Shown: positions 1-64,000 of the stretch, in pieces
How the letters are laid out: each line of letters opens with the position of its first letter
How positions within the stretch are numbered: the stretch's first letter is position 1
From: Candidatus Omnitrophota bacterium
GTDB lineage: Bacteria > Omnitrophota > Gorgyraeia > Gygaellales > Profunditerraquicolaceae
NCBI GenBank assembly: GCA_016208765.1
Contig: JACQXK010000032.1
Location: 54,385-118,384 of the forward strand
Reading direction: 5' to 3'
DNA length: 64,000 nucleotides
Notes under the pieces: model-generated
The model's database searches: none
What the model saw: only the letters and a program-made list of their open reading frames with translations
What the model was told of the DNA's origin: nothing
Made by a program: the position numbers and the translations under genes

Positions 1-328
1 AATAAAAATAGCCTGCGAGGAAATTTATGATACCATCAGGCAGAAAGAACGCCGTTTCAGGATTTATCCTTTCAGTAAACCCCCTCAATTCCACTTAAGC
101 GTTGCTATGGAAGCATGGCTGCGCGGTACAAGCTTTGATAAAACTATCCGCCTTACCGATACTGATGAAGGGGAACTTGTGCGCTATTTCAGGATGAGCG
201 TGCAGATCCTGCGCGAGATTTATGCCTCTGCTGCCTGTTCGCAATCCTTAAAAGACAGGATCAAAGAGACAAACCGCATGATTAACCGCGATGTAGTTGA
301 TGCAGAAAAACAACTACGCGAAGGTTAA
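1..328 (+). CDS. 3' end of a Ski2/HelY-like DEAD/DEAH helicase (DSHCT C-terminal domain); gene starts upstream of the window
   Basis: The reading frame is open from base 2 of the window. The tail ...AMEAWLRGTSFDKTIRLTDTDEGELVRYFRMSVQILREIY... matches the DSHCT domain of Mtr4/Ski2/HelY helicases. The stop codon ends at 328. Confidence 0.5.
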   Translation, partial: IKIACEEIYDTIRQKERRFRIYPFSKPPQFHLSVAMEAWLRGTSFDKTIRLTDTDEGELVRYFRMSVQILREIYASAACSQSLKDRIKETNRMINRDVVDAEKQLREG

Positions 329-627
329 ACCCGCGGGTTAAAATCCCACCGGCATTCCTGCATACATACGCAAAGCCTGCAGGAAAGTTAATCTTTGTCT
401 GTGTTGAGTTCTTCTTACTTTTCTGTGTGCGTGACGATGCAATCTTCTCATTTTACCTCCATTACTAAGCTTGTTTTAAGCTTGTTAAAAACATCCCTGT
501 ATACATTCTTATAACATTTAGAAATCCAACTGGCTTTTTATGACGAGTATACCTTCGGGTTGCCTTACGCACTCCCCTATGTTGCTTTCTCATCTCTCCT
601 CCTTCCTATTGGCGTGCAGCCATGTTA

Positions 628-745
628 CACCCGGCCTTAAAGGATAGGCCGGTGTGCGCTTAGACACACTACACACCCCGCCCTATAGGATGGGCGGGTG
701 TCTTGCCTTCTGTTGCACCCAATCCTATCGGATGGATTGGTGTGC
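628..745. repeat. Three tandem ~30-nt GC-rich hairpins of shared design: stem CACCC..CC / GG..GGTGTG with a TAnnGGAT loop
   Basis: Direct reading: cacccggccttaaaggataggccggtgtg, acaccccgccctataggatgggcgggtgt and gcacccaatcctatcggatggattggtgtgc, spaced ~43 nt apart in a long non-coding gap. Confidence 0.5.
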
Positions 746-752
746 GCTTGGG

Positions 753-797
753 CGCAAAAAAAACCCTAAAGGCAAAATTCTTTAGGGTTAAAAATAA
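753..797 (-). terminator. Intrinsic terminator hairpin (ccctaaag..ctttaggg) with an 8-T tract on the minus strand and a weaker T-run on the plus strand
   Basis: Perfect 8-bp stem with an 8-nt loop. It is flanked by A8 upstream on the plus strand (T8 downstream when read on the minus strand) and by ttaaaaat downstream on the plus strand. Confidence 0.5.
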
Positions 798-1169
798 CTT
801 CCCCTTTTGGCAGCCCCTCTGCCCCCCCATATTATAGGTAAGGACAGGTAGCTTTGCCTCGCCGTAAAACTTAGCGAGTCCGCCACGTTTTGTGGCGGAG
901 CCCCCGGGTTACCCCGGGTTTGCCTTTTCAGTAGGTTCATCCCTACACCAATCGGTGTAGGGCTAAATTGTCAAAATTACAAGCTAAGAGAAGTATGCCA
1001 TATTTTTGACAAATTTCAAGGGTAAATCTTTTCTTTCTGTAACCGGTCAGTAAACGGGGGTAGATATTGTCATGCCCGCGAAATCCCCGCTTTCGCGGGG
1101 AGGCACCCAGGCGTTCCCGTAGCTGGATTCCCGCTTACGCGGGAATGACTTAGCCCAGTAACTAACCGG

Positions 1170-2135
1170 TTACTTCTTTCTCAATTTAACTTCTTTAAGA
1201 TAGTCCAAAAGTATCTTTTTATGATCAAAAGCAAAATCCAGCTTTTCAATTTCGCTTTTTTTAATTATTTTTAATCCGGCAGCATCATCTCCGGCCCTGG
1301 GATTTCCCTTAACCTTGGCAATAAAAGCTGTGCCGATCGTATGAAAACGCGGGTCGCGCTTAGGGTCAGAGTAGGTATGGAATTGCCTTAATTCAACAAC
1401 ATCAAGGTTTGTTTCCTCTTTGACCTCCCTTATCACCGCATGCTCAAGGCTCTCACCATAATCCACAAAACCACCGGGAAGCGCCAGGCCAAACGGCGGA
1501 TTACTCCTTTCAATAACAACAATCCCGCCATCCCCGCCTGCGGGCGAAGCAGGAATTTCAATAAGCGCATCAACCGTGCTAAAAGGGCCCTGCTGGAGCT
1601 TATTCACAATGTGCTCTAAATATGAAACAACGCCTTTATTAAACACATTAAATGCCTCTTTATCAAATAAACAGATAATTATTTCTTTTATTTCAGTTTT
1701 GTCTTCCCTTAAATGGCGAAAAATCTCCTGTGACATAATTTTTGCAGCTGCCAATAAAGGATACCCCCCCACGCCACAGCCTAACGCCGGAAAGGCAATT
1801 GAAGAAATCCTTAATTTTTGCGCTAACTTTAAAGCATTCCTGGCAGCATCTCGTATTTTAATTTCGTCGGTCTTATGATCAAGGCCCATAGTTGCAGCAT
1901 GAATTACATATTTTGCCTTAAGGCTTCCTGCCTGAGTTGCCAAGGCCTCTCCAATTTGAATCGGCCCTTTTTTAACAGCCTCATCCTCAATGGCTTTGCC
2001 GCCTTTTCGCTTTATGGCACCAGCAACCCCGCCGCCCATAATTAACTTATTATTTGCGGCATTAACAATAGCATCAACTTTTAATTCCGTAATATCACCT
2101 TGAACAATTTTAATTTCAGTATTATTTATTTTCAT
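1170..2135 (-). CDS. Macro domain (ADP-ribose / O-acetyl-ADP-ribose processing) fused to a C-terminal NUDIX hydrolase
   Basis: N-terminus: [34 protein letters not shown]...IHAATMG, a typical macro/Appr-1-p fold signature. C-terminus carries a Nudix box: [24 protein letters not shown]. Confidence 0.7.
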
Positions 2136-2148
2136 AATTAGCTCCTCA

Positions 2149-2838
2149 TCAAATCTTCTCCAGTATCAGCTTCTTTTCTTTTAAGTCAACTTTAAAATTA
2201 AACCTCTTTAAAAATGACATCCCCAAAAGCCCGTCGCCAATATCTCCTGCTTCATCAATAATTAACGCGGCATCCACATTTTTTGCCTCAAGATTCTGCA
2301 CTTTTATGCTTCTAATTGTAATGTGCTTTGCCCTGACCTTTCTGCCATCTGCCAATTGCATCTGGACATCAGGAATAAAACGATCCGGATTAAACCCCAA
2401 CTCTTGGGCCACTTTCCTGCTGATTAAAACTAAAGATGCTCCGGTATCCAGAATAAAACGCACAGAAACTTTGTCATCTAACAACGCATCAACCAAAATA
2501 CCCGCCTCATTATGCCGCAGATCAACTGCCTTAGGTTGACGCTCCTCTTCCTCCTGTTGTCGCAGGATTCTATTATTAGTGGCTATTTTCTGCTCCTGCC
2601 ATTTTTTCCGCAGTAGCTGATTCTTTTCTGCAGAAGACAATTTTGTTTCTTTTACGCTATTCTTACCAAACTTAACCACTCCTGAAGAAACCTCAAGCTC
2701 AATAACTTCTAAATTATCTTTTTTTATTATCCCTTCCAGGCAGCGGCCGTTATTTAAACATACAGTATCAGCATAAGAAAAATTATAAGACAATAATAAT
2801 ACCGTAATAACAAAGATTGTCCGCTTCACTATAGTCAT
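2149..2838 (-). CDS. Secreted retropepsin-like (clan AA) aspartic protease
   Basis: N-terminal signal peptide. D-T-G active-site motif ([12 protein letters not shown]) in a ~100-aa C-terminal domain typical of bacterial retroviral-type aspartyl proteases. Confidence 0.6.
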
Positions 2839-2855
2839 GATTTTCCTGGATAAGA

Positions 2856-3503
2856 TTACCGAAACTGCCTGACCCCAACTTTTTTACAAGACTTATTCAC
2901 GCTACACCTTGAACACCAAGGAGAAACCGGCAAACACAAATTCTGTCCAAAGGTCACTAAAATGGTATTTAACTCAATCCAAAGCTTCTTTGGAACAATT
3001 CTTTCAAGCGCCGCTTCTGTTTCTTCGGGTATTTTTGTTTTTACCCACCCAAGGCGATTTGAAATTCTGTGCACATGGGTGTCTACGCAAATTGCAGGGA
3101 TATTAAACCCCAGCCCCAACACTAAATTTGCGGTTTTCCTGCCAACGCCCTTAAATTCCAAGAGCCTCTTAATATCCCCCGGGACTTTCCCCTCATAAAC
3201 GTCATTGATCTTCCTGCTTATTTCTAATATTGTTTTGGCCTTGTTACGAAAGAATCCAACAGGATAAATTAAGTTTTGGATTCTTTCTAAAGACAACTTT
3301 GCCATGTCAGCCGGATTATCCGCAACACAAAATAACCTGCGGCTTGCTTCAATGGTAGTTTTATCTTTAGTGCGCAGGCTCAGGATACAGGAGATTAAAA
3401 CCCGATATGGATCGCGGCTATGAGAAATCTGCGTTACCGAGGGAACAGTAAACTCCCTTGACTGCTTTTTAATTAAATTAATAACTCTTAAAACATCTTT
3501 CAT
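2856..3503 (-). CDS. nth: Endonuclease III family HhH-GPD DNA glycosylase with a C-terminal 4Fe-4S Cys cluster
   Basis: HhH-GPD motif (LLEFKGVGRKTANLVLGLGFNIPAICVDTHVHRIS) and a C-terminal CX6CX2CX5C cluster. Confidence 0.75.
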   Translation of the reverse strand: MKDVLRVINLIKKQSREFTVPSVTQISHSRDPYRVLISCILSLRTKDKTTIEASRRLFCVADNPADMAKLSLERIQNLIYPVGFFRNKAKTILEISRKINDVYEGKVPGDIKRLLEFKGVGRKTANLVLGLGFNIPAICVDTHVHRISNRLGWVKTKIPEETEAALERIVPKKLWIELNTILVTFGQNLCLPVSPWCSRCSVNKSCKKVGVRQFR

Positions 3504-3559
3504 ATAAAAACAAAAACACCCTCACCTAAAAAGGCAAGGGTGTTTTGAATAAACTCCTC

Positions 3560-4597
3560 TTATATCTGCGCCTGGATCCTAAGCTCGGTATAATAACCAT
3601 TCTTCAAACTAACCTTACCAAGGCTATCTGTATATTGCAGTTTACGGTTAAAAGACCCGCCGGCTGCAACAGAAGCCTGAAAATATTTGTTTAATGTAAA
3701 TTTCAATCCTCCGCCCACATGCACCTCGTCATAACACAGCTTTGCATGCTGATGCTGAGGATCTTTATTGACCAAAAATTCAGAAGTAAAATTAGTCCCT
3801 CCTTCTGCATACACCGTCCACTTATTATTAAAAGCATAAGAGATATTAGGCCGGCTGGGGACCAAATCAAAGGTCCATTTCTCATTTGGCTTATAGATAA
3901 AACCGGCAATAGGCAATACAGGAGTTTCATAATCAGGAAATGTTGCCACACCTAAAACAAATGTCCATTTTTCATTAGGCTGGTAAATAGCAAACGTCTG
4001 CACCGGCATACGAAAAGCCGCGGAACGAAAAGCCCATGTATCGGTGTAATATGACGGATTCAATGCAACACGAAAGTAAGTTTTTTCAAACCAGAAAAAT
4101 GGCAGGGTTGTTTCAATGCCAAACTGCATACCGATTAAATGTTGCGGCAAGTAAACTTCTGTTGAGTTGTTTAAGCCGATATACGTATGAACAAGGCTAA
4201 GCTCAATCGGCAATTTATTAAAAAGTTTAAAATCAAGGTCATATTCTGCTCCGGTATCAATAATACCAACCTTACCGGGCTGATTATGCACTTTGGTTGT
4301 TGGATAATATTTTCCATAGGTATCAAAACTGCTGGTTACCTTTGCCTCCTCCTGCTCTTTTTCCGGGACAGTAATAAGCTGCTTGAGCCTCTTCGGATAC
4401 ATATCATTCTGCTCAACAACCTGCGCTGCTTCAGCTTCGGGTGTGATCTCTATGGAATCCTGTTTACCTGCTGCCTCAGTAAGAGCCTCTTCTTGAGCCT
4501 CAGCCCGTGCTTCGGTTTGTGCAAAAGCCCGGCCAATCAATAAAGATGAAAACATCACAAATCCAAACATAATTATTCCAAAATAACTTTTACGCAT
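3560..4597 (-). CDS. Secreted hypothetical protein, possibly an outer-membrane beta-barrel
   Basis: Start placed at MRKSYFG, preceded by a GGAG ribosome-binding site. Signal peptide present. Tyr/Phe-rich alternating segments with no recognisable catalytic motif. Confidence 0.35.
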   Translation of the reverse strand: MRKSYFGIIMFGFVMFSSLLIGRAFAQTEARAEAQEEALTEAAGKQDSIEITPEAEAAQVVEQNDMYPKRLKQLITVPEKEQEEAKVTSSFDTYGKYYPTTKVHNQPGKVGIIDTGAEYDLDFKLFNKLPIELSLVHTYIGLNNSTEVYLPQHLIGMQFGIETTLPFFWFEKTYFRVALNPSYYTDTWAFRSAAFRMPVQTFAIYQPNEKWTFVLGVATFPDYETPVLPIAGFIYKPNEKWTFDLVPSRPNISYAFNNKWTVYAEGGTNFTSEFLVNKDPQHQHAKLCYDEVHVGGGLKFTLNKYFQASVAAGGSFNRKLQYTDSLGKVSLKNGYYTELRIQAQI

Positions 4598-4675
4598 AAA
4601 TTCTCCTTTCTTTAAAATATAACAATATAATATATTACCTATAATAGTTGTCAAGCACAAAACTGACTGATACGA

Positions 4676-7168
4676 TCAATGTGGTATGCTTTTTAGAAAA
4701 GTATCCGCCAAGCCTTTAAATATATCAAAATAAGCAGTTTTAAACTTAATCTTTGGCTTTTGCAATGTTTCAGTAATCTCAATAATAGCAAACTTCTCAG
4801 CCTGGCCCAAAATTGCTGTAGCCACATCCCTATATGTGCCGGTTAAAGGGACCATCTGACTAAGCACTTCCACGCTTAGCTGAGCATTAATAGAGCTATC
4901 AAACCCGATCTTCACCGGGCCAAAAAGATTGGCAATATTGCTTCTTAATACCAAATTCTCGGTGCTAACATACTTATCTTTAACCACAAACCCGCAATCG
5001 CCTTCACTAAACGCAATATTTGCGAAATCCTTAACAAACAACAATGAACCAATACCCTGGAATAAATCCAGTTGCCAAAGCTTGCCATCTTTAATGTTTA
5101 TCTTCCCCGAACCGTTAACCATGGCTAAATCATTGAGAAAACCGCTTAGCTTCGCAGAAAACTTGATAGTTCCCGAAATATCCTTATCTTTTAAAGAAGT
5201 ATCCAGTTTCAATTTCTCAATTTTTAAGCCGCTTAAATTAACGTCAAACCAATAAGGATAATTTGTTGAATTGAGGTTAATGCTGCCGCTTGAGTCAAAA
5301 ACTCCATCGTATAAATCTAAATGCAGCTGCGGCACATTAATAATACCTGCAGACTGGTTATAATTTAAAATTAATCCTCCGGCAGAAAATCCTGCGCAGG
5401 AAACAGAAGCGCTGGTCAATGCCGCATCTACCAAACAATTCTTCCAATCCAGCGGATTTCCGCGAAAAACAAATTGCCCGGACACACGGCCCTTGGGCTT
5501 TAGCTTATCCAATTGCGGCTGAAATTTCTTAACCACCTCTTTTATGTTGCTAAGATTGACATCAAGGGTTCCGTTAATATCTATATCCGGGCTGGCAGCA
5601 TCTTCATTGTTAACTGTGCCGGTGGCCAAGAAATCAGAATCCAAATATTTCCCGGAAAGTTTATTTATTTTAATTAATTTGTTATTTATTGAGAACTCTG
5701 AATCCAGATTTAGGTTATCTGAGGCCAGGCCCAGCGCAACTAAGGGAGTTTTAAAATTATCAATCTTGCCGTTAGTTTTATATGAAACCCCTGAAAAACT
5801 AAAATACAGCTCCTGCCATGTTGCCTGATCCAACCCAAAGTCAACCCGGCCTGAAATATTCATAAAGGGGTCTTTAATTTTGTCAAGCTTAACAACTGCC
5901 TGAGAAATATTTAGCTCTCCCTTCACAGGAAGGCTTCCTTCAACAGGAAGCTTGGTGGAAAGATTTACCGATAGTTTTCCTCTCCCGTTAATGGTTGCCG
6001 GAAGGTTAACTTTTAGTTTTTCTTTCAAGGTTTTTTGCAGAACAGCCAAATCCAATACTGAAGAAATATTCAAATCCAGATATGGATTGCTAAAATCAGC
6101 CAACTTTACTTTCCCGCTAAGCGGGATTTCCCAAATGTTTGCCAAAAGGCTTTCACAAGAAATACCGGAATTACTAAAAACAAAGTCTCCATTAATAGAA
6201 TTTATCTTTTCCACTGTTTCTACCCCTGAAACAGATGAATTGAGGATATTAGCCTTCCCGGAATAACTCAAGTTTTTATCCTTAAAGTTATAGGACAATA
6301 AAGCCTTTACCTGAGAATTAGAATAAAACAGGAATTTGTCTTTCCCTGCTATCAAATCCTGAATATCAGTGGCAAGATCGGAATTTAAAAAGCTATACTT
6401 CAATCTTAAGTCTAATGCCGCGGTAGAATTAATTACGCCGCTTGAAATATTAAACCCGGTTTGCCTGTAATAAACAGAAAAATCCTGCGGCTTAAAGCCT
6501 GTAAGCGAAACTTTTGCCAAAAGCCTGCTGTCGGGTATCTTAAAATCACCAACAATCTTTAATTTAGTAGCGGGCGCGGATGGAATTTCCGCGCTAACGC
6601 TAAACCTTACATTAAAAGGCAAAGCCAGATACGCTACAAGGTCAATATTCTCAATGTTCTTCTGCAACATAACAGGCAATGCCTCGTCGCGAAAAGCAAG
6701 TTTACCGTTATTTATGTTTATGCGCGAGATTACCACATCAAAACCCCCTTCTTTCTGCCCCTGCCTTTGTTTTGGCAAAAGAAAATCCTGAAAGCTAAAC
6801 GTATTGTCTTTATTGCGCACTATCAAAATTTCCGGATTTTCAAAGCTTACCAGCGGAACTATTATTTTTTTCTTTAAAATAGGAAACGGCAGGAAAATAC
6901 ATGAAGCTTCTTTAACTTTTAATATCGCGCCTGAATCGTCTGAAACCACCAGATTATACAGAACAAAACCTTTAAAGATATTTATTCTTACTGCGTCAAG
7001 CTTAACAAATTTGCCTGTTTCTTGCTCAATACCCTTTATAACCAAAGCCTTTATTTTTGTAGGCAAGTACACATTATTTAAATAGATAATTGCAGCAGTT
7101 ATCAAGAAACTAATGGCTAAAACAATTAACACCATTATCTTAAGGAACTTCTTAAAAGATTTCTTCAT
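4676..7168 (-). CDS. AsmA-family (TamB/AsmA-like) envelope protein
   Basis: 830 aa with a single N-terminal transmembrane helix, then a long beta-rich, Asn/Ser/Gly-rich repetitive body typical of the AsmA/DUF748 family. The adjacent secreted beta-rich protein may be its partner. Confidence 0.5.
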   Translation of the reverse strand: MKKSFKKFLKIMVLIVLAISFLITAAIIYLNNVYLPTKIKALVIKGIEQETGKFVKLDAVRINIFKGFVLYNLVVSDDSGAILKVKEASCIFLPFPILKKKIIVPLVSFENPEILIVRNKDNTFSFQDFLLPKQRQGQKEGGFDVVISRININNGKLAFRDEALPVMLQKNIENIDLVAYLALPFNVRFSVSAEIPSAPATKLKIVGDFKIPDSRLLAKVSLTGFKPQDFSVYYRQTGFNISSGVINSTAALDLRLKYSFLNSDLATDIQDLIAGKDKFLFYSNSQVKALLSYNFKDKNLSYSGKANILNSSVSGVETVEKINSINGDFVFSNSGISCESLLANIWEIPLSGKVKLADFSNPYLDLNISSVLDLAVLQKTLKEKLKVNLPATINGRGKLSVNLSTKLPVEGSLPVKGELNISQAVVKLDKIKDPFMNISGRVDFGLDQATWQELYFSFSGVSYKTNGKIDNFKTPLVALGLASDNLNLDSEFSINNKLIKINKLSGKYLDSDFLATGTVNNEDAASPDIDINGTLDVNLSNIKEVVKKFQPQLDKLKPKGRVSGQFVFRGNPLDWKNCLVDAALTSASVSCAGFSAGGLILNYNQSAGIINVPQLHLDLYDGVFDSSGSINLNSTNYPYWFDVNLSGLKIEKLKLDTSLKDKDISGTIKFSAKLSGFLNDLAMVNGSGKINIKDGKLWQLDLFQGIGSLLFVKDFANIAFSEGDCGFVVKDKYVSTENLVLRSNIANLFGPVKIGFDSSINAQLSVEVLSQMVPLTGTYRDVATAILGQAEKFAIIEITETLQKPKIKFKTAYFDIFKGLADTFLKSIPH

Positions 7169-8610
7169 TTTTGTTTTTTGACAATTTTTTCTGCCGCCTT
7201 AAACGCCTCTTCTTTCGTTTTAACCTTTCCGATCGCCTGCAATTCTTCAATTTCCTTAAGGATCTTTCCGACCAAAACAGAAGGGTTCAATTTAAATCTT
7301 CTCATCAATTCATTCCCGTTAATAAGGCGCTCAAACTTTTTTTCTTTTAATCTTCTGAAATATTCTTTAATCAGGCCAAAACATACGATTTCATGCTGAA
7401 TGCTTGATTTTTTTGTGGATAACCTGCCTAAGGTAGAACGCTGGTCGGCAACAGATAAAAGCAATACAGCCACGGCTTCGTTTTGTGTATCACGGAAATA
7501 CCTGAATATGGCACGCTTGCTTGGCTGCTTGAAATCACCCAGATAACCCGGGCGCAGGTGCCATAGCACCATTTTATGTAAGGCATTAATTTCATCCCTG
7601 GATAATTTCAGGCGTTTGGCAATGCCTTCTGCGATATCTAAGCCCACTCGCTCATGGCCGTGGAATTTAATTTTATTGCCAAAGCGGCGCTTTGCCTTGG
7701 GTTTTCCGATATCATGCAAAATAGCAGCCAGCTTTAAGAGCTGGCTGCGTTTCCTGTCTCCGGATAAATATTCCCTAAGGTAATCCTGGACATCTTTATT
7801 ATTTTCTAACTCTTTGGATAACCTCTCAAACTGTTTTGCTGTCTCAAGGCTGTGCTTCCAGACATCAAGATGATGATACGGCCCCTGATTAACTCCCCGC
7901 ATCAGGTTTATCTCAGGGATAATTATCTCTAATATCTTTAGTTTATCCAGGGTTGCTAAATACTGGTAGGCGTTCTTGGTATCAAATACTTTGAATAACT
8001 CGTCGCGGATGCGCTCAAAAGAAACCACTGAAAGCTTTCTTCTTTCTTTCTGGGCAAGGGCAAGAGTCTTATTCTCAATCTTAAAACCCAGCAGGGCTGA
8101 AAAGCTAAAAGCACGCAGGATCCTCAGAGGGTCCTCATCAAAAGATTTTTTGTTAGCCACCCTGATTATTCCGGATTTAATATCTTTCCTGGCAGAAAAG
8201 GGGTCAAGAATAAAATTACCAATATTTATTGCAGAAAAAATATCCTTTAAATCCAGAGCCAGGGTATTAATCGTAAAATCCCGGTGCAAAAGGTCATCTT
8301 CTAAATCCCTGCCCCGGAAATCCGTAAAATCAAAAGTATAGGCCTTGCCGCCGGACTTTTTAACCACCCGGCAGGCGCCATGTTCCTTATCCAAGACCAC
8401 AAAACCCGCGCGCATTTCTCTGGCAAGTTTTCTTCCAAAATTAATTGAACCTTTTTTTATGGCAAAATCAAAATCAGGGTTTATCTTCTGCCGGCCCAAT
8501 AAATAGTCGCGAAGAAATCCACCGACAAGAAAAAGCCTTAGCTTCTTCTTGACGGCACTGTTGTAAATTATTTTCAGCAGATTAAGGTCCTGGGAGGAAA
8601 GTTTAATCAC
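7165..8610 (-). CDS. cca: CCA tRNA nucleotidyltransferase / poly(A) polymerase family enzyme with an HD domain
   Basis: N-terminal PolA head motif (LFLVGGFLRDYLLGR..DFDFA) and an HD phosphohydrolase motif (ILHDIGKP). Confidence 0.8.
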   Translation of the reverse strand: MIKLSSQDLNLLKIIYNSAVKKKLRLFLVGGFLRDYLLGRQKINPDFDFAIKKGSINFGRKLAREMRAGFVVLDKEHGACRVVKKSGGKAYTFDFTDFRGRDLEDDLLHRDFTINTLALDLKDIFSAINIGNFILDPFSARKDIKSGIIRVANKKSFDEDPLRILRAFSFSALLGFKIENKTLALAQKERRKLSVVSFERIRDELFKVFDTKNAYQYLATLDKLKILEIIIPEINLMRGVNQGPYHHLDVWKHSLETAKQFERLSKELENNKDVQDYLREYLSGDRKRSQLLKLAAILHDIGKPKAKRRFGNKIKFHGHERVGLDIAEGIAKRLKLSRDEINALHKMVLWHLRPGYLGDFKQPSKRAIFRYFRDTQNEAVAVLLLSVADQRSTLGRLSTKKSSIQHEIVCFGLIKEYFRRLKEKKFERLINGNELMRRFKLNPSVLVGKILKEIEELQAIGKVKTKEEAFKAAEKIVKKQK

Positions 8611-9017
8611 TTCTGTTTATTAAATATCTCCGACTGGCGGATAATTTCATCTTCTACAAAAATAGGCGCATGGGCCCTGACTGCCAAAGCAATGCTGTCA
8701 GAAGGCCTGGCATCAATGATCTTTTCTTTTCCCGAGGAATTCTTCAGGACGATCTTTGCATGGAAGGTTGCTTCTTCTAATTTATCAATAATGATCCTGT
8801 CAATGCTTGCCTCCAGATCAAGAATGGCTGTATGAAACAAATCGTGGGTCATTGGCCGCGGCGGCTGAAAACCGCTGATCTTAAGCTTGATTGCCGAGGC
8901 CTCAGCCAAACCAATTACTATGGGCAAAATACGCGTACCGTCTTTTTCTTTTAAAACGATCAACTGATCATGCCGTTTTTCATCAATCACAATTTTATTT
9001 AATTCCATTTCAACCAT
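8607..9017 (-). CDS. Bifunctional nuclease (BFN/DUF151) family protein
   Basis: 136 aa; the central segment PIVIGLAEASAI...PRPMTHDL resembles the BFN domain. Confidence 0.55.
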   Translation of the reverse strand: MVEMELNKIVIDEKRHDQLIVLKEKDGTRILPIVIGLAEASAIKLKISGFQPPRPMTHDLFHTAILDLEASIDRIIIDKLEEATFHAKIVLKNSSGKEKIIDARPSDSIALAVRAHAPIFVEDEIIRQSEIFNKQK

Positions 9018-9022
9018 GGCTG

Positions 9023-9532
9023 TTATTTCCTCTTTCTGTTTTTTTGTATTTTACGCTTGGGTTGTTTTTCCAATGGCTTTTCCTTGACCAAAATGCCTTT
9101 TAACTCTTCCATAAACTGCCCGACATCCTTAAACTGTCTGTACACCGAGGCAAAACGCACATATGCCACGTCATCCAATACCTTCAGGCGCTCCATCACT
9201 AATTCTCCGATACGAGTAGAAGGGACTTCGCGATCAGGTTTTTTCTGGATTTGCCTTTCTACCTGAGAAACGATTTCTTCCATTTTTTCCATGCTTACCG
9301 GCCTTTTTTCACATGCGCGAATGATGCCTGAAATAATCTTCTGGCGGTCAAAAGGCTGCCTTCGGCCGTCTCTTTTAATTACCATCAGAGAAACTTCCTC
9401 TACATATTCATAAGTAGTAAAGCGTTTTCCGCACTCAAGGCACTCGCGCCTTCTGCGCACTCCCGAACCTTCGCTTGTTGAGCGGGAATCTACTACTTTG
9501 TCTTCAGTGTAACTACAAAATGGGCATTTCAT
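9023..9532 (-). CDS. nrdR: Transcriptional repressor NrdR
   Basis: [18 protein letters not shown]...[16 protein letters not shown] zinc ribbon followed by an ATP-cone. Confidence 0.9.
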
Positions 9533-9545
9533 TTTTTATTATTAC

Positions 9546-10019
9546 TTACGAGTTACGGATCTTTCTAATCTTAATCTTCGCTTGTTTCAGAAATTCCATC
9601 GCCATTTTATCAGGATAACCGTCAGAAATAACAACTTCCTTGATCCCTGCGTTAATCAGCATCTTGGCGCAAATAACACAAGGTTGATTAGTAATATACA
9701 AGGTGCTGCCTTTTGTGCTTATCCCATAAAGCGCTGCCTGCAAAATAACATTTTGCTCAGCGTGCAGCCCGCGGCAAAGTTCATGGCGCTCGCCCGAAGG
9801 AATCTTTAATTTCTCCCTGATACACCCTGTGTCAAAACAATGTTTTAATCCCGAAGGAGCGCCATTATATCCGGTAGCAAGTATTTTTTTATCTTTTACC
9901 AAAACCGCCCCGACGCTGCGGCGCAGGCAAGTAACCCTTTTTGCAACCAGATGCGCAACTTCCATAAAATATTCATCCCACGTAGGCCGGGCTAAATTTA
10001 TTTTTTTCTTATTTTTCAT
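9546..10019 (-). CDS. Deoxycytidylate (dCMP) deaminase, ComEB-like
   Basis: CDA zinc motifs HAEQNV and PCVICAKML. Confidence 0.8.
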
Positions 10020-11269
10020 TCTCTTGACAGCTCCGGGTATAAAGGAAACTTCCTGGCTAAATTACTTACATCCTTTTTTATTTCTTGTAATTCATCGGGG
10101 TTTGCGCGCTTTTGTATCGCCTGATCAATAAGCCCGGCAATTAAAATCATCTCTTTTTCTTTCATCTTGCGCGTGGTCACCGCCGGAGTCCCCAAACGGA
10201 TACCGCTTGTAATTCCTGGCCCTTTTGTATCAAAAGGAATGAGGTTCTTGTTAACAGTTATCCCTGCTAATTCCAGCACAGCCGACGCATCTTTTCCTGA
10301 AATATCTTTTGGGGTCAGGTCCACGAGCATTAAATGTGTATCTGTGCCTCCTGATGCGATACGAAAACCTTTTTCAGCAAGCGCCTTGGCAAGCGCCTTG
10401 GCATTTAAAAGAATTTGTTTCTGGTAATCTTTAAATTCACTGCTCATTGCTTCTTTAAAAGCAACAGCCTTGGCGGCAATTACGTGCATTAGCGGCCCTC
10501 CCTGGATGCCCGGGAAAATTTCAGAATCAATTTTCTTGGCAAAATCTTTGCGGCAGAGCACAAATCCACCGCGCGGGCCGCGCAATGTTTTATGCGTAGT
10601 TGAAGTTACAAAATCCGCATACGGAACCGGTGAAGGATGAATACCTGCGGCCACAAGGCCGGCAAAATGCGCCATATCTACAAATAAATAAGCTCCCACT
10701 GCATCACAAATCCGGCGGAATTCCTTAAAATCTATTATTCTTGGATATGCAGATGCTCCGGCGAGAATCATCTTCGGCTTATGCTCTAAAGCAAGTTTCA
10801 TAATCTCTTCGTAATCCAAGGTTTCAGTTTGCCTGTTTACTCCGTATGTCACCATCTTGAATAACATACCCGAAAAATTATGCGGATGCCCGTGCGTCAA
10901 ATGCCCGCCGCAAGCCAAATCCATGGCTAAAACTGTATCCCCCGGCTTAACAGCAGCAAAATAAACTGCCATATTGGCCTGTGACCCTGAATGCGCCTGC
11001 ACATTGGCATGCTCTGCGCCAAAGAGTTCCTTAACACGCGATATCGCCAATTCTTCAACCTGATCCACGTATTCACATCCGCCATACCAGCGATGATGCG
11101 GGTACCCTTCGGCATATTTATTGGTCAAAACTGAGCCTTGCGCCTCCAAGACACTTAATGAAGTAAAATTCTCTGAAGCAATCAGCTCCAGATTATCTTC
11201 CTGCCTTTTAATCTCATTTTTTATTGATGCGTAAATCTCCGGGTCTGTTTTCTTTAAATGATTCATCAT
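10016..11269 (-). CDS. glyA: Serine hydroxymethyltransferase
   Basis: Full-length SHMT signature (...TNKYAEGYP...[15 protein letters not shown]...). Confidence 0.95.
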
Positions 11270-11724
11270 TTCTTGCTCCTGATCAATTTTTCAATTTCTG
11301 TAATTTTATTCAATCTCCTTTTGTGCCTTCCTCCCTCAAATCCCGTACTAAGCCAAACATCTACAATTTTCCCAGCGTTTTTTTTAGTAACAAAACCAGA
11401 GCCCAGCACCAAGACATTACTGTCGTTATGCAAACGGCTCAATTCGGCAGTTTGAACTTTATAGCAAAGCGCCGCGCGGACTCCGGGAAACCGGTTTGCC
11501 ACAATAGAATTACCAATCCCGCTCTTACAGATCAACACACCCTGCTTATATTTCTTCTCGGAAATCAGCTTTGCCAGATTATAGGCAAACTCAGGATAAT
11601 CGCAACTTTCTGTAGAATACGTCCCTAAATCTTTTACTTTTATCCTCTTATGTTTTAAATAATCCTTCAGCCATTCTTTAAGGCCAAATCCTGCGTGGTC
11701 GCTTGCAATTAAAATCGGTTTCAT
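11266..11724 (-). CDS. rpiB: Ribose-5-phosphate isomerase B
   Basis: RpiB/LacAB family signature [14 protein letters not shown]...[13 protein letters not shown]. Confidence 0.85.
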
Positions 11725-11736
11725 TTTGCCCCTCTT

Positions 11737-12804
11737 TTAAATTAAATCAATAATTCTGTCTACGGCATCCTTAATTAATAAATAGGTATTTGCATAAAAA
11801 TCATCTTCTCTGCCAATAGGGTCAGCAATATCCATTTTATTATCATCGCTTATTTTAGCAAATTCCTTTAATAAAAACACCCTGTTTTTAGCTTCGGGAG
11901 CAAGTTGCATTACTCTGTCTTCATGAATTTTCTCCATTACTAAGATCAAATCAGATTTCTTAATCATATCTTTAGTAATTTTTTGCGAAACATGGGTGGA
12001 AACATCCATCCCATCCTGCGCCAAAACTCTCTTAGTGGCATCAGTAGCCCCCATTCCTGCGGCATGCATAATCCCCGCAGATAAAACCTCCACATCTTCT
12101 CTGCCTTTTTCTTTTAACTTTTTTTGCAAAAGCGCTTCTGCCATTACAGAGCGGCAGGAATTTCCAGTGCAGACAAACAATACAATCTTCTTATTAATGA
12201 CTGCTTCAATTTCAGAAGCCTTAATAGCTCCTTCCCTCAAAACCTGCGCCTGGCCGGAAGTTAAGTCAACAACGGTTGATTCCGCCCCAAGCTTTGCCGG
12301 CCCTGCGTCAATTGCAAAATCAACCAAACCATCTAAATCTTTAATTGCCTGGCTAAAATTTACCGGGGCAGGCTTTCCGGAAAGATTTGCTGAAGGACAG
12401 GCAAGCGGGACCCCGCAAAGAGAAGCAATCCTTAATGCTATCTCGTTATCAGACATGCGCAAACCGATCTTTCCTCCACCTGATGAATTTAAAACAACGG
12501 TTAATGGCCCGGGCCAGAATTTTGATATTAATTTATATCCTGCAACAGGAATACCAATTGCCAAATCGTCAACCCTGCTTTTATCATCAATAATAAAAGA
12601 AAATGGCTTATTCGCCGGACGATTTTTTATCTTATTCAAAAGCGCCACAGCCTTTTGGTTAAAGGCATTGGCTGCAACGCCGTATACGGTTTCTGTCGGG
12701 ATAATTACAAGCCCGCCGCGCATCAAAATACCGGCAGCTTCTTTTAAATATTCGTTATTATTAAAACTTGACTGGTCAAGTTTAACAATCTTGGTAAAAT
12801 TCAT
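11737..12804 (-). CDS. L-threonylcarbamoyladenylate synthase (YrdC/TsaC domain) fused to a low-molecular-weight protein (Tyr/Arg) phosphatase domain
   Basis: N-terminal YrdC motif (IIPTETVYGVAANA). C-terminal CTGNSCRS P-loop (LMW-PTP). Synteny ywlC-ywlE-rpiB-glyA as in Bacillus, but with the first two genes fused. Confidence 0.75.
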   Translation of the reverse strand: MNFTKIVKLDQSSFNNNEYLKEAAGILMRGGLVIIPTETVYGVAANAFNQKAVALLNKIKNRPANKPFSFIIDDKSRVDDLAIGIPVAGYKLISKFWPGPLTVVLNSSGGGKIGLRMSDNEIALRIASLCGVPLACPSANLSGKPAPVNFSQAIKDLDGLVDFAIDAGPAKLGAESTVVDLTSGQAQVLREGAIKASEIEAVINKKIVLFVCTGNSCRSVMAEALLQKKLKEKGREDVEVLSAGIMHAAGMGATDATKRVLAQDGMDVSTHVSQKITKDMIKKSDLILVMEKIHEDRVMQLAPEAKNRVFLLKEFAKISDDNKMDIADPIGREDDFYANTYLLIKDAVDRIIDLI

Positions 12805-13286
12805 GCCTTAACCTTAATATTTCTTATTTTTGCTGCCATATTATTCTTATATTTTATAAGTTTATCATTAATTTGTTTATCGCTAATTCCCAAAATTTCC
12901 AGGGCAAAAATAGCGGCATTCTTAGCGCCTGCTTTTCCAATTGCCATAGAGGCAACCGGAATTCCCGCCGGCATCTGTACTGTGGACAATAATGAATCCA
13001 TGCCTTTAAGGCTTGAAGTTTCAATAGGGATACCAATTACCGGTAAAATTGTATGTGCGGCAATAACCCCTGCCAAAGCAGCAGCGCCACCTGCGGCAGC
13101 AATAAAAACTTTTACCCCTGAGCTGGAAACTGTTTCCACGTATTTTGCCAGTTCTTTTGGAGTGCGGTGCGCGGATAAAACTTTAACCTCAAAACCAACT
13201 TTAAACTCTTTTAGAATATCAATCCCGCTTTGCACAGTCTCAAGATCAGACTGGCTGCCCATAATGATGCTAATGACCTTATTCAT
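12801..13286 (-). CDS. purE: N5-carboxyaminoimidazole ribonucleotide mutase
   Basis: PurE signature VISIIMGSQSDLET...SAHRTP. Confidence 0.9.
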   Translation of the reverse strand: MNKVISIIMGSQSDLETVQSGIDILKEFKVGFEVKVLSAHRTPKELAKYVETVSSSGVKVFIAAAGGAAALAGVIAAHTILPVIGIPIETSSLKGMDSLLSTVQMPAGIPVASMAIGKAGAKNAAIFALEILGISDKQINDKLIKYKNNMAAKIRNIKVKA

Positions 13287-13421
13287 AGACCCTCCAGCAT
13301 TAAATCTTATAACGTTTGTTGGTCATTCTAAGACCGAAGAATCTCGTCCACGGAAAGATTCTTCGCTTCGCTCAGAATGACTACGAGATAACAAGACTTA
13401 TTACATTTATATAATTACTAA

Positions 13422-14705
13422 TTACGAAGTAATCGCTTTTTTCCCAATATCTCTGCGATAATGCATTCCTTCAAAATTTATTTTTCCAACTGCCTGGTAT
13501 GTTTTGTCTATGGCTTCTTTAATTGAATTGCCTAAACCGGTAACTCCTAAGACCCTGCCACCGTTAGTTATGATCTTTTCACCCATCTTCTTTGTTCCCG
13601 CATGGAAAACTACTACATCTTTTATTTTTTCCGCTTCTTCTAAACCAAAAATTTCCTTACCCTTCTCGTATTCTCCCGGATAACCCTTGGAAGAACAAAC
13701 CACGCAAACACAAGCGCGATTATCCCAGTTTAAACCTCCAAGTTTGGAAATTTTATTCAATTTCCCTTCGCTGGCTGCTAACATAACCTCTACCAAATCT
13801 GTTTTAAGCCGCGGCAGGATCACCTCTGTTTCAGGGTCGCCAAAACGCACATTAAATTCCAGGGCCTGAGGCCCGTCCTTAGTAAGCATTACTCCTGCAT
13901 AAAGAACACCGCAATATTCAATGCCTTCTTTAACCAAACCGTCAATAGTGCGATAAACAATTTTTTCTAAGATCTCTTTAAATAATTCCGGAGTTACTAT
14001 CGGAGCCGGTGAATATGCGCCCATTCCTCCGGTATTTGGCCCTGCATCATTATCAAAAATACGCTTATGATCCTGGCTGGAAACCAAAGGGATTACTTCT
14101 TTAGAATCAGTAAAAACTAAAATTGAAGCTTCCTGCCCGTCTAAACAATCCTCAATAATTATTTTGTTCCCGGCATCCCCAAAAACACGCTCTTGCATAA
14201 TCTTTTTTATGGCCTCAACCGCCTCAGAGATGCTCTTTGCAACCACAACTCCCTTACCGGCAGCCAGCCCGTCGGCTTTGACCACACAAGGCATGCTTCT
14301 ATTTTCAACATGATTAATCGCGGCAGCAACATCATCAAAAATCTTAAAAGCAGCTGTTGGCACATTATATTTGGCCATAATCTGCTTGGAAAAAACCTTG
14401 CTTGCTTCTAATTGCGCGGCTTTTTTCTGCGGGCCGAAAATGCGCAATTTCGCTTTTCTAAATTCATCAACAATCCCAGCAGCAAGAGGCGCTTCCGGAC
14501 CTACAACTGTCAGGTCAATCTTCTCTTTACGACAAAATTGCAACAAGCCCTCTATATCATCAACTTTTATATCCATACATTCAGCCAAAGCGGATATCCC
14601 GCCATTTCCCGGAGCACAAAAAATCTTATCCGTTAATTTTGACTGCGCGATTTTCCAAACAAGCGCGTGCTCCCGACCACCAGAACCAATCACTAAAACT
14701 CTCAT
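13422..14705 (-). CDS. purD: Phosphoribosylamine-glycine ligase
   Basis: MRVLVIGSGGREHAL... ATP-grasp fold. Confidence 0.9.
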   Translation of the reverse strand: MRVLVIGSGGREHALVWKIAQSKLTDKIFCAPGNGGISALAECMDIKVDDIEGLLQFCRKEKIDLTVVGPEAPLAAGIVDEFRKAKLRIFGPQKKAAQLEASKVFSKQIMAKYNVPTAAFKIFDDVAAAINHVENRSMPCVVKADGLAAGKGVVVAKSISEAVEAIKKIMQERVFGDAGNKIIIEDCLDGQEASILVFTDSKEVIPLVSSQDHKRIFDNDAGPNTGGMGAYSPAPIVTPELFKEILEKIVYRTIDGLVKEGIEYCGVLYAGVMLTKDGPQALEFNVRFGDPETEVILPRLKTDLVEVMLAASEGKLNKISKLGGLNWDNRACVCVVCSSKGYPGEYEKGKEIFGLEEAEKIKDVVVFHAGTKKMGEKIITNGGRVLGVTGLGNSIKEAIDKTYQAVGKINFEGMHYRRDIGKKAITS

Positions 14706-14912
14706 AATTTTTTATAATATTACTTCCTTAAGTATGACTTGGGCTGATTTCGAGCAGCACGTTAGAAAACTCTTGCGGGCACGGTTGCCCTGCTATATCG
14801 TAGCCAGGCAGAGCAAGAGTTTTCGCTCGAGCGAAGCCCCGACACGCTGGGTCGGGGCAAGCGGTGCTGCGAGAAACAGACCAAGACAAAATTCATTCAA
14901 ATATAATATTAC

Positions 14913-15806
14913 TTATTTAGAACTTTTTATTTCTTTCTCTTCTTTTCTTAACGGCAAAACTCCCGCCATTTCCCCGACCACGTTCACTAACTCAGTTCCC
15001 GCAGGAATCACTATTTTAGCATTATTCTCCAAAGATTTTTCCACTGCCTCAAGCTTTCTTAAAACTTGTGCGTTTCCAACAAAAAACTTCTCTGCAGCCT
15101 CATTTACCAGCTTAATTGCTTCAGACTCGCCTTCTGCCTGCAAGATACGCGCCTGCTTAATACCTTCTGCTTTCTTAATCTCAGCCCTCTTCTGGCCATC
15201 GGCAGCAGTTTCTGTAGCAGTGGCATAATCTACGGCAGCAATCTTTTCATTTTCTGCCTTAACTACTTTATTCATTGTTTCCTGCACATCCTTAGGCGGG
15301 TCAATTTCTTTTAATTCGGTCCTAACAATCTCTAACCCCCAGCTGGAAGTTTCTTCACAAAGTGTACGGTGCAATTCCGCATTAATTTTACCTCTTTCAC
15401 TGTTTGCAGACTTTAAAGTAAGGGTTCCAATAATATTTCTCAAAGTAGTACGAGCTAAATTCACAATCTGCCACTGATAATTGTTTACATTATACTGTGA
15501 GCTTTTAACACTTGTTTCATCTGCTTTAACCTTAAAATAAACCTGCGCATCTACTTTTGCATTCAAATTATCATTAGTGATAATTTCCTGCGGCTCAGCA
15601 TCTACCATCTGCTCAGTAGTGTTTACTAAATAAATATGCTCAATTACAGGCATAATCCAGTTAAACCCAAGGTTTGCAAAACGATTATACTTTCCCAATC
15701 TTTCAATTAAACCTCTATGTGTAGGACGAACAATCCTAATCCCCATAAAAAAAACAACTATTACAGCAGTTACTGCGGAAAATAAAACATTCATTTCTGC
15801 CTCCAT
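14913..15806 (-). CDS. SPFH/band-7 (stomatin/prohibitin-like) membrane protein
   Basis: N-terminal transmembrane helix, an SPFH core (IVRPTHRGLIERLGKY...) and a C-terminal Ala/Glu-rich coiled coil. Confidence 0.75.
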   Translation of the reverse strand: MEAEMNVLFSAVTAVIVVFFMGIRIVRPTHRGLIERLGKYNRFANLGFNWIMPVIEHIYLVNTTEQMVDAEPQEIITNDNLNAKVDAQVYFKVKADETSVKSSQYNVNNYQWQIVNLARTTLRNIIGTLTLKSANSERGKINAELHRTLCEETSSWGLEIVRTELKEIDPPKDVQETMNKVVKAENEKIAAVDYATATETAADGQKRAEIKKAEGIKQARILQAEGESEAIKLVNEAAEKFFVGNAQVLRKLEAVEKSLENNAKIVIPAGTELVNVVGEMAGVLPLRKEEKEIKSSK

Positions 15807-15821
15807 TTATTGAGCAAAAAC

Positions 15822-16859
15822 CTAAATTATTTCTACTTCTTTTCTTCCTTTAACAACTTCGCCAATGATCCACGATTTTAGCTTCATCTGCGCCAATCTT
15901 TGCATTATTTTTCCCGCTGAATATTCTTTTACAATTAAGACCATGCCGATACCCATATTTAATGTGTGATACATTTCTTTATCAGCAATGCTGCCTTTAT
16001 TTTGAACGAGTTTAAAAATCGCCGGCACCGGCCATGAATTCTTCTTAATTACCACATTAAGACTATCGGGTAAAATACGGGAAATCTTGTCATAAAAAGC
16101 GCCGCCTGTGATGTGGGATATACCTGTGATTGTCGCCGGTCTCCGGTCGCCTGTTGCCTGTTGCCGGTCGCCTGTCGCCTGTAAGAGAGATAAAACCGGC
16201 TTAACATAAATACGAGTTGGACGAAGAAGTTCACTGCTCATTCTCTTCTGCTCAGCCAAAGATAATACCTTGCGTACCAAAGAATACCCATTAGAATGCA
16301 GCCCATTTGATTCCAGCCCAATTACAACATTACCTTGTTCAATTAGCTTGCCGTCAATGATCTTGCTGCGCTCAACCACCCCCACGCAAAACCCCGCCAC
16401 ATCATAATCATCTTTTTTATACATCCCGGGCATTTGCGCAGTTTCTCCGCCGATCAAAGAACACCCTGCCTCAATGCATCCATTATTGATGCCCTTTACC
16501 AAATCCAGCAATATTTTCTCCCCCGCATTACTATGGGCAATATAATCAAGAAAAAATAAGGGCTCAGCTCCTGTACATAAAATATCATTTACATTCATCG
16601 CCACAGCATCTATGCCGACAGTATCATGTTTATTGGCTAAAATAGCGATCTTGATTTTCGTGCCGATGCCGTCTGCCGAAGAAACTAAAACCGGCTCTTT
16701 AAAATTACGGGAAGGAAATTTAAAAAAACTTCCAAATCCTCCGATATCAGTTAAAACCTCCGGGCGAAAGGAATTGCGCACCAATGATTTTATCTTGCCC
16801 TTGAAAAACCCTGCAGCCTGAATGTCCACGCCTGCATTCTTATATGTAACTTTTTTCAT
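15822..16859 (-). CDS. purM: Phosphoribosylformylglycinamidine cyclo-ligase (AIR synthetase) with a repeat-encoded loop insertion
   Basis: PurM signatures (VGIDAVAMNVNDIL...HITGGAF). An extra LLQATGDRQQATGDRRPAT loop is encoded by the GC-rich heptanucleotide repeat. Confidence 0.9.
   Translation of the reverse strand: MKKVTYKNAGVDIQAAGFFKGKIKSLVRNSFRPEVLTDIGGFGSFFKFPSRNFKEPVLVSSADGIGTKIKIAILANKHDTVGIDAVAMNVNDILCTGAEPLFFLDYIAHSNAGEKILLDLVKGINNGCIEAGCSLIGGETAQMPGMYKKDDYDVAGFCVGVVERSKIIDGKLIEQGNVVIGLESNGLHSNGYSLVRKVLSLAEQKRMSSELLRPTRIYVKPVLSLLQATGDRQQATGDRRPATITGISHITGGAFYDKISRILPDSLNVVIKKNSWPVPAIFKLVQNKGSIADKEMYHTLNMGIGMVLIVKEYSAGKIMQRLAQMKLKSWIIGEVVKGRKEVEII
16131..16185. repeat. Heptanucleotide tandem repeat (CGCCTGT/ACAGGCG)n, ~7 units, in frame inside purM
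   Basis: Plus strand: ggtcgcctgttgcctgttgccggtcgcctgtcgcctgt. It is GC-rich against the AT-rich genome and translates as QATGDR repeats. Confidence 0.8.
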
Positions 16860-16886
16860 TGTATTTTACCTTCCCGATTAAACTCT

Positions 16887-18329
16887 CTAAATCCCGCCCT
16901 GCCCGCAGCAACGCGCCTCAAGAGAAAATTTTCCCTGCATCTTCTCAGGTAAAATCGGATAATTTCCAGTCCAACACGCGGTACAGTTGTTTTTTCCATT
17001 ATCCTTAAAACACCCAAGCATCCCTTCCAGGCTCAAATAGCCGAGGCTGTCCACATCCAAATATTTTCTTACCGCATCAAGCGATTCATATTTATTGGCA
17101 ATCAGTTCGCTTGAACGGTGAAAATCAATGCCATAAAAACAAGGGAATTTATGCGCCGGGCATGATATTCTCAAATGCACCTCTTTTACCCCGGCCCTGC
17201 GCAAATTACGCACACGAATCTGCGAGGTAGTGCCGCGCACAATAGAATCATCCACCACTACAATACGCTTACCTCTTAAAACATCCTTTAAAATATTAAA
17301 TTTAACTTTTACCCCTAAGTCGCGTGTATCCTGCGCAGGCTGTATAAAGGTCCTGCCCACATAATGATTGCGGATAATCCCCATCTCAAGAGGAATCTTT
17401 GATTCCTCAGAATAACCGAGTGCCGCAGAAAACCCTGAGTCAGGCACCGGCACAACAAAATCCGCCTTTACCGGATACTCCCTGGCAAGCTGTGCGCCTA
17501 ATTTACGCCTGACAGTATGCACAGTCTGTCCGAAAACCATAGAATCCGGGCGTGAAAAATAAACATGCTCAAATGTACAATGAGAATATTTAGTACAAAG
17601 CTGCAGCTCTTTTGGTTTTACCGAACGAATGCTGTCTTTTTTTATAATTACGATTTCTCCCGGCTCCACCTCGCGGACAAGGCGCGCTCCGATCAAATCA
17701 AAGGCACAGGTTTCAGAAGCAAGGCACCACGCATTTCCAAGCTTCCCCAAAACAAGCGGGCGGAAACCAAAAGGATCCCTTACCCCTACGAGGCTTTCAG
17801 AATCCATCAAGATCAAAGAATAAGCCCCCTTAATTTTCTTAAGCGCATGTACTAAACTTGTAACCAAATTTAACGACCTGCTGCGCGCCATAAGATGGAT
17901 TACAATCTCTGAATCAGTAGTGGTCTGAAAAATAGAGCCGCTTTTTTCAAGCCCCTGGCGAAGCTCAAGTGAATTTACAAGGTTACCGTTATGCGCGATA
18001 CAGATTGAACCCTTGGCATAATCAATTAAAAGCGGCTGCGCATTTTTTAGGACACTGGAACCGGTAGTTGAATATCGCACGTGTCCGCATGCAGCAGTGC
18101 CTTTTAAGCTACTTAGGACATGTTCATCAAATACATCGCTTACCAAACCCATGTTTTTATGAATATTTAAAACGCCTTTATTATTAACAACTATGCCGCA
18201 AGCCTCCTGCCCCCTGTGCTGAAGCGAATACAAGCCAAGGTAAGTGAGCCAGCTTGCCTGCTTATGATTTATAATTCCAAACAGGCCGCAATACTCGTTG
18301 GCTTGGTCATCATAAATTATTTTTCGCAT
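16887..18329 (-). CDS. purF: Amidophosphoribosyltransferase (with a short propeptide before the catalytic Cys)
   Basis: CGLFGI N-terminal nucleophile motif, a PRTase motif (VVVDDSIVRGTT) and a C-terminal Cys cluster. Confidence 0.9.
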   Translation of the reverse strand: MRKIIYDDQANEYCGLFGIINHKQASWLTYLGLYSLQHRGQEACGIVVNNKGVLNIHKNMGLVSDVFDEHVLSSLKGTAACGHVRYSTTGSSVLKNAQPLLIDYAKGSICIAHNGNLVNSLELRQGLEKSGSIFQTTTDSEIVIHLMARSRSLNLVTSLVHALKKIKGAYSLILMDSESLVGVRDPFGFRPLVLGKLGNAWCLASETCAFDLIGARLVREVEPGEIVIIKKDSIRSVKPKELQLCTKYSHCTFEHVYFSRPDSMVFGQTVHTVRRKLGAQLAREYPVKADFVVPVPDSGFSAALGYSEESKIPLEMGIIRNHYVGRTFIQPAQDTRDLGVKVKFNILKDVLRGKRIVVVDDSIVRGTTSQIRVRNLRRAGVKEVHLRISCPAHKFPCFYGIDFHRSSELIANKYESLDAVRKYLDVDSLGYLSLEGMLGCFKDNGKNNCTACWTGNYPILPEKMQGKFSLEARCCGQGGI

Positions 18330-19119
18330 ATTCCACTCCATTCTTAATAATTAAGAAACCGCTGCCTTGTTTCTCCGGCTCATGGGCCGGATGCTGCCAA
18401 GAAAACGCGTGGCGCTCAGGATGCGGCATCAGGCCTAAAATCCTGCCGGTATCGTCACAAATCCCGGCGATATTCTCAACTGAACCATTGGGATTATCAG
18501 GATAACCGCTTAAATTTCCCTGTTTGTCGCAATATTGAAAAACAACCTGCCCTCTCTTATTTAAACTCTCTAAAACCTGTTTGTCCTTAGTAATAAATTT
18601 TCCTTCTCCATGAGCCACTGGGAGATAAATAGTTTCTGGTAAATTCTTAGCCCAGATACACTTTACCTGCGACAGGCGACCGGAGACAGGAGACAGGCGA
18701 CTATTAACCGGTGACTTTAAATAAATCCAGCGATCTTCAAATTTTCCTGAATCATTAATAATTAAACTTACTTCTTGGGTGAAGTTTTCATTACCCGGCA
18801 ACAGCCCTGCTTTAACTAAAATCTGGAATCCATTACAAATGCCTATGATCAGCTTGCCGGAAGAAATAAATTCCTTTATATCGCCTGAAAGTTTAAATTT
18901 TAGTTCATTTGCCAAAACCTTTCCGGCACCCAAATCATCCCCATAGCTGAATCCTCCGGAAAGGGCCAGGATTTGATACTCCTTAAGGCTCTTTTGTTTA
19001 CTGCAAAAAGCATTAATATGCACGAATTCCGCCTGAGCACCCGCTTTCTCAAAACTAAAAGCGGTTTCCTTGTCGCAATTGGTCCCGGCTGTTCTTAGGA
19101 TACAAACCTTTGGCTTCAT
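18310..19119 (-). CDS. purQ: Phosphoribosylformylglycinamidine synthase, glutaminase subunit (PurQ) with a repeat-encoded insertion
   Basis: Class I glutamine amidotransferase triad context (GICNGFQ, HPE). Carries a SPVNSRLSPVSGRLS insert. Confidence 0.9.
   Translation of the reverse strand: MKPKVCILRTAGTNCDKETAFSFEKAGAQAEFVHINAFCSKQKSLKEYQILALSGGFSYGDDLGAGKVLANELKFKLSGDIKEFISSGKLIIGICNGFQILVKAGLLPGNENFTQEVSLIINDSGKFEDRWIYLKSPVNSRLSPVSGRLSQVKCIWAKNLPETIYLPVAHGEGKFITKDKQVLESLNKRGQVVFQYCDKQGNLSGYPDNPNGSVENIAGICDDTGRILGLMPHPERHAFSWQHPAHEPEKQGSGFLIIKNGVEYAKNNL
18667..18715. repeat. Heptanucleotide tandem repeat (GACAGGC)n inside purQ, in the opposite genomic orientation to the purM copy
   Basis: Plus strand: gcgacaggcgaccggagacaggagacaggcgac. 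Translated on the minus strand as SPVSGRL repeats. Confidence 0.8.
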
Positions 19120-19781
19120 CTTTTGTAAAACTTATTAATCACATCCACCACTTCTCTTGGCTTATCCACCACTTTAAAAATATCCAAATCTTTCTTGCTG
19201 ATATTTGCGTTCTTTTCTAAAACAGTTTCTTTTAACCAGTCCAGCATCTTTTGCCAATAGTCCCTGCCGAATAACACTACGGGAAACCTCGGTATCCTGC
19301 GTGTTTGGATCAAATTAATTGCCTCAAAAAATTCATCAAGCGTGCCGTAACCTCCGGGCATAATCACAAACGCCTTGGCATATTTAACAAACATAACCTT
19401 GCGCACAAAAAAATAATGAAAATCAACCAGGGTATCCACGTATTCATTTGGCTTCTGTTCAAGAGGAATTTGAATGTTTAATCCGATAGACTGGCCCTTT
19501 GCCCGGCGAGCGCCTTTGTTTGCCGCTTCCATAATTCCAGGGCCGCTTCCTGTAATTACCGCATAACCTGCCTTGGCAATTAAATATGCTGTCTCCTCTG
19601 CAAGTTTATAATATTTTGCGTTAACAGGAGTGCGGCTTGAACCAAAGATAGAAACTGCCCTGCCCACATCAGACAAAACTTCAAACCCATCAACAAACTC
19701 CGACATGATCCTGAATATCCGCCACGGATCCTCATGAATAAAATCGTCTTTGACAATTTCTTTTTTATTTCTTTTTACCAT
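19116..19781 (-). CDS. LOG-family protein (TIGR00730-type nucleotide 5'-monophosphate nucleosidase / Rossmann-fold lysine-decarboxylase-like)
   Basis: LOG motifs VFGSSRT...GGGxGxMEA and PGGYGTLDE. Start chosen at MVKRN, immediately after the purL stop. Confidence 0.65.
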   Translation of the reverse strand: MVKRNKKEIVKDDFIHEDPWRIFRIMSEFVDGFEVLSDVGRAVSIFGSSRTPVNAKYYKLAEETAYLIAKAGYAVITGSGPGIMEAANKGARRAKGQSIGLNIQIPLEQKPNEYVDTLVDFHYFFVRKVMFVKYAKAFVIMPGGYGTLDEFFEAINLIQTRRIPRFPVVLFGRDYWQKMLDWLKETVLEKNANISKKDLDIFKVVDKPREVVDVINKFYKR

Positions 19782-22741
19782 GCTAAAGGATCCCTCCATG
19801 CCTTTTTTAATACACCGATACCTGCTGATATGCAAATCTTTCCATCAAGCCCGTAAACCCTGAATTCCTTTTTCTCTGATATGCAACCTGCCAATCCAAA
19901 GGAAATACCTTTTAGAATATTTTCAAATTTATTCTGATCCTTTTTTTCCACCTCCACAATAAACCGCGAGTTTGATTCCGAAAAAAGAATTACATCATTT
20001 CTTTGTTCTTCACTTTTAGATTTTTTGTTTTTAGTTTTGCGCTTTTCGCTTTGCGCTTCTACATATGGAATTGCACTAACAACCAACTCCATCCCCAGCC
20101 CGCCGGAAAATGCCATCTCTGCTGCTGCCACTGCAATACCGCCCTCTGAACAATCATGCATTGCCATGATTAATTTTAAATCCGAAGCCTTGCTTAAAGC
20201 ATTAAAAGTAGCAAGGGCTTTTTTTGCAAAAACCCTGGGGACATCATTACCCAAATACCCTGCCAAATCATAATAATGCGAACCGCCCAATTCCGGTAAA
20301 GTATTGCCCACAACATAAATTAAGTTTCCAGGCTTCTTTGCATACATAGACACAACTTTGTCCGTATCATCCATTACTGAAATAGCAGATATTAACAGAG
20401 TTCCTGGAATAGCAATAGAATGCCCATGCACTGCGTATTCATTATATAAACTGTCCTTACCGGAAATGAAAGGAACACCAAAGACCTTTGCAATATCATA
20501 ACATCCGTAAGCCGCACGCACCAAACTACCAAGCCTATCCGGCTTATCAGGATTTCCCCAGCAGAAATTATCTAAAATAGCAGTCTGCTTTAAAGAACCT
20601 CCCACTGCAACCACCTGCCGCAAGGCCTCATCAATCACCGAAGCAGACATCCAATAAGGATCAATCATTCCAAAACGAAAATTAATTCCATTAGAAACAA
20701 TAACGCCTTTTTTTGAACCTAAAAGCGGCTTGACTACGCTGGCATCAGACGGGCCATCATTAACAATCCCTGTTAATGGTTTTAAAACCGAGCCCCCTTG
20801 CACCTCATGGTCATACTGCCTGATCACCCATTCCTTAGAACAAATATCATAATGGCCCAATAAGCTAATCAGGCTTTTAGTTAAATCCTTAGGGCAATTT
20901 ATTTTCGGCTCACGATGGTTGTTTAAAACAAACATTGCTTTCTTTTCTATCTCGGGTATGCCGTCGTGCAGGAATTTCATACCCAAATCACAAACGAGAT
21001 TACCTTTATAATAAAGCTGAAGTTTCTCTGTATTGGTAAACTCGCCGATTACACTCGCCTCAACATTTTCAGCCGCAAAAACAGCCAATAGTTCCTCAGC
21101 CTTGTCAGGGCTGACTGAAATAACCATTCTCTCCTGTGATTCAGAGATCCAGATTTCCATATAAGAAAGCCCCGAATATTTTAAAGGGACTTTTTCCAAA
21201 TCAACTCTTACTCCCAGCTCAGCGCCCATCTCTCCAACTGCGCTTGATAATCCACCTGCGCCGCAATCAGTAATTGCAGTGTAAAGATTCTTATCGCGCG
21301 CCTGCAAGATCGTATCTACCATCTTCTTTTCCTGAATCGGATTTCCGATCTGCACTGCCCCGCTTGAAATCACTTCTGATTCATGGGTCAGTTCTCCTGA
21401 AGAAAATGTCGCTCCATGGATGCCGTCTCTGCCGGTCCTGCCGCCGACAACCACAACCAAATCTCCCGGATTGGTCTTCTTAAATGATTTATCTTTGGGC
21501 ATAATCCCGGCGGTGCCGCAATAAACAAGCGGATTACCCACAAAACCTTCATGAAAAAGTATTGCACCGTTTATTGTAGGAATGCCCATTTTATTGCCAT
21601 AATCACGAACGCCGCTGACTACACCCTTCATTACCCTTTTTGGATGAAGACTTCCCTGAGGAACTTTGCTAAACGCCGTGTCCGGAGAAGCAAAACAAAA
21701 TACGTCGGTATTAAGAATAGGCTTTGCGCCTAAGCCTGTTCCCAAAGGATCTCGGATCACTCCACCCACACCGGTATTTGCCCCGCCGAACGGCTCAAGC
21801 GCCGACGGGTGATTGTGCGTCTCAACCTTAAAACAAACATTATGTTTTTCGTCAAAACGAATTACACCGGAGTTATCCTTAAATACAGATACACACCAAG
21901 GTTTATTTAATTCCCTGGTAACTTTCATAATTGTTGATTTTAACAGATTATCAATTTTCCTGATCTTTCTATTCTCTGTATTCTTTTCTCTGTATTCTAT
22001 CTTCCCTCTGAATGTCTTATGATAGCAATGTTCCGACCACGTCTGGGCAATAGTTTCCAACTCGCAATCTGTGGGATTACGGCCTAATACCTTAAAATAT
22101 TTCTTTATCTGGCGCATTTCATTTAAATTTAAGAATAGCTGCCCTTGCTTACTAATATGCATCAACTTATTATCGCTGGCATTCAATAAATCAACATTGA
22201 TTAACTTAAACGCATAACTAATCTCCGCCTTATCTGGTGACAGGTGACAGGTAACAGGCGACAGGCGACCGGTGACAGGCGACACAAGATGCTGAATTAA
22301 TTTATTATAAAGTAATTTTTCAGAGATTGTTTTAAGCTGGGCTTCGGTAAGCTTTCCTTTAATCAGATATTTTTTTGAGGTTTTTACTGAAGTTATGCCG
22401 TTAATTCCCAAATCCATGATGCCTTTTAAAGCCGAATCCTCAACAGGATCCATTACTCCGGGATTATGAGCAACTTCAATAGTGAATTCGTCCCCGGTCG
22501 CCTGCCTGCGGCCGCCGGTTAATGCATTAACAGAAAAGTCCTGGGAAATCTTATCGGTGAGTAGTTCTTCGCAAATAGTTTTAAGTTCTTCTTCAGAAAC
22601 ATACCCCTCTAAAATATAAACCTGGGCAAAATGCACGCCGGAAACAGAATCAATTCCGAAATCAGAAATATCCCTCTTAATGCCGTCACCAACAGCATCA
22701 AAGATTCCCGGCTTATCTTTAACTTCAATTTTATAAAACAT
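19775..22741 (-). CDS. purL: PurS-PurS-PurL fusion: FGAM synthase large subunit with two N-terminal PurS-like domains, both carrying repeat-encoded inserts
   Basis: 988 aa. The first ~240 aa contain two PurS-like domains, followed by a canonical PurL (AIR-synthase-related duplicated domains). Repeat-encoded inserts: LTGGRRQATGDEF and LVSPVTGRLSPVTCHLSP. Confidence 0.85.
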   Translation of the reverse strand: MFYKIEVKDKPGIFDAVGDGIKRDISDFGIDSVSGVHFAQVYILEGYVSEEELKTICEELLTDKISQDFSVNALTGGRRQATGDEFTIEVAHNPGVMDPVEDSALKGIMDLGINGITSVKTSKKYLIKGKLTEAQLKTISEKLLYNKLIQHLVSPVTGRLSPVTCHLSPDKAEISYAFKLINVDLLNASDNKLMHISKQGQLFLNLNEMRQIKKYFKVLGRNPTDCELETIAQTWSEHCYHKTFRGKIEYREKNTENRKIRKIDNLLKSTIMKVTRELNKPWCVSVFKDNSGVIRFDEKHNVCFKVETHNHPSALEPFGGANTGVGGVIRDPLGTGLGAKPILNTDVFCFASPDTAFSKVPQGSLHPKRVMKGVVSGVRDYGNKMGIPTINGAILFHEGFVGNPLVYCGTAGIMPKDKSFKKTNPGDLVVVVGGRTGRDGIHGATFSSGELTHESEVISSGAVQIGNPIQEKKMVDTILQARDKNLYTAITDCGAGGLSSAVGEMGAELGVRVDLEKVPLKYSGLSYMEIWISESQERMVISVSPDKAEELLAVFAAENVEASVIGEFTNTEKLQLYYKGNLVCDLGMKFLHDGIPEIEKKAMFVLNNHREPKINCPKDLTKSLISLLGHYDICSKEWVIRQYDHEVQGGSVLKPLTGIVNDGPSDASVVKPLLGSKKGVIVSNGINFRFGMIDPYWMSASVIDEALRQVVAVGGSLKQTAILDNFCWGNPDKPDRLGSLVRAAYGCYDIAKVFGVPFISGKDSLYNEYAVHGHSIAIPGTLLISAISVMDDTDKVVSMYAKKPGNLIYVVGNTLPELGGSHYYDLAGYLGNDVPRVFAKKALATFNALSKASDLKLIMAMHDCSEGGIAVAAAEMAFSGGLGMELVVSAIPYVEAQSEKRKTKNKKSKSEEQRNDVILFSESNSRFIVEVEKKDQNKFENILKGISFGLAGCISEKKEFRVYGLDGKICISAGIGVLKKAWRDPLAW
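22236..22285. repeat. Heptanucleotide tandem repeat (GACAGGY)n, ~7 units, in frame inside the second PurS-like domain of purL
   Basis: Plus strand: ggtgacaggtgacaggtaacaggcgacaggcgaccggtgacaggcgacac. Confidence 0.8.
22492..22520. repeat. Short, degenerate copy of the same GC-rich heptamer repeat inside the first PurS-like domain of purL
   Basis: Plus strand: ccccggtcgcctgcctgcggccgccggtt, encoding RRQATGD. Confidence 0.55.
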
Positions 22742-22768
22742 GATGTTTATTTAGAAATTGTGGCAGGT

Positions 22769-24061
22769 TTACAATCCAACTCTGCGAAAAATCTTATCCA
22801 CATTACGCAGGTAATAATTTAAATTAAAAATAGCGTCTAATTCTTTTCTGTCAAACCAACGCGCCGCATCTACGTCGGAAAGCAGGTTTTTCTTAAAATC
22901 AGTGCCTTCCTTCCAGGTTTTCATCGCGCATCTTTGCACAATATCATAAGCCTTCATCCGTTCCAGGCCCTTATCCATCAGCGATAGCAACACGCGTTGC
23001 GAAAAAATCAGGCCATGAGTCTTGACTAAATTGGCCATCATATTTTGCGGATAAACCTGCAAGCCTTCTATCACTTGAATAAATTTATAAAGCATATAAT
23101 CTAAGGCAAGCGTTGAATCCGGGATAATCACCCGCTCAGCCGATGAGTGGCTGATATCGCGTTCATGCCACAAGGAAACATTTTCAAGCCCTACTACGGC
23201 ATTGCCCCGTAAAAGCCGGGCTAAACCGCAAATTCGCTCGCAGATTACAGGATTACGTTTATGCGGCATGGCAGAAGAACCCTTCTGGCCCTTGCCAAAT
23301 GGCTCCTCAACCTCCAAAACTTCCGTTCTCTGCAAATGCCTGATTTCTGTAGCAAACTTTTCCAAACTCGTGCCGATAATAGCAAGCTGGCACAGGAAAA
23401 AAGCATAAATATCCCGCGAAATTATCTGGGTAGAAATTTTTGCCGGCTTGAGGCCGAGTTTTCTGCAGATATAATTCTCCACATCCGGATCAACATTGGC
23501 AAAAGTACCTACTGCCCCTGAGATCTTCCCAACCGACACTTCCTGCTGAGCTGATTTTAACCGCGACAAATCACGCTTTAACTCATCGTACCAAAGCGCC
23601 AATTTCAGGCCGAATGTCGTCGGCTCTGCGTGTACGCCATGGGTGCGGCCGATACAAACAGTATCCTTATATTTACGCGCTTGTTTTGCCAAAACCTTCA
23701 ATAACTTCTCAAGCTTTAAAACCAAAATATTAGAAACCTGCTTGAGCTGCACTCCTAAAGTAGTATCCAAGCAATCTGAAGATGTCAGCCCCAAATGCAG
23801 ATACTTTGCATCCGGCCCAATATATTGGGACACATTGCTGACAAATGCCACTATATCGTGTTGTGTTTTTTCCTCAATTTTCTTAATTTGTGAAATGTTA
23901 AATTTGGCTTTCTTTTTAATTCTTTTAACTGCAGCAGGCGGGACTATATGCTTTTTGCTAAGGGCTTCCAATGCCAGGATCTCAATATCAAGCATTGTTT
24001 TAAATTTAAACTCATCCTGCCAGATTTTTAACATCTCAGGCCGGCTATAACGCTCAATCAT
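22769..24061 (-). CDS. purB: Adenylosuccinate lyase
   Basis: Fumarate-lyase signature (GSSAMPHKRNP) in a PurB-length protein. Confidence 0.9.
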   Translation of the reverse strand: MIERYSRPEMLKIWQDEFKFKTMLDIEILALEALSKKHIVPPAAVKRIKKKAKFNISQIKKIEEKTQHDIVAFVSNVSQYIGPDAKYLHLGLTSSDCLDTTLGVQLKQVSNILVLKLEKLLKVLAKQARKYKDTVCIGRTHGVHAEPTTFGLKLALWYDELKRDLSRLKSAQQEVSVGKISGAVGTFANVDPDVENYICRKLGLKPAKISTQIISRDIYAFFLCQLAIIGTSLEKFATEIRHLQRTEVLEVEEPFGKGQKGSSAMPHKRNPVICERICGLARLLRGNAVVGLENVSLWHERDISHSSAERVIIPDSTLALDYMLYKFIQVIEGLQVYPQNMMANLVKTHGLIFSQRVLLSLMDKGLERMKAYDIVQRCAMKTWKEGTDFKKNLLSDVDAARWFDRKELDAIFNLNYYLRNVDKIFRRVGL

Positions 24062-24146
24062 AATGCTTCTCCTCCAGGTATTATTATATTGTTCAGAGAA
24101 GATATTATAACAGAATGGTTAAAACTTAGCAAACAAAAAAGGAAGG

Positions 24147-27100
24147 TTATTGTTTATACGGAAGGCAAAAACTAAACTTTGAACCTTTTCCATATTCTGA
24201 CTCAACCCAAATCTTTCCTCCGTGTTGCTCAATGATCCTCTTACAAACTACAAGGCCAAGGCCGCTTCCACTTACAACCTTAAATTCTTTATGTTCAATA
24301 CGCGAAAAAAGGTTAAATATTTTATCCAAATCTTCTTTTTTGATTCCCCTGCCAGTATCTTCAATGCTCACGCAAACTTTATTCTGCGATTTATAAGAAG
24401 TAACCGAAATGGCCCCTGAATCGGTATATTTCAAGGCATTGGTAATAAGATTGATTAGCGCCTGAGCAATTCTTTCTTTATCAATGGCTACCATAGGCAA
24501 AGCTTTGCCTAAATGCGCCTTAAACTTTAGGCCTTTTTTCTTCACCAAAGAAGACATCCTCTGCAAAACATCTTCAATTAAAATATTAATATTCTGCCGA
24601 ACAAGAACCAAATTGCTTAAGGCATAATTAAAGCGCTGGAACTCCAAGACATCGCGCGTAATCCGGCCCAAACGGTCAATTTCATTCTTAGTTTTTTCCA
24701 ATAACCCCTTTTGCTTCTCATTCACCGGCCCTACTATCCCTTCTGACACAAGGTTCACCCCCTCCTTAATTGTAGCAAGAGGGGTCCCGAGCTCATGATA
24801 AGCAATGCTCAAGAATTCGTCTTTTAGCTCCTCGCGGTGTTTACGCTCGGAAATATCAGTAATATCCATAATGATGCTCTGCGGTTTTCCTTTTTCATCT
24901 TTTACAAGAGAGGCATCCATTAAAACAGATATCTTCTTTTTGTCTTTTGCAAAAGCATCCACTTCAAAATTCCTGACATAACCTTGTTCAAGGCACTCCA
25001 TTATTGCCTCAACAACTCTCTGACTGTCTTTCATTTCCACATAGTCTGTGATTGGCCTGCCGACAGCCTCATCGCCATAACCAAAATTAATGGTAAACGC
25101 CTTGTTAAATTGTTTTATCCTGCCCTGAATATCCAAAACTATAATCGCATCCGGATTTGAATCAATAATCTGCCTTGTCGCCGTAAGGCGCGTAAGCTCA
25201 ATTTCAGCAACTTTTCTGTCAGTAATATCCTTAACTACCCCGTCATAAGCAGCCAACTCTCCCTTGTCGTTTAAATGAAAAATCGCAACATTGCTGATCC
25301 ATCTTACTGTTTTATCTTTACGGATAATACGATGTTCAATAACTCCAGGATTCTCTCCTTTAAGTATCCGCTCGGACCAATTCAAAACTTTCTTCCTGTC
25401 TTCAGGATAAACCATGTCTATCCATAAAAAAGGATGCGAAGAAAGCTCCTCTTTGCTATATCCGGTGACCCCTAAGCAGCCATCTCTATATGTTGTCTGC
25501 CCGGGTTTTCCTCCTTCCATAGATACAGTATAAATGTAGTCGGTAATACTGCTCACAATGTTACCGTAGAATTCCTGCAATCTCCTATGTGTCTTTTCTT
25601 CCTCTAAACGCCGGGTAATATCTTCAACCATTTCAATTGCCATAACCACATTTCCCTGATTATCCTTTACAGGAGAAGAAATAATCCTGTAATTTGTTAT
25701 TTTACCTCCTGCAGGAGTTTCTGTAATTGTTTCATGCACAAGCCCGTCTTTAAGTGTTTGAAAAGTAGGGCAATAAACACAAATAGTATCTCTGGCAGGG
25801 TCATTAAAAACTTTGTAACAAATCTGATTCTTCATACTGCTTGCTTTCGGAAACCACTGTTTCATTTGCTTATTTAATGCGATTATCTCCATCTTTGGGC
25901 TGATCGCCGCAACTCCTATGCCGATATTATCTACAACTGCGCGATACTGTTCTTCAGATTTTCTGAGATTATCTTCTGTCGCTTTGTGTGCCTTAATCTC
26001 ATCCTGCAAATCCACATTTACTCTGGCTAATTCAGAAGTGCGTTTCTGCACGCGGATCTCCAGATCCTCCCGGGTGCGGTGCAAATCCTCCTCAATCTTC
26101 TTTCTATAGGTAATATCTTCGGCAAAACCAAAATAACCATTTACCCTTCCCTTCTGGTCTTTTCTTGAAATAACCACTAAATGCACAGGGATAAGATGCC
26201 CGTCTTTATGCCGAAATTTAAGCTCTCTGTCAAAAATGCCTTTTTTACCGGCAATATGCAGGACTTCTTCCGCATCCTCTTTCTTCTCGTGAACAAGGAC
26301 AGGAGCAGCCTTCCCTAGCATCTCCTCTGCCTTATATCCGAACCTTTCCTCAGAATATTTATTCCAAATGGTAAATTTTCCAGTTTCATCAATTGCCCCG
26401 ACGTGTAAGGGGATAAGTTCAACAAACAAACGCAGGCGTTCTTCGCTGTCTTTCAAGGTAAGCTCAGCCTGTTTGCGTTCTTTGTGTTGTATATCAATGG
26501 AAATTTGATCAGCGAGCTGACAGGCAAAGGCGATTTCATCCTCATGCCAATAATGAGGCTTATCAACATGTTCAAAACATAAAGCCCCGAGATTCCTGCC
26601 GCCGGCGCGAATTGCAGCGTCAAGCATTGAGGTAACATGAAACGGCTTGAGATAATTATCCACATACCCGGATGTCCGCGGATCAGTCAAAGGGTCATGC
26701 GCATCCACATACTTAGATGTTTTTAACGCATTGAACTCATTTTCAAATTCATGTTTCTTCATTACTAAACCTGAGGAGTGCCTTTTTAAAGAGGCCTCAA
26801 ACAGATCAACGCACCTTAATTCAGATCCTTCGCTGTCAAATAACCACGCCCCAACCCGTTCCACTCCGGAAGCTTTAGCAGCCAACTCCGTAAGCTGCTT
26901 GATAAATCCATCCACTTGCGCTTCTTCCAAGAAGCTTGAAATAGCAATCTTTGCCACAGCTTCCCTCTGAATCCGTACTCTTTCTACAGTAGTTTTTAAT
27001 TCATTCTCTGCGAGCCTACGTTCGGTAACATCCCGGAAACTTCCCACGATGCATTCTCTTGCATCAAGCTTAAGCAAAAAAGAATTGATATCCGCAAAAA

Positions 27101-27464
27101 ATATGCTGCCATCTTTCTTAAGCACGGGGATGTCTGTTGCAAGAAAATATTTCCTTTTTACCAAATCATCAAAAACATCAAAGATCTTCGGCAAATCTTT
27201 CTTTTGATGCACGCTACTTACACTTAAAGAGCGAATTTCACAATCATCATATCCGAGCATTTTACAAAATACGTGATTGGCAAAATAAAATCTTCTGGTA
27301 ACGCTATCTGCCACAACAATACCGTCGGTAGAATTGTCAAAAATTGCCTTAAATATCTTTAAGGCCTGCTGTGGATCAGAGAACATACAACCCAAATCCT
27401 TAATAGGACTTTTATTATTCTTTTGCCCATTCATTGAAGCGCTCCCAAAAAAACAAAAAAACAA
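24147..27464 (-). CDS. Multi-sensor (PAS/GAF/PAS x3) histidine kinase with no receiver domain
   Basis: 1105 aa. C-terminal HisKA ([14 protein letters not shown]) and HATPase_c ([13 protein letters not shown]). Several PAS-like and one GAF-like segment. The start may instead be the internal MNGQ at 27434. Confidence 0.8.
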
Positions 27465-27564
27465 CCCCCTTTATTCAAGAAGATTGTTTTAAAAGCTTTA
27501 TAATAATCTGTATTCATCTGCCCACGGCTATTGTAGCCCTATCTTAGGCGAATGCAATAGCTTT

Positions 27565-30264
27565 TTAAGCTAATTCTATTTTAATTTTATGAATTTTATT
27601 AGCAGGCAGGTTTAAAATAAACGACCTCTTAATAACCATTGAATTTTTGCTTTGAAGGCAAAGGCAGGAAGAATTAAGCCTCGCGCTTACAATGTTGTTT
27701 TCACAGTGCACTGTTTTTCTCTTAAGATAAAACTCAATTATTAAATGCCTTCCGGCAAAATTGCGTTGAATGCTGATCGTTGATGAATGCTTAAAATTAT
27801 CATTGCATAACTTAGGCTCAATAAGAAGATCTCCGCCGCTGCCTTTTATTCCAAAAACCTCAGTTAGAAGTGTCAGCACAAACCAACTGGCTGAACCGGT
27901 TAAATATGCATACATTCCCCGGCCATCATTATTGAAATACTCAGGAAGGACAGGATAAATCTTGCTTTTTTCTGTATCTAAAGCCATTTTAAAAATAGAG
28001 CTTAGCGCCTTCCAGCCGTCTTCTTTAAAACCGGCTTTATATAAAGCATTGGCAAACATCACCACCATATGGCTGAAAATTGCGCCATTTTCTTTTTCTC
28101 CGTAAACAAATGAAAACGCGCGGCCCAAAGCATACTGTTCTTGCTTAAAGTCTGTATTTAAGTGATACCCGCTTAATTTCTTATCTAAAAGATATTCATT
28201 TACGCTGGCAATAACAGAACGAGCTTGCTCTTTAGTGGCTACACCGCTCATAACCGGGAAAACCTGCCCGGTAAGAGTCATTTTAATTAAATTACCCGAC
28301 TTGCCTTCAAGGCGCTTCTTGCGATTATCATAATATCCGTTAAAAAACCCCTCCTTAAGCCACTCTTTGTTTCTGATATGCTGTATCATCCAGCCGGCTT
28401 TTTGGCGTAAATTATTTGCCAGCACTTGCGCAGGCAATTTTATTTTCTTACCGGAAACACATTTTTGCGTGCGTAAAAAATATTGATCTAAGATTTTCAA
28501 TTTTTTAGGAATGTTAGCGTAATCCGGCTCTTCTAAAAGCAGTTTAAGTTCCTCGGCAATCTCAACTTCCCCGCTCTTTAACTTAAGTACCAACTCAGCA
28601 AGGCGCATAAGGTTATATGCATACATACAACTAAAAGCAACGCTCTCTCCATGCTCCTTGGCCATATCCAGGCCGTCATTCCAATCAGCGCCCTCAAGCC
28701 GCACATGATTATGTGTTCCCACATTAAAAAACTGAACAAGGTTTTCCACCAACAAATGTTCCAAAACAGTACCTTGATATATTTTTCCGGAAGCAGTTTT
28801 TAATTTCTGCCCACATGCCTTAGCCCATTGATAATCAATGCTACGGCAGCGGTTTATCTCATGGTTGCGAAAATAAGAAATTTCTTTTAATAAAATATCC
28901 GAGTCTCCGGTTTCATTCATATATAAATCAAGGGTTAAAAGCGGCCAAACCCCGTGATCCATCCAGACGCGGCTAATATTATTGCGGTCAGAAATAAATT
29001 CCCCCGGATTTTTACCGATAATCGTCGCGTTTGAACCGTCAATGCGCACGCCTGAGAAATTATTCAATAAAATCTGGCGCACCTGCTGCGGATTATTTAG
29101 AATAAGACTAAGGCAATCCTGCCACAGGTCCCTCCAGCCGCGTCCGCCTTTACCATAATCAAAATCAGGTAAAAACGAGCACCCGAATATTTTACGTAAA
29201 ACCGGCTGAATATTTACCCAGCTAAACCAATTATCAAAATCAGATTCTCCAGTAGAAATATTTATCCGCTTGCTAACTTCCAGCCAATGAGCCTTAGTTT
29301 TAGCAAAGGCTTTCTCTATTTTCTTAACACTGTTAAATTCCTGAATAATCTTTTTTATTTCCTGGGGGTTTTCTATTATCCCCATTATCAAAATATAGGT
29401 ATGTGATTTGTCCCGGCCAAGTTCTGCGGGCTTAAAACGCAACCCAGCCATTGCTTCCTTACCCTGAATCAGAGAATCATCCGGAAGGAGATTTTCATAA
29501 ACGCTCTGCGGCGCTTCAAGGTCACCTGCATCACCACAAAACATCTCCTGAGTCGGATAAATATAGCGCGGCCAAGAAGATTTCTCATCACACCCCAAAA
29601 CAAAATATATCTTTTTGTTCGGCTGATGCCCTGACTCATCAAAACAAAGCGTGGGCTTGACAATAACCCCGTATTTATCAATGGCAATTCGCTGTAACAA
29701 GGAAGTAACATGACGATGATCACGGATGCTATTTGCCCCGCGCGCGTACAAAGGGATAGCAGATGTAGGAATAATTTTTATTCTCCTGGAAGAAATATTT
29801 GTAATTTTCACCTGCATCAGCTCTACAGGAGCATTACCGGCAGGCACAAAAGAAAGGATTTCAGATTTAAGGCCGACTTTTTTATTTTCACGGGTGATTT
29901 TCTGCCAAAGCAACCCTGCCTCCAGAGAAAATTTATCCTCTTTGGAATGTGATAAATCCTTAGAAACCCCGCAAGCTGACCAAATCTTGTGTTTATCAAT
30001 ATAAACCCAGAAATTACGGCTTGCTTTAGAAGTACTCAGGTCAATACGGGAAACAGGACTAAGTAAAAAAGCATTTTGCCCGGCCTTGATGTCTCCGTTT
30101 AAATTCGGAGTAATTGCCGACAGCAAAACATCATTTGCAAGCGGCAAATACAATGATTTCATCTTATCCGCCACACCGGAACGAAACGTTCCGCAGCTAT
30201 CTGTAAACTCCCAAAGTTTATTTTTCATGGACTTTAAATTAACACACCGGATTATCTTTTGCAA
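27565..30264 (-). CDS. GH94-like glycoside (beta-glucan/cellobiose-type) phosphorylase family protein
   Basis: ~890 aa with RD..QD (GWRDLWQD) and DWNDGLD motifs characteristic of GH94/GT36 phosphorylases. The annotated start is TTG; an ATG alternative (MKNKLWEF) lies at 30228. Confidence 0.5.
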   Translation of the reverse strand: MQKIIRCVNLKSMKNKLWEFTDSCGTFRSGVADKMKSLYLPLANDVLLSAITPNLNGDIKAGQNAFLLSPVSRIDLSTSKASRNFWVYIDKHKIWSACGVSKDLSHSKEDKFSLEAGLLWQKITRENKKVGLKSEILSFVPAGNAPVELMQVKITNISSRRIKIIPTSAIPLYARGANSIRDHRHVTSLLQRIAIDKYGVIVKPTLCFDESGHQPNKKIYFVLGCDEKSSWPRYIYPTQEMFCGDAGDLEAPQSVYENLLPDDSLIQGKEAMAGLRFKPAELGRDKSHTYILIMGIIENPQEIKKIIQEFNSVKKIEKAFAKTKAHWLEVSKRINISTGESDFDNWFSWVNIQPVLRKIFGCSFLPDFDYGKGGRGWRDLWQDCLSLILNNPQQVRQILLNNFSGVRIDGSNATIIGKNPGEFISDRNNISRVWMDHGVWPLLTLDLYMNETGDSDILLKEISYFRNHEINRCRSIDYQWAKACGQKLKTASGKIYQGTVLEHLLVENLVQFFNVGTHNHVRLEGADWNDGLDMAKEHGESVAFSCMYAYNLMRLAELVLKLKSGEVEIAEELKLLLEEPDYANIPKKLKILDQYFLRTQKCVSGKKIKLPAQVLANNLRQKAGWMIQHIRNKEWLKEGFFNGYYDNRKKRLEGKSGNLIKMTLTGQVFPVMSGVATKEQARSVIASVNEYLLDKKLSGYHLNTDFKQEQYALGRAFSFVYGEKENGAIFSHMVVMFANALYKAGFKEDGWKALSSIFKMALDTEKSKIYPVLPEYFNNDGRGMYAYLTGSASWFVLTLLTEVFGIKGSGGDLLIEPKLCNDNFKHSSTISIQRNFAGRHLIIEFYLKRKTVHCENNIVSARLNSSCLCLQSKNSMVIKRSFILNLPANKIHKIKIELA

Positions 30265-30407
30265 GCAAGAATTTGCTTTTCAAAATATTGATATATGCTA
30301 TATTGAATCTCCTTATATTAAAATCCGGAGATTCATCCTTTTTCGGGAAATCTCCGTTCATCCCCGATATAGAAAACCGGGGATTTCCCATCGGAGGATA
30401 CCAAGCA

Positions 30408-30646
30408 TGAAACTTGAAAATATCATTTACAAAAAAGAATTTCGGGGAAATGTGACAAAAGACGGGAAAACTTACAGAAAATACAAAAAAGTCCCGCGCT
30501 TTAAATCTATCAGGAAAATCCTATTTATATTGCTGGCAGTAGAGATAGTTTTTATCATTATCGCAGCAATCATTATACTCCATCCAACACACAAAACAGC
30601 TAAAAACACACCAGAGAACCTTACCAGCGGTATAATAGAATACTAA
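30408..30646 (+). CDS. Small hypothetical membrane protein (one transmembrane helix)
   Basis: ATG preceded by GGAGG. A Lys/Arg-rich N-terminus, then a hydrophobic helix (ILFILLAVEIVFIIIAAIIIL). A terminator follows. Confidence 0.3.
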
Positions 30647-30670
30647 AGTTACAAGATAATCTTTATTAAT

Positions 30671-30707
30671 AAAAATGCCCGACGGAATATTCCATCGGGC
30701 ATTTTAT
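30671..30707. terminator. Bidirectional intrinsic terminator hairpin (gcccgacggaatattccatcgggc)
   Basis: 10-bp stem flanked by A-runs and T-runs on both sides. It lies between the convergent small ORF and tRNA-Met. Confidence 0.6.
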
Positions 30708-30714
30708 GATTAAA

Positions 30715-30788
30715 TTGCGGGGATGCGATTTGAACGCATGACCTCAAGGTTATGAGCCTTGCGAGCTACCAGGCTGCTCCACCCCGCG
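30715..30788 (-). tRNA. tRNA-Met (anticodon CAT), probably initiator-type (C1-A72 mismatch)
   Basis: Minus strand CGCGGGGTGGAGCAGCCTGGTAGCTCGCAAGGCTCATAACCTTGAGGTCATGCGTTCAAATCGCATCCCCGCAA forms a cloverleaf with a CAU anticodon. Confidence 0.8.
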
Positions 30789-30845
30789 AATGTCATTCAC
30801 TAACTCTGAGTAAAATATTATAGCAGAACCTGTAAATAACGCAAA

Positions 30846-31127
30846 CTATCTTTTCTTTTCAGGAACTATCTTTATGGGAATCTCGCCTTTACGCACAACC
30901 CCCATTTTTTCACGCGCGATTTTTTCCTGATAAACCGGATCCGCAGTTACCCTCTTAAGTTCTTCCTGCAGTAAAGAATTTTCAATATTAACCTGTTTAA
31001 TCTTTTTCTCCAGATCAGAATTCTTATCACGCAAATCCTGCAGTTTTGTATATCCGGGCAAAAATAACCCCAGCATTAAAACTGCAACTCCAAAAAGCCA
31101 AAATGCTTTTCTTAATATCGGAAGCAT
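30846..31127 (-). CDS. ftsB: Septum formation initiator (FtsB/DivIC-like)
   Basis: 93 aa with an N-terminal transmembrane helix and a coiled coil (LQDLRDKNSDLEKKIKQVNIENSLLQEELKRV). Confidence 0.6.
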   Translation of the reverse strand: MLPILRKAFWLFGVAVLMLGLFLPGYTKLQDLRDKNSDLEKKIKQVNIENSLLQEELKRVTADPVYQEKIAREKMGVVRKGEIPIKIVPEKKR

Positions 31128-31130
31128 ACC

Positions 31131-32405
<1,275 letters not shown>

Positions 32406-32505
32406 TTACCCACAAGGGTACACCCGCGTAATACCTTATAGGCGCGGGGTGTTATAGGGTTAGTTAAAAATCTAAAATAACTTTCTAATTATACCTTCAA
32501 AAATT

Positions 32506-32582
32506 CTCAAGTCAACCCCGTTAGAAATGTGTTGTAATTATAACATAATTTCTAACGGGGTCAAGAAAAGGTTTGACTTAAA
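32506..32582. promoter_or_regulatory. Nested palindrome in the eno/ftsH divergent intergenic region, a candidate operator
   Basis: Perfect 13-bp inverted repeat (ccccgttagaaat N19 atttctaacgggg), nested inside an outer aagtcaa...ttgactt inverted repeat. Confidence 0.35.
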
Positions 32583-32634
32583 GATTTTGGTATGTTATTT
32601 TAATATGAATTCACGCAAATTCTAAGGAGAGATT

Positions 32635-34317
32635 ATGAAAATAAACTGGAAAAAAGTTAAATACTATTTAAAGCTTTACTGGTTAAGAGCTCTGCTAATT
32701 TCACTCCTAGTTATCCTAGGCATCTCTCTTATCATTTTCATTTTTATTGGCTTACGCGCCTGGAACGAGGCTGAATCATACCTGCGCCAATCTCAGCTTG
32801 CAATGATCCCCTTACAGCTTTATCTGCAAATTGTTATGGCCTTAATCTTCGGCGTGGTTTACACCTTTATGTGGTATTGGCTGATGTTTAAAAAAGGAAC
32901 CCAGTCCTTTACCCAGACCACAAAAAAATCCGTTGCCGGACAAGAAATCGGGATCACATGGAACGATGTTATCGGCATGGATGAAGCCAAACAAGAAGCC
33001 CTTGAAATTGTAAGATTGATCAAGGACCGCGCAGAATTACAGCGCATCGGAGGAAAAATCTTGAAAGGCATCATCATGCTTGGGCCTCCCGGATGCGGAA
33101 AAACCTACCTTGCCAAAGCCATTGCCACTGAAGCCGGAATGCCTTTTATTTCAATGTCCGGTTCTGAATTCGTAGAAATGTATGTAGGTGTTGGCGCCGG
33201 AAGGATCCGCAGTTTATTTAAACGCGCTCAGCAATTAGCTGAATTAGAAGGTGGTTGTATCATTTTTATAGATGAAATTGATGCTGTAGGAGCAAGGCGT
33301 GGCATGGACGCTGGCTTCGGCGGAACCACTGAACACAACACCACCTTAAACCAGCTTCTGGTGGAAATGGATGGATTAAAGGATAAAGACTACAATGTTG
33401 TTTTAGTAGGAGCTACAAACGCCCCGGAAAACTATCTTGATGAAGCGCTTTTAAGGCCGGGAAGGTTTGACCGTAAGATCTATGTGGATAAACCAAGCCT
33501 CGCTGACCGGGAAAAATTATTTGATTATTACTTACAGAAAGTTAAATATGACCCCAGCGATATAAAAATAGATCGCTTGGCGCGTATTACTGTCGGAGCC
33601 AGCCCTGCAGACATCGCCAATATTGTCAGAGAAGCTGCTTTAATTACCGTACGCAACCAGAAGCCTGCCATCACTATGAAAGAAATTAATGATGCCAGAG
33701 AACGCATTGCTTTGGGTATAAAACGCAGGATAAAAATGACAGAACGTGAAAAATGGCAAACTGCTTATCATGAGGCAGGACACGCTATTGTTACGTATTT
33801 ACTTGTTCCATCTAAAGATGTATTTAAAATAACCATTACTCCTCGCGGCCACACCGGGGGCGCTACATGGGTGCCGGAACGCGAAGAAACCCTGATACAA
33901 GATAAAATTGAATTATTAAACGATATCAGGATCAGCCTCGGCTCTTACGCCGCAGAGCGAATTAAACTTGGACATACAACCGCAGGAGTCGTTGGAGATT
34001 TTGGCTCTGCAATCACCACTGCACACAACATGGCTTGGCGCCTTGGAATGGGCAAAAGCGGTTTGATCGGTGATTTTCATTTGTTAAACACAAACCAATA
34101 TACAGCCGGGAATATTTCCGAAGAAACCAAAGCCCGCCTTGATAAAGATGTACAGGATATCATGCAAACCTGCCTTAAAGAAGTAGAAGAGCTCCTTTTA
34201 AATGAAAACCCGCTTCTTGAACGCCTTGCCAAAGAACTCGTCAGCAAAGAGGAGCTTAATTACGATGAAATTGAATCCATATTCAAAGAATTCGGAAAGA
34301 TCAGGCCTGTTTCTTAA
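32635..34317 (+). CDS. ftsH: ATP-dependent zinc metalloprotease FtsH (short form)
   Basis: Two N-terminal transmembrane helices, AAA+ Walker A (GPPGCGKT), SRH, and HEAGHA zinc motif. Confidence 0.85.
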   Translation: MKINWKKVKYYLKLYWLRALLISLLVILGISLIIFIFIGLRAWNEAESYLRQSQLAMIPLQLYLQIVMALIFGVVYTFMWYWLMFKKGTQSFTQTTKKSVAGQEIGITWNDVIGMDEAKQEALEIVRLIKDRAELQRIGGKILKGIIMLGPPGCGKTYLAKAIATEAGMPFISMSGSEFVEMYVGVGAGRIRSLFKRAQQLAELEGGCIIFIDEIDAVGARRGMDAGFGGTTEHNTTLNQLLVEMDGLKDKDYNVVLVGATNAPENYLDEALLRPGRFDRKIYVDKPSLADREKLFDYYLQKVKYDPSDIKIDRLARITVGASPADIANIVREAALITVRNQKPAITMKEINDARERIALGIKRRIKMTEREKWQTAYHEAGHAIVTYLLVPSKDVFKITITPRGHTGGATWVPEREETLIQDKIELLNDIRISLGSYAAERIKLGHTTAGVVGDFGSAITTAHNMAWRLGMGKSGLIGDFHLLNTNQYTAGNISEETKARLDKDVQDIMQTCLKEVEELLLNENPLLERLAKELVSKEELNYDEIESIFKEFGKIRPVS

Positions 34318-35164
34318 GGGCCTGATCTTCTCTCTTACCCTTCTTGTCTTTCTATGCGGCTGCAGCGCTTCCACAAAACCAACCTACCAAATAGAAAATA
34401 TTGCAGCTGACTTAGAAAGAATCTGCAAAGATGAATATAAAATAGACATTAAAGCAAAACAAGTCGGCTCTACGCTTTGGATCTATATGCCGGTAGAAAA
34501 CATACTTATCAAATCCGATAAGCCGGAAAAATACACCGAGAAATTTGCAATTGAGAAAAACACAAATAATTCTTTTAAAGATAACGCATTGAAAGTTGAT
34601 TACGCCATAAAAGCTATTTCTGATACAGAGAAAACCCAGGATTATAAATACAACAAAGACATCTCAGAAAAGATTAATGATGTATGGGTAGCTTTAAGAA
34701 GAATACTTTTCAGCCTTGAGTGCGAGAAAATTAATGAACCAAAGTTTTTTTGCATGGCTATTGCTGATATAAAAAACGGCTTTATTCTTAAGGAAACATT
34801 CTTCGGATTAGACATTAAAAAGGTTTCCTATCAATACATCTCAATGACTGAATATCAACACAGAAGTATTCAGGATATGGATATTTTACCTCAGGTTATC
34901 GGGGACAAAGACGCTAAAAACTTTGATTTTAAAGAAGTTACTATGGAAGATTTTCTTGCAAAGCAGATTGAACAAAGAATCAGGCTCAAATTTCAGAAAC
35001 CGGAGGTAAATAAAGACGCAGATATTGACAAAGAAATTATCAAGATTATTGCCCACACCCTTAAAACCTACGGCTTTAAGGATTTTGACTACATTGAACT
35101 GAACAACAACATCTCAAACAACAAGATTACCCTAAACCAAGGGGCAATCTTAGCTATTGAATAA
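34265..35164 (+). CDS. Hypothetical lipoprotein
   Basis: Signal peptide with a lipobox (LVFLCGC). Lys/Asp/Glu-rich. Overlaps the end of ftsH. No recognisable domain. Confidence 0.4.
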   Translation: MKLNPYSKNSERSGLFLKGLIFSLTLLVFLCGCSASTKPTYQIENIAADLERICKDEYKIDIKAKQVGSTLWIYMPVENILIKSDKPEKYTEKFAIEKNTNNSFKDNALKVDYAIKAISDTEKTQDYKYNKDISEKINDVWVALRRILFSLECEKINEPKFFCMAIADIKNGFILKETFFGLDIKKVSYQYISMTEYQHRSIQDMDILPQVIGDKDAKNFDFKEVTMEDFLAKQIEQRIRLKFQKPEVNKDADIDKEIIKIIAHTLKTYGFKDFDYIELNNNISNNKITLNQGAILAIE

Positions 35165-35756
35165 TAACTTTCCTGCCTTTTAATTTCATCTTTCCCCTGA
35201 GAATTAAACTTATTGCCTGCGGATAAAGCTCGTGCTCAACTTTATGGATCTTTTCCTCAAGGCTCTTTAAGGTGTCCTTATTTGTTATAGGCACCGGCTC
35301 TTGCAAAATTACAGGCCCCCCATCTAAATCATTAGTTACAAAATGAACTGTAACGCCGGTTACCTTAACGCCATAGTTAAAAGCGTCTTTAATCCCGTGC
35401 GCCCCTTTAAAAGAAGGAAGTAAGGCAGGATGAATATTAATAATACGATTCTTGTACGTTTCTAATAATTCTTTACCGATAATGCGCATAAACCCTGCCA
35501 AAACAATCAAATCAATTTTATTTTCTTTTAAAATTTCAATGATCTTTAATTCAAAATCGCAATTTGAGGAAAAGTCTTCTCTTTTAATAAGTACGGCTTT
35601 TACCTTAGCTGCCTTAGCCCTCTTAATCACAAATGCATCAGGCTGGTCGCAGACTAACAACGCTAAATTTGCCTTTATTCTTCCATTCTTTACTGCCCTG
35701 GCAATAGCTGAAAAATTAGTGCCATTACCCGAAGCAAAAACCGCGATATTTTTCAT
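35154..35756 (-). CDS. purN: Phosphoribosylglycinamide formyltransferase
   Basis: IAVFASGNGTNF...HPALLP formyl-transferase signatures. ATG at 35756 with an AGGA ribosome-binding site. Confidence 0.85.
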   Translation of the reverse strand: MKNIAVFASGNGTNFSAIARAVKNGRIKANLALLVCDQPDAFVIKRAKAAKVKAVLIKREDFSSNCDFELKIIEILKENKIDLIVLAGFMRIIGKELLETYKNRIINIHPALLPSFKGAHGIKDAFNYGVKVTGVTVHFVTNDLDGGPVILQEPVPITNKDTLKSLEEKIHKVEHELYPQAISLILRGKMKLKGRKVIIQ

Positions 35757-36541
35757 TCTCTTATCCTTATGCATTTAGTCGGACAAACTTTCACACAATC
35801 ACCGCAAGAAGTACATTTATGATAATCAATAACTGCTAAATTATCAACCACATGAATCGCATCAAACTTACAGGTTTTCTCACAAAGCCTGCAGGCAATA
35901 CAACCAACCGGGCAAACCGCCTTTGTATCCTTGCCCAAATCATGAGAACTGCAATTAACATAAACATTTTGCGCAACGTTAACCAAAGTAAATAGTTTTT
36001 TAGGACAAACCAGAACACACTTATTACAAGCCCTGCATTTATACTTATCAACAACCGGAAGCCCCTGCTTAGACATAGAAATTGCCCCAAACGGGCATAC
36101 CTTAACGCACGTTCCAAAACCCAAACATCCGAATACACATTCTTTCTGGCCACCCAATACTAAATTCGCTGCTACGCAATCTTCTATCCCGGAATAAATA
36201 TATTTGTCTTTTATTTTATTGCCTCCGCCGCAATGTAAAATAGCAATCTTTTTTGCCTGCTTCTCTATTTTCTGGCCTAATAAATGCGCTACCTTCTCTT
36301 TTACCTTGTCTTCGGTAACCCGGCAGGAATCAATGCTTGCCTTGCCTGAAAGAAGCATTTCTGCAAAACCAAAACAACCTGCTCCTCCGCAGGCGCCGCA
36401 ATTTGCTCCCGGCAAGAGCCCGTGGATCTTTTCAAGACGAGGGTCAATTTGTACGGCAAGTTTCTTTGAAGCAATAGCCAAGCCAATGCCGAAAACAAGG
36501 CCTAACAAACCTAAAGAAATAATTGGTATAAGTATTTCCAT
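35753..36541 (-). CDS. rnfB: Rnf electron transport complex subunit B (polyferredoxin)
   Basis: N-terminal transmembrane helix, a CX2CX4C cluster, and several CxxCxxCxxxCP ferredoxin motifs. Confidence 0.8.
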   Translation of the reverse strand: MEILIPIISLGLLGLVFGIGLAIASKKLAVQIDPRLEKIHGLLPGANCGACGGAGCFGFAEMLLSGKASIDSCRVTEDKVKEKVAHLLGQKIEKQAKKIAILHCGGGNKIKDKYIYSGIEDCVAANLVLGGQKECVFGCLGFGTCVKVCPFGAISMSKQGLPVVDKYKCRACNKCVLVCPKKLFTLVNVAQNVYVNCSSHDLGKDTKAVCPVGCIACRLCEKTCKFDAIHVVDNLAVIDYHKCTSCGDCVKVCPTKCIRIRE

Positions 36542-36558
36542 AATTGTAGCCTAACGCC

Positions 36559-37167
36559 TTAAAACCTAAACCCGTTAAAACCCATAAAGCTCAAGCTCAT
36601 AATTGAAGCAATAATAAACGCGATAGGAAAATCCTTTAGCGCCTTAGGTATAGAGCACAATTCAAGCCTCTCCCTGATCCCCGACATTAAAAGCATGGCT
36701 AAAGTATAACCGAGCCCCACGCAAACCCCCTGAAACAAAGAATACCAGAAACTCCCCCCAACTGCCTTACCCTTAACAAAAAACATATCAACGTTTAAAA
36801 CCGCAACACCGAGCACCGCACAGTTAACAGTAATCAAAGGAAGATAAATTCCGAAAATCCGATACAATGGCGGCGCAAATTTTCTAACCACCATTTCTAC
36901 AAACTGCACAGAAGTAGCAATCACCAGAATAAAAGAAATCGTACGCAGATATTCCAGGCCAAACGGTACAAGCAAGAAACGGTATATAAACCATGTGATT
37001 GCAGATGACATTACAATCACAAACATTACCGCGAAGCTCATGGCAAGCGCCGGCTTTGTCTCCTTGGAAATCGCGATAAAAGAACACAGCCCCAGGAAAC
37101 GCGACAGAATGACATTTGAAACAAAAACCGCCGAGATAAAAATCATCAAAAATTGCGCAATCGTCAT
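36559..37167 (-). CDS. rnfA: Rnf complex subunit A
   Basis: RnfA/NqrE-family polytopic membrane protein, recognised by overall homology across its length. Confidence 0.85.
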   Translation of the reverse strand: MTIAQFLMIFISAVFVSNVILSRFLGLCSFIAISKETKPALAMSFAVMFVIVMSSAITWFIYRFLLVPFGLEYLRTISFILVIATSVQFVEMVVRKFAPPLYRIFGIYLPLITVNCAVLGVAVLNVDMFFVKGKAVGGSFWYSLFQGVCVGLGYTLAMLLMSGIRERLELCSIPKALKDFPIAFIIASIMSLSFMGFNGFRF

Positions 37168-37175
37168 AAAACTCC

Positions 37176-37769
37176 TTAAGCCTTATCTTTCTTAAAAAGA
37201 TTAAAAAATGCCAATAACAAACCAATTACCAAAAGTGCACCAGAGGGCATACCAATGGCAAACATCGGTTCAAACCCCCTAAACATCATTACGCCAAGGA
37301 TTTTTCCACTTCCTAACAATTCTCTAATTGCAGAAATTAAAACCAATGCTAAACCAAAACCAGCCCCCATGCCCAATGCGTCAAAAACAGAATTTAATAC
37401 TGAATTTTTAGAGGCAAAAGCTTCTGCCCTTCCCAAGACTATGCAATTAACCACAATTAAAGGCACATAGATCCCCAAGGCGCGGTTTAACGCCGGGCTA
37501 TACGCTTTCATCAGCAATTCAATAATTGTAACAAAGGTAGCAATAACTACAATATAACAAGGGATCCTGATGCGTTCAGGGATTAAATTTTTAATCAAGG
37601 CTATAATAATATTTGATCCTAAAAGCACAAATGTAGCAGCCACTGACATACCAATGCCGTTCACAACCGAAACAGAAACAGCCAGCGTCGGACACAATCC
37701 AAGTGCCAGCACAAATGTCGGATTCTCTTTAATAATACCTTTTGTAAATTCTCTGATTGGATTACTCAT
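37176..37769 (-). CDS. rnfE: Rnf complex subunit E
   Basis: RnfE/NqrD family (LALGLCPTLAV...). Confidence 0.85.
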   Translation of the reverse strand: MSNPIREFTKGIIKENPTFVLALGLCPTLAVSVSVVNGIGMSVAATFVLLGSNIIIALIKNLIPERIRIPCYIVVIATFVTIIELLMKAYSPALNRALGIYVPLIVVNCIVLGRAEAFASKNSVLNSVFDALGMGAGFGLALVLISAIRELLGSGKILGVMMFRGFEPMFAIGMPSGALLVIGLLLAFFNLFKKDKA

Positions 37770-37868
37770 CTTAAAATTACAAGTTATCCCGACGTTCACC
37801 TGCGGTTCAGTCGGGATCCCGACCTATATGCAATAGAGCGTCGGGACAAGTTACACCGTTACGAGTTA

Positions 37869-38804
37869 CTAACAACCATATATCCTATTCTTCGTAAACC
37901 TGTCAATTATAGGTGTTGCCGCATTCATCATTAATATCGCGTAAGAAACCCCCTCAGGATAACCTCCCCACAACCGGATAACCGCAGTAATCACGCCGCA
38001 GCCCGCGCCAAAGATAATCTGGCCTTTATAAGTTAATGGGCTTGTAACATAATCTGTAGCCATAAAAAAAGCCCCCAGGATCAAACCGCCTGTGAGTATA
38101 TGAAACAACCAGTCACCGCTAAAATACCCATTAGGGCCAAAGATAAATGTCAATAACCCCACAGTTAAAATATATGTAATTGGGATGTGCCAGCTAATAT
38201 ATTTTTTGACAAACAAAAATGCTGCTCCGATTAACAGCGCCAAAATACATACTTCCCCGATACAGCCTCCGTGCCAGCCAATAAAAATATCCCAATAAGA
38301 AAATTGCGCAGCTGTTTTTACATGCCTCAGAATTGCCAAAGGAGTAGCCCCTGTTATTGCGTCATATCCCGGGTTAACAAAAGTAGTCATATACTTTGGC
38401 CAGCAAGCCATCAAGAAAACCCTTCCGGTTAAGGCAGGATTAAAAATATTCTGTCCCAATCCTCCAAAAATCTGTTTTCCAATAGCAATGGCAAAAAAAG
38501 AACCGACTATTGGAAGCCAAAAAGGGACATTAGAAGGCAAATTATAAGCAAGCAATAACCCTGTAAGCACAGCGCTTCCATCAAGAATAGCCACTTTCTT
38601 TTTTGTCAACACCTGCAAGATACCTTCTGCTACAACTGCCGTGATTACCGACCAGAAAATCACCCAAAACGCGCTCCAGCCAAAGATAATTACCCCGGCT
38701 GCCCCCGCAGGCACAAGGCTCAAAGAAACCAGCCACATAATCTTTCGCACTGTTTCTTTATTATGTATATGCGGAGAAACTGCGACAATTAATCTATCAG
38801 TCAT
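37869..38804 (-). CDS. rnfD: Rnf complex subunit D
   Basis: RnfD/NqrB-family polytopic membrane protein carrying the conserved flavin-attachment Thr context. Confidence 0.85.
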   Translation of the reverse strand: MTDRLIVAVSPHIHNKETVRKIMWLVSLSLVPAGAAGVIIFGWSAFWVIFWSVITAVVAEGILQVLTKKKVAILDGSAVLTGLLLAYNLPSNVPFWLPIVGSFFAIAIGKQIFGGLGQNIFNPALTGRVFLMACWPKYMTTFVNPGYDAITGATPLAILRHVKTAAQFSYWDIFIGWHGGCIGEVCILALLIGAAFLFVKKYISWHIPITYILTVGLLTFIFGPNGYFSGDWLFHILTGGLILGAFFMATDYVTSPLTYKGQIIFGAGCGVITAVIRLWGGYPEGVSYAILMMNAATPIIDRFTKNRIYGC

Positions 38805-39318
38805 TCTTAATCAGCTCCTGGATCTCTTGCGATTTCTTATTAACTGAATTAATCACTGCCCTTGAAGAAATGGTTGCTCCTGTAATTGCCTGCACATTTC
38901 CTAAATCTTTTATATTTTTATTGGCAAATCTGCCGGTAAACTCTTTATCTGCAACATTCGTCCCTAAACCGGGAGTTTCATTCTGGCTCAAAACCTTTAT
39001 GGCATTCACAGTCCCATTCTTAAACATACCCACCATTGTTTCTATATTGCTGGAATAACCTTTTCCAATGGCCTTAAAAGCAACTCCTAAAAGATTTCCT
39101 GAAGCATCAAAGGCCTTGTAATAGATAGTTTCTTCTGCAGATTTTACCGGCTCAAAGCGCACAGCTTCAGGCAATACTTCTTTCAAACTTGCCTCTTCTT
39201 CAAACTGGGCCTGAGCAACAATTTTGGCTTTGGTTATTTTATTTACTCCTGCCAATAACCCTCCGGCTGCCACACAAATTATTGAAAGCGTCATGCCATA
39301 ACGCAGCATATCTTTCAT
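38797..39318 (-). CDS. rnfG: Rnf complex subunit G (FMN-binding)
   Basis: FMN_bind domain (...ITGATISSRAV). Confidence 0.8.
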   Translation of the reverse strand: MKDMLRYGMTLSIICVAAGGLLAGVNKITKAKIVAQAQFEEEASLKEVLPEAVRFEPVKSAEETIYYKAFDASGNLLGVAFKAIGKGYSSNIETMVGMFKNGTVNAIKVLSQNETPGLGTNVADKEFTGRFANKNIKDLGNVQAITGATISSRAVINSVNKKSQEIQELIKND

Positions 39319-40589
39319 TTTGCTATCTCCAATTTTGCCCTTTTAATCGTCTGCACTAACCTTCTTTTTGCAGGACAGACATAATTACAAATACCACACT
39401 CAATGCAATCAGCTGCCCCATAATCTTTTGCCTGCTGCCACAGAGACTTTTCAGAAGAAAGATTGATCAGGCACGGCATTAATCCTGCAGGGCACTCCCT
39501 GACACAGGCTCCGCAGCGAATACAAAACTCCTCTTCCAAAACCCGAGCCTCTTTTTCATTAAACAACAGGACTCCGCCGGTTGATTTAATCACCGGCACA
39601 TCATCTGTGTATTGAGCAAGCCCCATCATGGGCCCTCCGATAATGATTTTAGCCGGCCTTGTTATCATTGGCCCGCAATAATTGATCAACTCTTTGATCG
39701 GTGTCCCGATACGCACAAGCAAATTCTTAGGATTAACCACACAACTTCCTGTAACTGTTACCACCCGCTCATATAACGGCTTAGCCAAATATACAGCCTC
39801 ATAAATAGCATAAATTGTAGCAACATTCTGCACTACTACGCCTGCGTCAAAAGGAAGTTTTCCTCTTGGGACTTCTTTATGTAAAACATTCCTGATTAAC
39901 TGCTTTTCTCCGCCCTGAGGATACTGGGATTTTAAAATGCTTATCGCATATCGTTTATCGCATATCAACTGAAACTGCTTGATAGCTTCGGGTTTATTAT
40001 CTTCAATTGCAATATAAATATTTTTTGCGCCAACGCACTTGGCAGCCAATTTTATCCCGGCAATGATTTCTTTGGTTTTTTCAATCATCAAACGGTTGTC
40101 GCTATTTAAAAACGGCTCACATTCTGCGCCATTAACAATCAAAGTATCAACCGGTTTTGGCGGATTTAATTTAATATGTGTGGGAAAACTCGCCCCTCCC
40201 ATTCCCACAATCCCGGCTTCAAAAACCATGTTACGGATTTGTTCGGCAGTAAGACTATCAACCTCGGCTTGCCCCTTGGGATTTGCGGCTTGCAGCTTAT
40301 CAGAGCCATCACCTTCTATCACTATTGCCTTACACCTGCCTAAAACTGGATGCGGCCAATCCTGTATAGCTGTAACCTTACCGGATATTGAAGCATGGAT
40401 CCTCGCATGCACATGCGCCTGAGCAGAAGCTACCAACTGTCCTCTTACCACCTCATCACCAACCTTAACCTCCGGAACACATATTTTACCCAAATGCTGG
40501 CTCAAAGGAATATAAACCTTTTTAGGTAAAGGCAATGCTTCAATAAGCTTATGCTCTGTCCTATCCTTACACTCTGCTAATCTAACCAT
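39315..40589 (-). CDS. rnfC: Rnf complex subunit C
   Basis: RnfC/NqrA-like N-terminus, GAECEPF, and two C-terminal 4Fe-4S motifs. Confidence 0.85.
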   Translation of the reverse strand: MVRLAECKDRTEHKLIEALPLPKKVYIPLSQHLGKICVPEVKVGDEVVRGQLVASAQAHVHARIHASISGKVTAIQDWPHPVLGRCKAIVIEGDGSDKLQAANPKGQAEVDSLTAEQIRNMVFEAGIVGMGGASFPTHIKLNPPKPVDTLIVNGAECEPFLNSDNRLMIEKTKEIIAGIKLAAKCVGAKNIYIAIEDNKPEAIKQFQLICDKRYAISILKSQYPQGGEKQLIRNVLHKEVPRGKLPFDAGVVVQNVATIYAIYEAVYLAKPLYERVVTVTGSCVVNPKNLLVRIGTPIKELINYCGPMITRPAKIIIGGPMMGLAQYTDDVPVIKSTGGVLLFNEKEARVLEEEFCIRCGACVRECPAGLMPCLINLSSEKSLWQQAKDYGAADCIECGICNYVCPAKRRLVQTIKRAKLEIAK

Positions 40590-41830
40590 GCGGTTTTCCG
40601 GCTCATAATAAGGTTAACTACTCCAACAACGCTAAAAACACTTCCCACGCTTACTAATATTGCCAAATGAGAAACTCTTTCTGCCAGTATACTACTTAAA
40701 AACATAAATAACAAGAATCCTAAATGCATTACAATCTCTAAAGAACTGAAAATCTTACCCATCATCTCATTGTCGCTTGCTTTATGGATGATCGTGTTTG
40801 ATGCAATCATAATCGGAGATATCGCAAACCCAAGGATAAGGGCCAAAAAAGCAGCAACACCGAAATTCGGATAACGGTGTATTCCCAAGGCAAAAATTGT
40901 CATCATTATGCCGCTTAGGATTAAAGCGGCAAAAATCGCCTTATACGCGGAAATCCGCTGGCCAAAGCGGCCATAAATAAGCGAGCCGACAAACAGCCCG
41001 CTGCCTAAAAACATGATCAAAAGCCCTAAATCTTTTGTTGCTGAATGCAGGGTTTTTTGCACAAAAACAATAATTACCACATAAACTGCCCCAAGCGCTG
41101 ACCAAAGAGTAAAGATAACTCCGGCAGTAAACCTAATTTCCTTCTTCCTGATAAAATAGATAATCCCTTCCTTGATTTCCTGAAACACAGATTTTCTAAT
41201 AACCTCTACAATCTCCCGGCCCATCTTCTTTAGATTTATACGGCTGGAGGCTTTTTTAACAATAAAGAAAATCAGTGTTCCGGAAATAAAAAAACTGAAA
41301 GCATCCAGATAAAACCCGCTTCTTGCCCCCACCCACTCCACCAATACCCCGCTTATGCCAAATCCAAGTATCGCGGCAATCATCCCGGTGGTATTAACCA
41401 GAGAATTTGCCATCAACAAATCTTTCTTCTCCACCAAATCAGGAATAATGGACATCTTTGCCGGAACAAAAAACCTGCCGATTGAAAAAACAAGGAAAAT
41501 CACCAGATAAATCGGCGCCAGCGACTTTGTATAAAATAAAAATACCGGGATCAACAAAACAAGAAAACCGCGCAGGAAATCACAGGCATACATTGTCTTA
41601 CGCCTGTCCCAGCGGTCAACATAAACTCCTGCAATCGGGCCAATTAAGAAAACAGGGATAATAGTAAAGGAAAGGATCTTTGCGATTTCAATGGTTGAGC
41701 CCGGGGCACGCTGGTAAACAAAAGCGATCAAGGCCATCTGATCAAGCCTATCCCCTAATTGCGAAACAAGCTGCCCCAACCAAAGCAAAAAGAAATTGCG
41801 GCTCTTAAAAACATCTCTGAATTTAGACAT
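40577..41830 (-). CDS. MFS transporter
   Basis: 12-transmembrane MFS architecture. Start placed at MSKFRDVF so that it does not overlap tRNA-Thr. Confidence 0.7.
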   Translation of the reverse strand: MSKFRDVFKSRNFFLLWLGQLVSQLGDRLDQMALIAFVYQRAPGSTIEIAKILSFTIIPVFLIGPIAGVYVDRWDRRKTMYACDFLRGFLVLLIPVFLFYTKSLAPIYLVIFLVFSIGRFFVPAKMSIIPDLVEKKDLLMANSLVNTTGMIAAILGFGISGVLVEWVGARSGFYLDAFSFFISGTLIFFIVKKASSRINLKKMGREIVEVIRKSVFQEIKEGIIYFIRKKEIRFTAGVIFTLWSALGAVYVVIIVFVQKTLHSATKDLGLLIMFLGSGLFVGSLIYGRFGQRISAYKAIFAALILSGIMMTIFALGIHRYPNFGVAAFLALILGFAISPIMIASNTIIHKASDNEMMGKIFSSLEIVMHLGFLLFMFLSSILAERVSHLAILVSVGSVFSVVGVVNLIMSRKTAWLD

Positions 41831-41842
41831 AGATGAAACAAA

Positions 41843-41915
41843 AGCCGATGAGTGGAATCGAACCACCGACCCGCGCTTTACGAAAGCGCTGCTCTGCCAA
41901 CTGAGCTACATCGGC
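41843..41915 (-). tRNA. tRNA-Thr (anticodon CGT)
   Basis: Minus strand GCCGATGTAGCTCAGTTGGCAGAGCAGCGCTTTCGTAAAGCGCGGGTCGGTGGTTCGATTCCACTCATCGGCT forms a cloverleaf with a CGU anticodon. Confidence 0.8.
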
Positions 41916-41953
41916 GAAAAGAACAAATAATTATAACAACTTCTGGTTTTAAC

Positions 41954-42469
41954 TCAATTAATAAAATTAAATGACCGGGCGATTGAATCAATCACCGGCT
42001 CATACCTGAATCTATTTTCAAAAGGTGTGCCAGATTGAATAAGATAAACTTTGTTTCCATGAGGCCAAAGATAATGTTTAAAAAAGAACCTCTGTGAATC
42101 ACCTCGCAAGAAGTCAATAGAAACAATTGCCACCTCGTGCCCATTTATTGTATCATATCTTTTTTCAAGTATAGCTGCTTTTCCCTGCCAATGCCCCTGC
42201 ATGTCTCCAATAAATCTTTTTATGTAATTATCCACAAACTGGCTCCAATCTCCATATCTATTATAATCAATCCTGACCTGAAGGCCAGTCTGGTTATCCT
42301 TAATTATCTGCGCTTTTATTACATCTGTTGAATTAGGCGTACTTTGCGCGCTCCAATCAGAAGGATAATCAACCCGGTAATTATTTACCTTATCTTCTAA
42401 AACAAGGGCCAGGGTGATTGCCGGAAACAAAATTAACATAACAAAACCCAAAAAAAGCGTTCTTTTCAT
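41954..42469 (-). CDS. Secreted hypothetical protein
   Basis: Signal peptide. Trp/Tyr-rich, with no recognisable domain. Confidence 0.4.
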   Translation of the reverse strand: MKRTLFLGFVMLILFPAITLALVLEDKVNNYRVDYPSDWSAQSTPNSTDVIKAQIIKDNQTGLQVRIDYNRYGDWSQFVDNYIKRFIGDMQGHWQGKAAILEKRYDTINGHEVAIVSIDFLRGDSQRFFFKHYLWPHGNKVYLIQSGTPFENRFRYEPVIDSIARSFNFIN

Positions 42470-42533
42470 CCAAGCACAATTCCTTTCTTATATTTAACTC
42501 TTTTAATTATACCTACTTTTCCTAAAAATTCAA

Positions 42534-42561
42534 TTGACAAATCCAAGACAAATGCTATAAT
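42534..42561 (+). promoter_or_regulatory. Sigma70-type promoter for cspA
   Basis: TTGACA, a 16-nt spacer, then TATAAT. It leaves a ~160-nt 5' UTR, typical of cold-shock genes. Confidence 0.45.
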
Positions 42562-42731
42562 TTTTTTGATTTGAATATGCAAGGAGAAGTAAAGAAATTG
42601 TTAGTTTCCAAAGAAAAACCGCAAAGCTAAGTAATTAACATTCCAGGCTTTACGGTTTTTTTGTTGCAGAAAGCAACACACCAACCTTTCACATAAGGTT
42701 GGGTGAATTGAGGGAGGTGAATTAGTAAGAA

Positions 42732-42932
42732 ATGGCAAAAGGTAAAGTTAAGTGGTTCTCGAACCAAAAAGGTTATGGCTTTGTTACAACCGAAGACGGC
42801 AAAGACGTGTTCATACACTTCAGCGCAATCAAAGGCGATGGCTATAAATCCTTGGCAGAAGGCGATGCTGTAGAGTTTGAGATAACCCAAGGCCCAAAAG
42901 GCGATCAGGCAACAAACGTTACAAAAATATAA
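42732..42932 (+). CDS. cspA: Cold-shock protein (CspA family)
   Basis: [18 protein letters not shown]... with RNP1 and RNP2 motifs. Confidence 0.9.
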
Positions 42933-42950
42933 GTACGTTTAGTTGATAAA

Positions 42951-42981
42951 AAAAGCCGCTGTATTTTACAGCGGCTTTTTT
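42951..42981 (+). terminator. Intrinsic terminator after cspA
   Basis: Hairpin aaaagccgctgta..tacagcggcttttttat followed by a T-run. Confidence 0.6.
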
Positions 42982-42994
42982 ATTTCTATAAGGT

Positions 42995-44356
42995 TTATCT
43001 AGTTTTTATCAAAATATAATCGCTGGATTCAAGCACAACCTGCGCTTGCGTAAATAATTGAGAGGAAAAACCACTGCGGTTATAAAATATATATTTATCT
43101 TTTTCTTTAATAAGCACTCTATATTTCGCCTCATCAATATTCTCTCCCTTATCGCCCAGATAGAAACGAACCCCCGGGTCTCCGATGCCATAAAGATAAA
43201 CCTTTTCATCACCGGGCAAGATTTTCTTTACTTCTAAACTAAGAGCCTTTGTCTGCGGGCAATAATCAAGGTTAAATATTTTCTTATCAAATATAAGATA
43301 TAATAAAGCTACGCACGTCAAAATGCTAATTACAGCTACAGTAAAACGGCCGGTGATTTTGGAAATCCCCCAACCGAGAATTATCGTCATCGCAGGATAG
43401 ATCGGAATAATATACCAGTGCAGTTTTGTTTTTACAAAACTAAACAGCAAGAATACCGTCACATACCAGATAACCGGAATTAATAAGCTTTTTTCTTTTC
43501 CCCGCAAAAGCATGATAAAAGCAGCAATCAAAGCCGCAAAGCACGGGCCTGCCCACGGCCGGCCCTTGTTGGGCAAAACCTTAAAGTAGGTAAAGAATGT
43601 GCCGGTATGCCCCTCTATTGCCTGAGTTGAGCGCACAAAGAAATTTTTAAAGATATACCCACGGACAAAATCATTTCCATAATGCTTAAATGCCAAAATA
43701 TGCCAAATACCCAATATTAATAGTGCTGTAAATAATCCCCACAAGAAAACAGGTTCTTTTAACAGCTTTAATTTTCCTGATAAAATAAGATAAATTATAA
43801 TAATAACCGGAATAACAAAAGCAACTGCTGCTTTTGTTAGAAATGCAAAGGCAAAAGCAAGCATTGAGAAAAACAAATAAATCTTCTTCTCTTCCCCAAG
43901 CCTAAATAGAAAAAGTGAAAGAATAATAAAAAATGTTAAAGTAGTATCCAGCATTGCAGCTTTAGCTGACCAGATAAAATGCCAGGTAGAAATAAGGATT
44001 AAGGCAGATGCAACAGCGGCTTTTCTTGAAAATAATTTATTGGCGAATAAATAGGTTACTAAAACCGTGCCGATGCCGCATAAGGAAGAAAATAACCGGG
44101 CAGAAAATTCAGTTACTCCGAAAAGTTTGTAGAAAAATGCCGTAAACCAGAAATACAGCGGAGGTTTATCAGCCCAATGCCCGCCTGCCCAAGTTAAATC
44201 AATTAAATTCCCGGAATTAAACATTTCCCGCGCTACTTGCGCATAAACAGCTTCATCCCAGGACATCAAGCTTCCGCTCCAGATTTTCCAGATAAAAACA
44301 AATGCCGAAGCAAGAAAAAGAAAAATTAAATCTTTTTTGTTTACTTTCTCATTCAT
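42995..44356 (-). CDS. ArnT/PMT-family (GT39/GT83-like) membrane glycosyltransferase
   Basis: Polytopic membrane protein with an N-terminal DE-containing loop (SWDEAVYAQVAREM) and a PMT_2-like architecture. Confidence 0.65.
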   Translation of the reverse strand: MNEKVNKKDLIFLFLASAFVFIWKIWSGSLMSWDEAVYAQVAREMFNSGNLIDLTWAGGHWADKPPLYFWFTAFFYKLFGVTEFSARLFSSLCGIGTVLVTYLFANKLFSRKAAVASALILISTWHFIWSAKAAMLDTTLTFFIILSLFLFRLGEEKKIYLFFSMLAFAFAFLTKAAVAFVIPVIIIIYLILSGKLKLLKEPVFLWGLFTALLILGIWHILAFKHYGNDFVRGYIFKNFFVRSTQAIEGHTGTFFTYFKVLPNKGRPWAGPCFAALIAAFIMLLRGKEKSLLIPVIWYVTVFLLFSFVKTKLHWYIIPIYPAMTIILGWGISKITGRFTVAVISILTCVALLYLIFDKKIFNLDYCPQTKALSLEVKKILPGDEKVYLYGIGDPGVRFYLGDKGENIDEAKYRVLIKEKDKYIFYNRSGFSSQLFTQAQVVLESSDYILIKTR

Positions 44357-44523
44357 CTTCTTATCAATCTCCTCATTCTGCTATCCAGGCGCTTTCCAAG
44401 CTAATCAGAATAGTGTCCTTTTAAACTATCTAACATTAGGTTAACATAAAATAGGCTGTTGCCAAGAAAAAAGAGGGCTCTTTAGGAGCCCTCTGCTAAA
44501 CTTAAATTATATTCAAACCAAAA

Positions 44524-44862
44524 TTATTCTATCCCGCAGCGAGATTTAATTTCCTGAATCTTTTTATCAATATCCTGATTATATTCTCCTGCAGCAACTT
44601 TTGCCCGGTCAGAATAATCGCCGCTTAAGATACCTACAACTGCAGCTGTGGGAAAAACCATTGCCCCGCTTGCCCTAACCTGCTCGGCCACAGAATTCTT
44701 TTCGTTCTCAAGAGTCATAACATCCTCTTTAGCCGTAGAGCAGTTAATCGGCTTTTCAAGAGATTCCTTAGACTGAATGGAAACTGTCTTACAGCCGCAC
44801 AAAACAAGAAATACAAAAGGTATAACAGAAAACCTGGCAAATTTCATCTGCAAATCTTTCAT
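44524..44862 (-). CDS. Small hypothetical lipoprotein
   Basis: Lipobox LVLCGC. ~90 aa mature protein. Confidence 0.4.
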   Translation of the reverse strand: MKDLQMKFARFSVIPFVFLVLCGCKTVSIQSKESLEKPINCSTAKEDVMTLENEKNSVAEQVRASGAMVFPTAAVVGILSGDYSDRAKVAAGEYNQDIDKKIQEIKSRCGIE

Positions 44863-44883
44863 AGGCTTATCTTTAACCCGGAA

Positions 44884-45318
44884 TTAATCAACCTTCTGCG
44901 CCGTTAAGAATATGGATTTTCCTAAGGCGTTAAAGAAATCCTGGTATGTTTCGGGATCTTCCACAGACTTAATCCCATATTGGGCATTCGCCCTTACCAA
45001 TAGCTGCTTTTCTCCCCGGGGCCTGACAGTCACGGTCATGGTCACGACCATATTGTTTGTAAACTTGGTCCCGGTTACAGAACCAAGCGTCAAATCCGCT
45101 TTTTCAATTATAAAATCCAGGTCCTGCATAGTGCTAATTACGGTCCGCATCATTTTCTCTTTATCGGAAGTATCAAAAGCCCTTGTCTGGATGCTTCGTA
45201 ATTGCACCTGGCTCTCATCAGTCTGAAATGCCTTATTGGCGGTGCTCGCACAGCCAAATAAGCCCAATACCAGAAACAAAACTGCACAGCAAACCCAATA
45301 TTTCTTTAGTTTTATCAT
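44884..45318 (-). CDS. Hypothetical lipoprotein, paralogous to the next gene
   Basis: Lipobox LFGCAS. Shares QLRSIQTRAFDTSD...DLDFII...EDPETYQDFFNALGKSIFL with its neighbour. Confidence 0.45.
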   Translation of the reverse strand: MIKLKKYWVCCAVLFLVLGLFGCASTANKAFQTDESQVQLRSIQTRAFDTSDKEKMMRTVISTMQDLDFIIEKADLTLGSVTGTKFTNNMVVTMTVTVRPRGEKQLLVRANAQYGIKSVEDPETYQDFFNALGKSIFLTAQKVD

Positions 45319-45860
45319 ATTTTATGCGCCTCCAGAAAGATGGCCCTTGAGAGGCCGTCATAAAATTTCTGGTATATCTCCGGATCATTAATGGTTTCTA
45401 ATCTGCTGATTTGATTCGTCATATTCCATACGATCCTCTGGAAAGTGACCCTGACTACCGTGCTTTTTCCGTCAAGGCCCGGGCTTGTAATCACCGAAAC
45501 CTTAACCATCTGGTTTTTATCACACTGCGAAAGTGTATTTGAGCCGAGCAAAACATCAAGCAAGATAGCGCCAGCAATCTGCCCACCGTCTTTGGCATCA
45601 GCTTTTTTTGAAGCCGATACCAGGCCTAGTTTTGTCTCGCTGTCATCCAAAGTAAAGCTTAAGTCCTGCAAGACTCCGGCTACAGAAGTAATGATCTTAG
45701 TCTCGTCGGCAGTGTCATACTGCCTCATCTGCAACTGCCGTTTTTCCAGGCTATTCTCTCCCGGCTTAAGAAAACCCTTGGGAGCGCTGACGCATCCAAC
45801 CACTGCCAGAGACAAAGATATTACAAGCGATAGGCTTAAAATAACCCTTATTCTCTTCAA
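45315..45860 (-). CDS. Hypothetical lipoprotein, paralogous to the previous gene
   Basis: Lipobox VVGCVS. Shares QLQMRQYDTADE...DLSFTL...NDPEIYQKFYDGLSRAIFL with its neighbour. Confidence 0.45.
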   Translation of the reverse strand: MKRIRVILSLSLVISLSLAVVGCVSAPKGFLKPGENSLEKRQLQMRQYDTADETKIITSVAGVLQDLSFTLDDSETKLGLVSASKKADAKDGGQIAGAILLDVLLGSNTLSQCDKNQMVKVSVITSPGLDGKSTVVRVTFQRIVWNMTNQISRLETINDPEIYQKFYDGLSRAIFLEAHKI

Positions 45861-45869
45861 ATTGCCCCC

Positions 45870-46274
45870 TTAAAAGCTTGAGGAATGATACGCAAAATCA
45901 CGCACCTTCTTATCTGCGTCAAATTTAACAACTATGGTCAGCGTCCTCTGTGTTTTTGAAGTCGCTCCGGAAGAACCTCCCACGCTCCCAAATATCAACC
46001 AGACACCGCCGTCATTATTGGAGTACGTCACATCGGTGGCAAACTTATCATAAACCCATACTTCCAGCCTGCTCTCGTCGGTTGAAACGATATTCGGAGA
46101 ACCCAAAGCTTCAATGACCTGGGACGAAGGCATACCTATGCGAATTTCCCGCTGCACCTTTCCTACAGTTACTCTGTCTCCTGCGTCTGATTGCACTGCC
46201 TTGCGATGGGATTCAGGGGTAGAACAACCTGCCAAAAACAATAAAACAAGTAATAAATAGACTACTTTCTTCAT
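45870..46274 (-). CDS. BamE/SmpA-OmlA-like lipoprotein
   Basis: Lipobox LAGCS, then IRIGMPSSQVIEALGSP...TQRTLTIVVKF, matching the BamE fold signature. Confidence 0.55.
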   Translation of the reverse strand: MKKVVYLLLVLLFLAGCSTPESHRKAVQSDAGDRVTVGKVQREIRIGMPSSQVIEALGSPNIVSTDESRLEVWVYDKFATDVTYSNNDGGVWLIFGSVGGSSGATSKTQRTLTIVVKFDADKKVRDFAYHSSSF

Positions 46275-46448
46275 GATCCCTCCTTTTCTGAATTTAATGT
46301 TACCTCTAAATCAATAACCGGTCAAGTAAATTTCATGCACAAAAATCAGGATTAGTTGCCACCCATTCAACTGCTTGCTAAGATGGTGGCATTACACTAT
46401 CTAAACCGCGGAATAGATTCTGTGGATAGAGGATGTTTAGGAATATTT

Positions 46449-46925
46449 TTATGGCGAGCTTGTCTTTTGCAGAGACGATCTTGCTGGCACCCCCAGTAAA
46501 TTATCTAATCTTTCAAAGAAATCCTTTGCGATTCTTCCATGTTCTGAGGAAATACCGGAATCAGAACGGGAAAAGACATCTACATTAATATTATCTTTAC
46601 TGAACTCCGCAATTCCAATCCAGATTACATACTTTACTTTCTTTTCATTCAAATAAACTGCAATTATTAAGACATGAGAATCATCTATGCTATCTACATC
46701 TTCTACTACACAATTATTAACATCAGAAATAGCCTCTGTGGCGGCGTCAACAACTTTAGCTAAAGAAGCTTTATAGTAATGTGTTCTCAAAACCTGACTC
46801 TCTGTTGTCAAACTTGAAAATGATGAAGAATAGAAGGAAGCGCATCCGCTAGAACAAAATAGGAATAAAGACAAGACCAATACTTCTTTAGTACCCCTTC
46901 TTTGAAAGCGATTCAAAAAAATCAC
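46449..46925 (-). CDS. Hypothetical lipoprotein
   Basis: Signal peptide and lipobox SSGCAS. No recognisable domain. Confidence 0.35.
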   Translation of the reverse strand: MIFLNRFQRRGTKEVLVLSLFLFCSSGCASFYSSSFSSLTTESQVLRTHYYKASLAKVVDAATEAISDVNNCVVEDVDSIDDSHVLIIAVYLNEKKVKYVIWIGIAEFSKDNINVDVFSRSDSGISSEHGRIAKDFFERLDNLLGVPARSSLQKTSSP

Positions 46926-48306
46926 CTCCTATTCTTACTTTCTTAGTTAGCCCCTTTTCGTAACCAAGAAATTTACGCAGAGTCTTTTCAATAATCCAAT
47001 CATCGTCTATAACTCCATCCCCAAAAGACACAATCTCGCCATCCCTATTTTTTTTGACTGAATAAAAATTCAATCTAGAGTATCTCCACAGTGTAGCTTC
47101 TGGAGGCGAAGCTTCCAATACTCCCCCAAATAATAATGCAGATCCGGAATTCTTTTTGCAAACATTGACAATATAATCAATCCTAAGTCCTACTTCTTGT
47201 TTTGTTTCCCTATAAGAACCATAACTACTAACACTGTAAGACTTTGTTCTCCCAACATAAGCAACAACCAATATTTCATCAATGCCATACTTACGTAAAG
47301 TTAGCTCTGATATCTCATTATCTTTCATATCCACAAATTGGTATCGTGCCGGTGTTAAATTAAGGACAACGTAACCCTTTTCTAGAAAGTAATCTTCTAT
47401 CTTTTCTGATAATATATAGGAAATATCATTGAGAAACGGGACATTTCCTTCTCCCTCAAACCATTTCTGAGGAGAAAAGTTAGCCAAGTATTTACCTTCT
47501 TTTACGTGGTAAGTAACCAAATATCCATAGCGTTCAGCTAATGTATCTTCGGGAAATGTCGGCTTCAGCAAGAAAAAAGCATTAGGTTTAACCGAAGCAG
47601 CATTAGGGAAACCGAAGAATCTATAAACTAAAATTGCGATTTTCTTTTTACTCCCAGGATTACCTTTTACTTTAAGCTCACCCAGAGCCTTAACCGGATC
47701 ATCCCAAAGCCCGTGATTCATCTTTTCCTGACCTTCGGATATGACCTTACCATTAACCATTGTATATTTATACTTTGGCTCCGAAGGAACTTTGTAATCA
47801 GAAGAAGTCCCATCAGGCAAAATCGTCACTAATAACTTTCCGGAATCATAATCCTTTTTAACAAAATCAAGGACTCGATTTTCATGATCTGCAACTGTGG
47901 AGGGATCTACAATAATAGAGGCAGGAAAAGTAGAAAAATAATTCGCCACTATGAAACCGTTTTGAGGTAAAGAAAATTGGACCCAAGCTAAATCAGCATC
48001 CCATCCTCCGAATAACATCTTTTTAGCTTCCTCAATATAAAATTTAACAATAATATCCGCATTTTCTTTATCATCAACCAGCTCAAAACCTATATCTTTT
48101 AATTTACTTGCACATCTTTGCCTAAAATCATCTTTTTCCGATTCTTGCAAAGGCTTAACCAAGGGCAGAGGCACCCAGTGGAAATTATATTCTAAATATG
48201 CTTTTTTAAAATCTTTTAAAGCCTTATCTTGAGCAAAAGATGAATGTAAATAAAATAAATTTATCATTACTAATATAGGAATAATTATTTTTAGTTTTCT
48301 ATTCAT
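46888..48306 (-). CDS. Secreted hypothetical protein (472 aa)
   Basis: Signal peptide; no recognisable domain. Confidence 0.4.
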   Translation of the reverse strand: MNRKLKIIIPILVMINLFYLHSSFAQDKALKDFKKAYLEYNFHWVPLPLVKPLQESEKDDFRQRCASKLKDIGFELVDDKENADIIVKFYIEEAKKMLFGGWDADLAWVQFSLPQNGFIVANYFSTFPASIIVDPSTVADHENRVLDFVKKDYDSGKLLVTILPDGTSSDYKVPSEPKYKYTMVNGKVISEGQEKMNHGLWDDPVKALGELKVKGNPGSKKKIAILVYRFFGFPNAASVKPNAFFLLKPTFPEDTLAERYGYLVTYHVKEGKYLANFSPQKWFEGEGNVPFLNDISYILSEKIEDYFLEKGYVVLNLTPARYQFVDMKDNEISELTLRKYGIDEILVVAYVGRTKSYSVSSYGSYRETKQEVGLRIDYIVNVCKKNSGSALLFGGVLEASPPEATLWRYSRLNFYSVKKNRDGEIVSFGDGVIDDDWIIEKTLRKFLGYEKGLTKKVRIGGDFFESLSKKGY

Positions 48307-48451
48307 ATAAATTTACTCCAGCAAGACATGTTATAGAGTTAAAACAAGAAAAAAAGAATACTCGGGAATGATAGTAGATAGTCCGAAGAACATGGATGAA
48401 ATTTTTGACACCTTGGAGTGGCAGAATATCCACAGTATGCTACTACAAATG

Positions 48452-48485
48452 AAAAATGCCGAGGGAGGGAATCGGACCCCCCACG
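48452..48485. repeat. 35-nt direct repeat copying the 3' end of tRNA-Phe (att-like footprint)
   Basis: aaaaatgccgagggagggaatcggaccccccacgc is identical to 48608-48642, which covers the T-arm and acceptor 3' strand of the tRNA plus a 5-nt trailer. Confidence 0.6.
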
Positions 48486-48502
48486 CGTCGCTCGCGCGAC
48501 TC

Positions 48503-48590
48503 GCTCCTTAAGAGGGGGCAGGCCCCCTCTTAATATTCTCCCCCAAACGTGGGGAAACTTTTTCCCCACACCCCTTTGGCGTGGGGTGTC
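48503..48590. repeat. Hairpin repeat element R1 (aagagggggcaggccccctctt ... tttttccccacaccccttt)
   Basis: Shares a 29-nt and a ~20-nt block with a second copy at 48770-48840. Confidence 0.5.
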
Positions 48591-48613
48591 TCAACTAACT
48601 TGCTTTTAAAAAA

Positions 48614-48685
48614 TGCCGAGGGAGGGAATCGGACCCCCCACGCCGGCCTTTTCAGGGCCGCGCTCTACCACTGAGCTACCTCGGC
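48614..48685 (-). tRNA. tRNA-Phe (anticodon GAA)
   Basis: Minus strand GCCGAGGTAGCTCAGTGGTAGAGCGCGGCCCTGAAAAGGCCGGCGTGGGGGGTCCGATTCCCTCCCTCGGCA forms a cloverleaf with a GAA anticodon. Confidence 0.8.
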
Positions 48686-48769
48686 TAAATCATTCACTAC
48701 AGCTTTATTTTTACTTATCAGTAAACTAACAATACTTATTAGTGTATCTTATACGTCTCTTAGAATCTA

Positions 48770-48840
48770 TGGACGTTCATTCCTTAAGAGGGGGCAGGCC
48801 CCCTCTTAACGCTCTAAACTAAATTACTTTTTCCCCACAC
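48770..48840. repeat. Hairpin repeat element R2 (second copy of R1)
   Basis: ttccttaagagggggcaggccccctcttaa...tttttccccacacccctttt. Confidence 0.5.
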
Positions 48841-49073
48841 CCCTTTTATGTTTTTAGCAATATTTCAAATTAATAGCTCTTTTATCCCGCAACGCGGGAT
48901 AATTGCTAAAAACATGTCATTCCCTACAGGTTATTCAATACTTTTAAGCAAACACATTAACAGCTTGAGCTTACTGAAAGTAAAACACATTCTCTTCTAT
49001 GCTTCGCGGATAGTTATCAAAAACCTTGTCGTTCGCAATCAATTTATCAAAAAACCAAACAACCTAAAACAGC

Positions 49074-49814
49074 TTAAAACACAACCACTATATTTTGCAC
49101 AAATTTTTCAATAAGAAAAGGAGAAAATATTAAATATTGCAAGAAAAACATAAATATCAAAATCTCCGGCAAAACCACCCCAGTGAAGAAATAGAACAGG
49201 ATTATCGCAAAAACTGAAATAGACACCGCGAATACTGGATAAACCATTGAAGAACAAAAAATCTTTTTGATCCCGTCAAAATTAGGGAATTTTGTTTTAG
49301 AAATCATTAAGTACGCCAAGATTAAGACCAGGATTAAGTACAACCCGGGCTTAGGCGGCAGTTGAGTATACCTTTTATACACCAGTATAAAAGAAGCCAG
49401 CACCCCTCCGCTTGCTGTTGTCGGAAGGCCGGAAAAACAATTCTTCATTTTACCATTAACAGAAATATTGTATTTGGCCAGCCTCCAGGCACTGCAGGCT
49501 AAATATATAAATAAAACCACCGTCGCCGTAATCTCAAAACGGCTGCAAATAAAAAAATACCCCAGGCTGGAAGGCGCAATACCAAAAGAAACCACATCCG
49601 AAAGTGAATCCAGTTCCTTGCCAAATTCGCTTGGCACCGGGTTTTTTCTTGCAACCTTGCCGTCAAAACCATCAAACACCACTGCCAAAATTATTGCCCA
49701 GCAGGCAAAGGTAAAATGTTCCTCAAATGAAAAAATAATTGAAACAAAACCACAGGCAAGGCTTAAAAGAGTTAAAATATTTGCCACATAATTTGCGAGT
49801 ATAGATGAAAACAT
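49074..49814 (-). CDS. CDP-alcohol phosphatidyltransferase (phosphatidylserine synthase-like)
   Basis: DGxxAR...GxxxDxxxD motif (DGFDGKVARKNPVPSEFGKELDSLSD) in a polytopic membrane protein. Confidence 0.7.
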   Translation of the reverse strand: MFSSILANYVANILTLLSLACGFVSIIFSFEEHFTFACWAIILAVVFDGFDGKVARKNPVPSEFGKELDSLSDVVSFGIAPSSLGYFFICSRFEITATVVLFIYLACSAWRLAKYNISVNGKMKNCFSGLPTTASGGVLASFILVYKRYTQLPPKPGLYLILVLILAYLMISKTKFPNFDGIKKIFCSSMVYPVFAVSISVFAIILFYFFTGVVLPEILIFMFFLQYLIFSPFLIEKFVQNIVVVF

Positions 49815-49932
49815 AAAGAACGCTCCTTATTTAATTTCCTTCTTTGTAAAAACCCTGATAAAACAAAAAAGAGTAAGCCCTAAAACAAAACCCCAAGAAA
49901 GCACCATAAATATCCAGCCGCTAATTCTCATC

Positions 49933-51469
49933 TTAGGCCTTCTCTCCTGCCTTTTTCTTTCGCCAGGCAATCTTTACTAATACCGCTAAAATCATAAACA
50001 ATAAAAACAGGCCTACTCGTGTTGCAAAAACAAACGGTTTATCTAAAGCAGAAACATTCTTCATAAAAATAACCGGCAACCATTCCTGCCAAAGCCACAT
50101 TCCCAATATGCAAAACAAAAACAAAGGCGTAATATATTTTATAATAAATTTATATATTCTTGGGATACGCATATCAGCGCCCTTATGCACTTCATCCCAC
50201 GCCTTTTCCATGCCAAAAACCCATGCAAAAAGAATTGCTTCTATGGTAGCAAACAAAACCAGGAAAAATGTCCCTCCCCAGAAGTCAAGCTCATCCACTA
50301 CGCCTCGGCCCAAAAAGAAAATTGCCGGCTGGCAAAGTATAAAAGAAACAATCCCAAAAATGGTTACTGCTTTCTTACGTCCGATATTAAATTCATCTTC
50401 AAGAAAAGAAACTGCTGGTTGTGCCAAGGACACCGCAGAAGTTATTCCTGCCAGGAATAATAAAAAAAACCATAAAAAACCAAACAAAAATGACAAAGGA
50501 AATTTTAATAAAACCAAGGGCATAGTTACAAAGCCTAAATTAAATACCCCGGAGCGCGCAATTGACTGGATATCCTGGGGCCCGAAAAAAACAAATGCCG
50601 CAGGGATCACAATGCTTGCGCCTAAAATAACTTCGGCTGTTTCATTTGTGCTGGCTGCGGTTAAGCCTGATAACGCCACATCATCGCCCTTAGAAAGATA
50701 ACTTGCATAAGTCAGAATCACTCCAATACCCACGCTTAAAGTAAAGAATATCTGCCCTGCTGCCTCAAGCCAGACCTTGGCTGATCTTAACGCAGAGAAA
50801 TCAGGATTCCATAAAAAACCGAATCCATTAACAATATTCCAATCCGGGCGCGCCGGATCAGGAGCGCCTAAAGTTACTACGCGTATCATCAGAATTATAC
50901 CAAAGATAAATAAAAGCTATCCCGCCTTTTATCCCGTAATAAATAACCCAGATATTTAAAACAAACGTCAACAAGAAAAAGAGATAGGCGGTATTTATCC
51001 CGTTAAAATGTTGATTCCTCGCCACACCCTGAAACCCCTGCAGAAAACTCTGCATATCAACCTGATTGCCGATATTCGCATACTTACCGGTAAGAGCAAA
51101 AAAACTATAAGCAAGGGTCCATGATTCAATAAATGTGTAATAGGTAAAAATAACCAGCGGGCCGAAAATACCAATTACCCCGAAGTATTTAATAAAGCGG
51201 TTCTTCTGCCAGACGCTGTGGAAAATACCCGGGGCGGTGCCATGCTCAAACCCGCCTCCATAACGGCCGAGCGTCCACTCAATCCACATCAGAGGGATTC
51301 CTAATAATAGAAGAGCAACAAAATAGGGGATCATAAATGCGCCTCCCCCGTTAGCGGCAGCTTTGGCAGGAAAACGCAGAAAATTACCCAGCCCGATGGC
51401 AGAACCTGCCACCGCCATGATTATTCCTAAACGAGAACCCCAACTGTCTCTTTTACCTGATTGTTTCAT
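49933..51469 (-). pseudogene. Neurotransmitter:sodium symporter (NSS/SLC6, LeuT-like) gene split by a frameshift near 50860-50890
   Basis: ORF 50858-51469 carries the NSS N-terminus (GLGNFLRFPAKAAANGGGAFMIPYF...). ORF 49933-50889 continues in another frame with the NSS core (VWLEAAGQIFFTLSVG...). Together they total ~520 aa, the length of LeuT. The shift falls in a T-rich run (gcttttatttatcttt). Confidence 0.65.
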
Positions 51470-51938
51470 AGAACCAATGTTCTAATTTTGTAATTGTTTC
51501 AGTAATTTCCGGGCTGAGCTTATCTCCAAAACCAATATCCTTTGGCTGAATTGCAAGAAGCATTATATTCGCTTCAAAATGGTTAAGCAAATAATTAATG
51601 GTAAGGCTGATAGAAGCATTATGAGTAGAAAAAAGGTTCGTAGTTTTTATGTCGCTTGCTTCAATTACAGCGGATTCTCCTGGCTTTGCCCCAAAATCAA
51701 CAGCATCAACAATAACAATCGTATTTGGTTTGTCTTTAATGATTTTACCAAGATAATTCTCCGGGCTGGCTCCAACATCATAAACAAGGCAGGAAAGCTT
51801 TTCTTTAAGGCGGCTGGCTAAAATTGAACCTGCGGCATCATCATTTTTTAAGGTATTGCCAATACCTAAAATCAACACTTTGCCTTTTAAATGCGCGGCA
51901 AGATACTCTAAACTTAATGAATTTCTAGAAAGCTGCAT
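51453..51938 (-). CDS. Hydrogenase maturation (C-terminal processing) protease, HyaD/HycI family
   Basis: LILGIGNTLKNDDAAG motif and a 160-aa length typical of the family. Confidence 0.7.
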   Translation of the reverse strand: MQLSRNSLSLEYLAAHLKGKVLILGIGNTLKNDDAAGSILASRLKEKLSCLVYDVGASPENYLGKIIKDKPNTIVIVDAVDFGAKPGESAVIEASDIKTTNLFSTHNASISLTINYLLNHFEANIMLLAIQPKDIGFGDKLSPEITETITKLEHWFYETIR

Positions 51939-51943
51939 TATTG

Positions 51944-52177
51944 CTACATTTGATTCAAGGCTTCCTTGATAAACGGCATAATCCCTTCAGCTTCCTCTTT
52001 AGATAACCTGCCAAGGCGGGTGAAAGTAAGCTGGCCTTCCCTGTTTTTTACTTCACGGGTAATCTGCAGCTTTTTCGGGCCATTGTTATAAGAAAACACG
52101 CTAACATTAACTCTTCCCTCCTCAGTATCAAGGGACTTAGCAAACACCTGTTTGTCTAAATTAATATCATACGGCAT
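51944..52177 (-). CDS. Small PC4/YdbC-like putative ssDNA-binding protein
   Basis: 77 aa with the pattern ...FSYNNGPKKLQITRE...KEEAEGIMPFIKEAL, resembling bacterial PC4-like (YdbC) proteins. Confidence 0.4.
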   Translation of the reverse strand: MPYDINLDKQVFAKSLDTEEGRVNVSVFSYNNGPKKLQITREVKNREGQLTFTRLGRLSKEEAEGIMPFIKEALNQM

Positions 52178-52232
52178 ATCTCTCCTCCTTTTCTATATTA
52201 TCTCCATCCTTATACAAATTGCAACATTTTTG

Positions 52233-52538
52233 TCAAAATTTCTTCCCGTGCCTATACGGGCGGGTTTTATTATACTCAATTTTCTTAAGCAAGGCCTGTT
52301 CTAAATTAATTTTACGAGCGCCGCAATAATCAAAGATACGGATCAGGCAATCTGCCAGCTCTTCTGCAACTTCTTCAGTTTTACCGCGGTTACGCATCGC
52401 CTCAAGCGCCTCAGATAATTCCGAATGCATCAGCGCAATTAACTCTCCTTCATTACGATCTTCTTCCCACCAACCCTTTTCTTTTGCCACCCGGTGGCAT
52501 TCTTTGACAAAATCGTTAATTAACCAATTCTTTTTTGC
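52233..52538 (-). CDS. MazG-like nucleotide pyrophosphohydrolase (small, single-domain)
   Basis: EExxE/ELxDxLI motifs (LSEALEAMRN...EELADCLIRIFD). Confidence 0.6.
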   Translation of the reverse strand, partial: AKKNWLINDFVKECHRVAKEKGWWEEDRNEGELIALMHSELSEALEAMRNRGKTEEVAEELADCLIRIFDYCGARKINLEQALLKKIEYNKTRPYRHGKKF

Positions 52539-52947
52539 CATCTGGGCCTGCCTCCAATCCGGAAAAGATAATCTTGGCAATGGATTCTTTTGAATACGTG
52601 CTTTGAGATACTATCTCAACCTGGGTTTTTCTTGACGAGAGTTCGTTAAAGAATATGCCGACAGGAGTCGTATCAGTTTCAGAAACATAAAACGCGATCA
52701 ACTGTTTCTTGGGTTCTTCAGCATAAATATAACAACCGTTTTCTTTTAAAATATCCTTAACCTTATTGTAACAAGTATTGTAATCATAATCAAAGATCTT
52801 AAACAAGGCATACTGGCGGTTTTCCTCCAAAACCTTGGTAGAAATCCCGGCAATACCTTTTGCCGTTTCTTTCATGCTTGCGCATCCGCACAACCCAATA
52901 ACCCAACAACCCAATAACCCGATAACCATGATCTTTTTTCTAAACAT
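52516..52947 (-). CDS. Hypothetical lipoprotein whose signal peptide is encoded by an 8-nt tandem repeat
   Basis: MFRKKIMVIGLLGCWVIGLCGCAS. The hydrophobic core is encoded by (ACCCAATA)x4.5 on the plus strand at 52886-52925. Confidence 0.4.
   Translation of the reverse strand: MFRKKIMVIGLLGCWVIGLCGCASMKETAKGIAGISTKVLEENRQYALFKIFDYDYNTCYNKVKDILKENGCYIYAEEPKKQLIAFYVSETDTTPVGIFFNELSSRKTQVEIVSQSTYSKESIAKIIFSGLEAGPDGKKELVN
52886..52925. repeat. Octanucleotide tandem repeat (ACCCAATA / TATTGGGT), ~4.5 units
   Basis: Plus strand: acccaataacccaacaacccaataacccgataacc. Confidence 0.7.
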
Positions 52948-52963
52948 ACCCGTCTGCCTCCTT

Positions 52964-54976
52964 TTATTCTCTAATCACCTGCCAAATTTTATCCAGATTC
53001 TTGCGCGCTTCCTCTTCCCCTCTCTTTGCAAATTCTTCTGCCCTATGCAGCTCAAGCCAGTTTAAACCAGAAGTATTCGGATGTAAAACCACATCTGCAA
53101 GCTGGGCCTCTTTAAGCGCAACCTCAGACTGCAGCACTTCAATGCTACTGAATATTATATCAAGAATATTATTTTTAAAACTATTTCTTATATATTCGCG
53201 CAGCCCAAACCAGCTTCTTTTCTTTATGTTGCCGGTAATACCGACCGAGATCTGGCCGCGAATTTCTTCATATTGGCGCAGGATATCTTGCCTTGAGGGA
53301 GTGACATTTACCGCGATAATTTTTTTCACCCCTATTTTAATTAAAGGCTCGGTAGGCAAGGGGTTAATGATCCCCCCGTCAAAAAGCATTTCTTCTTTTA
53401 TTTTAAATGGTAAGAAAACTCCCGGCATAGCGCAACTGGCCATTATCGCATCAACTAACAAGCCCTTTTCAAAAACCCGGGATTCTTTTCTTTTTACATC
53501 GGAGGCAACGATTTTTAGCGGAAGCTTTACATCATAAAAAGTTTTGTTGCCCAAGTGCCTATCCAGTAATTTGCGCAGTTTATTCCCTTTGATAAAACCC
53601 ATAAATGGCAGGGTAAAATCCAAAAGGTTCCAGATGTGCTTAGGCGCCTTAAATTCTTTAGTAATCTCAAGGATCTCTTCTGATGATTTGCCAATTGCCC
53701 ATAAGCTTGCAATTACAGAACCAATGCTTGCTCCCACGATTACATCTATAGGTATTTTTTCTTCTTCTATTACTTTCAAAACTCCAATATGGCAAAAACC
53801 ATACCCAACCCCCACCCCCAAAACCAAACCCACCATGCTTTCCCCGAGCTGGCGCGCGATCCTTCTTACAGCACGCGCATATTCGCAGACAGGCTCATCC
53901 TCAACTAACCGGTCGCAAGACTCAAGTTCAATTTTAGGAAGTGTGGCAAAAATATTTTTATTTAAAATTTCCACCTGCTCTTCATGAGTAAGCCTTGAAT
54001 GCTTGTATTCATTGATAACCACTTTTATTTTTTCTTCTTTAAAAGCAAATTCATCAACAAGCCTTTCAATTAAATGACGGGTCCTTTTTAAATCAACCTG
54101 CTCAGGGCTCGTCAAAATATGAATCACATCGGATTGATTCAGTATATTAAATATCGGCCTGTCCATCAATGAAGGAAGGTCTATGATCAAAAAATGATAA
54201 TCATTAACCAACAGGCTGATAATCCCCACGAGCCTGCGCACACAGATTTCATCTTCCGGCCTATAGTGAAAACAAACCAGGCCGATACCGGATTTAGCCT
54301 CCACCAGGAATTCTTTTACCAAATTCGGGTTATCAGCTGCCGAGTTTGACAGGTCAAGTATTTTGCAGCCGCTGAACCCTAATTTCTGCGGCAGGGTGTG
54401 AATTTTATCTAAAGGCAGGATATCAAGGATAACCACTGATTTATGCGTTTCTTTCTTGAGGCTCAACCCAAGATTCAATGCATAAATAGTTTTGCCTGCC
54501 TGAGAATATGAACTGAAAACAGAAATAATAGAACTTTCAAAAATTGTCTTCTGGTGCAGGTCTTTACGTTTAAGCCTTCGGGAAAGGGTTTTACTTAAAT
54601 CAATTGCCAGATGAGGCATCTTTCTCAAAAAATGATCAAAATCATCTTTCTTGATAAAAAGGATCACACAATCATTAATTGCCTGGGCAGTTACAGAGTG
54701 CGGCTCATTGGTTAAAAGAGAAATAATGCCGAAATATTTGGCCCGATGCAGGTATTCAAGGATTATTGCGTTACCAAAAGTATCCTTGCTTGAAATTACC
54801 ACCCTGCCGGCTAAAACACAATAAAACCCGCTTGGAGCATTGCCTTGTTCATAGATTATTTGCCCTTTTCTATATTCAAGGACCTCTGCCTTCTGGGAGA
54901 CCTGCTCCCGGTCCTCATCTGTTAGCTCGGAAAATAAGGGGATTTCCTGTAAAACAAGCTTGCTAATTTGTGCCAT
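52964..54976 (-). CDS. Cyclic-nucleotide-binding domain protein with a C-terminal patatin-like phospholipase (NTE-like architecture)
   Basis: N-terminal cNMP-binding fold (FYCVLAGRVVISSKD...). The central domain is a degenerate MinD/ParA-like region with no intact Walker A. The C-terminus carries patatin GxGxxG (GLVLGVGVGYGFCHIG) and GxSxG (GASIGS) motifs plus a catalytic Asp context (DGG). Confidence 0.7.
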   Translation of the reverse strand: MAQISKLVLQEIPLFSELTDEDREQVSQKAEVLEYRKGQIIYEQGNAPSGFYCVLAGRVVISSKDTFGNAIILEYLHRAKYFGIISLLTNEPHSVTAQAINDCVILFIKKDDFDHFLRKMPHLAIDLSKTLSRRLKRKDLHQKTIFESSIISVFSSYSQAGKTIYALNLGLSLKKETHKSVVILDILPLDKIHTLPQKLGFSGCKILDLSNSAADNPNLVKEFLVEAKSGIGLVCFHYRPEDEICVRRLVGIISLLVNDYHFLIIDLPSLMDRPIFNILNQSDVIHILTSPEQVDLKRTRHLIERLVDEFAFKEEKIKVVINEYKHSRLTHEEQVEILNKNIFATLPKIELESCDRLVEDEPVCEYARAVRRIARQLGESMVGLVLGVGVGYGFCHIGVLKVIEEEKIPIDVIVGASIGSVIASLWAIGKSSEEILEITKEFKAPKHIWNLLDFTLPFMGFIKGNKLRKLLDRHLGNKTFYDVKLPLKIVASDVKRKESRVFEKGLLVDAIMASCAMPGVFLPFKIKEEMLFDGGIINPLPTEPLIKIGVKKIIAVNVTPSRQDILRQYEEIRGQISVGITGNIKKRSWFGLREYIRNSFKNNILDIIFSSIEVLQSEVALKEAQLADVVLHPNTSGLNWLELHRAEEFAKRGEEEARKNLDKIWQVIRE

Positions 54977-56201
54977 TATTTATCGGTGGCTCAATAACCA
55001 CTCCCGTGCGGCAAACCTCTGCTAATTTTCTTGCGCTCCCCCGGACATTCCTCTTGTAATTCTGATAATCAACTTCAATAAGCCCAAAACGCGGGCCAAA
55101 CCCCTTGTCCCACTCAAAATTATCCAAAAGCGACCAATAAAGATAACCCCAGACCTCTACCCCCTCTGACATTGCCTGTGCCAAACTTTTTAAATGCTCC
55201 CGGATATACTCCCACCTCAAATTATCATCAGATGTGCAAATCCCGTTTTCAGAGATCATCACCGGCAATTTAAATTTCTTAAGTTTAACCAACAAATCAT
55301 ACAGGCCCTGCGGGTAAATATCCCAACCTAATGAATTCTTCTTTATATTCTCGTCATTAGCAGTACGCAAAAACAGATCATGAAAACCAGGGTTCTTTGC
55401 ATTTACAAGACTGCGGCTATAATAATTTATTCCGATAAAATCAAGAGAGCTTTTATTTATCGCCTGCTCAACAAACTCAAAATTAAAAAACTTGTTTCTT
55501 AGATACACCGCCAGTTTGTTAAGCCAACTGTTGTTATAAGGCACAAATGCCTGCATATTTTTGGCAAAACTGACAAAGACAGAAGGAATATTTTTATTCC
55601 TATAGATGCCGTGAATTAAATTATAAGCTTTGATGTGGCTCTTAAGAAGATTATTTTCAACTTGTTTTGCCTTCCAGGTAGATTTTTCCTGCGGTGGCCA
55701 GACTCCCATAATATAGCAGTGAGATACATAAATAAGCGGCTCATTAATGGTTATCCAAAAACGAACATCCTGAGAGAGTGCATCTACGATCTTTTTTACA
55801 TAACGCAAAAAGTAATCCTGAACTTTGTTTTTTTCCCAACCCCCAAGTTTAACAAGCCAAAGGGGGTTTGTAAAATGATGCAGCGTAACTACAGGCTCAA
55901 GGCCGCGTTCTTTTAAAGCACGGATCACCCGGCGGTAATGTTCAATTTCACTCTCTGAAAATACCCCCTCTTGCGGCTCAACCCTGCTCCATCCAATTGA
56001 AAAGCGATGCGCATTATGCCCAAGCTCCTTGGCCAAATCAAAATCCTGTTCATAAAGCTCATAATGCCGGCAGGCTGCGCCTGATTGCTCATGATTGGTC
56101 TTCTTCTCCCACTCCCACCAGTCGCAATTATTATTATTGCCTTCTACCTGATAAGAAGAAGTAGCCGCACCCCATAAAAAACCTTTTGGAAATGTTCCCA
56201 T
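54963..56201 (-). CDS. GH1 beta-glucosidase
   Basis: N-terminal FLWGAATSSYQVEG. Catalytic NEP acid/base and I(T/S)ENG nucleophile (MISENG). Confidence 0.85.
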   Translation of the reverse strand: MGTFPKGFLWGAATSSYQVEGNNNNCDWWEWEKKTNHEQSGAACRHYELYEQDFDLAKELGHNAHRFSIGWSRVEPQEGVFSESEIEHYRRVIRALKERGLEPVVTLHHFTNPLWLVKLGGWEKNKVQDYFLRYVKKIVDALSQDVRFWITINEPLIYVSHCYIMGVWPPQEKSTWKAKQVENNLLKSHIKAYNLIHGIYRNKNIPSVFVSFAKNMQAFVPYNNSWLNKLAVYLRNKFFNFEFVEQAINKSSLDFIGINYYSRSLVNAKNPGFHDLFLRTANDENIKKNSLGWDIYPQGLYDLLVKLKKFKLPVMISENGICTSDDNLRWEYIREHLKSLAQAMSEGVEVWGYLYWSLLDNFEWDKGFGPRFGLIEVDYQNYKRNVRGSARKLAEVCRTGVVIEPPINNGTN

Positions 56202-56227
56202 AGGAGTTTATTATAACACCTGAAAAT

Positions 56228-56267
56228 AAAAAATCCCAACAAAAATGTTGGGATTTTATTTTTTTAT
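56228..56267 (-). terminator. Intrinsic terminator (aatcccaacaaaaatgttgggatt) with T-runs on both strands
   Basis: 9-bp stem; a T7 run follows on the plus strand and a TTTTTATTTT run on the minus strand. Confidence 0.5.
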
Positions 56268-56272
56268 AGCGC

Positions 56273-56487
56273 CGATAAAGGTCGTTGCTTAGCTACCTTC
56301 ATCACTTCCTTCGACAACCCAGCCACCATATTACCTCTCCCGTGCCTAACTATCCCCTGCTACAGTTTCCGGATACGGCTTCGTAAGGTAATTTAGGTCT
56401 GTGGCTTTGCGCCCCCATCTTTCAATGTACGCTAAACTTCTCAGCGTATCCGCGCGAACGCACCTCGCGGAGGTTTACCTTTATCGG
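56273..56487 (-). ncRNA. Candidate structured small RNA (~215 nt) closed by a 12-bp terminal inverted repeat and followed by a terminator
   Basis: gccgataaaggt at the 5' end pairs with acctttatcggc at the 3' end. The interior is GC-balanced with several hairpins and no ORF. A terminator lies immediately downstream on the minus strand. Its identity is unknown. Confidence 0.2.
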
Positions 56488-56532
56488 CAATATAAGTATA
56501 CAATATAATTATTTCTATTTCAAGGACACAGC

Positions 56533-57009
56533 TTATCTTTTTTCAACAGCCTCTTTAGCCGCCACATCTACATATTTACTCATTGCCTGCCATGTCATAG
56601 GGCCGACTTTTCCATCCACCTTTAGGCCATTAGCCTTCTGGAATTCCTCAATTGCCGCCTTAGTCTTTGGCCCTAACTTCCCATCAACCTCTCCGGCATA
56701 AAAATTAGAATTCTTTAGTGCAGTCTGGATTTCTTTAACGCTGGGTTTGTAAGGCCCTGATGGAGGTAACGGCTCTAACTTTTGTTCAAGAGCAGCTGGC
56801 GCAGTTACTTCAACCTTTGCCTCAACTGCTTTTACATCAGTAGCTTTTACTTCTGAAGGTGCCTGATTAGTAGTAACATTAACAGCGCTTAATGTCTCCA
56901 TGGAAAGCGGTTCCTGCATCTCCGTTGCAGCCTGATCCTTATTTTTACAACCAAACATATAAAGCCCAAAACAAACCAAGACCCCTACCATCAAAAACCT
57001 TTTCATCAC
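56533..57009 (-). CDS. Secreted protein with two peptidoglycan-binding (PG_binding_1) repeats
   Basis: Signal peptide/lipobox (MFGCKN), then EIQTALKNSNFYAGEVDGKLGPKTKAAIEEFQKANGLKVDGKVGPMTW. Confidence 0.6.
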   Translation of the reverse strand: MMKRFLMVGVLVCFGLYMFGCKNKDQAATEMQEPLSMETLSAVNVTTNQAPSEVKATDVKAVEAKVEVTAPAALEQKLEPLPPSGPYKPSVKEIQTALKNSNFYAGEVDGKLGPKTKAAIEEFQKANGLKVDGKVGPMTWQAMSKYVDVAAKEAVEKR

Positions 57010-57091
57010 ACTGCCCTCCTTTTTAAGTTTTTTAATCTCCGTATTATTTTAGCAAAAAGCTTAAAGAAATCAAATAATTTTAAGTTTCTTT

Positions 57092-58288
57092 TTAAATTTT
57101 CCTGATATCCGGATAGAAGAAATTAATTGTCATAAACAATATTGCGCAGGCCACGCCGCTGACTAAGACCGCTGAAGACACTCCGATTGCCTGCGAGAGG
57201 CTGCCGGCAATAAGATTACCAAAAGGCATAATTCCTGCGAAAGTAAGCATAAACATGCTCATCACGCGGCCCCTAAATTCATCATTAACCCGAGTCTGTA
57301 ACAGGGTATTGATCAAGGCCATAGCCGCGACGCTTGAACCACCCAATAAGCTTAAGATAATAATTGATAAGATGTAATTCCGCGACAATGAAAACAAAAT
57401 TAAGGAAAATGAAAAGATAAAAATTGACCAAACAAGAAACCGGCCTTTGTTCCTGAAATCACCCAGCCGCGCCAAAACCAAAGCGCCGAACAACGCCCCA
57501 AAACCAACGCCTGACATCAAAACCCCCAAGCCCTTAACCCCTACCCCCAAGACCGTATTTGCAAAAATAGGCATGAGTATAATATAAGAAACCCCAAACA
57601 AACTCATTACTCCTACAATCATAATTAATAAAAGAATTAACCGGTTACCCTTGATAAAGGCTACCCCTTCCATCAAATCATGCCAGGCCTTTTTATTCTT
57701 CTTAAATATTCTGGTGTTATCAACCTTGATCAATAAGAGCGCGATAATTACCGCCAAAAAACTGATCCCATTTATAAAAAAACACCCGCTCATGCCGATG
57801 GAAGCTACCAACAAACCTGCAATTGCCGGGCCGATGATCCGGCTTGAATTAAAAGCTACAGAGTTTAGGGCGATGGCATTAGACAAATGTTTCTTACCGA
57901 CGAGATCTACAACTACCGACTGGCGGCTGGGGGCATCAAAGGCCATGACGATGCCGTTTAGAACAGCAATGAACATAATTTGCCAGGTATTAATCAACTT
58001 AAAATACGTTAAGGCTGCCAAAATAAAAGCAAGCAGCATAAAAGCTATTTGGGTAAAAATAAGGATATTTTTTTTATTTACCCTGTCTGCCAAAACACCG
58101 CCAAACAAAGAAAGAACAAATACCGGGATGGAACTTAAAAATCCGACTACCCCCAATAAAAAAGCAGAGTTGGTTAACTGAAAAACTAACCAGCTCTGCG
58201 CAACAGCCTGGATCCATGTGCCCACTAAAGACACAAGCATCCCAAACCAATATATGCGAAAATTCTTTACTTTTAGAGAAGAAAACAT
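57092..58288 (-). CDS. MFS transporter (EntS/MFS_3-like)
   Basis: 12-transmembrane MFS architecture. Confidence 0.7.
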   Translation of the reverse strand: MFSSLKVKNFRIYWFGMLVSLVGTWIQAVAQSWLVFQLTNSAFLLGVVGFLSSIPVFVLSLFGGVLADRVNKKNILIFTQIAFMLLAFILAALTYFKLINTWQIMFIAVLNGIVMAFDAPSRQSVVVDLVGKKHLSNAIALNSVAFNSSRIIGPAIAGLLVASIGMSGCFFINGISFLAVIIALLLIKVDNTRIFKKNKKAWHDLMEGVAFIKGNRLILLLIMIVGVMSLFGVSYIILMPIFANTVLGVGVKGLGVLMSGVGFGALFGALVLARLGDFRNKGRFLVWSIFIFSFSLILFSLSRNYILSIIILSLLGGSSVAAMALINTLLQTRVNDEFRGRVMSMFMLTFAGIMPFGNLIAGSLSQAIGVSSAVLVSGVACAILFMTINFFYPDIRKI

Positions 58289-58291
58289 CTT

Positions 58292-58918
58292 CTAAGACTT
58301 GAGCACAGCCTCGCGGCGGCAGCGGGGGCAAAGTATTTTCATACGCCCAGCTCTTAAAAGACTTTGGCCTTTTTCTGCAGATACAGCTTCTTTTATAGCA
58401 ACGCCGAGCTTCCTTAAATAAAACAATAAAAGCGAAGCATTAGAGAAACAAAGCGGGCCAAGTTTATTTGCCACCCATTTATACTGATCAGAAGGTACGA
58501 TTGCCTCACCGCAACATTCACACAAGACAAGTTCTTTTTCAATAGTATTCTTGAGATCTTTCCTTTTTTCAGTAGTGGCAAAATCAAATTCATTTGAAAG
58601 AATAATCCCTTTTTGCGTCAAACAGTTCGCCTGGCACTGGCCGCAGAAAATACAAATGTCCCAATGCACAGTTAACACCCTCTTGACAAAACCATTCCTT
58701 GGCTCATCTTTAAATTCCAGCGCACCAGCCGGGCAAACCTGGACGCATGCAGCACAACCCGTGCAATCATCTTCATGAAAATATGGCCTGCCGCGGAAAC
58801 GCTCATACGTCTTAAGCGGCTGGTAAGGATAGCGGCTGGTATACGGGCCTTTGATCAAGGCCTTAATTGCTTCTTTAAGTTCTCTTAATTTAGGATAACG
58901 CATCTTTATCCTCTGCAT
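58292..58918 (-). CDS. HycF/NuoI-like 2x[4Fe-4S] ferredoxin subunit with a C-terminal Cys-rich extension
   Basis: Two CxxCxxCxxxCP motifs (CTGCAACVQVCP, CIFCGQCQANC) plus a C-terminal CECC...CPRC cluster, laid out like formate hydrogenlyase subunit 6. Confidence 0.55.
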   Translation of the reverse strand: MQRIKMRYPKLRELKEAIKALIKGPYTSRYPYQPLKTYERFRGRPYFHEDDCTGCAACVQVCPAGALEFKDEPRNGFVKRVLTVHWDICIFCGQCQANCLTQKGIILSNEFDFATTEKRKDLKNTIEKELVLCECCGEAIVPSDQYKWVANKLGPLCFSNASLLLFYLRKLGVAIKEAVSAEKGQSLLRAGRMKILCPRCRREAVLKS

Positions 58919-59225
58919 ATTTGTCGCAAACTGAACCTTTGCAAAGCTTGGTCCCGAATTTATGCGCGCTTCTTGCTAATACATGCGCAGAGACCGGAGC
59001 TGTCAAAACTAGGAATAAAATACATAAAAGCGCTTTTACTCCGCAGGCGCTAAAACCTTCAATTAAAAAAAGCCCGAAAAGAATACTGGAAGTTCCTAAA
59101 GTAATGCATTTAATGGAAGAATGCAAGCGGTTATACACATCAGGAAACCTTACAAGGCCCAAGCAGCCAAAGAAATCAAAAGCAATGCCCATTACAATAA
59201 ATCCAAAACCAATTGCATCATTCAT
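58890..59225 (-). CDS. mrpG: Mrp antiporter subunit G
   Basis: MnhG/PhaG family (MNDAIGFGFIVMGIAFDFFGCLGLVRFPDVYNRLH). Confidence 0.65.
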   Translation of the reverse strand: MNDAIGFGFIVMGIAFDFFGCLGLVRFPDVYNRLHSSIKCITLGTSSILFGLFLIEGFSACGVKALLCILFLVLTAPVSAHVLARSAHKFGTKLCKGSVCDKYAEDKDALS

Positions 59226-59577
59226 CAAAACGTTTCCCTTCCAAATATTTTCCCAACGCAAGGATAGAAATAAAACTCTGCAAAGCCCAGGCAATGCCAA
59301 TATCAATATACCAGTCACGCCCGGTAGAAATACCAAGAATTGCGCAAAAACCCAGGATCAAAATGCCAAAAACATCTAACGCTACAACTCTATCTGCCGG
59401 AGACGGCCCGCGCACCACCCTCCACAGGCACATAAGAGCACAAAGAAACATAATAAAGAATGCCCTTTTTAAAAACTCTGACTGCCATTCCAACAAAGAA
59501 GGCAAAGGCAAATATAATATTGCCCAAATAGCCAAACCAAACACTAATAACCCTAAAAACCAACGCAACCTTCTCAT
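59218..59577 (-). CDS. mrpF: Mrp antiporter subunit F
   Basis: MnhF/PhaF family (...VRGPSPADRVVALDVFG...). Confidence 0.7.
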   Translation of the reverse strand: MRRLRWFLGLLVFGLAIWAILYLPLPSLLEWQSEFLKRAFFIMFLCALMCLWRVVRGPSPADRVVALDVFGILILGFCAILGISTGRDWYIDIGIAWALQSFISILALGKYLEGKRFDE

Positions 59578-60071
59578 TCAAAAATCCTCACTAAGATCTT
59601 TTCAAATTTATGCACGATCATCTTTGTTGCGCCATCTACATCCTGAGTCTTCACATCAACCCAGTGCACATACAAATAACCCTTCTCCTTATCCACATCC
59701 ACGGTCATTGTGCCAGGCTTTAAAGAAAGCGTATTCGCTAAGATTGTTATCGCTGTATCTGAGCGAAGGACCGTCTTTACTTTAACAATTCCCGGATTTA
59801 ACGGCACATCAGGATGAATCACCCGGTAAGCTCCGTCCAGATTAGCCTTAAAGCATTCCCAGAGAAAAAGCGGTATATAATATAAAAACCAAAGATAACG
59901 AAAGATGTTACGAAAAATATTGGGGCTTGCAGTAAACAAATCCGCGGTCATAAAAGAAACAAACACCGCCACAACTAAGCCCACAAAAACATTCTGCACA
60001 TGGACAGACCAAGTTAAAAGGATCCATGCCATAAATGCCAATGAAAAAAGTATTACGCGTATTCTAATCAT
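59574..60071 (-). CDS. mrpE: Mrp antiporter subunit E
   Basis: MnhE family N-terminal transmembrane pair and length. Confidence 0.6.
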   Translation of the reverse strand: MIRIRVILFSLAFMAWILLTWSVHVQNVFVGLVVAVFVSFMTADLFTASPNIFRNIFRYLWFLYYIPLFLWECFKANLDGAYRVIHPDVPLNPGIVKVKTVLRSDTAITILANTLSLKPGTMTVDVDKEKGYLYVHWVDVKTQDVDGATKMIVHKFEKILVRIFE

Positions 60072-60074
60072 ATT

Positions 60075-61541
60075 CTATTGAATAATTACTGCCGCGCCAT
60101 AACCATTGCCCACCAATAAAGCATTAACTGCAGAATCAAGGGCCAGTTTTAACTGCGGCAAGAAAACCATTCCTGTTAAAAGGCAAATTACCGCCAGCAC
60201 AACCATGGAAAATTTCATTCCAAAATGCAGGCTTTTCAAATCTTCTTTCATCCCGGAGCGTAATTTACCAAAAAATACAAAGGATTGAAATTTTAGATAA
60301 TAAACTAAAGTCAAAACGCTAACGAGTATAGCTACTATACTAAAAACAATATGCCCTGCCTGCACAGCTGCGGTAATAATCATAAGCTTACTCCAAAACC
60401 CTCCAAATGGAGGAACCCCGGAAATACTCATTGAACCAAAAAGGCTGGTAAATCCAACTAAAGGGATCTTTTGATTTAAACCGCCCAATTTATTAATGTC
60501 TCTGGTGCCGGTAGCATGTTCAATTGCCCCGGCATTAAGAAACAATAACGATTTAGAGGCCGCATGATTAAGGATATGAAATAAGCCTCCTGCAATAGCC
60601 AGAGGCGTCCCAACCCCAAAAGCAAAAGCAATATAACCAACCTGGCTGATAGTTGAATAAGCAAGCATTCTTTTAATATCGGTCTGGGCCATCGCTAATA
60701 ATGCCCCGACTACCATTGACAAAACCCCGAAAAACATCAATGCAAAAAATACTTTTCCTGAGGATATGCTGAATAAATTAAAGAAAACCCTGCTCAAAGC
60801 ATACAATCCCAGAGTTTTAACAAAAACACCTGACAGCATTGCAGAAACAGGGCTCGGCGCAGAAGAATGTGCGTCCGGAAGCCAGGCATGAAAAGGAACA
60901 AGCGCTGCTTTTAAGCCAAACCCGGCAAGAAAAAGGACGCTTACAAAACTGACTAAAACACTTCCGGGATTACCGGATACAATCAAGGCGATATCAGCCA
61001 TATTTAACGTTGATGTATAGCTATACAAAAGAGCAATGCCCAAAAGAATAAAAACAGAAGCAATAGCGCCCATGATCGCATACTTAAAGGAAGCTTCCAG
61101 GTCTTCGGGCTCAATACCAAAAGCTACCAAAGCATAAGCTGCAATAGATGCCACTTCAAGAAAAATATAAAGATTGAATAAATCTCCGCTTATAATGATC
61201 CCGTTCATACCGGCTAACATCAGCATAAAAAGAGAATAAAATTTCCATTTGTCTGTAAAACCGCGCATATACTGACAGGAATAAATTATCACCAAAAGAG
61301 CAACCAAATTTACAATGCAAAGCATAAAAACCGTCAACCCGTCGGCAACTAAACACACCCCCAGGGGTATTGACCATCCGGAAATTTTGTAAATCACCAC
61401 ACCGGAAGCATTGACTATTTTCATGAGATACACGGACATAGCTGTCACTAACAAGACAGCCTGATTGCGCAATCTGCCTAAAAGCACAATAAGAAATGCT
61501 GTAAATAGCGGGATAAGGCTAAAGAAAATCAAAAGCTTCAT
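60075..61541 (-). CDS. mrpD: Mrp antiporter subunit D (NuoM/N-like proton-pumping subunit)
   Basis: 488-aa NADH_Q_OR subunit 2/4/5 fold. Confidence 0.8.
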   Translation of the reverse strand: MKLLIFFSLIPLFTAFLIVLLGRLRNQAVLLVTAMSVYLMKIVNASGVVIYKISGWSIPLGVCLVADGLTVFMLCIVNLVALLVIIYSCQYMRGFTDKWKFYSLFMLMLAGMNGIIISGDLFNLYIFLEVASIAAYALVAFGIEPEDLEASFKYAIMGAIASVFILLGIALLYSYTSTLNMADIALIVSGNPGSVLVSFVSVLFLAGFGLKAALVPFHAWLPDAHSSAPSPVSAMLSGVFVKTLGLYALSRVFFNLFSISSGKVFFALMFFGVLSMVVGALLAMAQTDIKRMLAYSTISQVGYIAFAFGVGTPLAIAGGLFHILNHAASKSLLFLNAGAIEHATGTRDINKLGGLNQKIPLVGFTSLFGSMSISGVPPFGGFWSKLMIITAAVQAGHIVFSIVAILVSVLTLVYYLKFQSFVFFGKLRSGMKEDLKSLHFGMKFSMVVLAVICLLTGMVFLPQLKLALDSAVNALLVGNGYGAAVIIQ

Positions 61542-61876
61542 CCTTTTAGCCTCCGGATTTTAGTAATATCAAATGTGCCGTGTTTTTCATATATCCTTAA
61601 AGCCAATGCCACCAGGATTACCATCACTGCCAAACCAATAACGATTGTCGTTAAAACCATTGCCTGCGGCAAAGGATCAACCATATTTAAAATTTCCTGA
61701 TCATTAGCCGATATAGGAGCGCGCCCATTTTGGCGGTAACCGATCAAAATTAACAACAAATTTACCGCATACTCAATAATACCCACTCCCACAATGATCT
61801 TAATAATATTTCTTTTGCGTAAAACACAATACAAGCCGATACAAAATAAAATCAGGCACAGAAAATAAAGGCTCAT
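61538..61876 (-). CDS. mrpC: Mrp antiporter subunit C (NuoK-like)
   Basis: 112 aa with three transmembrane helices, NuoK/MnhC family. Confidence 0.75.
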   Translation of the reverse strand: MSLYFLCLILFCIGLYCVLRKRNIIKIIVGVGIIEYAVNLLLILIGYRQNGRAPISANDQEILNMVDPLPQAMVLTTIVIGLAVMVILVALALRIYEKHGTFDITKIRRLKG

Positions 61877-62289
61877 TTCTTCTCTCTCTTACCGGTTAAT
61901 AACACCAATGCCAAAAAAGTAATAAACAGGCCGCTGGACACCAAAACACCAATCACGACATCATAAATCGGGATCAATCCGGCGCTAAAATGTTCAAATC
62001 TCTCTTTTAAAAACGGGGCCTTAAATCCCAGAAAACCCACAATTCCTAAGATCAAAAATGCCAACGCTCCGAGGCTTGAAATAATTATTCCTCTGGCTTC
62101 ATCAAGCCTTTTTAAGACCACGTCTTTCCCAAAAGCAAGCATCAAATGCACCAAAGACAATGCAATAATCACGCCGCCAGCAAAACCACCGCCGGGCCCG
62201 ATATGCCCTCTAAAAACAATATAGATCCCATAAATTAAAATAAGCCCGGCAGTCAGGCGCGTCACAGACTTAACAATCAGGCTCATACC
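61873..62289 (-). CDS. mrpB: Mrp antiporter subunit B
   Basis: MnhB motif GHIGPGGGFAGG. Confidence 0.7.
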   Translation of the reverse strand, partial: GMSLIVKSVTRLTAGLILIYGIYIVFRGHIGPGGGFAGGVIIALSLVHLMLAFGKDVVLKRLDEARGIIISSLGALAFLILGIVGFLGFKAPFLKERFEHFSAGLIPIYDVVIGVLVSSGLFITFLALVLLTGKREKK

Positions 62290-62299
62290 CGGAGCTTCT

Positions 62300-62821
62300 T
62301 TATTTTTCATCAATTTTTCCCGTCTTTCTGGTAATCGCCAATACTCCGATAATCGCGGTAAAAAGCACTGCTGCTTCAGCCAACGCGTCAAAACTTCTGA
62401 AATTTAAAGTAATCGCTGAAACAATATTTGCAGACCCTGTCTTCTCAAGCCCGCTTGTAACATACTCGTTGGAAACCCTCATCAAAGGTTGCCCAAAAAC
62501 AGGGATCTCTTTTAAAGCAAAGTAAGCAAAACTCAAAAACACAATCGCAAATAACATAGCTGAAACCGTATTAAAAAGCCAACGCCCATCACGAACCAGG
62601 GGCAGATCTTTATCAATAGTGGCGCGGATTAAAATGATCACATAAATAATTTCAACAACTAATTGTGTAATAGCCAAGTTCGGCGCCTTAAGGATCAAAA
62701 ATGCCAAACATAAGCCAAGCCCGGCAACGCTTAAGGCGATTAGGCTTGAAATCAAATCCTTGGTCTCTGCTGCGAACAGCGCAGCGCAAATCATAAAAAT
62801 AAGTATAAGATGGATTTCCAT
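62300..62821 (-). CDS. MrpA C-terminal-domain-like (MbhD/DUF4040-type) membrane subunit
   Basis: 173-aa polytopic membrane protein homologous to the MrpB-like C-terminal domain of MrpA. Here it is a separate gene. Confidence 0.5.
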   Translation of the reverse strand: MEIHLILIFMICAALFAAETKDLISSLIALSVAGLGLCLAFLILKAPNLAITQLVVEIIYVIILIRATIDKDLPLVRDGRWLFNTVSAMLFAIVFLSFAYFALKEIPVFGQPLMRVSNEYVTSGLEKTGSANIVSAITLNFRSFDALAEAAVLFTAIIGVLAITRKTGKIDEK

Positions 62822-62830
62822 TTTAAAGCT

Positions 62831-64000
62831 TTACCTCAAAAAGAAAAATAGTCCCAGCATCCCTAACAGCATCCAAATCAGATAAGTAGGCATAATGCCG
62901 TTATGCAGGAAACGTAAAAAATCTGATACCCTGAAAATCTTTTTCCCTTGCTCATAAATATCAAATACCCCTGCCTCTGCTTTCTTATAAACCATACGCA
63001 TAAGGCCTATATCTTTCACTGTATTATAAAATTCCGTTCCGGTAACCGCGTGCGCATCAGAATCCAATGCCTCTCCGCCAACAAAAGCCTGATCCTTACG
63101 GTAAACCGTTTTAGTGTTCAAATAAAATATTACAACCCCGCTAAATAAAGCGATCATTATTATTAACGTTGTAACCCCTGCATACCATCCTGAGAAAACA
63201 ATATTACCTAAAATAGGCTGAATAAAATAACGCAATGGTATCTGATTCGCAAACACGCCAAAAACTACGCAAATCAATGCCAGGATTGCAGGCGGCATCC
63301 ACATCTGCCATTTTACTTCGCTTATTTCTTTATTCTCCTGCTGGTTCATTCTCTGGCCCAAAAATACCGCATGTATCAATTTCATAAAACTGGCTAAAGT
63401 CAGGCTTGAGCCAAACATTGCCGCAACCAAACAAAACGCAACAATTAAACCGTTAAACCCTGAGCTCAGACGCTCAATTACACCCTGATAGATCATCCAT
63501 TTAGACACAAATCCGTTAAAAGGAGGTATGCCGCAAATAGAAAAAGAGGCAAACAAACAGCTAATATAGGTAATAGGCATGGTTTTCGCCAATCCGCCCA
63601 ATTTATTCAACTCCGTAGTCCCTGTTTTTTGCTCTACATTACCGGCTGCCAGGAAAAAACATTGTTTATAAATAGAATTATTAAGCATGTGGAAAATTGC
63701 TCCGGCAATACCAACAGCCGTGCCGGTTCCAATACCTAAGAGCATGTAACCTACCTGTGAAACAGCGTGATACCCCAACAGCCTTTTCATATTATGCTGA
63801 ATTAATGCCATCATTACCGCGGCAATAATTGTAACGGCGCCTGCGATCATCAGAAACATGTTCACCGCCGGGCTTAGCACAAATAAGTACAAAGAAATGC
63901 GCGCTAATAAATAGATCCCCAGCAATTTATCCACTGCCGCAGGAAGGTACGCCACAACGGGTAAAGGCGCCTTATCAGCACAATCAGGTATCCAGGAATG
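62831..64000 (-). CDS. mrpA: MrpA (NuoL-like) antiporter subunit; the 5' part lies beyond the window
   Basis: NuoL/MnhA-family membrane segments (HMLNNSIYKQCFFLAAGNV..., GIPPFNGFVSKW). The reading frame stays open to the window edge. Confidence 0.7.
   Translation of the reverse strand, partial: HSWIPDCADKAPLPVVAYLPAAVDKLLGIYLLARISLYLFVLSPAVNMFLMIAGAVTIIAAVMMALIQHNMKRLLGYHAVSQVGYMLLGIGTGTAVGIAGAIFHMLNNSIYKQCFFLAAGNVEQKTGTTELNKLGGLAKTMPITYISCLFASFSICGIPPFNGFVSKWMIYQGVIERLSSGFNGLIVAFCLVAAMFGSSLTLASFMKLIHAVFLGQRMNQQENKEISEVKWQMWMPPAILALICVVFGVFANQIPLRYFIQPILGNIVFSGWYAGVTTLIIMIALFSGVVIFYLNTKTVYRKDQAFVGGEALDSDAHAVTGTEFYNTVKDIGLMRMVYKKAEAGVFDIYEQGKKIFRVSDFLRFLHNGIMPTYLIWMLLGMLGLFFFLR

Follow-up and report, generated by a model that had tools for sequence, protein, structure and literature searches.

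Riboswitches of the c-di-GMP-I class (GEMM-I; Rfam RF01051) usually control motility, adhesion, pilus or signaling genes. The Rfam clan CL00126 also holds the c-di-GMP-I-GGC variant RF03167. In Bdellovibrio, merRNA is a c-di-GMP riboswitch followed by a terminator, without a downstream gene. Dispersed palindromes of the REP type are mobilized by RAYT-type transposases (IS200/IS605-like Y1), and λ N with boxB and HIV Tat with TAR are arginine-rich-motif peptides that bind RNA hairpins.

The locus considered here, which can be compared with each of these systems, is a long gap between two convergent genes, one for a macro-NUDIX protein and one for a helicase (DSHCT C-terminal domain), in a genome of the uncultivated phylum Omnitrophota. 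It lies within the window, i.e., the whole stretch of 64 kb that was analyzed. According to the original prediction, the gap was gene-free and highly structured, and was possibly a novel sRNA, a 3′-UTR element of the macro-NUDIX gene or a cluster of REP-like repeats. The whole is, with high probability, best explained as a small minus-strand operon adjoining an unrelated insertion. The apparently gene-free gap becomes a testable unit comprising a predicted c-di-GMP riboswitch and a conserved pair of small proteins; the riboswitch adds a new member to an established class, and the proteins that it regulates are new.

Organization of the locus

The riboswitch-cassette region 1019..317 on the minus strand reads as a single transcription unit, at the end of which lies a terminator-like hairpin (317..335, minus strand; terminator scan) overlapping the helicase stop codon. 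In several related genomes, the gap between the same two genes is only ~20–60 bp; therefore, the long gap is real and lineage-specific. The cassette was absent from the loci of the closest macro-NUDIX orthologs in species-representative genomes (L003–L016), several of which have just such a short interval at the site. In 12 distinct other contigs, genes of this small-protein family likewise follow a promoter, the TTGACAATTT box, a c-di-GMP-I aptamer and a terminator, in most cases at the corresponding site behind macro-NUDIX. No description of the operon was found in literature searches.

An Rfam search of positions 250–1300 at permissive thresholds yielded nothing credible besides the riboswitch. 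In agreement with the original prediction, no match to 6S, RNase P, tmRNA or SRP was obtained in this interval, and neither tRNA nor tmRNA was found in the gap. Two other elements of that prediction were not upheld: the region is not gene-free, as two minus-strand ORFs with strong Shine–Dalgarno (SD) sites, 593..465 and 451..338, encode members of a conserved protein family, and the novel sRNA gave way to a known cis-regulator, the c-di-GMP-I riboswitch, past whose terminator these two proteins are encoded.

Promoter and leader

A sigma-70-type promoter (TTGAAA, a 16-nt spacer and a TG-extended CATACT) was located by promoter scan at 992..1019 on the minus strand, and its −35 CTTGAAAA and −10 TGCTATACT elements are kept at equal spacing in most of the aligned homologous cassettes (alignment A7). 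Between the −10 hexamer and the aptamer lies the conserved leader box TTGACAATTT (965..974, minus strand), which is nearly invariant in the same alignment, has an inverted partner at 1001–1015 (inverted repeat I2) and is possibly an operator. The leader also contains a mini-palindrome, CCCTACACC-GATT-GGTGTAGGG (941..962, minus strand; inverted repeat I3), which is absent from the closest homologous locus, L116. As a whole, the 397-nt minus-strand leader folds far better than shuffled sequences (z = −6.4). A second promoter composed of the leader-box TTGACA and TACTGA was rejected, its spacing being conserved neither in the window nor in L100, and a plus-strand promoter-like site at 807–835 was taken as a chance match.

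The c-di-GMP-I aptamer

The aptamer, which had escaped the original prediction and was found by the Rfam search, occupies 806..934 on the minus strand (RF01051, 38.1 bits against a gathering score of 35; E = 7 × 10−4 for the whole window and 1 × 10−5 in a local search). All core segments were aligned to RF01051: the 5′ core AAAGGCAAA (927..919, minus strand), P2 (CCCGGG-GUAA-CCCGGG; 918..903, minus strand) and the junction GCAAAGC (857..851, minus strand), which is followed by P3 and the 3′ core GGGGCUGCCAAA. The core nucleotides are present at the consensus positions of the Rfam alignment, where the window carries AAAAGGCAAAC, GCAAAGC and GGCUGCCAAA; these positions we take to be the equivalents of G20, A47 and C92 of the ligand site in Vc2 numbering. 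The RNA 934..806 is a predicted c-di-GMP riboswitch, and c-di-GMP is its presumed ligand.

The orthologous aptamers of homologous cassettes mostly occupy the same genomic position, and 10 of the 12 score 58–70 bits; the other two, which are expanded, fall below the gathering score. P2 covaries across loci under a GNRA loop found in every locus (GUAA in all but one). Its arms, capped by GUAA, are CCCGGG/CCCGGG in the window, CUAGCA/UGCUAG in L116, CUAAGG/CCUUAG in L083, CCAGGA/UCCUGG in L096, CCCGAG/UCGGGU in L092 and UCCGCC/GGCGGA in L100, while P3 of the window is nearly identical to P3 of L083 and L102. Between P2 and GCAAAGC, the window aptamer contains a two-hairpin expansion (858..899, minus strand), consisting of UCCGCCAC-AAAAC-GUGGCGGA and CUCGCU-AAGUUUUAC-GGCGAG. 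In the Rfam alignment, this expansion shows up as an insert of 45 nt beside the ligand-binding junction, and it is the reason why the aptamer scores barely above the gathering threshold. Expansions at the same aptamer site occur in L116 and L102, both of which are below that threshold. Thus, c-di-GMP-I aptamers can bear a two-hairpin expansion at the P2/P3 junction; as this takes close relatives under the Rfam gathering score, such riboswitches are under-annotated.

Expression platform and proposed switch logic

The terminator hairpin with a T tract on the minus strand, already recognized in the original prediction, was recovered as a 10-bp hairpin at 762–789 followed by T8; because of the aptamer at 934..806, it is to be regarded as the expression platform. 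This intrinsic terminator (756..789, minus strand; stem AACCCUAAAG/CUUUAGGGUU, then U8; terminator scan) starts 17 nt past the aptamer. Its loop and 3′ arm contain UUUGCCUUU (776..768), which is complementary to the aptamer 5′ core AAAGGCAAA. The unconstrained minimum-energy fold of 937..752 includes the AAAGGCAAA:UUUGCCUUU helix at −76.2 kcal/mol, and the fold in which the terminator is forced has −75.8 kcal/mol. In these models, the antiterminator and terminator appear iso-energetic, as the two alternative folds of an expression platform.

The switch is likely an OFF switch, since the terminator loop and 3′ arm can pair with the aptamer 5′ core. Transcription would start at the conserved promoter 1019..992 and proceed via the leader into the aptamer. 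Without c-di-GMP, UUUGCCUUU would pair with AAAGGCAAA, the antiterminator would form and RNA polymerase would read on; with c-di-GMP bound, the aptamer core would be locked, the terminator would form and transcription would stop. The read-through RNA would contain three palindromic hairpins (747..624), followed by the two small genes with their strong SD sites.

A near-identical terminator was found in L086, L099, L101 and L116. Complementarity of the AAAGGCAAA:UUUGCCUUU type is significant in L086, L099 and L101 (reached by ≤0.3% of shuffles) and weaker in L096 (3%); it is absent or not significant in L090, L092, L097 and L100. In L117, a similar hairpin stands at the end of an operon. In view of these four loci and of the L117 operon, the OFF logic may hold just within one clade, or the complementarity may have been inherited rather than being functional.

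The small basic proteins

Small gene 1 (465..593, minus strand; taken from the ORF list) encodes a protein of 42 aa and pI 12, MRKQHRGVRKATRRYTRHKKPVGFLNVIRMYTGMFLTSLKQA, and is preceded by the SD sequence AGGAGG at 603..598. Small gene 2 (338..451, minus strand) encodes a protein of 37 aa and pI 12, MRRLHRHAHRKVRRTQHRQRLTFLQALRMYAGMPVGF, with GGAGG at 460..456. Both proteins belong to a family of more than 50 uncharacterized basic proteins of 35–43 aa with the consensus M[KR]R.HRK..RK.RR..HKK.LSFLEALRLYAGMPVG. Each matches the family profile over its full length and has the conserved C-terminal motif; the scores in hmmsearch were 69.9 bits (ORF2) and 63.2 bits (ORF1), both sequences being among the 19 from which the HMM was built. 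An exhaustive HMMER search of 1.84 billion representative proteins gave 17 short full-length matches, with 19 at E ≤ 0.001 (E down to 4 × 10−10), and a profile search of a clustered database gave 53 proteins (E down to 8 × 10−15). A word-indexed homologue search with just the two window proteins returned nothing; it was the exhaustive HMMER search only by which the family was found.

The product of small gene 1 is 62% identical to its ortholog P0001 in L116. Small gene 2 differs from its L116 ortholog by 12 synonymous-only and 6 non-synonymous codon differences, and synonymous changes at conserved residues also separate the two gene copies of the window. For small gene 2, AlphaFold2 predicted two short helices (mean pLDDT 72), the N-terminal one being basic; the model was too small for a fold search. 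The small proteins had no match in Pfam, NCBIfam, PHROGs, PADLOC or PDB, and an exact look-up of both retrieved no called gene. Searches of Pfam with the accessory proteins of ~90 and 65 aa from other cassettes also gave nothing. Proteins of this kind, 35–43 residues long and of pI 12, are mostly missed by gene callers and named in no database. On the evidence seen, the family appears to be confined to Omnitrophota, and its members most likely bind nucleic acid or the ribosome.

Hairpin array and dispersed palindromes

The three tandem hairpins of the same design noted in the original prediction were confirmed at 712..747, 670..705 and 624..659 (all on the minus strand). Their loops are AUCCGAUA, AUCCUAUA and AUCCUUUA, and they score 48.7, 47.6 and 48.7 bits, respectively, with the covariance model R1. 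The first is 100% identical in L116, the second is conserved there and the third is absent (52-nt gap, alignment A8), the copy number being three in the window and two in this closest relative. A 53-aa ORF at 669..830 on the minus strand was rejected as an artefact of the hairpin repeats.

The general design of the family is ACACC-N5-AUCCNAUA-N5′-GG(G)UGU. In an alignment of six sequences, 98% of the cells are paired and compensatory changes affect 6 of the 10 pairs; the covariation score was reached by none of 500 shuffles and the number of compensatory pairs by one of 500. With filters off, five copies were found at three loci in the window, those outside the array lying in the 5′ UTRs of csp and enolase. 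Eight further copies were found in ~170 kb of other Omnitrophota loci, on three other contigs (L083, L094 and L006) and in L116, which supports the proposal of REP-like repeats for the three hairpins. The family was not detected in control loci totalling ~485 kb, nearly all of which come from other phyla, and a scan of viral contigs with the hairpin pattern gave 11 matches, all by chance, with just one to three of the five inner pairs complementary. The hairpins are sense to the gene in the window array, csp, L083 and L116, and antisense in enolase, L094 and L006; tandem arrays of two or three copies occur in the window, L116, L083 and L006. All copies seen are in non-coding DNA upstream of a gene, most of them 5–25 nt upstream of an SD site.

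These data support the assignment of the three hairpins to a dispersed REP-like palindrome family whose members accumulated in the leader, presumably by mobility; secondarily, they may stabilize the mRNA. It should be noted that the conservation of the loop, the conservation in L116 and the position near the SD site are at least as compatible with an RNA function under selection as with selfish repeats. This family, with its conserved loop and covarying stem next to the csp and enolase SD sites, is the smaller question posed by the locus.

The element at 1039–1173

The domain 1039..1173, to which no strand was assigned, is a 135-bp non-coding element. As originally described, it is closed by an inverted repeat and encloses two GC-rich hairpins; its terminal inverted repeats, GTAACCGGTCAG.../...CTAACCGGTTAC (I1), are complementary at 80% over 20 nt, and their outer 12 nt pair at 11 positions. 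The element is flanked by two copies of the 8-bp direct repeat TTCTTTCT (1031..1038 and 1174..1181, read from the sequence), a putative target-site duplication. The reported overlap of a closing arm with the macro-NUDIX stop codon also holds, since TAA (1172..1170) lies inside the right-hand repeat, and if the element is taken out together with one copy of the direct repeat, no stop codon remains nearby for macro-NUDIX. L116 represents the empty site, having the same flanks (…CTTAAA… and AAAGATTTACCCTTGAAA) without the element. Two independent short-read contigs break off within the element, at window position 1123, which hints at a repeated sequence; self-BLAST and pattern searches of the window and of all fetched loci, and an exact-core scan of viral contigs, revealed no further copy.

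Judged by its sequence features, 1039–1173 looks like a MITE-like insertion, distinct from the operon, at the macro-NUDIX 3′ end, now supplying the stop codon of that gene. Of the proposed 3′-UTR element of this gene, the position at the gene's 3′ end stands; the interpretation gives way to the MITE-like one because of the inverted terminal repeats, the 8-bp direct repeat and the absence from the closest homologous locus.

Alternative explanations

That 1039–1173 is a functional structured RNA, acting as a 3′-UTR element or terminator for macro-NUDIX or as an sRNA in its own right, is unlikely. In its favor, the sequence folds much better than shuffled sequences on either strand (z = −5.4 for the minus strand and −4.9 for the plus strand). 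The element directly follows and overlaps the macro-NUDIX stop codon and is therefore transcribed with that gene, and the failure to find a second copy is in line with such a function. However, none of the orthologous loci examined, the closest included, has it behind macro-NUDIX, its terminal inverted repeats lie between the two copies of an exact 8-bp direct repeat, and no U-tract follows the closing helix. In Rfam, nothing scores above threshold; the nearest match is a transposon-associated motif, Transposase-2 RNA (RF03015; 1137..1079, minus strand; 26.2 bits against a gathering score of 42.7). The MITE-like insertion is thus the preferred reading. As to the riboswitch, the 45-nt expansion could have disabled the aptamer, leaving the terminator constitutive or inactive and the small genes outside c-di-GMP control. 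The Rfam score, just 3 bits over the gathering score compared with 58–70 bits in compact orthologs, and the site of the expansion adjoining the ligand-binding junction are compatible with such decay, which is improbable given an intact core (AAAGGCAAAC, GNRA-capped P2, GCAAAGCUACCUGUCC and GGGCAGAGGGGCUGCCAAA) near-identical to that of L083 (60.5 bits), the different two-hairpin expansions at the same site with intact cores in the window, L116 and L102, and the preserved bistable terminator/antiterminator folds.

It is possible, though doubtful, that selection maintains the hairpins of the array and of the csp and enolase leaders as RNA elements, namely, protein-binding sites, 5′-UTR stabilizers or translation modulators; by analogy with λ N/boxB, they might be bound by the arginine-rich small proteins whose genes follow immediately downstream. 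Different genomes share the loop AUCCNAUA and the helix base ACACC/GGGUGU, while the five inner base pairs vary and covary, and two hairpins with their spacer are ~93–100% identical between the window and L116, i.e., better conserved than the coding sequence (~80% for the ORFs). The proximity of most copies to an SD site (csp, enolase, the L006 gene and the small ORFs), the enrichment in cassettes (5 of ~16 with the family or a variant) and the basic N-terminal helix of the small proteins point the same way. Against this, the orientation to the mRNA is mixed, with L094, L006 and enolase antisense, which a loop-specific RNA-binding protein would not tolerate; only one of 105 paired cells is a G-U pair, which is unusual under an RNA-only constraint; the copy number differs between close relatives; and most cassettes have no hairpins. 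The joint claim that the Arg/Lys/His-rich proteins are putative RNA-binding effectors acting on ACACC-N5-AUCCNAUA-N5′-GGGUGU hairpins, so that c-di-GMP would tune the amount of a peptide regulator governing a post-transcriptional regulon, is highly improbable. Their targets would be the hairpins in their own leader and those just upstream of the SD sites of the highly expressed csp and enolase genes; if true, Omnitrophota would possess an N/boxB-like peptide–hairpin system under second-messenger control, with c-di-GMP acting via a riboswitch. A CsrB/RsmZ-like sponge RNA on the plus strand of the array, with GGA in the hairpin loops UANNGGAU, is the least credible of these possibilities. GGAU is present in all three plus-strand loops and AGGAU in two, but the scan showed neither a plus-strand promoter upstream nor a plus-strand terminator downstream of 624–747, and the sole plus-strand promoter-like site, 807–835, is downstream of the array. 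Moreover, there is nothing else on the plus strand to which the array would be antisense, it lies inside a well-supported minus-strand operon, members of the family are found in either orientation, and the array is missing from other cassettes. The preferred reading of the hairpins is that of REP-like palindromes. Taken together, the structures described in the original prediction are real, but the main element of the region had been missed. In spirit, the outcomes that this prediction had named as refuting it were obtained, since the core is accounted for by an Rfam match and the hairpins recur as dispersed repeats.

Comparison with known systems

Like arginine-rich-motif peptides, the window proteins are tiny and have an N-terminal half that is helical and strongly basic, and their genes adjoin hairpins with conserved loops; they differ in having no sequence similarity to these peptides and in that the window-type hairpins occur in both orientations, and the likeness is one of analogy only. 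The element at 1039–1173 resembles MITEs in being 135 bp long, non-coding and strongly self-folding, with terminal inverted repeats, an exact 8-bp direct repeat and an empty site in the closest relative, whereas no second copy, as repetitiveness, the defining feature of MITEs, would require, and no parent insertion sequence was found in the available sequence.

The hairpin family and the REP/BIME elements of Proteobacteria both consist of imperfect palindromes of ~30–36 nt that contain a bulged base; both are scattered over non-coding DNA in either orientation, almost exclusively Watson–Crick paired and sometimes tandem, with a copy number that differs between close relatives. Unlike classical REPs, which are conserved over their whole length, the window family varies in its inner 5 bp and retains the helix base and 8-nt loop; its copies lie upstream of genes, mostly near the SD site, rather than after genes, and its density appears modest (~3 loci in 64 kb).

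If the small ORFs are missed, the window aptamer and terminator seem to lie in a gene-free gap, as in Bdellovibrio merRNA; however, two conserved translatable small genes follow the terminator, and the window element is therefore an ordinary cis-regulator, not a stand-alone RNA. With RF01051, it shares the aptamer core, the P2/P3 architecture, the GNRA-capped P2 and an intrinsic terminator directly after the aptamer as the expression platform, and it keeps the nucleotides aligned to the ligand contacts (the G preceding the GC pair, the A following GC in GCAAAG and the C of UGCC). It differs by the ~42-nt two-hairpin expansion between P2 and GCAAAGC, other forms of which occur in L116 and L102, and by its regulated genes, a pair encoding basic proteins of 37–42 residues, which represent a new class of riboswitch-regulated genes and a first handle on c-di-GMP control in these ultra-small bacteria.

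Structure of the Intergenic Region

The gap between the two convergent genes extended from position 329 to 1169 of the window (G+C content 40.7%) and was bordered by a helicase gene with a C-terminal DSHCT domain (plus strand, ending at 328) and by a macro-NUDIX gene (2135..1170, minus strand), whose orthologs placed the organism in Candidatus Omnitrophota. The original prediction described this gap as gene-free and highly structured, and considered a novel sRNA, a 3′-UTR element of the macro-NUDIX gene or REP-like repeats as explanations. All of the structures that it listed were found, namely, three hairpins of one design at 624–747, a terminator hairpin at 762–789 with a 10-bp stem and a minus-strand T8 tract after it, and a 135-nt domain at 1039–1173 closed by inverted repeats; a riboswitch and two ORFs had been overlooked. 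Its REP-like option was upheld for the hairpins, that of a novel sRNA was not supported, and the region is mostly made of known kinds of element. Folding was much stronger than in shuffled sequence, with a z-score of −6.4 for the minus-strand leader (397 nt) and of −5.4 and −4.9 for the strands of 1030–1180.

Among species representatives, the five with the closest macro-NUDIX orthologs (L003, L004, L006, L008 and L011) had only about 20–60 bp between the same convergent genes and lacked the riboswitch. Different repeat-rich or palindromic inserts after the macro-NUDIX gene were observed in other Omnitrophota (L016, 4800–5500; L012 and L013, directly 3′ of the gene), and apparent small protein genes occupied the same position in L005 and L009. 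The site 3′ of macro-NUDIX seems to be a hot spot for insertions.

Small Basic Protein Genes

The gap proved not to be free of genes, as two minus-strand ORFs with strong Shine–Dalgarno (SD) sites were located 3′ of the three hairpins: ORF1 (593..465, 42 aa), preceded by AGGAGG-agag-ATG, and ORF2 (451..338, 37 aa), preceded by GGAGG-taaa-ATG. Their products were paralogs, with synonymous codons at shared residues (Arg AGA/CGT; Phe-Leu TTT CTA/TTC CTG; Gly GGG/GGA), and both had a pI of 12 and no acidic residues. When 1.84 billion representative proteins were searched exhaustively with HMMER and the profile of the two sequences, 19 matches were obtained at E ≤ 0.001 (best E = 4 × 10−10), 17 of which were short full-length proteins (35–65 aa as called); the profile built from these matches retrieved 53 proteins (E down to 8 × 10−15), all hypothetical or without an informative name. 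The family consensus was M[KR]R.HRK..RK.RR..HKK.LSFLEALRLYAGMPVG[FVI]; ORF2 was a canonical member, and ORF1 a variant with a different tail, 62% identical to its ortholog P0001 in L116, the closest cassette relative, from genome GCA_020063045.1. Between ORF2 and its counterpart in L116, 12 codons differed synonymously only and 6 non-synonymously. AlphaFold2 modeled a basic helix at residues 3–16 and a second helix at residues 23–30 (mean pLDDT 72). No relatives of the small proteins were found in Pfam, NCBIfam, PHROGs, PADLOC or PDB. Judging from their sequences, the small genes are real.

The c-di-GMP-I Riboswitch and Its Expression Platform

A c-di-GMP-I aptamer (RF01051) was identified at 934..806 on the minus strand with 38.1 bits against the Rfam gathering score of 35 and a 45-nt insert. 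The low score was due to a two-hairpin expansion at 899..858 (minus strand), between P2 and GCAAAGC. The core segments AAAGGCAAAC, GCAAAGCUACCUGUCC and GGGCAGAGGGGCUGCCAAA and P2 were intact and near-identical to those of L083 (60.5 bits). P2, which in the window was CCCGGG-GUAA-CCCGGG, covaried across loci, with a GNRA loop in every locus and GUAA in all but one. Loci L116 and L102 carried different expansions at the same aptamer site, and both scored under the Rfam gathering score. Since three lineages retain an expansion together with intact cores, we regard the expansion of this predicted c-di-GMP-binding aptamer as tolerated and not as decay. One half of the expansion (879–899) was a hairpin very like CCGCCAC-N5-GUGGCGG, which was found immediately before the SD site of the first gene in L086 (about 2513–2535) and L100 (about 447–469) and, in the form CCCCGAC...GUCGGGG, in L099 (about 541–562).

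The terminator started 17 nt past the aptamer on the same strand and is therefore the expression platform of the riboswitch. The segment UUUGCCUUU (776..768), comprising the terminator loop and 3′ arm, was complementary to the aptamer 5′ core AAAGGCAAA (927..919), and the unconstrained minimum-energy fold of 937..752 contained this antiterminator helix (−76.2 kcal/mol, compared with −75.8 kcal/mol when the terminator was forced). In the shuffle comparison, the complementarity was significant in L086, L099 and L101 (reached by ≤0.3% of shuffles), weaker in L096, and missing or non-significant in L090, L092, L097 and L100. On the basis of the complementarity, the fold energies and the comparison of loci, an OFF switch, in which c-di-GMP would trigger termination, is favored with moderate confidence. 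A hairpin 3′ of a small-protein gene in L117 (300–335; GCCCUAAGGC-UUUU-GCCUUAGGGC) was like the riboswitch terminator (CCCUAAAG...UUUGCCUUUAGGG), which may itself be one of a reused hairpin type; this likeness somewhat weakens the antiterminator argument. A second c-di-GMP-I riboswitch was present in the window at 56310–56489 on the minus strand (42.3 bits, with a large insert), followed by a terminator at about 56255..56224 and by the gene 56201..54963, whose translation reads as GH1 beta-glucosidase-like.

Conservation of the Cassette in Other Contigs

In all eight contigs that encoded the family and had enough upstream sequence, the small genes followed macro-NUDIX on its 3′ side, in some cases after an intervening DUF192 gene, and in five of these contigs they directly preceded the convergent DSHCT helicase gene. 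The order 5′ of the small genes was promoter, near-invariant TTGACAATTT box, c-di-GMP-I aptamer and intrinsic terminator. This arrangement was found at 12 distinct loci of other contigs; their aptamers scored 58–70 bits, apart from two below the gathering score. Solo small-protein genes in L095 and L098 were without a riboswitch. The promoter aligned across the other contigs was CTTGAAAA-N17-TGCTATACT, which was matched in the window at 1019..992. The leader box, between the −10 hexamer and the aptamer (965–974, minus strand), was near-invariant in nine of the ten cassettes aligned, and its inverted copy in the window (1001–1015) overlapped the promoter spacer; the box may be an operator. The leader also held a mini-palindrome, CCCTACACC-GATT-GGTGTAGGG (941–962, minus strand), which was missing from L116 and resembled the base of the hairpin family (ACACC...GGTGT) minus the inner stem and loop.

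Two further unannotated proteins, neither present in the window and neither with Pfam matches, were encoded in other cassettes. One, of about 90 aa (THRVVTFLTREELDFLDKL...LFSTG), was common to many of them (L101, 2722–3090; L086, 2546–2815; L092, 2731–3000; L094, 36–290; L096, 2203–2480); in our reading its N-terminus looks ribbon-helix-helix-like, and it is a candidate binder of the leader box. In L101, this protein ran on into RRKFIR...(about 20 aa)...ENISEQG up to the contig end, a sequence reminiscent of the PilZ c-di-GMP-binding motifs. The other, of about 65 aa (KGGV..F.IEK...LYRGM....RIVC.K.Y), was found in two cassettes (L086, 2817–3020; L094, 305–520) between the about 90-aa gene and the small basic genes.

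The Hairpin Family and the 1039–1173 Element

The hairpins shared the design ACACC-N5-AUCCNAUA-N5′-GG(G)UGU with a bulged G, common to six copies from three genomes. Pairing in the six-copy alignment was 98%, with compensatory changes in six of ten pairs; none of 500 shuffles reached the covariation score or the pairing percentage, and one reached the compensatory-pair count. A census with covariance models built from these copies (filters off) revealed five copies at three loci of the window: the array, a plus-strand, sense copy at 42674–42709, 5 nt upstream of the SD site of a cspA-like cold-shock gene (42732–42932), and an antisense copy at 32416–32455, within the enolase 5′ UTR (gene at 32393..31131, minus strand) and some 12 nt ahead of the SD site. 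The long 5′ UTR of the cspA-like gene also had a terminator-like hairpin at about 42610–42665. Eight copies, in both orientations and partly tandem, were found in other Omnitrophota contigs (L083, L094, L006 and L116); control loci totaling about 485 kb, with few exceptions from other phyla, had none. No description of the family was found in the literature. In L096 (2050–2190), three near-identical 47-nt tandem repeats separating the riboswitch terminator from the first gene, at the position of the three hairpins in the window, each contained a variant hairpin, CACCGGCGC-AAUUCAUCAUAA-GCGCGGGUG.

Dispersal, mixed orientation, tandem arrays of variable copy number (three at the cassette in the window and two in L116) and pairing that is Watson–Crick with almost no exception (G–U in 1 of 105 paired cells) suggest that the hairpins act at the level of DNA, as a REP-like palindrome family. 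Three features count against a purely selfish nature of this family: the loop was constant across genomes and the inner stem variable; two copies were 93–100% identical between the window and L116, where the ORFs were about 80% identical; and all copies seen preceded a gene, most of them no farther than about 25 nt from its SD site. That the hairpins are functional RNA elements is the less likely alternative.

The terminal inverted repeats of the 1039–1173 element, one of which contained the macro-NUDIX stop codon, were flanked by an exact 8-bp direct repeat, TTCTTTCT (1031–1038 and 1174–1181). The element was absent after macro-NUDIX from all orthologous loci, including L116, in which the flanks aligned on both sides; two independent short-read assemblies terminated within it, and Rfam gave only one similarity, to a transposon-associated motif and below threshold. 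Together, these features fit a putative MITE-like insertion, known as a single copy, with no second one in the sequence searched.

Relation to Known Systems

As far as can be read from the DNA, the core of the region is a standard c-di-GMP-I riboswitch, with a terminator as its platform and a predicted ligand. What is new is the expansion of the aptamer junction, which conceals close relatives from Rfam, the hairpin family, and the identity of the regulated genes, which code for very small basic proteins of an unnamed family so far seen only in Omnitrophota-type contigs. In an uncultivated phylum, c-di-GMP is thereby linked, in a testable way, to a new family of small proteins.

Follow-up and report, generated by a model that had tools for sequence, protein, structure and literature searches.

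The heptamer repeats in the purine-biosynthesis genes of this Omnitrophota bacterium look like members of a clade-wide class of fast-evolving mini-insertions, rather than an on/off switch or an assembly error, because the repeats of related genomes share protein positions but not sequences. Within the window, the whole 64,000-nucleotide stretch of DNA that was analyzed, purM, purQ, and purL are confirmed to carry imperfect (GACAGGC)n/(GCCTGTC)n arrays in frame. Probably, with modest confidence, the arrays are non-triplet microsatellite cassettes that permissive loops tolerate, that selection keeps in frame, and that slippage together with copying between sites renews. The pattern is not described in the literature searched. 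The arrays and their host genes, as located by Tandem Repeats Finder (TRF), by direct reading, or by both, are as follows.

15822..16859, minus strand: purM (AIR synthetase), host gene, a 345-aa ORF with Pfam AIRS and AIRS_C
16131..16185, minus strand: PurM-loop heptamer cassette (TRF)
18310..19119, minus strand: purQ (FGAM synthase glutaminase subunit), host gene, a 269-aa ORF with Pfam GATase_5 (1.2e-78)
18667..18715, minus strand: PurQ-loop heptamer cassette (TRF)
19775..22741, minus strand: purL, fused PurS-PurS-PurL with four cassette sites, a 988-aa ORF (Pfam)
22492..22520, minus strand: purL site 1, degenerate cassette in the PurS1-PurS2 linker, aa 74-84 (direct reading)
22236..22285, minus strand: purL site 2, seven units in the linker after PurS2, aa 153-169 (TRF and direct reading)
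21967..22000, minus strand: purL site 3, period-14 array at aa ~248-259 (TRF period 14, 2.4 copies, 90% matches)
20013..20058, minus strand: purL site 4, two abutting heptamer arrays at aa ~895-910 (TRF)
39939..39966, minus strand: RnfC/RsxC cassette (TRF 4.0 copies, 76% matches; Pfam RnfC_N and Complex1_51K)
52892..52927, minus strand: octamer array within the hydrophobic N-terminal segment of a putative 152-aa lipoprotein (TRF period 8, 89% matches)

The three pur genes are all on the minus strand, and their arrays are translated straight through. In purM, for which PurM 2z01 is the top solved-structure match (E = 2.5e-96), the sense strand of the cassette reads ACAGGCG ACAGGCG ACCGGCA ACAGGCA ACAGGCG ACCGGAG ACCGGCG ACA and encodes QATGDRQQATGDRRPAT, the minus-strand translation through the array being LLQATGDRQQATGDRRPATIT. 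TRF reports it at 16131-16182 with period 7, 7.4 copies, and 82% matches, and additionally with a super-period of 21 nt (2.5 copies, 83%), which marks an in-frame duplication of three units. Its flanks are the conserved motifs PVLSLL and I(K/T)GI(A/S)HITGG, which agrees with the placement of the insert just before HITGG in the earlier note, and approximately 38 related loci carry 7- or 8-nt arrays between the same motifs. The purQ cassette is reversed relative to that of purM, with the sense strand GTCACCG GTTAATA GTCGCCT GTCTCCT GTCTCCG GTCGCCT GTCGCAG and the peptide SPVNSRLSPVSGRLSQ; TRF reports 4.4 copies at 18671-18701, and 7 units over 18667-18715 are reached when degenerate units are counted. 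The loop that contains it spans 35 aa in the window; orthologs that bear an array have 26-29 aa here, and those that lack one have 21-22 aa. Arrays occur at this site in approximately 20 related loci.

For PurL, Pfam gives the order PurS (aa 4-72), PurS (aa 86-151), FGAR-AT_linker, AIRS, and AIRS_C. The two arrays that had been assigned to the PurS domains themselves (minus-strand peptides VSPVTGRLSPVTCHLSP and GGRRQATGDEF) thus fall instead in inter-domain linkers after the PurS modules. Site 1 has the sense strand ACCGGCGGCCGCAGGCAGGCGACCGGGGAC and the peptide TGGRRQATGD; its linker is hypervariable, with 7-aa-periodic peptides among the 40 orthologs listed, and arrays are also found there in the relatives L145, L162, and L195. 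Within it, GCCGCAGGCAGG resembles one arm of a palindrome of relatives, CCTGCCTGCCGGCAGGCAGG, and this stretch (22492-22520) holds at most one decayed half of a palindrome, the only such trace in the window. Site 2 reads GTCGCCT GTCACCG GTCGCCT GTCGCCT GTTACCT GTCACCT GTCACC (peptide SPVTGRLSPVTCHLSP; TRF 22236-22284, 7.0 copies) and has 19 nt (CCGGTCGCCTGTCGCCTGT) in common with the purM cassette, inverted. Site 3 has the sense strand GAATACAGAGAAAA GAATACAGAGAATA and the peptide EYREKNTENRK, and the corresponding position of the protein also bears arrays in L145, L146, L162, and L169. Site 4, given by TRF as 20014-20038, 20036-20058, and 20013-20058, combines the sense units GCGCAAA and ACTAAAA (peptide EAQSEKRKTKNKKSKSEE); it is 30 nt longer than in L204, and its position also holds arrays in L145, L162, L169, and L133.

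A two-unit pattern with at most 2 mismatches has 11 matches, all in the purM, purQ, and purL loci, against 0.23 expected, and none of 100 shuffles reached that number. The locations first noticed in these genes were borne out by TRF and, at 22492-22520, by direct reading. The accompanying claims that nothing else looks like the repeat and that it is confined to one operon do not hold: further period-7/14 arrays lie at 21967-22000, 20013-20058, and 39939-39966, the last of them in rnfC, an octamer array lies at 52892-52927, and relatives carry many more. The RnfC cassette consists of four copies of the sense unit GATAAGC (peptide ICDKRYAIS); in 98 orthologs, this segment is hypervariable, with 236 identities at lag 7 versus 29-135 at other lags, and its lengths cluster at 21-23, 28-30, and 35-36 aa. 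The octamer array (sense ATTGGGTT, 4.5 copies, peptide MVIGLLGCWVIGLCGC) possibly belongs to the same class. That the arrays lack stop codons in both orientations is unremarkable, as tandem copies of 50% of all heptamers (38% at the GC content of the array) leave all six frames open; and the units are GC-rich in this lineage but not in general, ranging from ~13% to 83% GC in relatives.

That the repeats are assembly artefacts or chimeras is extremely improbable. Nothing was found in its favor, although one Logan contig stops at window position 22010, beside purL site 3, which could be fragmentation induced by the repeat. Across the purM and purQ arrays, the window is matched at 100% identity by Logan contigs of SRR12113402 and SRR12113406, which are independent assemblies of separate runs, and dozens of assemblies from JGI, NCBI, ENA, and Logan carry arrays at matching positions, all in frame.

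The proposed search of relatives yielded 160 tandem arrays with at least 3 copies in 82 related Omnitrophota loci (866 kb; L-labels such as L204 and L148 denote these relatives). Period 7 dominates (104 of the 160; 1.4 in shuffles), followed by period 8 (21 of the 160; 2.0 in shuffles), and near-perfect 21-nt windows are concentrated at lag 7 (40 windows) and lag 8 (13), with 0-1 at every other lag but 14, which is the double of 7. Arrays occupy fixed protein positions, namely a single loop in each of PurM and PurQ, four sites in PurL, one hairpin of PurD, and one segment of RnfC, with dozens of lineages carrying cassettes at matching positions:

PurM aa 225-228; PurQ aa 133-142; PurD aa 368-373
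PurL aa 72-81, 150-154, 243-248, 888-902

Such persistence at the same site across the clade with changing units is microsatellite-like and not transposon-copy-like. Judging from alignments, these locations are probably loops and linkers. Peptides of the sense strand are more hydrophilic than the antisense readings (Kyte-Doolittle -0.82 versus 0.09, p = 0.0015), which fits a tolerance filter. Cassette density is 3.41 per 10 kb in purM/Q/L/D versus 0.20 in neighboring ORFs, a 17-fold enrichment that is overstated because orthologous sites were sampled repeatedly, and no cassettes were found in 87 kb of purF and purB. Genic arrays have 3.0-5.0 copies, apart from the 7.0 and 7.4 of the window, and non-ORF arrays have up to 8.7; matches range from 66 to 100%, with many arrays of relatives being perfect.

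Reading frame and step size bear directly on the idea, raised in the earlier note, of slipped-strand contingency loci, in which one-unit slippage would reversibly toggle purine-biosynthesis genes in a host-dependent bacterium. Several features are those expected of such loci: the unit is 7 or 8 nt throughout and never 6 or 9, many arrays are perfect, one pathway concentrates them, and the repeat structure is conserved where the sequence is not. In addition, a reversible 13-nt tandem duplication disrupts purF in L123, whereas purF of the 96.6% identical L204 is intact, so that null alleles of the purine pathway do occur. Phase variation is nevertheless not supported, and we consider it improbable. 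None of 209 genes from independent assemblies (82 purM, 35 purQ, 41 purL, and 51 purD) is split between reading frames, whereas contingency loci in sequenced isolates are often caught in the off state. Arrays of merely 4-5 copies, often imperfect (82-83% matches for those first noticed), imply low slippage rates; up to four sites per gene, placed in mid-gene or toward the 3' end (aa 895 of 988 for purL site 4), make for poor switch design; and cassettes occur in RnfC and in a MiaB-like gene as well. Like the contingency loci of Haemophilus, Neisseria, and Campylobacter, the arrays are non-triplet tandem units within an ORF in which a one-unit change shifts the frame, but they differ from them in being low-copy and mid-gene and in having housekeeping metabolic hosts. 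The sole clean length difference among relatives, at purL site 2, where L204 is shorter than the window by exactly 21 nt (3 units), keeps the frame; other differences between the window and L204 are mostly replacements too complex for scoring. L186 and L142 differ by three 8-mers, PurM loops step from 12/13 to 19/20 to 26/27 aa, and PurQ loops step from 21 to 28 to 35 aa. In these comparisons, every copy seen is in frame, and cassette length changes in 3-unit steps of 21 or 24 nt, adding 7 or 8 aa.

Cassette sequences turn over much faster than their flanks. Over 7 kb, L134 and L203 share 95.2% identity, with the purM cassette as the sole large difference, most cassette sites are unlike between L145 and L146, and units are already distinct at 3-8% PurM divergence; between L123 and L204, an identical substitution is seen in two neighboring units. 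At the same time, units are common to several sites of one genome, in both orientations, and different between lineages: unit distance is 2.45 within a genome versus 3.10 between genomes (permutation p <= 2e-4), and 26% versus 4.6% of unit pairs lie within 1 mismatch. A 57-nt composite of L148 is identical and in the same frame in PurM and in the MiaB-like gene, where it sits between the UPF0004 and radical-SAM domains; an imperfect 24-nt array of L162 is identical in purL and purM; and the purL site 4 array of L145 is that of its purQ. Cassettes of relatives also contain nested palindromes of 20-23 nt. One of these, CCTGCC(T)TGCCGGCAGGCAGG, lies inside arrays of four different units (L139/140, L141, L147, and L148) and recurs in the coding sequence of RnfC and PurL orthologs, while a TTAA-bounded 23-nt hairpin is present in L123 and missing from L204.

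These observations uphold the main points of a second early suggestion, that of a mobile or recombination-seeded element resembling the RPEs of Rickettsia: identical or near-identical cassettes recur at several sites per genome in both orientations and in two unrelated genes, presence and absence vary between 95%-identical genomes, and the peptides fall in variable loops and linkers. The resemblance to RPEs themselves does not extend to form. RPEs are selfish dispersed repeats, present or absent between orthologs and in frame in the permissive parts of essential genes, and they are palindromic, MITE-like elements of ~100-150 bp with fixed sequence. The cassettes are likewise short, dispersed, in-frame repeats of variable presence in permissive protein parts, but they are far shorter direct repeats (30-50 nt) without inverted termini, whose sequence varies between lineages at a constant site. 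Also comparable are the small dispersed repeats (SDRs) of Nostoc punctiforme, reportedly mobile palindromes or hairpins, 21-27 nt in length, that are often nested in tandem heptameric repeats. The palindromes inside Omnitrophota heptamer arrays match this arrangement, including presence/absence between 96.6%-identical genomes, yet they belong to another phylum, have other sequences, and form composites that are translated within coding sequence.

A rival explanation is a dedicated mini-element, whose cassettes or cassette-palindrome composites would be transposed by an enzyme encoded elsewhere (RPE-, REPIN/RAYT-, or cyanobacterial SDR-like) and for which the conserved sites would be preferred targets. 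The L148 composite, the palindrome shared by arrays of four units, the L123 hairpin, and the presence of both orientations, with the purQ cassette flipped between the window and L204, speak for it. We regard it as unlikely, since the heptamer arrays lack a bounding target-site duplication or terminal inverted repeat and units of the same genome are similar but usually not identical. Moreover, the unit extends local flanking codons in several loci, and array-less alleles retain about one unit, which fits in-place expansion and contraction.

A selected function at the protein level could also be envisaged, with tunable flexible loops and linkers or shared peptide tags serving, for example, assembly of the PurS-PurL-PurQ complex, and with hypervariability itself selected. 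In a fusion protein, two of the sites lie in linkers between domains, the L148 copy also separates two domains, the sense peptides are hydrophilic, loop length is restricted to narrow classes, and an identical peptide can occur in several enzymes of one genome. We nonetheless give this reading little credence: the peptide sequence is wholly unconserved between close relatives, identical DNA gives unrelated peptides in its two orientations, the cassette is missing in close relatives (L203, L186, and L146 at site 4), and selection on linkers leaves the 7-nt DNA period unexplained. Even less probable is a role in nucleic acid structure, in which inverted cassettes, for instance those of purL sites 1 and 2 or those of purQ and purM, would pair in the operon mRNA or DNA and regulate expression or recombination. 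The predicted RNA fold of 22225-22530 does pair purL sites 1 and 2 in a long-range stem of ~24 bp (z = -2.7), and intergenic arrays of relatives are often adjacent inverted pairs (L162 13622-13724, L134 9882-9963, and L175 6780-6907). However, the z score is a trivial consequence of two inverted arrays being present, Rfam has no matches in the operon, and complementary cassette pairs are largely absent from most of the genomes compared; orientation also varies, with non-complementary units at sites 1 and 2 of L145 and L162 and co-oriented purQ and purM cassettes in L126.

Under the preferred explanation of tolerated microsatellite cassettes, permissive surface loops and inter-domain linkers in a clade of Omnitrophota would host ~30-50 nt of tandem 7-nt units (8-nt in some lineages), translated within conserved proteins. 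The arrays may be created and refreshed through replication slippage or template switching that strongly favors 7-8 nt. Purifying selection against frameshifts would then "lock" a non-triplet array: the common one-unit slips would be lethal or costly, so that only rare 3-unit events survive, and arrays could persist at ~4.x or 7.x copies. Copying between cassettes, conceivably by microhomology-mediated template switching or short-tract gene conversion, would be the reason why GACAGGC is found at four sites of the operon. The cassettes would accordingly be neutral or selfish passengers and not switches. Some points count against this explanation: the enrichment in purM/Q/L/D is not predicted by a purely neutral, tolerance-filtered process, and a single jump between 1.x and 4.x copies is not how classical slippage proceeds. 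Wholesale replacement (a different unit, a 7- versus 8-nt period, or the flipped purQ orientation) is likewise hard to obtain from slippage alone, so that an added step of copying or recombination would be needed.

Heptanucleotide repeats are the commonest long SSRs in many bacteria, and polymerase slippage has been proposed to explain them (Mrazek 2007, as cited in PMC4679880 and PMC4692102). The cyanobacterial STRR, the GGGNATC repeats of Xanthomonas and Nostoc, and the TAACTGA repeats of Beggiatoaceae are likewise tandem 7-nt units, typically in ~4-5 copies; their arrays are numerous in each genome, and the units are specific to a lineage. Heptamer over-representation and a preference for four units have been described for long SSRs, and known heptamer arrays are mainly intergenic (68-93%) (PMC4692102). 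Neither PMC4692102 nor PMC4679880 describes positionally conserved arrays in housekeeping enzymes. The Omnitrophota arrays differ in being in frame, at positions kept across the clade, and variable in 3-unit steps, and 73% of them lie inside long ORFs of conserved genes, whereas, in low-GC genomes from other phyla, only 6% of heptamer arrays (median, 4.9 copies) do so and 94% lie outside. The Borg elements of Methanoperedens offer another comparison, their perfect tandem repeats in ORFs reportedly having units divisible by three. Both systems have fast-evolving repeats that create new peptide segments within ORFs, but the Omnitrophota unit of 7 or 8 nt keeps the frame only through multiples of three units.

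Tandem Repeats Finder confirms the heptamer arrays that the earlier note had described in purM, purQ and purL, as does a search for the two-unit GACAGGC pattern with at most 2 mismatches, which matches 11 times in the window, always at these three arrays, against 0.23 expected from window shuffles. The hosts, identified by Pfam as PurM, PurQ and a PurS-PurS-PurL fusion, lie on the minus strand, and each is translated across its arrays without a break. All four GACAGGC arrays are coding sequence with the unit in common, read in frame in both orientations as proposed: ACAGGCG-type units on the coding strand (QATGDR) in purM and the short purL tract, and complement units (SPV.GRL) in purQ and the long purL tract. 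These cassettes are direct repeats of 29-55 nt with no visible inverted termini, and are imperfect, with 82-83% matches (Tandem Repeats Finder). The arrays of the window are as follows.

16131-16182, minus strand: purM array, period 7, 7.4 copies, 82% matches (Tandem Repeats Finder)
18671-18701, minus strand: purQ array, period 7, 4.4 copies (Tandem Repeats Finder)
22492-22520, minus strand: purL site 1, the short tract
22236-22284, minus strand: purL site 2 array, the long tract, period 7, 7.0 copies (Tandem Repeats Finder)
21967-22000, minus strand: purL site 3 array, period 14
20013-20058, minus strand: purL site 4 arrays, coding-strand units GCGCAAA and ACTAAAA
39939-39966: RnfC array, coding-strand unit GATAAGC, outside the pur operon
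52892-52927: octamer array in a putative lipoprotein signal peptide, coding-strand unit ATTGGGTT, 4.5 copies

The arrays of other units at purL sites 3 and 4, in RnfC and at 52892-52927 contradict the view that nothing else in the window resembles these repeats and that they are confined to one operon. The octamers at 52892-52927 code for the hydrophobic core, MVIGLLGCWVIGLCGC, of the putative signal peptide. Nor do the purL copies lie inside the PurS domains: the modules span aa 4-72 and 86-151 and the repeat tracts aa 74-84 and 153-169, which makes the tracts linkers that follow each module. That the repeat is free of stop codons in either orientation is true but unremarkable, as half of all tandem heptamers, and 38% at this base composition, are open in six frames. 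Logan contigs from two different sequencing runs, SRR12113402 and SRR12113406, match the window at 100% identity over 15463-22010 and 14806-17922. Between them, these spans take in the purM and purQ arrays, so that assembly chimeras are excluded for practical purposes.

A search of related loci finds heptamer arrays across a clade of Omnitrophota, with units that differ by lineage. The survey comprised 80 loci from a PurM-protein scan of metagenome contigs (orthologs 68-74% identical), which amount to 866 kb once the window and an NCBI relative are added, each genome being represented by fragments of 1-64 kb. Of 160 arrays of at least 3 copies, period 7 accounts for 104 and period 8 for 21, compared with 1.4 and 2.0 in shuffles that preserve base composition; near-perfect 21-nt windows number 40 at lag 7, 13 at lag 8 and at most 1 elsewhere, except at lag 14, which is 7 doubled. 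The GC content of the unit ranges from about 0.13 to 0.83 among lineages (units include TACGCAA, GGTACGC, ACTATCG, GCTTCAG, AAGCTCC, AAAAGTC and TAGTTCA), and some lineages carry 8-mers at identical sites. Most of the heptamer arrays (86/104) fall within ORFs of 100 aa or more. With stricter criteria, 47 of 64 are located in long ORFs, compared with 12 of 192 listed arrays from low-GC genomes of other phyla, a comparison set drawn with the loose pattern RACMGGN x4 whose listed matches are mostly cyanobacterial and other, with no Omnitrophota among them. Cassette density in purM, purQ, purL and purD is 17-fold that of neighbouring ORFs, a figure that is too high because orthologous sites were sampled repeatedly; purF and purB of the related loci surveyed carry no cassettes.

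Within the purine enzymes, the arrays recur at the same protein positions.

PurM, aa 225-228 (window numbering): arrays in about 38 loci
PurQ, aa 133-142: arrays in about 20 loci
PurL, aa 72-81, 150-154, 243-248 and 888-902: 2-5 related loci per site
PurD, aa 368-373: arrays in 11 loci

The window has a tract at all four PurL sites and a PurD without an array. Placement from alignments to orthologs and to PDB structures 2z01 (PurM) and 3d54 (PurQ) bears out the proposal that the inserts map to loops: the cassette wholly occupies the variable PurM segment from PVLSLL to I(K/T)GI(A/S)HITGG, just before the HITGG motif, and fills the PurQ segment from YL(K) to KC(V/I)W, and both segments align with short variable stretches of the structures. 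The window PurM was also modelled with AlphaFold2 (18-sequence alignment), but at a mean pLDDT of 42.8 the model was too poor to place the loop and was set aside. Some PurM and PurQ orthologs have no array. The RnfC segment from EAIKxF to (V/I)LKS, exemplified by NYELRVTGYELR and SSELRAPSSELK, is hypervariable with a 7-residue period across 98 orthologs (236 identities at lag 7 vs 29-135 at the remaining lags). The same type of scan was uninformative for PurL orthologs, as the cassettes cover only about 1.5 peptide periods. Non-triplet microsatellites would be expected to be purged from essential genes, and here they are kept at the same core-enzyme positions clade-wide.

The lengths of the encoded loops fall into discrete classes.

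PurM: 12/13, 19/20 (8-mers: 21) and 26/27 aa
PurQ: 21-22, 26-29 and 35 aa
RnfC: 21-23, 28-30 and 35-36 aa

At purL site 2, seven units in the window correspond to four in the related locus L204 (syntenic, about 83% nucleotide identity), a difference of exactly 21 nt; the purM array of the window has a 21-nt super-period, (ACAGGCG ACAGGCG ACCGGCN) x 2.5; and between the related loci L186 and L142 the difference amounts to exactly three 8-mers. The unusually long arrays of the window, of about seven units, are thus the clade-typical 4.x units plus one three-unit duplication. Genic arrays, the window's excepted, have 3.0-5.0 copies and non-ORF arrays up to 8.7, and the 90th percentile of heptamer arrays in other phyla is 10.7 copies among the matches listed.

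These length steps bear directly on the suggestion that slipped-strand changes in the repeat switch the purine genes on and off. A 7-nt, non-triplet unit within purM, purQ and purL is what such phase variation would use, and null alleles of the pathway do occur: in L123, the closest NCBI relative (GCA_016214325.1), purF is split at 480-520 by a frameshifting 13-nt tandem duplication (AGGAAAGCGCATT twice) and is a natural null allele, reversible in principle, while purF is intact in L204 (96.6% identical). Contingency loci, however, carry a long near-perfect tract near the 5' end, typically of surface or restriction-modification genes, and differences in tract length between strains or cells shift the gene in and out of frame. 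Here the tracts are imperfect, lie at aa 74-910 and belong to housekeeping enzymes; none of the assembled genes is frame-split (0/82 purM, 0/35 purQ, 0/41 purL and 0/51 purD, 0/209 in total); and the 21-nt step at purL site 2 preserves the frame. Judged on these assembled sequences, phase variation is not supported.

Cassettes turn over more quickly than the gene around them. Over 7 kb, the related loci L134 and L203 have 95.2% identity, and their sole large difference is the PurM loop, which holds a perfect (TTACGAG)4.9 in L134 and no array in L203; a sliding divergence profile around this cassette, which could have revealed import by homologous recombination, shows no clear recombination tract outside the cassette. 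L145 and L146 (89.5% identical) have purQ and purM cassettes in common, whereas purL sites 1-3 and purD are unlike, and only L145 has the purL site 4 array. In an all-pairs comparison, PurM proteins that diverge by 3-8% outside the loop already have cassettes that differ in period or at three positions of the unit. Close relatives display wholesale cassette replacement, change of period and flips of orientation, the purQ cassette of the window being opposite in orientation to that of L204. L123 and L204 also differ by the same substitution in two neighbouring units, a concerted change.

Units at different sites are more alike within genomes than between them (mean distance 2.45 vs 3.10, permutation p at most 2e-4; 26% vs 4.6% of unit pairs with at most 1 mismatch), and whole stretches recur between genes. 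An identical 24-nt imperfect array is present in purL site 4 and purM of L162, the purL site 4 array of L145 equals its purQ array, one 8-mer is common to purQ and purM of L195 in opposite orientations, and 19 nt are common to purM and purL site 2 of the window, inverted. L148 gives the clearest example: its PurM loop contains a 57-nt string, CTATCCGCTATCCGCTATC-CCTGCCTTGCCGGCAGGCAGG-CGCTATCCGCTATTAAA, that recurs unchanged in a MiaB-like gene, where it lies in the linker separating the UPF0004 and radical-SAM domains, and the peptide encoded is LSAIRYPCLAGRQALSAIK at both places. The same MiaB-like gene has a second, perfect array at 910-943 (AGAGAAC x4.9, peptide ENREQRTENREN). Intergenic pairs of arrays, the second approximately the reverse complement of the first, are frequent in relatives (L162 13622-13724, L134 9882-9963, L175 6780-6907 and L146 12996-13073) and could fold as long repeat hairpins. 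Pairing of purL sites 1 and 2 as RNA, with a predicted z of -2.7, was rejected as a function because the orientation relation is not conserved in relatives.

For the copying between sites, the main competing explanation is active transposition. The likeness to Rickettsia palindromic elements (RPEs) drawn in the earlier note, or to an in-frame MITE, holds insofar as cassettes occur at several sites (L148 and the window), in frame, in permissive loops and linkers, and with presence/absence among orthologs (L134 vs L203, purL site 4 of L145 vs L146, and the array-less PurM and PurQ). It does not extend to architecture, as RPEs are palindromic, roughly 100-150 bp long and have inverted termini, whereas the cassettes are direct repeats of 29-55 nt with no visible inverted termini; by inspection, no target-site duplication or common flanking motif is evident.

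Short palindromes are nested in some arrays. The PurM loops of L139/140, L141, L147 and L148 (26-27 aa) hold heptamer arrays of four different units, interrupted in each case by the same 20-21-nt palindrome, CCTGCC(T)TGCCGGCAGGCAGG, whose translations PCLAGRQ and LPAGQAG also occur in RnfC and PurL orthologs. In L123 and L204, the closest relatives of the window, a different 22-nt hairpin, GCCCCTCGACTGGGCTCGGGGT, is found at the position of the window's three extra units. 'Small dispersed repeats' (SDRs), dispersed palindromic or hairpin repeats of 21-27 nt, are nested in heptamer arrays, as Elhai and colleagues reportedly described for Nostoc in 2008. The palindromes and hairpins of these relatives would fit this description, whereas the window has only a half-palindrome-like tract, 22492-22520, which includes GCCGCAGGCAGG, akin to one palindrome arm. 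A separate 23-nt hairpin in L123 (5742-5764, TTAAGCCCGGATTTTGCAACGGG, TTAA at both ends), between a Sua5/YciO-LMWPc gene and rpiB and not present in L204, looks like a very small mobile element with presence/absence polymorphism.

Taken together, the cassettes fit a microsatellite-like element resident in coding sequence. A clade-specific mutational process that prefers 7-8 nt may make and remake the arrays, which would be kept only where added hydrophilic residues are tolerated; hydrophilicity is higher in the sense peptides than in the antisense readings (p = 0.0015). Frequent one-unit slips would be removed by selection against frameshifts, a putative 'frame-lock' suggested by the three-unit quantisation, so that arrays would change solely by rare three-unit events and could persist. 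Because cassettes are common to several sites and orientations, an extra copying step is required, for which our preferred candidates are microhomology-mediated template switching and short-tract conversion, acting between nearby cassettes. We consider it unlikely that a dedicated clade process (template switching, targeted insertion or retro-copying) rewrites 7-8-nt cassettes at fixed core-protein sites and copies them whole between genes and orientations; if it did, the arrays would be built-in hypervariable loops or an evolvability device of the purine pathway, not passive microsatellite debris.

Heptanucleotide repeats are the commonest long simple-sequence repeats (SSRs) in many bacteria, with polymerase slippage as the proposed cause (PMC4679880, PMC4692102). 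The Omnitrophota arrays resemble these in their head-to-tail 7-nt units of at least 3 copies and, within the 1-64 kb available per genome, in their genome-specific unit families, but those repeats are mainly intergenic and 47/64 of the arrays here lie in long ORFs. They also differ from the ORF repeats of Borgs, whose unit is said to be divisible by 3. Heptamer arrays and in-frame selfish repeats are both known kinds. The literature searched held no example of the four-part combination of site-conserved non-triplet arrays in core enzymes, three-unit length steps, gene-to-gene copying and nested micro-palindromes, all translated, and nothing relevant on heptamer or tandem repeats in Omnitrophota. 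The system offers a natural view of how reading-frame selection shapes repeat dynamics, of very short sequences copied between genes without an obvious transposase, and of repeat DNA as a birthplace of new loops and linkers in proteins. Proof of an on/off function or of a dedicated mechanism would make it of much greater interest. In practice, cassettes inflate apparent divergence and break short-read contigs in Omnitrophota, and may mislead ortholog alignment and MAG quality checks.

Further features were observed in the window and its relatives. Between band7 and purD, at about 14730-14900 (plus strand, antisense to the pur genes), lies a GC-rich, structured-looking element that could be MITE-like or an undescribed RNA. 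Counterparts in relatives (L131 12981-13156, L137 13343-13513 and L149 4451-4523) have 10-nt terminal inverted repeats, TTTAGCGGGT...ACCCGCTAAA, around a variable 73-176-nt core, and L152, L182 and L202 each have two copies of the 5' motif; the window copy is without the outer stem. At the gathering threshold, Rfam gave no match in the pur operon, and the region 14650-14960 had none even at E <= 1. The gene at 19116-19835, between purL and purQ and overlapping both, is of the LOG/'lysine decarboxylase' family (SLOG cluster 4), and the arrangement recurs in L001 and L204. Ten loci (L133, L135, L139, L157, L162, L165, L187, L191, L199 and L202) have a further purF-like gene directly upstream of purF, with about 30% identity to PurF. 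Near its DKEMYH motif, purM of L151 has an in-frame TGA for a conserved Lys codon (GCCGAGTGAGAAATG), which could reflect a pseudogene, an error or recoding.

Elsewhere in the window (48452-48533, 48609-48685 and 48781), a tRNA gene at 48614-48685 is accompanied by a 35-nt copy of its 3' part about 160 nt away and by two copies of a 29-nt GC-rich hairpin repeat, TCCTTAAGAGGGGGCAGGCCCCCTCTTAA, which may together be remains of an integration at the tRNA. Matches to the c-di-GMP-I riboswitch above the gathering score lie at 806-934 and 56310-56489 (minus strand), the latter spanning 180 nt for an 87-position model and so containing a large insertion.

Follow-up and report, generated by a model that had tools for sequence, protein, structure and literature searches.

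Behind the 3' end of its tRNA-Phe gene, this Candidatus Omnitrophota genome carries a composite that is best read as a miniature, non-autonomous, att-like module whose movement we infer. In the 64,000-nt stretch of DNA analyzed here (the window), a perfect 35-nt repeat of the tRNA 3' part encloses a short insert that holds no integrase. The insert belongs to a conserved family of structured repeats, joins a tRNA leader to tRNA position 44, recurs behind three tRNA species, and is lacking from the corresponding site in close relatives. We put the probability at about 45%, slightly short of even, that the locus is a small gene-less duplicative insertion at the tRNA-Phe 3' part, formed by a composite module of a tRNA-flanking structured repeat family. 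The earlier note on this DNA had offered either an excision scar or a tiny non-autonomous element. The second comes close to our conclusion, and the occupant is read here as a miniature cassette tailored to its tRNA, not as a decayed island.

Table 1 Features of the tRNA-Phe locus, in window coordinates.
Feature	Position	Strand	Evidence
Segment in the window, not in L001 (125 bp with terminator instead)	46334-48604	-	blastn synteny, tblastn
35-nt direct repeat, distal copy; tRNA 3' fragment without 5' part	48452-48486	-	
Leader-like segment GGAGCGAGTCGCGCGAGCGAC, joined directly to tRNA position 44	48487-48507	-	
Unit A, core of element	48500-48581	-	nhmmer class-2 profile, HMM 74-190, E 5.5e-19
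Inverted copy GACACCCCACGCC of tRNA 44-56 (variable loop and T-stem 5' strand), adjoining the core on its 5' side	48578-48590	-	
35-nt direct repeat, proximal copy (tRNA 44-73 and TTTTT trailer)	48609-48643	-	
Intact tRNA-Phe(GAA)	48614-48685	-	ARAGORN; Rfam RF00005, 63.5 bits
Unit B, resident class-2 element upstream of tRNA-Phe	48691-48920	-	nhmmer, HMM 3-96 and 141-275
Extra partial unit: GCGAACGAC and one half of the long hairpin, followed by a second leader motif	48923-49036	-	

The duplicated 3' end of tRNA-Phe

The intact tRNA-Phe(GAA) gene has no encoded CCA, contains UCCGAUU as its T-loop, and is 100% identical over its 72 nt at ~40 Omnitrophota loci. The direct repeat comprises standard positions 44-73 (variable loop, T-arm, acceptor 3' strand and discriminator) followed by TTTTT. 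The two copies match perfectly and are separated by 122 bp (48487-48608), so that the duplication described in the earlier note is real, although its coordinates were off by one. With up to 3 mismatches allowed, such a repeat was found in none of 100 shuffled sequences, and at the same tolerance no third copy was found. A split or permuted tRNA gene was also considered and rejected, since a complete tRNA-Phe (63.5 bits) is present.

The arrangement has the geometry of an att duplication, as had been proposed, with the intact tRNA proximal and a distal copy that starts in the variable loop and extends past the 3' end into the trailer. As the gene is kept whole by its proximal 3' part and the displaced end is found in the distal copy, the two 35-nt repeats correspond to attL and attR. 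No integrase is present either between the repeats, where 122 bp leave no room for a gene, or in the 20 of 62 window ORFs that were scanned for recombinase domains (Phage_integrase, Resolvase, transposase), which include all plus-strand and tRNA-adjacent ORFs.

The direct repeat would also be typical of a classical scar, in which a large integrase-borne island or prophage in tRNA-Phe was deleted down to 122 bp, with the hairpins as leftover arms. Integrase elements do use this gene: in another Omnitrophota genome (L014/L024), 78 nt separate the end of a Phage_integrase domain from a following 20-nt copy of the tRNA-Phe 3' end, and, judged by this predicted domain, tRNA-Phe is a genuine integrase target in the phylum. 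At ~40 Omnitrophota loci the cargo downstream of tRNA-Phe is highly diverse, the interval from tRNA-Phe to CSD ranges among genomes from 75 bp to >5.6 kb, and L009 has a 39-nt repeat around 2.07 kb of cargo without an integrase. Recombinases were seen at only two of these loci, L003 (serine, adjoining tRNA-Phe) and L024 (tyrosine). A scar is nevertheless very unlikely. The 122 bp show homology to elements upstream of tRNAs and to no integrase-bearing element, as the element profile had no match in recombinase-bearing L024 and L003 nor in L009, and the supposed remnant returns with the same junction at other tRNAs and in other lineages. IMG/VR yielded no contig bearing either the tRNA core or the element core, and a phage or viral origin was rejected on this result.

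The window comes from a MAG, and two strain variants of the region downstream of tRNA-Phe could in principle have been fused one after the other through the tRNA end that they share. Such an artefact is hardly credible. An independent Logan unitig (L096) does break exactly at the repeat, indicating an assembly-graph branch; its first bases are the final 30 nt of the repeat, after which it continues into CATTTGTAG and a 472-aa gene. However, the repeat is only 35 nt and is spanned by ordinary reads, the same architecture is found in five further independent assemblies, and the GAGCGAC/tRNA-44 junction is homologous in five independent assemblies.

The six neighboring secreted/lipoprotein genes had been suggested as older island cargo beginning about 30 bp past the fragment, but the first downstream gene lies 145 bp off (ATG at 48306) and four of the six are common to L001. 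The remaining two (46449-48306) are specific to the window. They fall in the window-specific segment, which consists of unit A, the fragment, the 472-aa gene (46888-48306), whose product is a near-orphan, and a 158-aa gene (46449-46925). The GC content of these two genes is low, their GC3 is the lowest in the window (z ~-2.2 to -2.4), and they were probably acquired. They do not qualify as cargo of the att pair, since they lie outside it, distal to both copies, with no third copy beyond. A degenerate third att copy past the two genes was sought and not found with up to 3 mismatches, and the region 46334-46450 aligns to the L001 flank.

A structured element family beside Omnitrophota tRNA genes

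Both hairpin copies of the window belong to a conserved Omnitrophota element family. Its core, GGGGTGTGGGG..CCCCACGTTTGGGG, was found in 37 metagenome contigs in two architectures. Class-2 copies lie 160-230 nt upstream of tRNA-Phe, tRNA-Thr(CGT), tRNA-Thr(TGT), tRNA-Met and tRNA-Pro on the same strand, and the leader that ends the element, ..UAGCGAACGAC, abuts tRNA +1. Class-1 copies have the ends CTAGTGC..GCACTAG and a conserved U.G wobble (tRNA strand), and share only a ~100-200-nt element in unrelated flanks; L058 and L078 are 100% identical over 166 nt, and the finding of many near-identical copies rests on class 1, not on the window's own genome. The hairpins P1 and P3 carry compensatory changes (P1: GC 8 / AU 7; P3: GC 12 / AU 3), while P2 is always a hairpin with sequences unrelated from copy to copy. 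Even if read conservatively, the family points to an upstream element and a pre-tRNA leader (..UAGCGAACGAC directly before +1) that are conserved in Omnitrophota and useful for annotating MAGs of this phylum.

The class-2 profile matches the window three times, at 48920-48828 and 48825-48691 (both in unit B) and at 48581-48500 (unit A). In unit B a long AT-rich hairpin (48848-48915) is followed by the P1 5' half and, after an internal deletion, by the P3 hairpin (48784-48809), which an AT-rich stretch separates from the leader GTAGTGAATGAT (48689-48700). Its homologue is intact in the sister genome L093, and the upstream hairpin copy ('R2'), once taken for an integration footprint, is the resident upstream element. 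The extra partial unit is present in L091 and L093 and not in L001. The paired hairpin element of the earlier note exists in two real copies, each made of two perfect blocks and not of one continuous repeat. A 29-nt pair (48505-48533 / 48781-48809) and a 21-nt pair (48557-48577 / 48826-48846) both lie on the two sides of the tRNA, and the interval between the blocks is unlike in the two copies (23 nt vs 16 nt).

In unit A, alignment and pair counts identify the P1 hairpin GTGGGGAAAAAGTTTCCCCAC (48549-48569) and the P3 hairpin (48508-48533), with the variable hairpin P2 deleted. On the tRNA strand the order is intact tRNA, 18-nt spacer, inverted 44-56, core, leader (..GAGCGAC), and tRNA 44-73 with TTTTT. 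The inverted piece forms an inverted repeat of 13 nt, 92% complementary. Elsewhere, the motif GCGA(A/G)CGAC abuts tRNA +1 (within 0-5 nt, ~18 loci), and in the window the same motif abuts the fragment. The scar reading of the earlier note would make the 122 bp an island remnant; they are homologous instead to an element whose usual place is upstream of tRNA genes, and it is the leader otherwise abutting tRNA +1 that is joined to the fragment.

Searches of Rfam with the window copies returned only tRNA and a chance miRNA-like match (E 0.13). A T-box-like leader was rejected, as neither a complementary specifier nor an NCCA-binding element is visible, and so was a terminator function, as a terminator-like site is absent from the tRNA strand. 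The hairpin element core is weakly related to Clostridiales-2 (RF02937), an orphan RNA motif of unknown function (Weinberg et al. 2017). Class-1 relatives score 44.8-49.5 bits against RF02937 (E 1e-7 to 1e-9, same strand), all below the gathering score of 58.6, and have GGGGGUG-hairpin-..GGGUGCUCAG-hairpin-CGNCGAAGGG in common with it, whereas class 2 and type 3 show GAGAACAG and a P3 hairpin of 12 bp in its place. The window copies themselves gave no match to RF02937 at E <= 1; they have GAGAA(T/C)A where RF02937 has GGUGCUCAG, and the second hairpin is missing from unit A. The literature, leaving aside the supplements of Weinberg et al. 2017, yielded no statement of a function or tRNA association for Clostridiales-2. 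If the composites are truly inserted units, tRNA flanks would provide a genomic context for this orphan motif.

Recurrence at other tRNA genes and empty sites

The composite, with its inverted T-arm piece, core, leader and tRNA 44-73, is found again behind tRNA-Phe in three further lineages, L037 (on the same contig as L076), L075 and L083, behind tRNA-Thr(CGT) in L056 (31-nt copy from linear nt 43), and behind tRNA-Gly(CCC) in L085 (22-nt exact copy, ~23 nt with the final T). A tRNA-matched inverted piece is present in every composite (window, L037, L075, L056 and L085), and at each locus it matches that locus's own tRNA (GGACCCCCCACGC, CCCGACCC, AATCGAACCG). The leader joins the tRNA sequence at position 44 in the window and L056, at ~48 in L037 and L075, and at ~52 in L085. 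Since type-3 copies come mostly from contigs picked for core content, this association is ascertainment-biased; among the loci found by the tRNA-Phe pattern, an unbiased set, only L037 has the composite. Copies of the tRNA-Phe 3' end without the core are seen in L009 and L024.

Occupancy at tRNA-Phe varies, in favor of the integration proposed in the earlier note: the module is present in the window and not in the close relatives L001 (~88-90% DNA identity) and L093, where a single tRNA-Phe is followed by a plain terminator. Window relatives were reached via cluster members and are short contigs (L091-L095), of which L093 is informative; L095 has an L001-type leader, and its contig stops inside the tRNA. 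At tRNA-Thr, the MFS gene starts 12-13 nt on in the window and L001. L056 has ~160 bp extra relative to these empty sites, with an ancestral-type flank after the distal copy, and the comparison shows these ~160 bp as a duplicative insertion.

An in-situ head-to-tail tandem duplication of the tRNA-Phe unit, followed by decay and with no site-specific recombination, is a serious though unlikely alternative. The second copy would have lost the long hairpin, the promoter-proximal part and tRNA nt 1-43, leaving core, leader and 44-73. Indeed, unit A passes through core, GGAGCGAG.., GAGCGAC and tRNA part colinearly with a class-2 element plus tRNA, and a lineage-specific CCTG loop and AAGAGG stem are common to units A and B. 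L085 retains part of the ..ATAGTG-GTGAGCGAC segment, and after the intact tRNA, TTTTTTAAAAGCAAGTTAG resembles (as read from the sequence) the long-hairpin start TGTTTTTAGCAATTAT. Boundary-spanning partial duplications also occur in the clade, with two tandem copies of leader and tRNA nt 1-12 in L035. However, the same end state would be needed independently at tRNA-Phe, tRNA-Thr and tRNA-Gly, and the tRNA-specific inverted piece is not predicted. Decay would be expected to leave idiosyncratic breakpoints, whereas the join falls at 44 (window, L056), ~48 or ~52, always with the inverted piece. Outside the perfect blocks, moreover, unit A is unlike unit B (GGAGCGAG vs GGAATGAAC) and like copies in other genomes.

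The complementarity between inverted piece and T-arm, which co-varies with tRNA identity across three tRNAs, could alternatively reflect a functional RNA device. Transcription of the composite would accompany or follow that of the tRNA, pairing of the inverted piece with fragment 44-56 would close a fold of several hairpins, and processing, decoy or regulatory roles would fall to the tRNA-like 3' tail. The hairpins are conserved with compensatory changes, the leader motif found before mature tRNA 5' ends also precedes the fragment, and the unit A sequences of the window and L037 share 81-85% identity, against ~74-76% for coding DNA. Even so, we consider such a device quite improbable, because what lies downstream is inconsistent (the window has a lipoprotein gene there, L056 an MFS gene and L075 a terminator) and other pairings are preferred in MFE folds. 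The variable hairpin is deleted in the window, the fragment is truncated in L083, the window copy matches no Rfam family, and the close relatives L001 and L093 manage without the module.

A proposed att-like module among known systems

If the locus is a duplicative insertion, as we prefer, the module would have been set at the variable-loop/T-arm boundary by recombination, with either a recombinase acting in trans or homology-anchored recombination on the invariant tRNA as the agent. Gene conversion between nearby copies may keep the 35-, 29- and 21-nt blocks identical in this genome, and transcription of the element on the tRNA strand, as a structured leader or trailer RNA, is probable. No recombinase could be attributed to the module, and neither a free or circular form nor an excision junction was seen. 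Several observations count against mobility. The module is colinear with upstream element, leader and tRNA and could be the stump of a second tRNA unit, there is no account of how a mobile cassette gains ends fitting three different tRNAs, and the low-GC genes lie outside the repeat pair.

A bolder proposal, which we regard as a long shot, is that the composites are previously undescribed miniature integrating cassettes, with a universal core and target-derived inverted and direct copies of the variable loop and T-arm. The two T-arm copies might fold in ssDNA or RNA into a hairpin that rebuilds the tRNA site, much as integron attC sites and the attP of CTX phage are folded. A recombinase, either host-encoded or acting in trans, would thereby be able to insert the cassette at the 43/44 boundary of an end-matched tRNA. 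In a variant, the core would be an RNA scaffold and the tRNA-derived 3' piece a guide. If the composites truly inserted, they would represent a very small tRNA-targeting element, with ends fitted to each tRNA, in an uncultivated phylum.

Tyrosine-integrase islands and prophages reportedly duplicate the tRNA 3' end as attL/attR (T-loop/3'-end sublocation). The module resembles them in its repeat, which extends from the variable loop and T-arm to the tRNA 3' end and a few trailer bases, in its proximal intact gene, in a displaced end that keeps the ancestral flank, in variable occupancy, and in a tRNA also used by a true integrase element (L014/L024). It differs in that the repeats hold neither integrase nor cargo (122 bp), that the insert is a conserved tRNA-flanking structured element with an extra inverted tRNA-matched piece, and that inserts of one type occur behind three different tRNAs. 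Copies of part of a tRNA gene are commonly taken as integrase scars and used to delimit islands. This rule would mislead here, because the repeat pair brackets a 122-bp structured repeat and the probably acquired genes lie outside it.

CIMEs likewise have attL/attR-like repeats at tRNA 3' ends and no recombination genes, and could move only with help. A CIME is a decayed ICE or IME that keeps homology to it, whereas here homology to an autonomous element was not found and the content is a universal structured core; described CIMEs are also ~10-100x larger than the 122-bp module. Dispersed structured intergenic or MITE-like repeats (REP/BIME, ERIC, Correia and Rickettsia palindromic elements) are similarly short, hairpin-rich, gene-less and multi-copy, and the class-1 copies resemble them in that they sit between genes in flanks that are unrelated, are mostly co-oriented, and share 80-100% identity. 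The tRNA-linked classes differ from such repeats. They have no established transposase-type target duplication, and the target-derived inverted pieces and 22-35 nt duplication of the tRNA-linked type are atypical for MITE/REP target-site duplication. Instead, they are positioned to the nucleotide on tRNA ends and carry 8-35 nt target-derived direct and inverted tRNA pieces.

Duplicated tRNA-Phe 3' part and site occupancy in close relatives

The 3' end of tRNA-Phe(GAA) is duplicated as a perfect direct repeat, as the earlier note had described. The repeated 35 nt correspond to standard tRNA positions 44-73 (variable loop, T-arm, acceptor 3' strand and discriminator) plus TTTTT, and no match was found in 100 shuffles, with up to 3 mismatches permitted. 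A hairpin element was also said to occur twice, and both copies are present, one between the repeats (unit A) and one upstream of the tRNA (unit B); however, they share two perfect blocks with unlike sequence in between. The downstream gene, placed about 30 bp past the distal tRNA copy (the fragment), actually starts 145 bp past it. The 72-nt tRNA-Phe gene is 100% identical across about 40 Omnitrophota species loci. Its T-loop, UCCGAUU, has C at standard position 55, where to our knowledge U (pseudouridine 55) is nearly universal.

Features at the tRNA-Phe locus (window positions)
Feature	Position	Strand	Remark
tRNA-Phe(GAA)	48614-48685	minus	ARAGORN and Rfam
35-nt perfect direct repeat	48452-48486 and 48609-48643		separation 122 bp
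Perfect block 1, 29 nt	48505-48533 / 48781-48809
Perfect block 2, 21 nt	48557-48577 / 48826-48846
Class-2 profile match, unit B	48920-48828 and 48825-48691	minus
Class-2 profile match, unit A core	48581-48500
472-aa and 158-aa genes	46449-48306		secreted or lipoprotein-like products
Segment missing from L001	46334-48604		unit A, fragment, 472-aa gene and 158-aa gene

Proteins encoded nearby place the window in an Omnitrophota MAG; those of pssA and of the 472-aa gene are identical to NCBI entries for 'Candidatus Omnitrophica bacterium'. The relative L001 (GCA_020063045.1) is syntenic with the window at 84-91% DNA identity. It carries a single tRNA-Phe followed by a plain terminator and a 134-aa lipoprotein gene, and 125 unrelated bp stand in place of the missing segment. 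In the sister contig L093 the upstream element is complete, with long hairpin, core hairpins P1, P2 and P3, and leader, and tRNA-Phe is likewise followed by a plain terminator. Occupancy therefore differs among close relatives. The junction of the fragment with the 472-aa-gene side is confirmed by an independent Logan unitig, which begins with the repeat's last 30 nt and continues into that gene.

The neighbouring lipoprotein run had been raised as possible island cargo. The 472-aa and 158-aa genes, outside the repeat pair, were probably acquired: they are missing in L001, their GC and GC3 are lower than those of any other gene in the window (z about -2.1 to -2.4; GC3 0.28-0.29 vs a mean of 0.40), and the 472-aa protein has just three distant homologues (31-34% identity) among 5.8 billion proteins. 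The other four lipoprotein genes, with a PMT-family gene, are common to L001 and the window; more distant relatives lack them and have a cold-shock (CSD) gene near the tRNA. On the other side of the tRNA, an SNF-family symporter (49933-51469) is present as two overlapping ORFs of 318 and 203 aa, and its orthologue is one gene of 520 aa in L001 and 475 aa in the near-identical strain L091; a frameshift, a pseudogene or misassembly accounts for the split. The pssA product (stop codon region 49074-49094) has 246 aa (..EKFVQNIVVVF) in the window and ends ..EKFV at 239 aa in L091 and the L001 group.

tRNA-Phe as an integration target

No recombinase domain was found in the 20 window ORFs scanned, and the repeats leave no room for a gene between them, in agreement with the reported absence of an integrase. 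tRNA-Phe is a real att site in Omnitrophota. Gene content 3' of it is highly variable across the phylum, and the conserved CSD gene can be as near as 75 bp (L042) or as far away as 5.7 kb (window). A genuine integrative element occupies tRNA-Phe on JBAZJY010000002.1 (L014 7526-7597, L024 1-560): the contig has both an intact tRNA-Phe gene and, 78 nt past the end of a Phage_integrase domain (49.2 bits, tyrosine-integrase C-terminal), a 20-nt copy of that gene's 3' end with terminator. The element measures about 9 kb or more if the sequence stretches are 8-kb tiles. In L009 (690-2874), the 3' copy is 39 nt long and reaches from the anticodon loop to the 3' end, with 1 mismatch. The 2.07 kb between it and the tRNA hold genes for an FkbM-type methyltransferase and a GT2 glycosyltransferase but no integrase. 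In L003 (3299-6170), the gene for a large serine recombinase, with Resolvase, Recombinase and Zn_ribbon_recom domains, begins 195 bp past tRNA-Phe, and an ORF6N-domain gene comes next. The class-2 profile search found no element core at any of these three loci.

A structured repeat family and its leader

Other copies of the hairpin element do exist: a metagenome scan with the unit-A core (CCCCAAACGTGGGG-N6-12-CCCCACACCCC) recovered it in 37 contigs, which form three groups when read on the tRNA strand. Class 1, with about 20 contigs, is a dispersed, ~190-nt intergenic element with ends CTAGTGC..GCACTAG, mostly co-oriented between genes; identity between copies is 80-100% although their flanks are unrelated, and L058 and L078 match at 100% over 166 nt. 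At 44.8-49.5 bits (E 1e-7 to 1e-9) the element falls short of the Rfam Clostridiales-2 (RF02937) gathering score, 58.6, but is related to that family.

Class 2, seen in about 11 contigs, consists of a long AT-rich hairpin, AAAA, P1 (GUGGGGG..CCCCCAC), GUUUGGGGGAGAACAG, the variable hairpin P2, CGUU, the 12-bp hairpin P3, an AT-rich stretch and ..TTTACTT..CTATAGCGAACGAC, ending 0-5 nt 5' of +1 of tRNA-Phe, tRNA-Thr(CGT), tRNA-Thr(TGT), tRNA-Met or tRNA-Pro. Unit B is a full-length class-2 element with an internal deletion. Besides units A and B, a profile built from class-2 copies gave just one marginal match in the 64 kb (E 0.004), on the opposite strand of unit B's palindromic P3. Across 15 aligned class-2 and type-3 cores, compensatory pairs are seen in P1 (GC 8, AU 7) and P3 (GC 12, AU 3), and P2 is a hairpin in every copy with sequence unrelated from copy to copy. 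In L062, the initiator-type tRNA-Met gene 3' of a class-2 element contains a group I intron (RF00028; 803-1017; 55.1 bits vs a gathering score of 50); the same tRNA-Met in L071 has none.

At 30790-30830, the window tRNA-Met is preceded by GCTATAAT..TTAGTGAATGACATT, 3' of a -10-like box, the same motif as before tRNA-Phe and before the long hairpin. Its position between the TATAAT box and the tRNA indicates a transcribed leader, not a -10 box. Directly 5' of the fragment lies GGAGCGAGTCGCGCGAGCGAC, which elsewhere is the leader abutting tRNA +1.

Composites behind three tRNAs and the origin of the insert

The third group (type 3) lies downstream of a tRNA, in the order tRNA, spacer or terminator, inverted T-arm piece, AAA, core, ..GAGCGAC and tRNA 3' part. 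In the window, the piece preceding the unit-A core, GACACCCCACGCC, is the reverse complement of tRNA positions 44-56 (inverted repeat I8). Behind tRNA-Phe in L037 (same contig as L076), L075 and L083, the inverted piece is GGACCCCCCACGC (11 nt in L037) and the direct copy is 17-22 nt exact by the scan, or about 27 nt in L037 and L075 if one inserted base is counted. Behind tRNA-Thr(CGT) in L056, a 31-nt direct copy from linear nt 43 accompanies CCCGACCC, and behind tRNA-Gly(CCC) in L085, an exact 22-nt copy (about 23 nt if the final T is included) accompanies AATCGAACCG. The L056 site holds about 160 bp extra, with an ancestral-type flank after the distal copy; the tRNA-Thr sites of the window and of L001 are empty, and there the MFS gene starts 12-13 nt past the tRNA.

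The favoured origin is a duplicative insertion into the 3' part of the tRNA, given the att-like geometry and the differences in occupancy. What was inserted belongs to the structured repeat family, tailored to its tRNA, and is not a decayed island. Tandem duplication is kept alive as the origin of unit A and the fragment, since the insert is colinear with a normal unit of element, leader and tRNA; against it, the same junction and a tRNA-matched inverted piece recur at three different tRNAs. Divergent sequence surrounds the 35-, 29- and 21-nt perfect blocks, and both window copies share a lineage-specific CCTG loop and AAGAGG stem, which suggests that gene conversion may have acted between copies about 270 bp apart. 

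A second, ~165-nt module, bounded by TCCCTCCCTCGGCACCATTTCG copies and ending in an acceptor-stem-like hairpin (GCCGAGA..CUCGGCACCA), is present in L037 (4000-4200), L075 (1590-1760) and L083 (604-750), with a module order that is not the same between genomes. On the 5' side, tRNA-Phe nt 1-13 (GCCGAGGTAGCTC) are repeated 50-165 nt upstream of the gene in L008, L009, L035, L038, L042 and L050, with a hairpin and then GGATTCGCC..AAAGATTTA after the repeated piece. These copies, two of them in tandem in L035, mirror the partial duplication on the 3' side.

Follow-up and report, generated by a model that had tools for sequence, protein, structure and literature searches.

An interrupted octanucleotide array in the signal peptide of an Omnitrophota lipoprotein is, on balance, a decayed coding repeat and not a working phase switch

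The signal-peptide core of a predicted lipoprotein from a Candidatus Omnitrophota bacterium is encoded by an interrupted array of 8-nt units, located in the 64,000-nt stretch of contig JACQXK010000032.1 that we analysed (the window). On balance, we regard this tract as the decayed relic of a coding microsatellite that selection holds in frame, and not as a working ON/OFF switch. For the window copy such a switch is unproven and unlikely, and the tract would be at most a very low-rate one. In the family to which the gene belongs, the segment from the start codon to the lipobox is a specific hotspot of 7- and 8-nt arrays, and the interest of the case lies mainly in this family-level pattern and less in the window tract.

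The features of the locus are listed in Table 1. Direct reading of the plus strand at 52892-52927 gave AACCCAAT AACCCAAC AACCCAAT AACCCGAT AACC, and TRF described the same tract with a period of 8, 4.5 copies, 89% matches and a score of 58. The tract is imperfect: two units carry substitutions, and each adjacent pair of units differs. On the coding (minus) strand the leader reads ATG TTT AGA AAA AAG ATC ATG GTT ATC GGG TTA TTG GGT TGT TGG GTT ATT GGG TTG TGC GGA TGC GCA, that is, MFRKKIMVIGLLGCWVIGLCGC followed by A (ASMKE in the product). The 8-nt units thus span codons 7-19 of the ORF as a non-triplet repeat inside the 5' coding region. When the window was shuffled 100 times with dinucleotides preserved, period-7/8 arrays scored at most 40 in TRF, and no shuffle reached 58. 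The 8-nt periodicity of the tract (29 of 37 matches) also exceeded that obtained by synonymous-codon resampling with the same peptide and the window codon usage (P = 6e-4), and the array recurred in assemblies of independent origin (NCBI, JGI, Logan and ENA). Signal-peptide cores are low-complexity sequence, and a T/G-rich hydrophobic segment might look repetitive by composition alone. The shuffles and the codon resampling exclude a chance or compositional origin of the tract, and with the independent assemblies they make an artefact of composition or assembly a negligible explanation. When TTGGGTTATTGGGTT was searched for elsewhere in the window, there were four 3-mismatch matches besides three overlapping ones in the tract, and the total of 7 was reached by 16 of 100 shuffles; the octamer as a genome-wide element was dropped, since its matches in the window were not above chance. 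At 52906-52908 (codon 14, TGT), unit 4 has undergone a Tyr-to-Cys change that gives rise to a pseudo-lipobox inside the h-region, LLGC14, which is unusable because it lies too near the basic n-region; the counterpart codon is TAT in locus L003 and TTT in locus L004.

Table 1. Features of the lipoprotein locus in the window
Feature	Position	Strand	Basis
143-aa predicted lipoprotein gene, HY761_06150	52516..52947	-	ORF; exact match to P0001, hypothetical protein of Candidatus Omnitrophica MAG
Predicted signal peptide, aa 1-21, with codon of putatively lipidated Cys22 (52882-52884)	52882..52947	-	n-region MFRKK, h-region IMVIGLLGCWVIG, lipobox L-C-G
Six-unit octanucleotide array, orthologue register	52886-52933	-	coding strand GATCATGG TTATCGGG TTATTGGG TTGTTGGG TTATTGGG TTGTGCGG; TRF core 52892-52927
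Two perfect 15-nt direct repeats GGGTTATTGGGTTGT, 16-nt spacing	52906-52920 and 52890-52904	-	perfect period-16 run of 15
Shine-Dalgarno GGAGG, 9 nt 5' of ATG	52957..52961	-	sequence
Upstream 670-aa gene: cNMP-binding, ParA-like and patatin phospholipase domains	52964..54976	-	Pfam
Downstream 102-aa MazG-like gene, 26-nt overlap with lipoprotein 3' end	52233..52541	-	Pfam MazG; gene calls in L001/L004; sequence

The leader has the parts expected of a lipoprotein signal peptide, namely a basic n-region, an uncharged h-region, a lipobox and a Cys at position 15-35, represented by MFRKK, IMVIGLLGCWVIG, L-C-G and C22, and we take it, from comparison by eye, to fit a PROSITE PS51257-type rule. Homology searches returned several hundred homologues, 237 of which were read (120 + 117), and nearly all those with a source name or record title came from Omnitrophota. 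Residues G21 and C22 were invariant in the 34-sequence family alignment, suggesting that Cys22 is the lipidated residue. It aligned with the invariant lipobox Cys of >250 homologues, and all homologues with complete N-termini showed the ..xGC then A(T/S)(I/V/M)KE junction. By these sequence features the window protein is predicted to be a lipoprotein (Lgt/Lsp substrate) with a lipidated Cys22. The description in the earlier note is borne out to this extent: the octamer repeat is real, with two imperfect units; the peptide and the ORF coordinates agree with the coding-strand translation; and the tract encodes the h-region and lipobox. Its arithmetic also stands, as adding or removing 8 or 16 nt would truncate the window product to 19-54 aa (19 aa for -16, 54 aa for +16); a 24-nt change would leave the reading frame intact, with an h-region changed by 8 residues.

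In the Pfam search, the window protein had no match to PF12092 (DUF3568) at E <= 0.01; 18 of the 34 aligned relatives matched it (best E = 4.6e-6), and some relatives are labelled 'DUF3568 family protein' in their source records. An AF2 model of the mature domain (pLDDT 85, pTM 0.71) was compared with the PDB by Foldseek, and Flpp3 took ranks 1-2 and 5 (6pny/9nlt/2mu4; E = 2.5e-4; TM normalised to target 0.55-0.61), with BamC domains next. The family profile, searched against PDB sequences, matched nothing. On the model, the mature domain is predicted to be DUF3568/Flpp3-like with a helix-grip fold. Flpp3 (FTT_1416c) belongs to the DUF3568 lipoproteins (PMC7431613). The window protein resembles them in being a small lipoprotein with a mature part of ~120 aa and a conserved N-terminal Cys, and in having Flpp3 and then BamC as its best structural matches; it differs in that the identity is only 15-17% and that a repeat-built leader is not described for Francisella.

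The lipoprotein gene belongs to a conserved operon. It starts 16 nt past the stop codon of the cNMP-binding/patatin gene, and this synteny is kept in L001-L005, L007, L169 and L172-L174. Premature termination in the lipoprotein gene could have a polar effect on the MazG-like gene. No notable promoter or terminator was found at the window gene. Elsewhere on the minus strand (window ~50917), a deletion of 26 nt, judged against the intact L003 orthologue (520 aa), splits an SNF-family sodium symporter gene into ORFs 50858-51469 and 49933-50889; the gene has either become a pseudogene or been misassembled.

Comparison with orthologues showed that the window tract has a fixed length and has decayed. 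The window, L001 and L002 are three assemblies of the window strain and carry an identical tract, and the sister lineage (L003/L004/L005/L009) has a tract of the same length at 83% nt identity in the mature region. Between the window and L003, nt identity was 83% in the mature region, 86% in the leader and 88% upstream, with zero indels. Because the leader identity matches that of the mature and upstream regions, the tract of the window lineage appears to evolve like ordinary sequence. A metagenome scan for the window gene found relatives of <=63% identity only, and no added alleles of the window lineage. Orthologues 44-57% identical in protein have the same array in the same register over 48 nt (six units, 16 aa), with the leader 'MKxxKR(YWVIGLLG)2C', and the ~17 distinct octamer-type orthologue leaders are all 48 nt. 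Among what would count against a switch, the earlier note had named invariance of unit number across related strains, and this is what we observed in the three assemblies, the sister lineage and these orthologues.

The arrays of several orthologues are homogenised: L015 has 5.4 perfect copies of TATTGGGT, L124 has 5.6 perfect copies of TATTGTTC, L146 has TATTGTCC x3.6, L095 has a 16-mer x3 and L014 a 24-mer x2.1. In these five loci within-array unit identity was 0.87-0.92, as against 0.63-0.77 to the orthologous positions of other species, showing that the arrays undergo concerted evolution, as their units are more alike within an array than between orthologous positions. The window array showed the reverse (mean within-array unit identity 0.61 vs 0.67 to orthologous positions), indicating that it has decayed without recent homogenisation. 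Its longest perfect period-8 run is 7 nt (<2 copies), and its longest perfect feature is the 15-nt direct repeat GGGTTATTGGGTTGT, the two copies of which, at 52890-52920, are the sole efficient-slippage substrate in the window genome. A perfect or near-perfect tract long enough for hypermutability is present in L015, L124 and L003 and is lacking in the window; the L003 tract has 4.1 perfect copies, and that of L004 one substitution. Interruption of repeat units should reduce slippage by orders of magnitude, as is known for the mutability of simple sequence repeats.

To place the window tract in its family, we examined ~170 loci from genome and metagenome collections (~175 related sequences including re-examined truncated calls). 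Of 147 non-redundant loci, 11 have a perfect 7/8-nt array of >=3.5 copies within the 60 nt that precede the lipobox Cys, compared with 2 of 5626 random same-locus windows (P = 1.5e-16); over whole leaders the count was 23 of 148 loci. At a score of >=40, TRF reported 48 arrays in leaders (32 of period 7 and 16 of period 8) and 4 in ~700 kb of flanks (3 of period 7 and 1 of period 8), and no leader array of period 6, 9, 12, 15 or 18. A second lipoprotein family, also encoded in these operons, had perfect arrays in 0 of 46 leaders, in contrast to 23 of 148 focal leaders (P = 0.003), suggesting that the hotspot is specific to this gene and not a generic trait of Omnitrophota signal peptides. There are at least 13 different array units across the family leaders, and the maximum is 5.6 perfect copies. 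Units in the h-region include TTATTGGG, TATTGTTC, TATTGTCC, TGGTTCT, TTTGTCA, CCTTTTA, TCTACTA and TACTTAC, those in the n-region AAAATCC, AAATTCA, AAATCCC, GCATATC and TTCAGCG, and some leaders consist of two arrays joined end to end.

This diversity bears on whether the array acts as nucleic acid, either as an array of regulator binding sites in RNA or DNA or as a structured 5' mRNA. The nucleotide periodicity exceeds what the peptide needs, and some arrays stay perfect over 14% divergence, as such an element would; yet the units differ completely among close relatives (TATTGGGT, TATTGTTC, TTTGTCA, AAAATCC and others) and the motif is not above chance elsewhere in the window. Moreover, the window 5' region had no significant RNA fold (z = -0.82), the repeat was unpaired in the predicted structure, and an Rfam search of the window region gave zero matches. 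We consider an element of this kind highly improbable.

We then consider the proposal of the earlier note that the tract is a phase-variation switch. An in-frame ATG with a Shine-Dalgarno sequence was present in 166 of 166 complete homologous loci, the three exceptions being contig ends. Among ~175 loci (166 complete and 8 with suspicious truncated calls) we found no OFF (out-of-frame) allele, all loci being consensus assemblies in which an OFF minority of <50% per population would be invisible. If the ON probability were 0.34, as in neuO, finding all 23 perfect-array loci ON would have P = 2e-11. Several candidates for frameshifted or length-variant alleles were rejected. Protein P0003 (119 aa) has an in-frame ATG 72 nt upstream and is a gene-caller mis-start; P0205, P0222 and P0196 (the last in six samples), 8 loci together, are likewise mis-starts with leaders all in frame; P0116 ends at a contig edge; and the 7-aa difference between P0005 and P0121 of one 90% cluster, taken as a 3-unit change, is due to start-codon choice. 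Contig ends within leaders, as a sign of heterogeneity, numbered 5 of ~170, too few for interpretation. Owing to the repeat-coded leaders, public gene callers repeatedly start the focal gene at an inner ATG, GTG or TTG and miss the leader, as in L003, L172, L173 and L174-L179, so that mis-started database proteins appear truncated though the repeat-coded leader is intact and in frame.

Copy number was equally constant. No difference was found among relatives 1-17% diverged. L119, L132 and L134 each have 4.6-4.7 perfect copies of AAAATCC in 50-aa leaders (L119 and L134, the pair measured, differ at ~14% of nt), and L042 and L149 share an identical array at 2% divergence. P0151, P0152, P0154, P0155 and P0156, which match the L124 query with 81-99% protein identity, have one octamer leader save for one I/V change in the n-region, and L174-L179 have one identical leader in six samples.

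A working contingency switch would toggle the lipoprotein between OFF and ON at raised frequency by slipped-strand mispairing, with ON favoured as the majority in all populations sampled and OFF cells hidden by the consensus. The non-triplet unit near the 5' end of a lipoprotein coding sequence, where an 8- or 16-nt slip truncates the product, fits this, as do the 7/8-nt enrichment of the leaders, the many independent units with concerted evolution, the lack of arrays in paralogous lipoprotein leaders and an architecture like that of opa and neuO. Against these stand the zero OFF alleles, the absence of copy-number differences between close relatives, the single leader of L174-L179, the shortness of all arrays (<=5.6 copies) and, in the window, an array without identical adjacent units. 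Taken together, these observations make a switch of this kind unlikely. Of the original proposal, then, what stands is that slippage-type processes act on the leaders of the family, as the enrichment indicates; the switch itself is at odds with the fixed length, the interrupted array and the constant frame. A low-rate switch is more plausible in the relatives with perfect arrays than in the window copy.

The reading we favour, a relic held in frame, could have come about as follows. The ancestral array would have been close to (TATTGGGT)6, encoding (YWVIGLLG)2 in six units and 48 nt, that is, the whole hydrophobic core of the signal peptide. Replication slippage or misaligned templating may create arrays of 7 or 8 nt in leaders and at times homogenise them. 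Read through its three frames, a non-triplet unit gives one cyclic peptide of 7 or 8 residues, and since all three frames of the unit give one usable peptide, such arrays would be tolerated: a T/G-rich unit may yield a peptide hydrophobic enough for an h-region, and an A-rich unit may suit an n-region by being sufficiently basic or polar. The array would then be held in frame, and its length fixed, by purifying selection. In the window lineage homogenisation has ended, point substitutions interrupt every unit pair, and the array appears to evolve like ordinary coding sequence, in which a rare 8- or 16-nt slip would be a simple knock-out. Our data show the anatomy of the locus, the enrichment of arrays across the family, concerted evolution in some orthologues, the constancy of length and frame, and the decay in the window; that slippage produced the arrays and that selection accounts for their constancy is what we infer from these patterns. 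Some observations sit less easily with a relic. Leader arrays have only period 7 or 8 and are absent from the second lipoprotein family, which looks more like selection than passive tolerance; variant units homogenised through 5 copies imply unit-level slippage, some steps of which were out of frame; perfect arrays at 14-19% divergence are unexpected under simple decay; the sister lineage L003 retains its perfect copies; and a minority OFF subpopulation (<50%) would be hidden in consensus assemblies.

Leaders have also been exchanged between nearly identical genes. L169 and L170 share 99.7% nt identity in the mature region and 39% in the leader (50 vs 23 aa), and L093 and L104 share 93% and 34%, respectively (34 vs 17 aa). 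Similarly, L124 and L014 have 22-aa octamer leaders, and L119 and L130 have 42-50-aa heptamer leaders; between these two groups the upstream genes are 92-94% identical and the mature regions 83-87%. Over all swap pairs the upstream gene was 92-96% identical, and the breakpoints coincided exactly with the ATG on one side and the lipobox GGTTGTGCG on the other. Five unrelated leaders occur within a single protein cluster of 90% identity (P0038 and members), and P0004 and P0135 have the same leader on diverged mature domains. These swaps on near-identical genes, and the sharing of a leader by diverged domains, suggest that leaders are cassettes exchanged by recombination on top of array turnover.

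The swaps have been weighed under two further readings. In the first, the leader would be a dedicated, slippage-driven hypervariable cassette, built only of non-triplet arrays, homogenised unit by unit and swapped between genes 93-99.7% identical, serving as an ON/OFF switch in minority subpopulations, as a tuning knob for export or as both, with the window copy as an ageing member; we think it doubtful. In the second, the leader would itself be the selected product: the cleaved signal peptide or its 7-8-residue fragments would serve for signalling or recognition, diversifying selection and cassette exchange would act on it, and the arrays would supply the raw material. A parallel would be the enterococcal sex pheromones, which are cut from lipoprotein signal peptides. 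The complete difference between leaders of near-identical genes, the exact breakpoints, the five leaders in one cluster and the P0004/P0135 leader, a recombination mosaic, would all suit a selected peptide, but the His, Ser and Cys residues of the peptides are set by the DNA unit, as in a by-product, and leader change is not accelerated in the window lineage. We therefore give this second reading very little credence.

Among known systems, the opa genes of Neisseria carry a CTCTT coding repeat in the leader peptide and switch at ~1e-3 per generation (PMC3960869), and opa alleles that have 1-4 repeats are not counted as phase-variable (PMC5953494). As in opa, the window repeat is non-triplet, lies inside the signal-peptide coding region and encodes the hydrophobic core, and a one-unit change shifts the frame past the start codon. 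Unlike the perfect opa tracts, whose number varies between strains and loci, the window array has an 8-nt unit, is interrupted and length-invariant and was never seen out of frame; and unlike the opa multigene family, the Omnitrophota gene seems to exist as one copy in a single syntenic position. The neuO gene of E. coli K1 has 3-53 heptamer copies and was OFF in 65.6% of 64 genomes (PMC13001214). The likeness lies in a 7-nt unit (AAGACTC) in the 5' coding region that is translated as a 7-residue peptide repeat; neuO is in frame only at copy numbers divisible by three, and its in-frame copy number can tune function. The Omnitrophota arrays differ from it in having <=5.6 copies, fixed among relatives, and 0 OFF in ~175 loci. 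Cyanobacterial STRR sequences are lineage-typical 7-nt tandem arrays of several unit families and are mostly intergenic. The Omnitrophota arrays, by contrast, are translated and confined to the leader of one gene, apart from another unit family that the window carries in its pur genes.

Frame-shifting repeats that encode a signal-peptide core are thus already known from opa. The present case is set apart by the 7-/8-nt units, the environmental candidate phylum, a leader family repeatedly rebuilt from non-triplet arrays yet always found in frame, and the cassette exchange between near-identical genes; the family-wide leader of this kind is new. Our literature search found no paper linking Omnitrophota with phase variation and nothing relevant on Omnitrophica and tandem repeats. 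To our knowledge, almost all known simple-sequence contingency loci belong to host-adapted pathogens and commensals; the present family comes from Omnitrophota that are free-living or episymbiotic and uncultivated. Should the hypervariable cassette be the right account, it would mark the first recognition of a contingency-type locus in an uncultivated environmental phylum, with the signal peptide varying and not the exposed protein, and if subpopulations do switch, phase variation would reach environmental ultra-small bacteria. If there is no switching, the family would be a clean natural case of slippage making and remodelling signal peptides under purifying selection, and a caution that a non-triplet repeat at the 5' end is by itself insufficient proof of phase variation.

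The window also contains imperfect in-frame heptamer arrays in its purine-biosynthesis region, at 16131-16182, 18671-18701 and 22236-22284, all of one unit family, TGTCRCC, in both orientations. They lie in the minus-strand ORFs 15822-16859, 18310-19119 and 19775-22741 and are translated as LQATGDRQQATGDRRPAT, SRLSPVSGRLS and VSPVTGRLSPVTCHLSP. The TGTCRCC pattern occurred 10 times in the window (0.05 expected) and was absent from 179 other Omnitrophota loci. The earlier note had cited these pur-gene heptamers in support of short repeats as genome-wide variability devices; they lend it no support, being of a different unit, imperfect, in frame, located in core enzymes and absent from the other loci.

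Three further observations concern individual leaders. At L070, two lipoprotein genes on one contig (2977-3005 and 3952-4033) have a common cyclic heptamer, GCATATC = ATCGCAT (peptide RISHIAY), in their n-regions; the pair consists of the focal family gene and a second, 140-aa paralogue, and this is the only paralogue leader with arrays. In the n-region of the L101 leader, a 21-nt GC-rich hairpin, CCTGCCTGGACGGCAGGCAGG, lies in frame within an A-rich heptamer array and looks like a miniature palindromic insertion; its peptide, ..(S/T)(A)GRQ(A).., also occurs in L042, L133, L019, P0029, P0080 and P0092. P0169, known as protein only and belonging to a cluster of seven member sequences, has a 26-aa in-frame insertion in an octamer-type leader, MKIVKRYCVIALS-RMQLLIKRRRFGIPTSIFRVVLFSG-LCYCFIALLGC.
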